20,000 bases of DNA from Chiloscyllium plagiosum (Eukaryota): contig NC_057719.1 of NCBI RefSeq assembly GCF_004010195.1, positions 35,895,852 to 35,915,851 of the forward strand. The letters run 5' to 3'. The notes beneath the pieces are model-generated. The model did no database searches. It was not told where the DNA came from and saw only the letters and a program-made list of their open reading frames with translations. Positions 1-20,000 of this stretch are shown in pieces. The number at the start of each line of letters is the position of its first letter. The stretch's first letter is position 1. The position numbers and the translations under genes are program-made.

Positions 1-1010
1 GGTTGATGGAAAATATTCAGCCTAGAGACTGGTTACTAGTGGTGTGCCACAAGGATCTGTTTTGGGACCACTGCTGTTTGTCATTTTTATAAATGACTTA
101 GACACAGGCATACGTGGATGGATTAGTAAATTTGCAGATGACATTAAAGTCGTTGGACAGTGTGGAAGAATGTTACTGGTTTCAGGGGAACTTGGATAAA
201 CTGCAGAGTTGGGCAGAGAAGTGGAAAATGGAGTTCAATGCAGCTAAATGTGAGGTGATGCACTTTGGGAAGAATAACAGGAAGGCAGAGTACTAGGTCA
301 ATGGAAAGATTTTTGGTAGTGTGGATGTACAGAGGGATCTTGGAGTCCATGTACAAAGATCCCTGAAAGTTGCCACCCAGGTGGATAGTGCTGTTAAGAA
401 GGCATATGGTGTGTTAGATTTCATTCGTAGAGTTCCGGAGCCGCAATATCATGCTGCAACTATACAAAACGCTGGTGCGGCCACACTTGGAATATTGTGT
501 ACAGTTCTGGTCCCCATATTTCGGGAAGGATGTGGAAGCATTAGAAAAGATGCAGAGGAGATTTATCAGAATGTTGTCTGGTCTGGAAGGAAGGTCTTAT
601 GAGGAAAGGCTGAGAGACTTGAACCTGTTCTCATTGGCAAGAAGAAGGCTAAGAGGGGATTTGATAGAGACATACAAGATGACTAGAGGATTAGATAGGG
701 TAGACAGTGAAAGTCTTTTTCCTAGGATGATGACTTTAGTGTGTACGAGGGGGCATAACTACAAATTGAGGGGTGATAGATTTAAGACAGATGTCAGAGG
801 CAGGTTCTTTACGCAGAGAGAGGTAAGGGCTTAGAATGCCCTACCTGCCAATGTAGTCAACTCAGCCACATTAGGGAGATTTAAACAATCCTTGGATAAG
901 CTCATGGATGATGATGGGATGGTGTAGGGGGATGAGTTGAGAATAGTTCACAGGTTGGCGCAACATCGAGGGCCAAAGGGCCTGTTCTGTGCTGTATTAT
1001 TCTATATTCT
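1..1010 (+). mobile_element. CR1-clade LINE, 3' part of ORF2 (RT and C-terminus) plus 3'UTR, decayed; continues off the left edge
   Basis: Translations show [69 protein letters not shown] and RGHNYKL...FFTQR, with stops and frameshifts. Ends in GGGCCTGTTCTGTGCTGTA followed by a TTCTATATTCTA microsatellite-type tail. Confidence 0.95.
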
Positions 1011-1060
1011 ACTTGCCTGATACAATTCTGCCATTGAAACCTGACAGGTATCCCACATAG

Positions 1061-1170
1061 CACAGGATTCCTGATGAAGGGCTTTTGCCCAAAATGTCGA
1101 TTTTCCTGTTCCTTGGATGCTGCCTGACCTGTGCTTTTCCAGCGCCACTCTAATCTATACACAGGACTCC
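1061..1170 (+). mobile_element. Short Penelope-type repeat with decayed minimal hammerhead ribozyme; coordinates include the flanking direct repeats
   Basis: CTGATGA-A-GGGC-TTTT-GCCC-AAAATGTC (1071-1098), then the family body CTCCT(C/T)GGATGCTGCCTGACCTG-type sequence to CTTTTCCAGC. Flanked by CACAGGATTCC (1061-1071) and CACAGGACTCC (1160-1170). Confidence 0.8.
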
Positions 1171-1202
1171 CTCAACTAAGTGGTAAAATGAAACTCCATA
1201 TG

Positions 1203-1803
1203 CTACTCCTCAGCCCATTGGCCCATCTGATCAAGGTCCCTTTGTACTCTGAGGTAACCTTCTTCGCTGTCCACTACACCTCCAATTTTGGTGTCATCTG
1301 CAAATGTACTAACTATATGTCCTATGTTCACATCCAAATCATCTCTGTGAATGACAAAAAACAATGGACCCAGTACTGATCCTTGTGGCACTCCACTGGT
1401 CACAGGCTCCAGTCTGAAAAACAACCTCCACCACCACCCTTTGTCTTCTACCTTTTGAACCAGTTCTGTATCCAAATGGCTAGTTTTCTCTGTATTCCAT
1501 GTGATTTAACGTTGTTAACCAGTCTACCATAAGGAATCTTGTTGAACGCCTCACTGAAGTCCATGTAGATCACGTCCACTGCTCTGCTTTCATCAATGCT
1601 CTCGTTACTACTTCAAGAAAACCCAGTGAAGTTAGAGAGACATGACTTCCCATGCACAAAGACATGATGACTAACTCTAATCAGTCCATGCCTTTCCAAA
1701 TACATTAATATTCTGTCCCTCAGGATTCCTTCCAACAACTTGCCACCATTGGCATGGGCTCACTGGTCTCTAGTTCTCTGGTATTTCCTTACCACCTTTC
1801 TTA
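1203..1803 (-). mobile_element. CR1-clade LINE internal RT fragment
   Basis: Minus-strand ORF contains [19 protein letters not shown]...STFADDTKIGGVVDSEEGYLRVQRDLDQMGQWAEE. Further 5' it reads VDVIYMDFS (reverse complement of ctgaagtccatgtagatcacgtccac). Confidence 0.92.
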
Positions 1804-1806
1804 ATA

Positions 1807-1870
1807 TTTCCAGCCTTTTTCATCATAATTTCAGATCTCCAGTATCCACAGTACTTTGGTTTGGATTTCA
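1807..1870 (+). mobile_element. 3' tail fragment of the short Penelope-type repeat family
   Basis: TTTCCAGC...TTTCAGATCTCCAGTATCCACAGTACTTTG resembles the tails at 12858-12878 and 12235-12275. Confidence 0.5.
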
Positions 1871-2772
1871 GTCAGATTAATTATCGGTTTGATATGTCAC
1901 ATCTCGCAGTTTTACTTTAGAATAGAACATGGAAAGTGCTGGTAATATTTTTTCCAAACTGGAGGAGGTACAGCCAGGAAAAGTATTTGTATGGACCAAG
2001 GCTTTTGCTACTTCTGTCTGATGAATATAGTCTTGCAGAGTTCAACAATAAGTAATCATGAAATTGTTGTGAATTGGTAAAGATTTAATAAAGCTTTTAA
2101 GCATTCATTAACACAAAAATGTTAAATGTAACCAATTGAAGCTAATGTTATGTAGAATACAGTTCTAGGCACAGTAACAATTAATGTACTTCAGCTCAGC
2201 TTGCATTCAAAGTTATTTAGGATCATTAAATGAGCAATTATATTATCTATATTTTAAGTTTGGGTTTATTTTTAAAGCATGAAGACTCCCTGAGATGCTC
2301 TGCTTTTTAATATTTGCCGATGAATGTTGCAAAATAAACAGAAGGTTAATATTATAAGTATGTTCTGTTCCTTTTGGCAGTGGTTGTACTCTCAAGAATG
2401 TGAAAAAAAGAGATTGAAATTTCTCACAACAAACACAAGTTGAGTTGATCCTTATTATTGCCACTTTGTTTTCTAGTCATAAAGCTGACACCAATGGTGA
2501 GCTAAGTGTTTCGGTCTGACTCCAAAGAATGTCACTTTCCTCTGAAAAAGATAGAAGATGAAGTGCTTTGTTGTAAATGCTTCTGAAAATGAGTTTCCCT
2601 TCCTGTGGTAACTGCAGCTGTTGTTCTTAGGATGTTGATTACATCTGTTATGAAAATGGCTGTACACAATAATAAATATATTATGATAGGAGTATGACCT
2701 AATAACATCTCCATTTTCCCAAAGAAAAAAAATCATTTGGAAAAACTTACCCTTTGGAATTGGGTGAAAAAG

Positions 2773-2888
2773 CAAAGTACAGCAAATACTGGGAATTTGA
2801 ATAAAAACAGATCATGTTTGAAATATAAAACAGTTCAGGAATAATTTGTAAAGAGTTAATGTTTCAGGTTGATGGTCTTTCATCAGAA
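2773..2888 (-). mobile_element. Short Penelope-type repeat with decayed hammerhead motif (minus strand)
   Basis: Reverse complement of 2853-2888 reads TT-CTGATGA-A-AGACC-ATC-AACCT-GAAAC-ATT-AACTC. The rest of the interval is a degenerate family tail. Confidence 0.7.
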
Positions 2889-3486
2889 AGTATTAAGATC
2901 AGGTGCAATGCTGTATTTACAGTTTTCCCAGTTTTTCCTCTCTCCTGAGGTCCATAAAGCGCAACAATTGGGTGGGAGAAGGGAGGAAGGTGTGGGCTGT
3001 GAAGTTAGCATTTGACCTGATTGTGTGTTTCCTGCCTGACGAGTTAGATGAAAATTTTCCAACATTTTCAGGGGTTTGACGAATTGTGGAATACTTTGCA
3101 AGAAATATGTGTGTTAAAATGATGCACTCTGGATAACCAAAAAACTTGTCTTAACTTCACAGTATGTAGTTTTAAAATAAGTGACATTTGGTCTTGTACA
3201 TCTTCAACAGGATATTCAGACCAGGTTCCCTAAACCTACCACTATATTCAACCCTTTCCTTTACTTTTACTCTAACTCTTTCTCCATGTACTTTTCCCTT
3301 ATATCCCTTAGTCTAAGGCTACTGTATGTACTGTGTACTTGATAGTGTTTTCTGCAATGCCTCTGAGATTAGACTCTGTTTTGCAAACATGAATCCTTGA
3401 TTTATTGCAAAACCAGGAATTGCCATTGTAGCCATTGCTGTTAGATAAGAGACAACAGTAAATGAGTGCAATGATTCCCTTTCTGA

Positions 3487-3596
3487 AGTTCTGCAGAAAT
3501 ATCTAATATGACTCAAAACATTAACTCCATTTCTCTCTCCACAGATGCTTCCAGGCATGTTTATTTTTTCCAGAATTTTCTGTTTTTAATATCAGA
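3487..3596 (+). mobile_element. Short Penelope-type repeat, heavily decayed hammerhead motif
   Basis: AGTT-CTGCAGA...GACTC-AAAAC-ATT-AACTC, then ATTTCTCTCTCCACAGATGCT-CCAG...TTTTCTGTTTTT, which aligns by eye with 12157-12256. Confidence 0.7.
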
Positions 3597-6330
3597 ATCC
3601 CTTTTAGGATCCCTTGGACAGTAATATCAGCTGTTTCAAAACAAAGTCAAATTAAACAGTTGATCTGCCACACAGGATGTAATACATGTACCCATCATCA
3701 TACTCTGCACACTCTTAGCTGCATGGAAACAGAAATGAAACCAGATTGATTCTTTGTCATTGAGCTGAATGTAAGCAATGAAGTGAACAAATGCATGGCT
3801 CTTTCATGTAAAATAAAAATGGCAGGACGTATGGTTGTATAGCAAATGCCATCATTATTTTTCATTACTAGAATTACTAGAGCTGGATTCCATTTGCTAT
3901 AACCTACTTTAGGAACAAGAATAGGCCACTCAGCCCTTCAAGCCTGCTCTGCCATTCAATCAGATCATGGCTGACATGATTTTGAACTCCATTCCACATT
4001 CCTGCACATCCCTTTCATCCTATTGATAAGCAAGAATCCATTTATTTCTGCTTTAAAAACACTTAAAGATTTTTCATCTACTGTCTTTTAAGGAAGGGAA
4101 TTCCAAAGACTCAAAACCCTCAGAGAATTTTTCTTCTCTCTCCTTCGTCTTAAATGAGCAACGCTTTATTTTTAAACTTTGATCCCTAGGTTCTAGACTC
4201 TCCTTAAAAAAGGAAACATATATTTTTCACATCCACCTTGTTGAGCCCCCTCAGGATCTTACAGGTTTCAGTTAAGTTACTTCTGATGTTTCTGAACTCC
4301 ACAGAATACAGGTCAATCCTGTTTTGCTTTTCATCAGAAAGCAATCCTCTCATTCCAGGTATTAGTCTAGTAAACCTTCTCTGAAATGCATTCAATCAAT
4401 TACTATTCTTCTGTAAGTATGGTGACCTGTACTATACACATTACACCAAAAATGGTCTCACCATTGCCCTGTATAACTGAAGCATATCCCTCCTGCTCTT
4501 GCATTCAATTCCCTTGTAATTAAACATAACATTCTAATAGTTTTCCGGATTACTTGCTGCACCTGTATAACAACCTTCTGTGATTCATGCACTAGGACAC
4601 CCAGATCTCTCTGCAATTTCTCACCATTTAGATAATTGACAATTTCACATTTTCCCACATTGTGTTCCATTTTCATGATCCTTGCCCGCACACTTAACCT
4701 ACTTATATCCTCTCCACAGCTCACCTTCCTATCTATCTTTTGTCATCAGCAAAAGTAGCTGCCATACCTTTGGTCACTTCATCCAAATCCTTTATATAAA
4801 TTGTAAAGAGGTGAGGGCCCAACCACATGTGACAACTTGCCAGCCTAAAAAAAGACCCATTTATTCCTATTCTCTGCTTCCTGTTAGCCAGCCAATCTTT
4901 TATCCATGCAAATGTGTTACCGCCTGCACCAGCAGCTTTTGTTTTATGTTTTAACCTTTGATATGGCACTTTATCAAATGCCTTCTAGAAATCTAAGTAC
5001 AATACATCCACTGGTTCCTCTTTATCCACAGCACAAGTTACTTCTTCAAAGGACATCAATAAATTAATTAAACGTGCTTTCTGTTTGACTAAATTATTTT
5101 GGCTGTACCTTGAACATAACCAAGCACACTGTAATGAGACTTTAATAATAGCTTCTAACATTTTCCCTTTGTCAGATGTTAAGCTAACTGATCTGTCTTC
5201 TCCTGATTTCTGTCTCCCTATCTTTTTGAAAAAGAGTTACATTAGCTATTTTTCAATATAAAAGAGCCTTTCCCAAATCCAATGAGTTTTGGAAAATTAA
5301 AATGATGCATCAATTATCTGACCAGGTACCTTTTTTTAAGACCCTAGGATAAAATCCATCAGGACCCAGGGGCTTGTCAATTGTAGTCTCAAGAATTTAC
5401 TCCATACTACTTCCATGATAATTGTAATTTTCTTGAGTTGCTCCTACCTTCCAATTCTTGATTTATAGCTATTTCCAGGATGTTACTTGTATCAATTCAT
5501 CTGACATCTCTTTATCCTCCATTACTAATTCCCCAGAGTCATGTTCTATAGGACCAGATATATTTTGTAATTATTTTCTTTTTTAAGTATCTGAAGAAAC
5601 TTTTCCCATCTGTATTGATATTCTTGGCTAACTTTCTCTCATACTCTAAATTCTCTCTCCTTATTAATCTTCTAGTAGTTCTTTACTGTTTTCTACATTC
5701 TGTCTGATCTTCTGACAATTACATGTGTATTTTCTTTGAGTTTGATACTAGTCTTGATTTTTTAAAATAAACCACAGATGGTTGGTCCATCTCTTAGAAT
5801 TTTCTTATGTATTGGAATGTATCTTTCTGAGCTTCCTGGAATATTCCTTTAAATGTTTGCTACCATATCTCTAATGACCTATCCCTTAACCTAAATTGCC
5901 AACTCACTTTCAATTGCTCTGTTTTCTCATAACTGCCCTTAAATTTAAAATAGTAACTTTGGATCTACACCTACCCCCTAAACTGAAAGTAAAATTCAAT
6001 AATATTATGATTGCTACTACACAGGGATGCTTTTACTATGAGGTCAGTAATGAATCCTACCTCATTGGTCAAAACAGTCTTGTATAGTCTGCTGTCTGGT
6101 TGGTGACATAATGTTTGTTTAAAAAATTGTCTTGAAAACATTAATTTCTCATATAGACTTGGTTTTCCTCTCTGATTTTTCCAGTCTATATGTAGTTTAA
6201 AATTCCCCATGATAATTGCTGCAGTCTTCAGACAGACTCACATTATCCCTTCCTTGATACCCTTTCCTAGTTTGGTGCCTAGCTCCTCATACTGGCTATG
6301 CAGAACCTCATTCCTATCTATGCACAACTC

Positions 6331-6628
6331 AATAATGAGAGTCAAGCTTTCAAGATGAGAGGTGGAAAGTTTAAGGGGTATACACATGGAAAGTACTTCA
6401 CACAGAGGGTGGTGGGCATTTGGAACACGTTGCCAGCAGAGGTGGTAGAGGCAGGCATGGTAGATTCATTTAAGATGCGTCTGGACAAATGCATGAGTTG
6501 GTGGGGAGCAGAGGGATACAGATGCTTAAGAATTGACAACAGGTTTAGACCGGACATTTGGATTGGCTCAGGCTTGGAGGGCTGAAGGGCCTGTTCCTGG
6601 GCTGTAAATTTTCTTTGTTCTTTGTTCT
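6331..6628 (+). mobile_element. 5'-truncated CR1 3' end inserted in the opposite orientation into the older CR1
   Basis: FKMRGGKFKG...YFTQRVVGIWNTLP...FKMRLDK, followed by a 3'UTR ending in (TTCTTTG)n at 6611-6628. Short AACTC direct repeats at 6326-6330 and 6629-6633. Confidence 0.9.
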
Positions 6629-8065
6629 AACTCCTACAAGTGACTTCTTGCCTCTATAATTCCTCATCTCTACCCTGAGTGCTTCTACATTGTGGATTCT
6701 TGAATTAAGGCCATCCTTCCCGATCTTCCCTCACATCATTTTTAATTAACAGAGCGACTCCTCCATATGTTCTTAGCTTACTATCCTTTCTAAATAGCAC
6801 ATCCGATTCAATATTCAGATCACAATCTAGCTTATCCTGCAGCCCTGTCTTAGTTATGGTCACTAGATCATACCTATTTATTTCAATTTGTATTACTAGT
6901 TCATCTGTTTTGTTTGAATGCTATGTACGTTCAATACATTGCCTAAAGATTTGTCCCTTTGTTATTTTTGAGACTTTTGGTTTTATGTGCTGATTTGCTG
7001 TCTGATCTACATTCTCTGTCCCTTCCAGTTATTGTCCTGTAATTTCCTATATTAATTCCATCCTCTGTTGTATTATTCTTACTTTTTGATTCTTCATAAA
7101 TTTCCAAATTTGGGCCTCTGCCCTCACTATTTAGTTTAAAACCTGTTTTACTTCCCTAGTTACATGGTTTACAAGAATACCAGCCCACTAATGTTCAGAT
7201 AAATACCATCCCAATAGGACAGATCTCACTTTTCCCACTATTGGTACCAGAGCCCTATGAGCGAGAACCCACCTCTCCCATACTAGTCTTACAGCCACCT
7301 GCTCATCTCTCTAACTTTGCTTACCCTGTGCCAATTTGCACATAGTCCAGATAATAATCCAGATATTGTTACCCTTATTGTTCTGCTTCTTAACTAAGTG
7401 CTTAGCTCCTCATACTGGCTATGCAGAACCTCATTCCTAGTTCAATTCATGTCATTGATGCCTACATGGACTCTGACAATTGGCTCGTCCCCGCCTCCAT
7501 TCCCATTGCAAACAGTTCTCCAGACCAGTGCAGATATTCTAAACCCTGGCAATGGGCAGACAATGCAGCCTTCTGGACTTACACCATTCTCTGCAACAAA
7601 GTATGTGAAGTCCCCTGACTGAGCTGTCCCTACTACCATTTTATTTCTCTTGACTCCCTGATTGAATACCTTCATGTACCACAGTGCCATGAACATTTAG
7701 CTCATTCACCCCACACACCAGCCCCCGCTCTCATCCAAACAATCTGAGAGAACCCCACACCTGTTGGACAATTGCAGAGGCTGACACCCCTGCACTCCTG
7801 TCCTCTGGGTCCCCTTACCTGCAGTGATACCCTTCTGTCCCTGACCACTGACCACAGCAGAACATTCTATCCTAAGAGGTGTGACTTCCTCTTGGTACAA
7901 AGAATCCAGGTAACTTTCCCCCTCCTTGATGCTCAGCCTCCAACTCATAAACTATGAGCCAAAGCTGCTCCAACTTCAAACACTTATCATGGATATGTTT
8001 GCCTTGGACCACAATGGTATCCTGGAGTTCTCACATACTGCAACTTTTGACACACTATTGGAACT

Positions 8066-8205
8066 AGGAGAAAGTGAGGACTGTAGATGCTGGAGATCAG
8101 AGTCAAAAAGTGTGGCACTGGAAAAGTACAGTTCGAAATGTTGACTCTCCTGCTCCTCAGATGCTGCCTGACTTGCTGTGCTTTTCCAGTGCTACGCTTT
8201 TTGAC
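8066..8205. mobile_element. Short Penelope-type repeat with an inverted 5' arm; hammerhead core deleted
   Basis: Left part (AGGAGAAAGTGAGGACTGTAGATGCTGGAGATCAGAGTC...GGAAAAGTACAG) is the reverse complement of the family tail. Right part starts CGAAATGTTGACTCTCC. Flanks are ACTATTGGAACT (8054-8065) and ATTACTGGAACT (8206-8217). Confidence 0.85.
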
Positions 8206-9157
8206 ATTACTGGAACTGCCATTTTTAACAATTTGTTAATTAATTAGTTATGTTATTCACTTCTTTGTTTTGTTTTGTATGTACTATCTTAACTTTACAA
8301 CCAATATGTATATTATGTTAAAACATAAAAATAGAATAGTCTTTAACCAATTTAGCAGATACTCACCACACAGCCAGCTCCTTTTCCATGTAGTGAAGCA
8401 AGAAACAATTTCTATCAATCAGCTCTCTTCTTTAGTTCATGGATATTTCCCAAACCCACATACTTTGTTCTAACATCTTAGATGATTGGCTGTAAAAGTA
8501 CTTGCCAATACTTGCAAATCTGTTTGGTTATATTTTTGTTTTACTTAATTATATTTGATCTTAATAAGGTGCGTAATCACAGCTCTTCCTAAAATAAAGT
8601 GGAATCTCAGGATTCAGCCAGATCCTATAGAGCAGGTGCACATAATGTACACACATTTTCCAGTGATAAAATTAATACAATATAGTTTGCAATAGTTTAA
8701 AACCTCCAAATGTTCTTCATATTGAAGAAGTTTAACTACTTAGTTACAGTGACTGGGAATGATTTCCTGTAATGACAATCCAATCCTTTTCCCAATTGGA
8801 GCATAAAATGGGCCATTTAAAATCAATTTGTTTTAATAGTGATAGGATAAGAGTGACTGTCAACTCTGGCTTGAAGTGAAATGAATTTCTAGAAATCTGC
8901 CTGTTTACAGTTCCAGTTTTATTGATTGTGACTTTCTATCATTTAAATTTTATTAATAAAATTAACTTGTTATACATATTTAAGTTAATTAATGATTACC
9001 AAGATATTTCAGTGTAGCTTCTTTTATCTGAGTGTATTGTTAGGAAGATGAGGTACCATATGAAATTATTACCATAGGAGGTATGTCATTCATTTAGATA
9101 TTCCACATAAAAACTTTTTAAAAATACTTTCCTGTCAAAGATTATTTCCATTGAGAG

Positions 9158-9228
9158 GCTGAGTCATACAGTCCAGGAATGTCCTAGGTTTATTCTCTGG
9201 TTCTGCACTGAATTAACTGATATTATCT
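9158..9228 (+). mobile_element. Degenerate ancient tRNA-derived SINE head (AmnSINE2-like)
   Basis: GCTGAGTCATACAGTCCAGGAATGTCCTAGGTTTATTCTCTGG resembles, from memory, the CTGAGCCATACAGACCAGG..GTCCCAGGTTCAATCCCTGG head with a B-box. Not checked against a database. Confidence 0.45.
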
Positions 9229-11048
9229 GCTTTAGGAATTTAATTGCCCACCTCTGTTTACTTCATTGTAAAATAAAAAGTGCAAACTTTTATATTTAAT
9301 GTATATTAAATGATCTAACATGGCATTGCTTCCAGGGAATCAAACCCATGTGGAATTTAAATGATTTAATGTTAGAAGGTAGGGAATAATTGGGCTGGGT
9401 TTAGAGGAAACTCTGTGATACTAGACACTAGGAAGGTATAGTAGAGAAAGAAAAGTGGACAGTGCAGACAAAAGAAAAATGGGGAAAGTCAGTAATTGGG
9501 AGAGGAAAGAAAAACTATGGTTATAAAGGGTAGGGTTGGAAATTAGGTAGGGGAGAATGGCAATTGGAAATGTGGAGAAACTGAGCATATTTATAAGGAC
9601 CAATAGTTTAAGACTTTGTCGGGATATTGTTGCTTTGCTAAGAGTCAATAGAGCACTAGTGGCTGAAAAAGGTGAATCAATGACCACAATGAGATATGCA
9701 GCAGGGCTACATCCCAGGAGAAGAGACAACTTTGTGGGAATGAATGGCATTAACATTGTAAGCTTAGCAACAGAAATGAAATAAAAGGGGAAGGAAAGCC
9801 AATGAACTACAAATGGAGGCAGAGGAGGGTGGAAAGGAGAAAAGGGAAGAGCAGGGATGGGAAAAGTGAAGCGAAGGACAGAGAGGGAAAGGGAGAAGTA
9901 GACAACAGCAATGGAGTAGTAGAGTGTTGTGCAGAGGGAAGTGAATGGAGAAGACATTATTATTCAACTGTTAAATGACAAATTAATTGACAAAATATTG
10001 AATATGAAATAGAAATTAACCAGATGTATGGATTAGCAAGGTCAGGGATCAGCAATATATGAGCGTCTGAAAATGGGCTGTTGTAGCAATGACAAATGAA
10101 GCAAGGTCAAACTGAAACAGAAGTGTTTGAGAATAGATTTTGGAATTTTCTGAAAATGTAATGGGATGATGGCAACAGGCCACAAGATGACTGAGCAGGG
10201 ACGTAGACCTGAGTATTGGACTTAAAACACTGATCAGTAGAACTGTAATCCAGGCATATCTGTGAATGGACTGGCAACATACAAACAAATCATGTAGTAT
10301 TAGTAAATGATATCAAAGGTCTTTCGATTGGCTAATCAGTGGGTAAGTGGAAACCACCAGTCACAAGCACAGACCCACAAAGTTGCAAGCAGACCATTGC
10401 AACAGGAAGAGTTGAAAGGCACTATGGGTACAAATGTGAGGCCATAAATTGACACAAAAGAACAGTCAAAGACATATCTTTAAAATATTACATTTCTTAT
10501 GTATGTTTGCATTTCTTTCCCCTGATGTTATATTTCCATTCTAAAGTTAACTTCCACATTTCTGATGGAAACAGCTAATACAAACATCATGCTGTAATTA
10601 CATCCTGCTGTCATCGGTGGTGCTATAGTACCTCAGTTTTGCATCACTAGTAACTACAGGGAGGCTGCTCTGCTTCAACTAACTTCCTCTCACCTCCTCA
10701 ATCTGGCCTAAATCAGACTTGTTGCTCTTCATTCCTTGTGTGCAACGCCATATTAGTTTGTACACAATACAGAAATATTCAAAAGTTCAAATCTGGAGTT
10801 TAAAGCTAATCAGATTTTCATGAGAAAGCCACTTGCAAATGAGTTTAGGTGGTATTGGAACTGAGGGAGTGAATTATTTCACTAAATTCCACTTCCACCC
10901 TGCAGTGACCAAGTTGTTCAATGACACAGCACGACTATTTTACAACGCGATTAATACATTCACAAAGAGATTTTGATATCGAACTATCAATTCATTAAAA
11001 ACCAGCAGCAGAGGCGAAAAGGTAATCAGAGACGCAATTATTTTTCAG

Positions 11049-11149
11049 GTACGTACAGCTTTGGTCCGACCCCCCAGGAAAGCATGAGGTCAATTTTGGA
11101 CAGAGCATCTGAAGGATATATTGACTTTGCAGAAGGCCCGTACAAAAAG
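11049..11149 (+). CDS. Candidate internal coding exon of an unidentified gene (xTYSFGPTPQESMRSILDRASEGYIDFAEGPYKK)
   Basis: Acceptor TTATTTTTCAG|G and donor AAG|GTACGA bracket an open frame (phase 1 to phase 0). Non-repetitive, with locally retained CpGs in an otherwise CpG-poor region. Protein not recognised. Confidence 0.45.
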
Positions 11150-11268
11150 GTACGACTTTGAAGCTTAAATGTTGATGGCAGATTGCATAAAGTGGTATTC
11201 CCTCGCTTAAGGTCCTTGAGAGGTGATTTTATTAAGGTATTTTAAACGCATAAAGGATTTTTGGTAGA

Positions 11269-11602
11269 ATAGGTACACAGAAACTATTTGGTGACAGACG
11301 GATCAAGAGGACATCATCTTAAAATGAGAGTAAGGCTGTTCGAGAGAGAAGGAAACAAACCTTTAGAATCTTTCACAAAAAAAGGAATTCATTGCGACAG
11401 TTAGCTTTTTATTAGGAAAAGAATAGCGAACAACGGATAGGTACACAGAAACTATTTGGTGACAGACAGATCAAGAGGACATCATCTTAAAATGAGAGTA
11501 AGGCTGTTCGCGAGAGAAGGAAACAAACCTTTAGAATCTTTCACAAAAAAAGGAATTCATTGCGACAGTTAGCTTTTTATTAGGAAAAGAATAGCGAACA
11601 AC
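11269..11602. repeat. Tandem duplication, two copies, period 168 bp
   Basis: 11269-11434 and 11437-11602 differ at only two positions (GACG/GACA and CGAG/CGCG) and are separated by GG. Confidence 0.97.
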
Positions 11603-11667
11603 TGCATGAAAATAAAGTTGAAGTACAGATCAGTTCGAATCTATTTGAATGGTGAAATAATCTGATG

Positions 11668-11858
11668 TCGGAAGTGGGTACTGCAGATGCTGGAGACAAG
11701 AGTCAAGATTGGAGTGGTGCTGGAAAAGGACAGCAGGTCAGGCAGCGTCCGAGGAGCAGGAAGATCGACGACGAAGGGCTTTTGCCCGAAATGTTGATCT
11801 TCCTGCTCCTCGGATGCTGCCTGACCTGCTGTCCTTTTCCAGCACCACTCCAATCTTG
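11668..11858. mobile_element. Young inverted short Penelope-type element forming a 68-bp palindrome, with a 12-bp TSD
   Basis: Arms 11703-11770 and 11792-11859 are reverse complements with 3 differences. The loop holds GACGA-A-GGGC-TTTT-GCCC-GAAA. AATAATCTGATG is repeated at 11656-11667 and 11859-11870. Confidence 0.92.
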
Positions 11859-12091
11859 AATAATCTGATGGGCCGAATGACCTATTTTGTTTGTAACGTT
11901 CCAATTTTCATGAACAAATAGCAAGGCTTCACAACAGGAAATAAAGATCTGGCACACAGGAAACACATGCAGAGCTTGAAATGTAGAGTTTTTAACCTAT
12001 GTATGCAGTTTTTACTGATCAGTCTTAAAAACTGTGAATAGAGAATAAGATGATATGAAAGATGTGCCAAATCAAGTTAGGCATCTAAGTA

Positions 12092-12288
12092 CAAAAAAAT
12101 GGAAATTTCTGGAATGAGCTCAGCATTCTATCTATAGTGAGAAATCAGAGTTAGTTGAGTTCTGAGGAATGGCCACTTGACCCGAAACGTTAACTCTGAT
12201 TTCTCTCCACAAACGCTGCCAGACCTGCTGAGCTTTTCCAGCAATTTCTGTTTTTGATTAACAGCATCTGTAGTTCTTACAGTTTTAA
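12092..12288. mobile_element. Short Penelope-type element (second subfamily) with inverted 5' arm, hammerhead motif and TSD
   Basis: GAGAAATCAGAGTTA (12139-12153) is complementary to TAACTCTGATTTCTC (12191-12205). Flanks are TTAGGCATCTAAGTA (12077-12091) and TTAGATATCTAAGTA (12289-12303). Confidence 0.85.
12157..12196 (+). ncRNA. Minimal type I hammerhead ribozyme motif, best preserved core in the window (helix II weakened)
   Basis: GAGUU-CUGAGGA-A-UGGCC-ACUU-GACCC-GAAAC-GUU-AACUC. Perfect 5-bp helix I, intact CUGANGA and GAAA boxes, palindromic ACGU helix III, two mismatches in helix II. Confidence 0.7.
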
Positions 12289-12761
12289 TTAGATATCTAA
12301 GTATTTAGCATTGCTATATAGGGAGTGCGATTGAGCTTTGGCAATAGACTTGAATTTTGACAATAGGGTGGGGTAATTGTAGATTTTGACAGCATGGATG
12401 CACTCCTTTGATCTGGCATTACTGTGGAATGGGAGCCCCATGGTCAGTAATGTATAATTGGATAGAACTAGAAGATGTGGAATGTGGAGGCAGATTCCCT
12501 AATGGATTTCAAGCCAGCTATGAGAGGAGGCCATGGTGAGGTTCTTGCTTTCCACTCGGTGGGGATGAGGTGTCTTAGACCTGACAGCATTTGTTTTTTA
12601 CTCTGAAAGAAGTTTTTTCAAACATTTGTATTAGATATTTGTCATTGATTGTGGGAAGTTATATCTCCAAGTCAAATCCATCACTCCATGAGCCCAACTG
12701 ATAATTTTAAATTGATTTCCAGTTTAATTATTAATTCAATCTGGATAATTTAATCAACACA

Positions 12762-12891
12762 TTCTTGATGAAGAGCTTATGTCTGAAATGTTGATTCACC
12801 TGCTCCTCGGCTGCTGCCTGACCTGCTGTGCTTTTCCAGTGCCGCACTTTTCAACTCTGATCTCCAGCATCTGCAGTCCTCACTTTCTCCT
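12762..12891 (+). mobile_element. Short Penelope-type repeat with decayed hammerhead motif and complete tail
   Basis: TTC-TTGATGA-A-GAGC-TTAT-GTCT-GAAAT-GTT-GATTC, then CTGCTCCTCGG..GCTGCCTGACCTGCTGTGCTTTTCCAG...CTCCAGCATCTGCAGTCCTCACTTTCTCCT. Confidence 0.85.
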
Positions 12892-15307
12892 AATAGAAGA
12901 ATCACATCTAACATTGGACATGGTATTCAGAGGCTTGTAACCATAGGCATGATGATCATGTGGCTTGCTGTGATTTTGTTATTGGACAATATGTACTAAG
13001 TAATCTTTTTACTATGTTAAGGATTACATTAGAAACCAATTTAAGATTATCAGTAGGGTTCGCAGTGTGAAACATGTGTGTTTCCTAGAAGCAACATATA
13101 TTAACGCGTTAGCCCTGTTTTACAAATGACAAGGGAATGTGTACATATGCTACACCTTTTTCATTGAGGTAAGACTGTCAATCTCTGCAGCATTCTCATT
13201 GCAAAACTTTGATCAATCAGAGTTTACCTGCCTGGCCTGAAAATTTAAGATTTACAGTTAACTGTTCCTGCTGTATCTCCATGCCAACAATGGTTTGACT
13301 AATCATCGCTCTCTTCTCATGTTGTGCAGGTTGATAACCCCTTTTTAACTACCGAGCAATTAGTTCACTATTTCTTAAAAAAAACTCAGTTTGTTGATTC
13401 ATCAACAAACCTGCAAAATATTTTCATATTAATGTTCCCATTGCAAAATGTTTACTTATTTATATAGAACATTCTCATTTCTTGAGTAATTAACAGTTAT
13501 TCATTGTAATTTCTAATATGGCTTAAAGTGAACACAAGTGAATCAATTCTTTCAGCACAATATTCATTCAAAATGACCAGTTCACTAATTTGGAATATAT
13601 GTATAATTAATTTCTTTTAATTAAAGATCTATGTATTAATTGCATTTTCACATGCTAAGCATAGCTGCAAAATCTTATTAAATCGAGTTACATTCAAGGA
13701 GAAAAGCTAATTAGATTGTGTAGATTTACGCACTTTAATAATCTAATCTTTAATTGTGGTATGGAAATTTTAGGCTGGATTGTATCAGCCTGCTGTAGAT
13801 TGACTGGGAGGCAAGAGGTCTCATAAAATGATAGTAAAATTTATTGTAAGGGGAGTGAAACTTTGGCTGCATAACATCCCACTAACCAGAGGTGGCAGGC
13901 AATTAAAGGAATTAAGAGAGAACTGCCAGGTAAACTGTGAAAACATCAATGTGTAAATCTGGAGTGTGGTTGGGTCCTCCTTTATGGCTGTTCAGTGACC
14001 CGTGAAGGAGCTACCCTGCAGCTATGGCACCATTACAGGACAGGATGGTGGCGGGGGAGGTGAACTCCCCTGATGCCCTGGCACATAAATTTAAAAACCT
14101 CGCTGTTTAATGTGCCGCAACATGGAAGCTCCCTTCATCTTGCTGCAGCCCCAACAATGGTCATTTCCTTGTTTTGCCAATGTTGCTAAGCTGCTGGCTC
14201 TCTGACTGGGCTTGCATCTCTAGGAGGCAGACCTCAGTTAGATAACAGTCCTAGAAGCTGCCTCTTGATTAGCTGGTGCCAGCATAATGTCACCTGAGGT
14301 TCTGCTTATGCCTTCACAGGTTTGAGTCTTGCTATTGGTCCCAGTAAGGGGAATTTATCAGAGATAGTAACTCCGCTGGAATCTATTTAACAGTTATTTG
14401 ATTGATTATAATCAAAGAGTCACTTACAACTCAACTGATGTCACTCTCACCTCTGTATTATGTCAAGTAACCAGTTAGAGAGCATGCCATCTCAAACAGA
14501 TATTGTGTACTGAGAGAAGATTAATTAGCACATTGTGGTGTGAGATCTTTTGGGGAAGATTGACCATAACATGGCAGAATTCTTCATTAAGATGGAGAGT
14601 GACACAATTAAATCTGAAACCAGGGTCCTGAACTTAAAGAATTCAGTTGATGGTTTGAGGCATGCATTGGCTAGGATAAGCTGGCCAAGGATACTTAAAG
14701 GGTTGATGGTGAATAGGCATTGGCAGACATATAAAGAATACATGGATGAATTTCAACAATTCTACATCCCTATCTGGTGTTAAAATGAAACAGGGAAGGT
14801 GGCTCTATCATGGCTAACAAGGGAAATTAGGGATAGTGTTAAAGCCAATGGAGAGGCATATAAGTTGGCCAGAAAAAGCAGCCAACCTGAGGACTGGGAG
14901 AAATATAAAGTTTAGCGGAAGAGTGCAAAATGTTTAATTTTGAAGGGGCAAATAGAATATGAAAGTAAGCTTGCAGTCAACCTAAAAACTGACTGCAAAA
15001 GCTTCTGTAAATATGTAAAGAAAAAAAGACTGGTGAAGACAAATGTAGGTCCCATGCAATTAGAATCAGGTGAATTCATAATGGACAACAAAGAACTGGC
15101 AGACCAATTGAAAAAATACTTTGGATCTGCCTTCACTAAGGAGGACACAAATAACCTTAGGAAATGCTACGGGACAGAGGGTCAAGCATGGAGGAAGAAC
15201 TGAAGGGAATCCTTATTAGTAAGGAAATGGTATTGAGGAAATTGATGGGAGTGAAACCCGATAAGGCCCCAACGACTAATGCTCTTCTTCCCAGAGTACT
15301 TAAGGAG

Positions 15308-15900
15308 CAGATATTGAGTACAAGAGTTAGGAGGTCATGTTGCGCTGTACAGGACGTTGGTTAGACCACTGTTGGAATATTGCAATTTCCTATTGGAAAG
15401 ATATTGTGAAACTTGAAAGCGTTCAGAAAAGATTTACAAGGACGTTGCCAAGGTTTGAGGATTTGAGCTATAGGGAGAGGCTGAATAGGCTGGGGCTGTT
15501 TTCCCGGGAGCATCAGAGGCTGAGGGGTGACCTTATAGAGGTTTATAGAGGGGCATGGATAGGATAAATAGACAAAGTCTTTTCTCTGGGGCGGGGAAGT
15601 CCAGAACTAGAGGGCATAGGTTTAGGGTGAGAGGGGAAAGATATAAAAGAGACCTAAGGGGCAACTTTTTCACACAGAGAGTGGTACGTGAATGGAATGA
15701 CCTGCGGGAGGAAGTGATGGAGGCTGGTACAATTGCAACATTTAAAAGGCTTCTGGAAGAGTATATGAATAGGAGGGATTGAAAGGGATATGGGCCAGGT
15801 GCTGGCAGGTGGGACTAGATTGAGTTGGGATATCTGGTCGCCTTGGACTAGTTGGACTGAAGGGTCTGTTTCTGTGCTGTACATTTCTATGACTCTATGA
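15308..15900 (+). mobile_element. 5'-truncated CR1 3' fragment nested in the host CR1
   Basis: KDIVKLESVQKRFTRTLP...RLRGDLIEVY, RGHRFRVRGERYKRDLRGNFFTQRVV, and a 3'UTR ending TCTATGACTCTATGA. The host reading resumes immediately afterwards. Confidence 0.92.
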
Positions 15901-16993
15901 CTTGAAGAGGCGCTAGAAATAGCAGATGCATTGGTGATCATTTTTCAGCATTCTGTAGACTCTGGAAGCATTTCAATGGACTGGAGGGTAGCTAATGTAA
16001 AAAAGGGCAGGAAGTGAGAATATGGGAACTATTTGCTGGTTAGCCTGACATTGGTGGTGGAGAAAAATGCTGGAGTCAATTATTAACGATGTAATAACTG
16101 AGCATTTGGAAAGCAGTGACAGAATCAGTCCCGTTAGCATGGATTCACTAACAGGAAATTGTGCTCGACAGATCTTCTTCTGGAATTCTTTTGAGGATGT
16201 GGCCTGTAGAGTGGACAAATGTGAATCAGTAGATGTTGTTATCTCGACTTTCAAAAGGCTTTTGACAGGGTTCTACATTAGAGATTAGTAAGGAAAATTA
16301 AAACTCATGATATTGACATGAATAGAGAACTGGTTGGCAGACAGGAAGCAGAGAGTTGGAATAAATGGGTCCTTTTCAGAGTGGCAGGCAGTGATGAATG
16401 GGGTGCCACAGGGTTCAGTGCTGGAACCCCAGCTGTTTACAATATATGATTTGGAGGTGACGGTGTTGGACTGGGGTGTACAAAGTTAAAAAACACACAA
16501 CACCAGGTTATAGTCCAACAGGCTTATTTGGAAGCACTAGCTTTCAGAGCGCTGCTCCTTCAGGTGGTTGTGGAGTGTAAGACCGTAAGACACAGAATTA
16601 ATAGCAAAAGTTTACAGTGTGATGTAACAGAAATTATATAATCGGGAAAAGACCTGGATTATTTGTTAAGTCTCTCATCTTTTAGAATGGGTATGTTGGT
16701 TTCGGTGCTTTCATATGTAAATTCCAGAACTTTCTTAAAGTTAAATTTCATTTGAGAATGTAACAATAGTTGCAATACTGGCCCAGATAATGCATTGAAG
16801 GTGTGAGGTGCCCTGTATGAGGCTGTCTGTGCCCCAATGTTCAGACTGATTCTAATCCACAAAAGGGATTTACAGAATCTTGCATGGATTCATGCAGTTT
16901 TTGAACAAAATAAAATGTAACTCTGCAAGTACAAATTCGCCCCACAACGTTATATGTGTGGGCATGTGTGTCCGAGGTGGTATGAGTGTCTGA

Positions 16994-17144
16994 GTGTGTG
17001 TGTGTGTGTGTGTGTGTGTCTATACGTGTATGATTGTGAGTATAAAGGGGTATCAGTCTGTGAGAGGGTGTGTGTGGGAGTGTATGTGTCGGCCTGTGTA
17101 TGAGAGCTGGTCACTAAGTGTGTGTGTGTGTGTGTGTGTGTGTG
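16994..17144. repeat. (GT)n microsatellites (16994-17019, 17118-17144) in the PLE 3' region; complementary CA-rich tract at ~17808-18041
   Basis: Directly visible dinucleotide runs. Confidence 0.95.
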
Positions 17145-17408
17145 GTCCCGGTTGAGGCCATCCCCATGGATACCAAACTTGGCTGCCAGTGTCTGCTCAG
17201 CCACTTTGCGTTGTTGCCTGTCCCGAAGTCAGCCTCTGAGGATGATCACCTGAAGGTCCGAGGTCGAATGTTCCGGACCACTGAAGTGTTCTCCGACTGG
17301 GAGGGAACATTCCTGTCTGTTGATGGTTGTGCAGTGTCCATTCATCCGTTGCTGTAGCCTCTGCTTGGTCTCACCAATGTACCATGCCTCCGGGCATTCT
17401 TGCCTGCA
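17145..17408 (-). pseudogene. Second, inverted copy of the PLE GIY-YIG domain
   Basis: CRQECPEAWYIGETKQRLQQRMNGH...VGEHFSGPEHS, premature stop, then LAAKFGIHGDGLNRDH. Confidence 0.9.
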
Positions 17409-17410
17409 AA

Positions 17411-17797
17411 GTGTCAACATGGATACCAGCATTACATGTGGGGACACCTCCCACCATGTACGTGGCAGGTACTCGTGACTCATCCAACGTTGCCTATATC
17501 ATACGCTGCAGGCAAGGATGCCCTGAGGTATGGTACATTGGTGAGACCGAGCAGAGGCAACAGCAACGGATGAATGGACATCACACAACAATCACCAGAC
17601 AGGAGTGTTCCCTTCCACTTGGAGAACACTTCAGCGGTCCAGGACATTCGACCACAGACCTTCGGGTGATCGTCCTCCAAGGAGGACTTCGGGACAGGCA
17701 ACAACGAAAAGAGGCCAAACAAAGGCTGATAGCCAAGTTCGATACCCAAGAGGATGGCTTCAACCAGGACCATGGGTTCATGTCACACTACAGGTGA
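17411..17797 (+). pseudogene. PLE GIY-YIG endonuclease domain (C-terminal ORF remnant)
   Basis: DSSNVAYIIRCRQGCPEVWYIGETEQR...RMNGH...LGEHFSGPGHS...LIAKFDTQEDGFNQD-stop; frameshift near 17475. Confidence 0.9.
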
Positions 17798-18942
17798 CTC
17801 CACTGCACTACACACCCGCGCGCGCGCACACACACACTCTCCTACCGACCCATACACTCACGCAAACCCTCTCTCATACACAAGCTCTCTCTCATATGCT
17901 CCCACATACACTCGCACACGCTCACACGCACCCTCTCATAGACCTATACCCCTTTACACTCACATTCACACACATATACAGATACACACACACACACACT
18001 CACAGACACTCATACCTCCTTGAGCACACACACCCACACATATAACTTTGTGGGGTGAATTTGTACTTGCAGAATTACATTTTATTTTTCTCAAAAATTG
18101 CATGAGTCCATGTAAGAGTCTGTAAATCCCTTTTGTGGATCAGAATCAGTCTGAACATTGGGGCACAGACAGCCTCACACCTTCAATGCATTATCTGGGC
18201 CAACATGGCACCTATTGTTAAAGATCACTTGAGAAGGTTCTGGAATTTACATATGAAAGAACAGAAGCCAACATGCCCATTCTGAAAGATGAGAGACTTA
18301 ACAAACAATCCAGATCTTTTTTCGATTATATAACTTCAGTTAAATCACAGTGTAAACTTTTGCTATGAATTCTGTGTCCTACAATCTTATACTCCACAAG
18401 GAGCAGTGCTCCGAAAGGTCGTGCTTCCAAATAAACATGATGTTAATATATATTGTAAACCAATATGCCTGAAGGAATTGAATGCAATAACTCCAAACTT
18501 GCAGATGACACTAAGTTAGGTGGCAGTGTATGCTGTGAGGAGGATGCTAAAGGTCTACAGGGTGACTTGGACAGACTGGCTGAGTGGCAACTACTTGCCA
18601 AATGCAATATAATGTGGATAAATATAAAGTTTTTGTTGAGGCCACACCTTAAGTATGGTGTGCAGGTTTGGTCTCTAGTTTGAGGAAAGACACTCTTGCT
18701 ATTGAGGGAGTCCAGCGAAAGTTCACCAGACTGATTCCTGGGGTGGCAGGATTGACATATGAAGAATGTCTGAATCAACTGGGCTTTAGAAGGAATTTAG
18801 AAGAATGAGGGGAGATCTCATAGAAACATATAAAATCCTGATGGGACTAGACAGGCTAGTTGTGGGAAAAGTATTCCCAATGTTGGGGAAGTCCAAAACT
18901 AAGGGTCACTGTCTTAGAATAAAGGGTAAACCATTCAGAACT

Positions 18943-20000
18943 CTCCTTTTCACAGCAGAGAGCGGCGGGAGCTGGGCGGAAGTGAGGTTGGAGCGCAGAG
19001 CTGGTTGGGAAGATAAGTGTTTGATACTTGAGTGGGTGTGTTCTAGACCCCAGGCCCTACATAGTAGGGCCTCCCTCTCATCCTCCTCCTCTAACCTAAC
19101 TTTAAAGTCCACAGGAAAGCTACTCAGTGTTCTTGTTTTGGAGACGAAGTGTAGAGTAATGGCAGCGCAGGCAGTGGAATGTTCCTCCTGCAGGATGTTT
19201 GAGGTAGGGGTGACCACCAATACTCCTGCCGACTTCGTCTGCAGGAAATGCAGTCAGATCCTGCTCCTCACAGAACGAGTTAGGGAACTGGAACTGGAGT
19301 TGGATGAACTGAGGATTATTCGAGAGGCTGAGAGGGTGACAGATAGAAGCTACAGGGACATAGTTACGCCAGAGAACAGAGGTAGCTGGGTAACAGTTAG
19401 GGGTGGGAAGGGGAGGCAGCAGGTAGTGCAGGGATCCCCTGTGGTCATTCCCCTAAACAATAAGTATACCGCTTTGGATACTGTTGGGGGGGACGGCCTA
19501 GCAGGAGTAAGCTGCAGTGACCGGGTCTCTGGCACGAGGTCCGGCTCTGAGACTCAAGGGAAAGGGGGAGAGGAGGAGAGCGCTAGTTATAGGAGACTCT
19601 CTAGTTAGAGGGACGGACAGGCGGTTCTGTGGACATGGGCGAGACGCTCAGATGGTTTGTTGCCTCCCGGGTGCCAGGATCCGAGATGTCTCGGACCGTG
19701 TCTTCAGAATCCTTAAGGGGGAGGGTGTGCAGCCAGAAGTCGTGGTGCACATTGGCACCAATGACATAGGTAGGAAGAGGGGTGGGGAGATCATTCAAGA
19801 GTTAGGGAGTTAGGCTGGAAGCTAAAAGCTAGGACAGACAGAGTCGTCATCTCTGGGTTGTTGCCGGTGCCACGTGACAGTGAGGCAAAGAATAGGGAGA
19901 CAGTGCAGTTGAACACGTGGCTGCAAGGATGGTGTAGGAGGGAGGGCTTCAGATATTTGGACAATTGGACTGCATTCTGGGGAAGGTGGGACCTATACAA
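18943..20000 (+). mobile_element. 5' end of a younger, apparently 5'-complete CR1 (5'UTR plus ORF1) inserted in the host CR1; runs off the right edge
   Basis: Abrupt switch from host ORF2 (...KPFRT) to a GC/CpG-rich leader followed by ORF1 at 19159. Confidence 0.9.
19159..20000 (+). pseudogene. CR1 ORF1: CxxC..CxxC zinc finger, coiled coil, SGNH/GDSL esterase; two frameshifts (~19560, ~19803)
   Basis: MAAQAVECSSCRMFE...FVCRKCSQILLLTERVRELELELDELR; ALVIGDSLVRG; CCLPGA; VVVHIGTND; VVISGLLPVP; LNTWLQGWCRREGFRYLDNW. Confidence 0.92.

What the first reader, a model, noticed from the sequence alone, without database searches (positions are those of the whole stretch)
1061..18420. Dispersed family of tiny hammerhead-ribozyme retroelements alongside a Penelope-like candidate helper
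Seen: the layout CUGANGA-A-[helix II]-GAAAN-NUH recurs at 1071, 2853-2888 (minus), 3491, 11769, 12162, 12765, 16534-16567 (minus) and 18400. Helix II differs between subfamilies yet keeps pairing in the best copies (GGGC/GCCC at 1079-1090 and 11776-11787; GGAGC/GCTCC at 18400-18412). The helix III core switches between two palindromes, ACGT (12187-12190) and AGCT (16539-16542), which is covariation. Established: Penelope-like elements carry minimal type I hammerheads whose palindromic helix III implies dimeric cleavage. Inference: the 100-200 bp non-coding copies with TSDs are non-autonomous, retrozyme-like elements of at least two subfamilies mobilised by PLE RT/GIY-YIG. Their density (about 7 in 20 kb) suggests a very high genome-wide copy number. 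Every copy here has at least one damaging change.
Basis: partly seen in the sequence, partly recalled or inferred. Interest (0 to 1): 0.75.

Follow-up and report, generated by a model that had tools for sequence, protein, structure and literature searches.

The report
Penelope retroelement ends carrying hammerhead relics
The eight sites are real but worn copies of a small hammerhead ribozyme motif: two end the arms of a broken Penelope-like jumping gene and six are likely short end-pieces left by related elements, a pattern already described in animals, so this is ordinary apart from its abundance.

Summary
The motifs are real: three repeat families (A, B, C) in a shark-type genome. None of the 8 listed sites is intact. 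Majority letters of other genomic copies, checked at two of the sites, restore the core and helix II (137,236 contigs laid on those two inserts). Two sites (16534-16567, 18400) are not tiny non-coding elements: they end the two ~0.9-1 kb arms of one 5'-truncated, inverted, GIY-YIG-coding Penelope-like element (PLE) that lacks RT and cannot be the helper. They are not tandem and not cut-to-cut monomers, so they are not retrozymes as defined. Dispersed minimal hammerheads from truncated PLEs were described in 2014 (PMC4209133); a PLE origin of retrozymes in a 2026 preprint. This scan has reported the same families many times on other pieces of this genome. Open: no coding parent shown for A or B, and why 5' ends cluster at the ribozyme's front edge.

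The parts
1068..1159 (+). Family A single insert (A1): minimal hammerhead 1067-1103 with G12 changed, short-tail 3' end; TSD 1061-1071 / 1160-1170 (10 of 11, overlapping the element start)
2770..2891 (-). Family B single insert (B1): both boxes intact, helix II and palindrome decayed, long tail; no clear TSD; most diverged copy
3483..3594 (+). Family B single insert (B2): both boxes and helix II damaged, helix I 4 bp, short tail; possible TSD 3473-3482 / 3595-3604 (9 of 10, p=0.11)
8066..8204 (.).
11668..11858 (.). Family A head-to-head insert (A3): minus arm 11668-11770 with long tail, beginning 3 nt before the predicted cut site; plus arm 11770-11858 with hammerhead lacking C3/U4 and short tail; exact 12-bp TSD 11656-11667 / 11859-11870
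12092..12288 (.). Family B head-to-head insert (B3): minus arm 12092-12153 with short tail, beginning at the predicted cut site; plus arm 12157-12288 with both boxes, 5-bp helix I, ACGT palindrome, damaged helix II and long tail; TSD 12077-12091 / 12289-12303 (13 of 15); also present in related organism B
12761..12892 (+). Family A single insert (A4): hammerhead with six changes from the majority letters, long tail (tail module 12857-12891); no clear TSD; flank joined to it in organism B as well
16453..17400 (-). Left arm of an inverted, 5'-truncated Penelope-like element (family C): GIY-YIG C-terminal part with an internal stop and a deletion, (CA)n 3' UTR, hammerhead at 16533-16570 with shortened first box, long tail
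17401..18445 (+). Right arm of the same element: linker end and GIY-YIG domain (17400-17797, one frameshift near 17473), 3' UTR, hammerhead remnant 18396-18425 without CUGANGA, tail missing

Best explanation
These sites are decayed minimal type I hammerhead motifs in three dispersed repeat families: family C ends two truncated GIY-YIG-coding Penelope-like arms, and families A and B are likely the extremely 5'-truncated end modules (pLTR plus optional tail) of related Penelope-like elements, likely inserted by those elements' own RT and endonuclease and now fixed and inactive. Inferred mechanism: the PLE protein nicks AT-rich DNA and starts reverse transcription inside the RNA at one of two sites about 60 and 95 nt past the predicted cut site (short and long tail). 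Copying usually ends at the front edge of the uncut ribozyme. When both target strands are primed, two arms join head to head inside one TSD, one with the tail and one without. Shown here: family structure, TSDs, tail module, inverted arms, intact majority letters at two sites, high abundance, presence of B3 and A4 in a related organism. Inferred: a coding parent for A and B, the priming steps, and dimeric or protein-assisted cleavage in the parent RNA.
For: C arms are 86% identical (729 of 844) and encode a GIY-YIG 65-83% identical to 21 proteins, 18 of them named from sharks. Other copies restore the motif at A4 (12765 in 85% of laid depth in X1) and helix II at B3 (84% and 91%). Fixed 3' end at 12890-12892 with unrelated flanks (loose-end agreement 0.32-0.37 in the DNA runs) and back-joints of 33 and 35 nt to 12857 define a tail module, matching the optional 30-40 bp PLE tail (PMC8557442, PMC3846280, PMC11167929). 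4 of 8 insertions are head-to-head with the tail on one end only, the arrangement described in those papers. TSDs at p<=0.05 in 4 of 8 (binomial 0.0004; boundaries set by eye). Control in other hosts: 13 of 118 metagenome loci with the same core motif have PLE-like protein matches upstream on the same strand, and in one family with coding members 20 of 30 copies share <=25 nt upstream of the core and 9 of 30 have an inverted partner.
Against: No coding parent was found for A or B: one search did not list loose ends upstream of the ribozyme, a protein search with the A frame found nothing, and pattern scans of genome and viral collections were empty. 6 of 7 main arms start between 8 nt upstream and 2 nt downstream of C3, tighter than random truncation would give and also expected of a short master RNA. 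In the control family some short upstream extents may reflect subfamily divergence, and some loci may be the same site in different samples. Pfam GIY-YIG matches are below the curated cut-off. No activity was measured.
Confidence: 0.72

Rival explanations
1. Families A and B are independent non-autonomous mini-elements: a short RNA that starts at the ribozyme's 5' helix and ends in the tail is transcribed from master loci and mobilised in trans by a PLE protein, much as SINEs use LINEs.
For: 5' ends cluster at the front edge of helix I in 6 of 7 main arms; 7 short inserts in 20 kb and no long A or B copy in the window; pLTR sequence sufficed for mobilisation in trans in a rotifer (PMC3846280).
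Against: 5' ends vary by about 10 nt and inverted arms begin at four different depths; a family with coding members in other hosts shows the same clustering plus a continuum out to 956 nt; no promoter or diagnostic 5' sequence precedes the ribozyme; RNA reads show no pile-up of starts or ends (table 6; a polyA single-cell library, so a weak test).
Confidence: 0.2
2. They are monomer offspring of non-LTR retrozymes: tandem units cut by dimeric hammerheads, circularised and reinserted.
For: Type I minimal hammerhead, small size, long TSDs; the 2026 preprint reports retrozymes with dispersed monomers in one chondrichthyan and relates them to pLTRs.
Against: No tandem unit with a hammerhead in the window; inserts carry the uncut ribozyme at their 5' end, not a cut-to-cut permutation; no whole-unit back-joint among the 15 best joints shown (434 not shown; contigs collapse tandems); the motifs are the minimal PLE type, which PMC7229834 separates from canonical retrozyme motifs.
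Confidence: 0.05
3. The palindromic inserts are MITE-like DNA elements and the hammerhead likeness is incidental or chance.
For: A3 has 67-nt arms, 97% complementary, within a TSD; Rfam and the descriptor give little signal.
Against: The arms are unequal and their outer ends differ by the tail; single-arm copies exist; majority letters restore the conserved core; the same core in other hosts pairs helix I in 61 of 82 distinct contexts against 23 for shuffled partners (max 31).
Confidence: 0.03

Closest known systems
[quoted passage not shown]
   Same: Type I core without helix III, extra nucleotide after A9, G10.1-C11.1 pair, palindromic 15.2-16.2, several consensus families per genome, mostly single dispersed motifs attributed to truncated PLEs, opposite-strand pairs.
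   Different: Shark names were not found in the searched supplement files (file 1 not searched); abundance here appears far above the 4,000-9,000 motifs reported for coelacanth and Xenopus, though counted differently.
EN+ PLE insertion units: inverted 5'-truncated copy, 30-40 bp tail on one end, TSD (PMC8557442, PMC3846280); Neptune clade for family C
   Same: Head-to-head arms, tail on one end only, TSDs of about 10-15 bp, C-terminal GIY-YIG; homologues of C carry a CxxxxCxxC linker, the motif described for Neptune and Nematis.
   Different: A and B units are only 90-200 bp; parent not identified; clade of C not tested by a tree.
Poseidon element PAc of Anolis (PMC11167929)
   Same: Two internal RT start sites giving the tail; both target strands cut and extended; uncut RNA is the main template; AT-rich targets.
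   Different: In PAc the ORF starts inside the ribozyme; no such ORF was found for A. No biochemistry here.
Non-LTR retrozymes (PMC7229834; bioRxiv 10.64898/2026.07.22.740005)
   Same: Non-coding, type I hammerhead, pLTR-related, TSDs longer than 4 bp.
   Different: Defined as tandem repeats with circular RNA intermediates; here dispersed single or inverted units with minimal motifs.

Membership tests
PLE minimal hammerhead (min-HHR) | CUGANGA and GAAA boxes, extra base after A9, helix II, NUH | tested here: met
   Met at family level for A and B by majority letters of other copies at A4 and B3; 0 of 8 window sites intact; family C not tested beyond its two damaged copies
PLE minimal hammerhead (min-HHR) | Palindromic core in place of helix III | tested here: met
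   ACGT at 12187-12190, AGCT at 16539-16542; majority letter at 12789 restores it in RNA reads (699 of 823) but in only 36-44% of DNA depth
PLE minimal hammerhead (min-HHR) | Self-cleavage as a dimer or with protein help | not testable with these tools
   No pile-up of RNA ends in run X21, a weak test; folds of 8 single sites gave no full hammerhead
EN+ Penelope-like element (family C) | C-terminal GIY-YIG endonuclease upstream of the ribozyme-bearing end | tested here: met
   21 homologues, best E 3e-47; Pfam GIY-YIG only below cut-off
EN+ Penelope-like element (family C) | RT domain in the same ORF | tested here: not met
   Both arms start after the linker; 5'-truncated copy
EN+ Penelope-like element (families A, B) | End module joined to an RT/GIY-YIG ORF in some copies | tested here: inconclusive
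   No genome held; searches gave no such copy
EN+ Penelope-like element (families A, B) | Optional 30-40 bp tail, present on one end of inverted insertions | tested here: met
   33-35 nt module; 3 of 3 short inverted inserts have it on one arm
EN+ Penelope-like element (families A, B) | Target-site duplication | tested here: met
   4 of 7 short inserts at p<=0.05, 1 at 0.11, 2 none
Non-LTR retrozyme | Tandem units each with a hammerhead | tested here: not met
   None in the window; none among the joints shown; whole genome not searchable
Non-LTR retrozyme | Circular RNA monomers | tested here: inconclusive
   One polyA run with 3,909 laid reads showed no such joint among those listed; the second run laid 0
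Rfam hammerhead families | Match to a covariance model | tested here: not met
   No hammerhead among 16 matches at E<=10

The most novel reading that the evidence does not exclude
Families A and B come from a discrete ~130-nt RNA that begins exactly at the hammerhead's 5' helix and is copied uncut by a Penelope-type dimer priming both target strands at two fixed start sites, so the genome holds on the order of 10^5 footprints of a ribozyme-headed, SINE-like parasite of PLEs, in which the ribozyme fold marks the template boundary instead of cutting it.
Probability: 0.2. Interest if true: 0.45.

Novelty: new member of a known kind. Interest (0 to 1): 0.15.

Why it matters
As it stands it adds shark examples to a known class. 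Its practical value is the sample size: very many short insertions with TSDs, two tail lengths and inverted arms could be used to test how PLEs prime, end and join their cDNA, and what the hammerhead does, which the papers read here still call unclear (PMC8557442, PMC11167929). If a discrete short master RNA exists it would be a SINE-like partner of PLEs in a vertebrate.

Tried and rejected
Whole-genome search: no genome held. Rfam at E<=10: only microRNA-type hairpin and other weak matches below gathering score, no hammerhead. Strict descriptor: 0 hits without mismatch. Folding 8 single sites: helix II forms in 2 of 8, z from -2.55 to +1.62; not informative for a dimer-type motif. Pattern scans for shark copies: 0 in viral contigs and 0 in genome contigs. 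The metagenome scan returned 118 loci with the core motif but none with A or B tail similarity at E<=1e-3, so it served only as a control. Protein search with the 44-codon open frame of A4: nothing. Sequencing runs: no RNA holder listed; X22 laid 0 reads. Earlier notes by sequence and near this place: none. PMC5785218 was not held. In one search the rows for B1, B2, A2R and the A2 TSD used wrong offsets and were redone. Rejected: neighbouring element as helper; MITE; classical retrozyme monomer; treating the seven other 3-mismatch descriptor hits as further members (they lie outside the repeat families).
Full report
Setting. The window is repeat-rich animal DNA. The GIY-YIG fragment at 17474-17794 finds 21 proteins at 65-83% identity, 18 of them named from sharks, so the host is shark-type. 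No whole genome was held.

Observation. Site by site: CUGANGA is intact in 3 of 8, GAAA in 6 of 8, both in 2 of 8, the palindromic core in 2 of 8, and everything together in 0 of 8. The 18400 site has lost its first box by a 9-nt deletion relative to its sister arm. Rfam reports no hammerhead among 16 matches at E<=10, and a descriptor finds 2 sites at <=2 mismatches against 0.17 in shuffles, max 2 of 30 shuffles. The motif call therefore rests on family evidence, not on any single copy.

Anatomy. Local alignments against shuffled controls give three families and eight insertion events. Family B: 2770-2891 (minus), 3483-3594, 12092-12288. A and B share part of their downstream sequence; family C aligns to neither. 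Family C is one element at 16453-18445 made of two inverted arms, 86% identical (729 of 844), each a GIY-YIG end, a (CA)-rich 3' UTR and a hammerhead. The right arm has a frameshift, the left a stop and a deletion, and neither has RT. Homologues carry a CxxxxCxxC linker, which PMC8557442 describes for Neptune and Nematis; I built no tree.

Insertion signatures. The best flanking direct repeats score at p<=0.05 against 400 random position pairs for 4 of 8 events (A3 12 of 12, B3 13 of 15, A1 10 of 11, A2 8 of 8 with an adjacent 11 of 13), p=0.11 for B2 and C, and nothing for B1 and A4. Boundaries were set by eye, so the joint 0.0004 is optimistic. Four of 8 events (A2, A3, B3, C) are head-to-head pairs, the three short ones inside one TSD pair. 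In all three one arm ends about 30-35 nt later than the other (A short arms map to 12854 and 12859 in A4 coordinates, long arms to 12892 and 12894; B short arm 12256 against 12288). In C only the left arm has the tail, but its right end is disturbed. Six of 7 main arms begin between 8 nt upstream and 2 nt downstream of C3; for A4 and B1 this rests on loss of similarity only. The inverted arms begin at the predicted cut site (B3), 3 nt before it (A3) and about 33 nt after it (A2), so they do not consistently mark cleavage.

Family evidence from public runs (window 12000-12980, likeness 80). 137,236 contigs of 23.6 million read from run X1 and 118,908 from X14 (related organism B) lie on the two inserts. 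Summed depth is 10^5-10^7 on them against 6-50 on most flank bins; the tool warns that this is no copy number, but it shows a very abundant family. Majority letters in X1 restore C3 at 12765 (85% of depth) and pairing in helix II of B3 (84% at 12170, 91% at 12173). Several CpG-type positions of A4 are restored in only 22-49% of X1 depth but in 77-88% of RNA reads; 70 further rows were not shown. Loose ends behind 12890-12892 have low agreement (0.32-0.37 in DNA), a fixed 3' end on varied flanks. Joints going back 33 and 35 nt to 12857 appear in both DNA runs and mark the tail as a module. Contigs of organism B run from the flanks into both B3 and A4, so both predate the split and are old. Run X21 laid 3,909 reads on both strands with no pile-up of starts or ends; X22 laid none. 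Loose ends upstream of the ribozyme were not among the 18 rows shown (1,194 not shown), so the link of A and B to a coding parent stays open; searches did not close it.

Control from other hosts. The core motif matched 118 metagenome loci, none with A or B tails. 13 of 118 have matches to shark PLE proteins, all upstream on the same strand (38 loci hold at most 300 nt of flank, and some loci may repeat one site). Helix I, which was not in the pattern, pairs for >=3 bp in 61 of 82 distinct contexts against a mean of 23 with shuffled partners. In one family with coding members, 20 of 30 copies share <=25 nt upstream of the core with a coding copy, 8 share 55-956 nt, 2 could not be anchored, and 9 of 30 have an inverted partner (two pairs counted from both sides). 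Families with coding members thus yield the same stubs and fold-backs.

Mechanism. Most likely (0.72) these are end modules copied from PLE RNA by the element's own protein. PMC11167929 (parts 1-2 of 4 read) shows for the anole element two internal RT start sites that produce the tail, cutting and extension of both strands, uncut RNA as the main template and no RNA-seq ends at the cut site. That fits the two tail lengths, the inverted pairs and the uncut ribozyme at the 5' end; applying it here is inference. The clustering of 5' ends is unexplained: it may be the start of the template RNA, an RT stop at the folded ribozyme, or a short master RNA (rival, 0.2).

Prior description. PMC4209133 (parts 1-2 of 4 read; two supplement files searched, file 1 not) describes these motifs, their families, their mostly single dispersed occurrence as probable truncated PLEs, and opposite-strand pairs. 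PMC8557442 and PMC3846280 (passages) describe inverted truncated copies, the tail on one end, TSDs and solo pLTRs. The preprint 10.64898/2026.07.22.740005 (parts 1-3 of 5; supplements not seen and may list these families) derives tandem retrozymes from pLTRs and includes one chondrichthyan. PMC7229834, PMC6765202 and PMC6155905 were seen as passages. The paper on dimeric cleavage (PMC5785218) was not held and is known to me only through. Six literature searches listed no paper devoted to these shark families; Dfam and Repbase could not be checked. The scan's own notes hold 156 entries for 'hammerhead Penelope' on other pieces of this genome with the same reading; they are not independent support.

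Verdict. Real, abundant, of a known kind. Interest 0.15.

Noticed in passing
window:16432-16450 and 18443-18462: Both arms of the family C element are followed, each in its own orientation, by the same 13-nt AT-rich target sequence, so the right flank holds an inverted copy of the left flank in place of the right arm's tail.
   Followed up: partly
window:12254-12256 and 12886-12892 (joints): About 200 contigs per DNA run join a family B body at its T-rich stretch to the end of a family A tail on the opposite strand, suggesting that A inserts preferentially into B copies.
   Followed up: no
window:12774-12792: RNA reads carry the intact ribozyme letters more often (77-88%) than DNA contigs (22-49%); this may mean transcribed copies are younger, or be an alignment bias of short contigs.
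   Followed up: no
window:11269-11602: Near-perfect tandem duplication of 168 bp (99%) with no hammerhead; recent duplication or assembly artefact.
   Followed up: no
window:12761-12892: A4 has a 44-codon frame without a stop starting in the ribozyme; no protein match.
   Followed up: yes
window:1-1010, 1192-1720, 3900-6000, 14600-16450, 18460-20000: Most of the rest of the window looks like fragments of CR1-type LINEs (recognised from recall and mutual similarity); 19511-19813 has a weak GDSL-lipase match typical of their ORF1.
   Followed up: no
L007, L048, L054, L112: Head-to-head fold-back stubs of the same kind occur in a hammerhead family from other hosts' metagenomes.
   Followed up: partly
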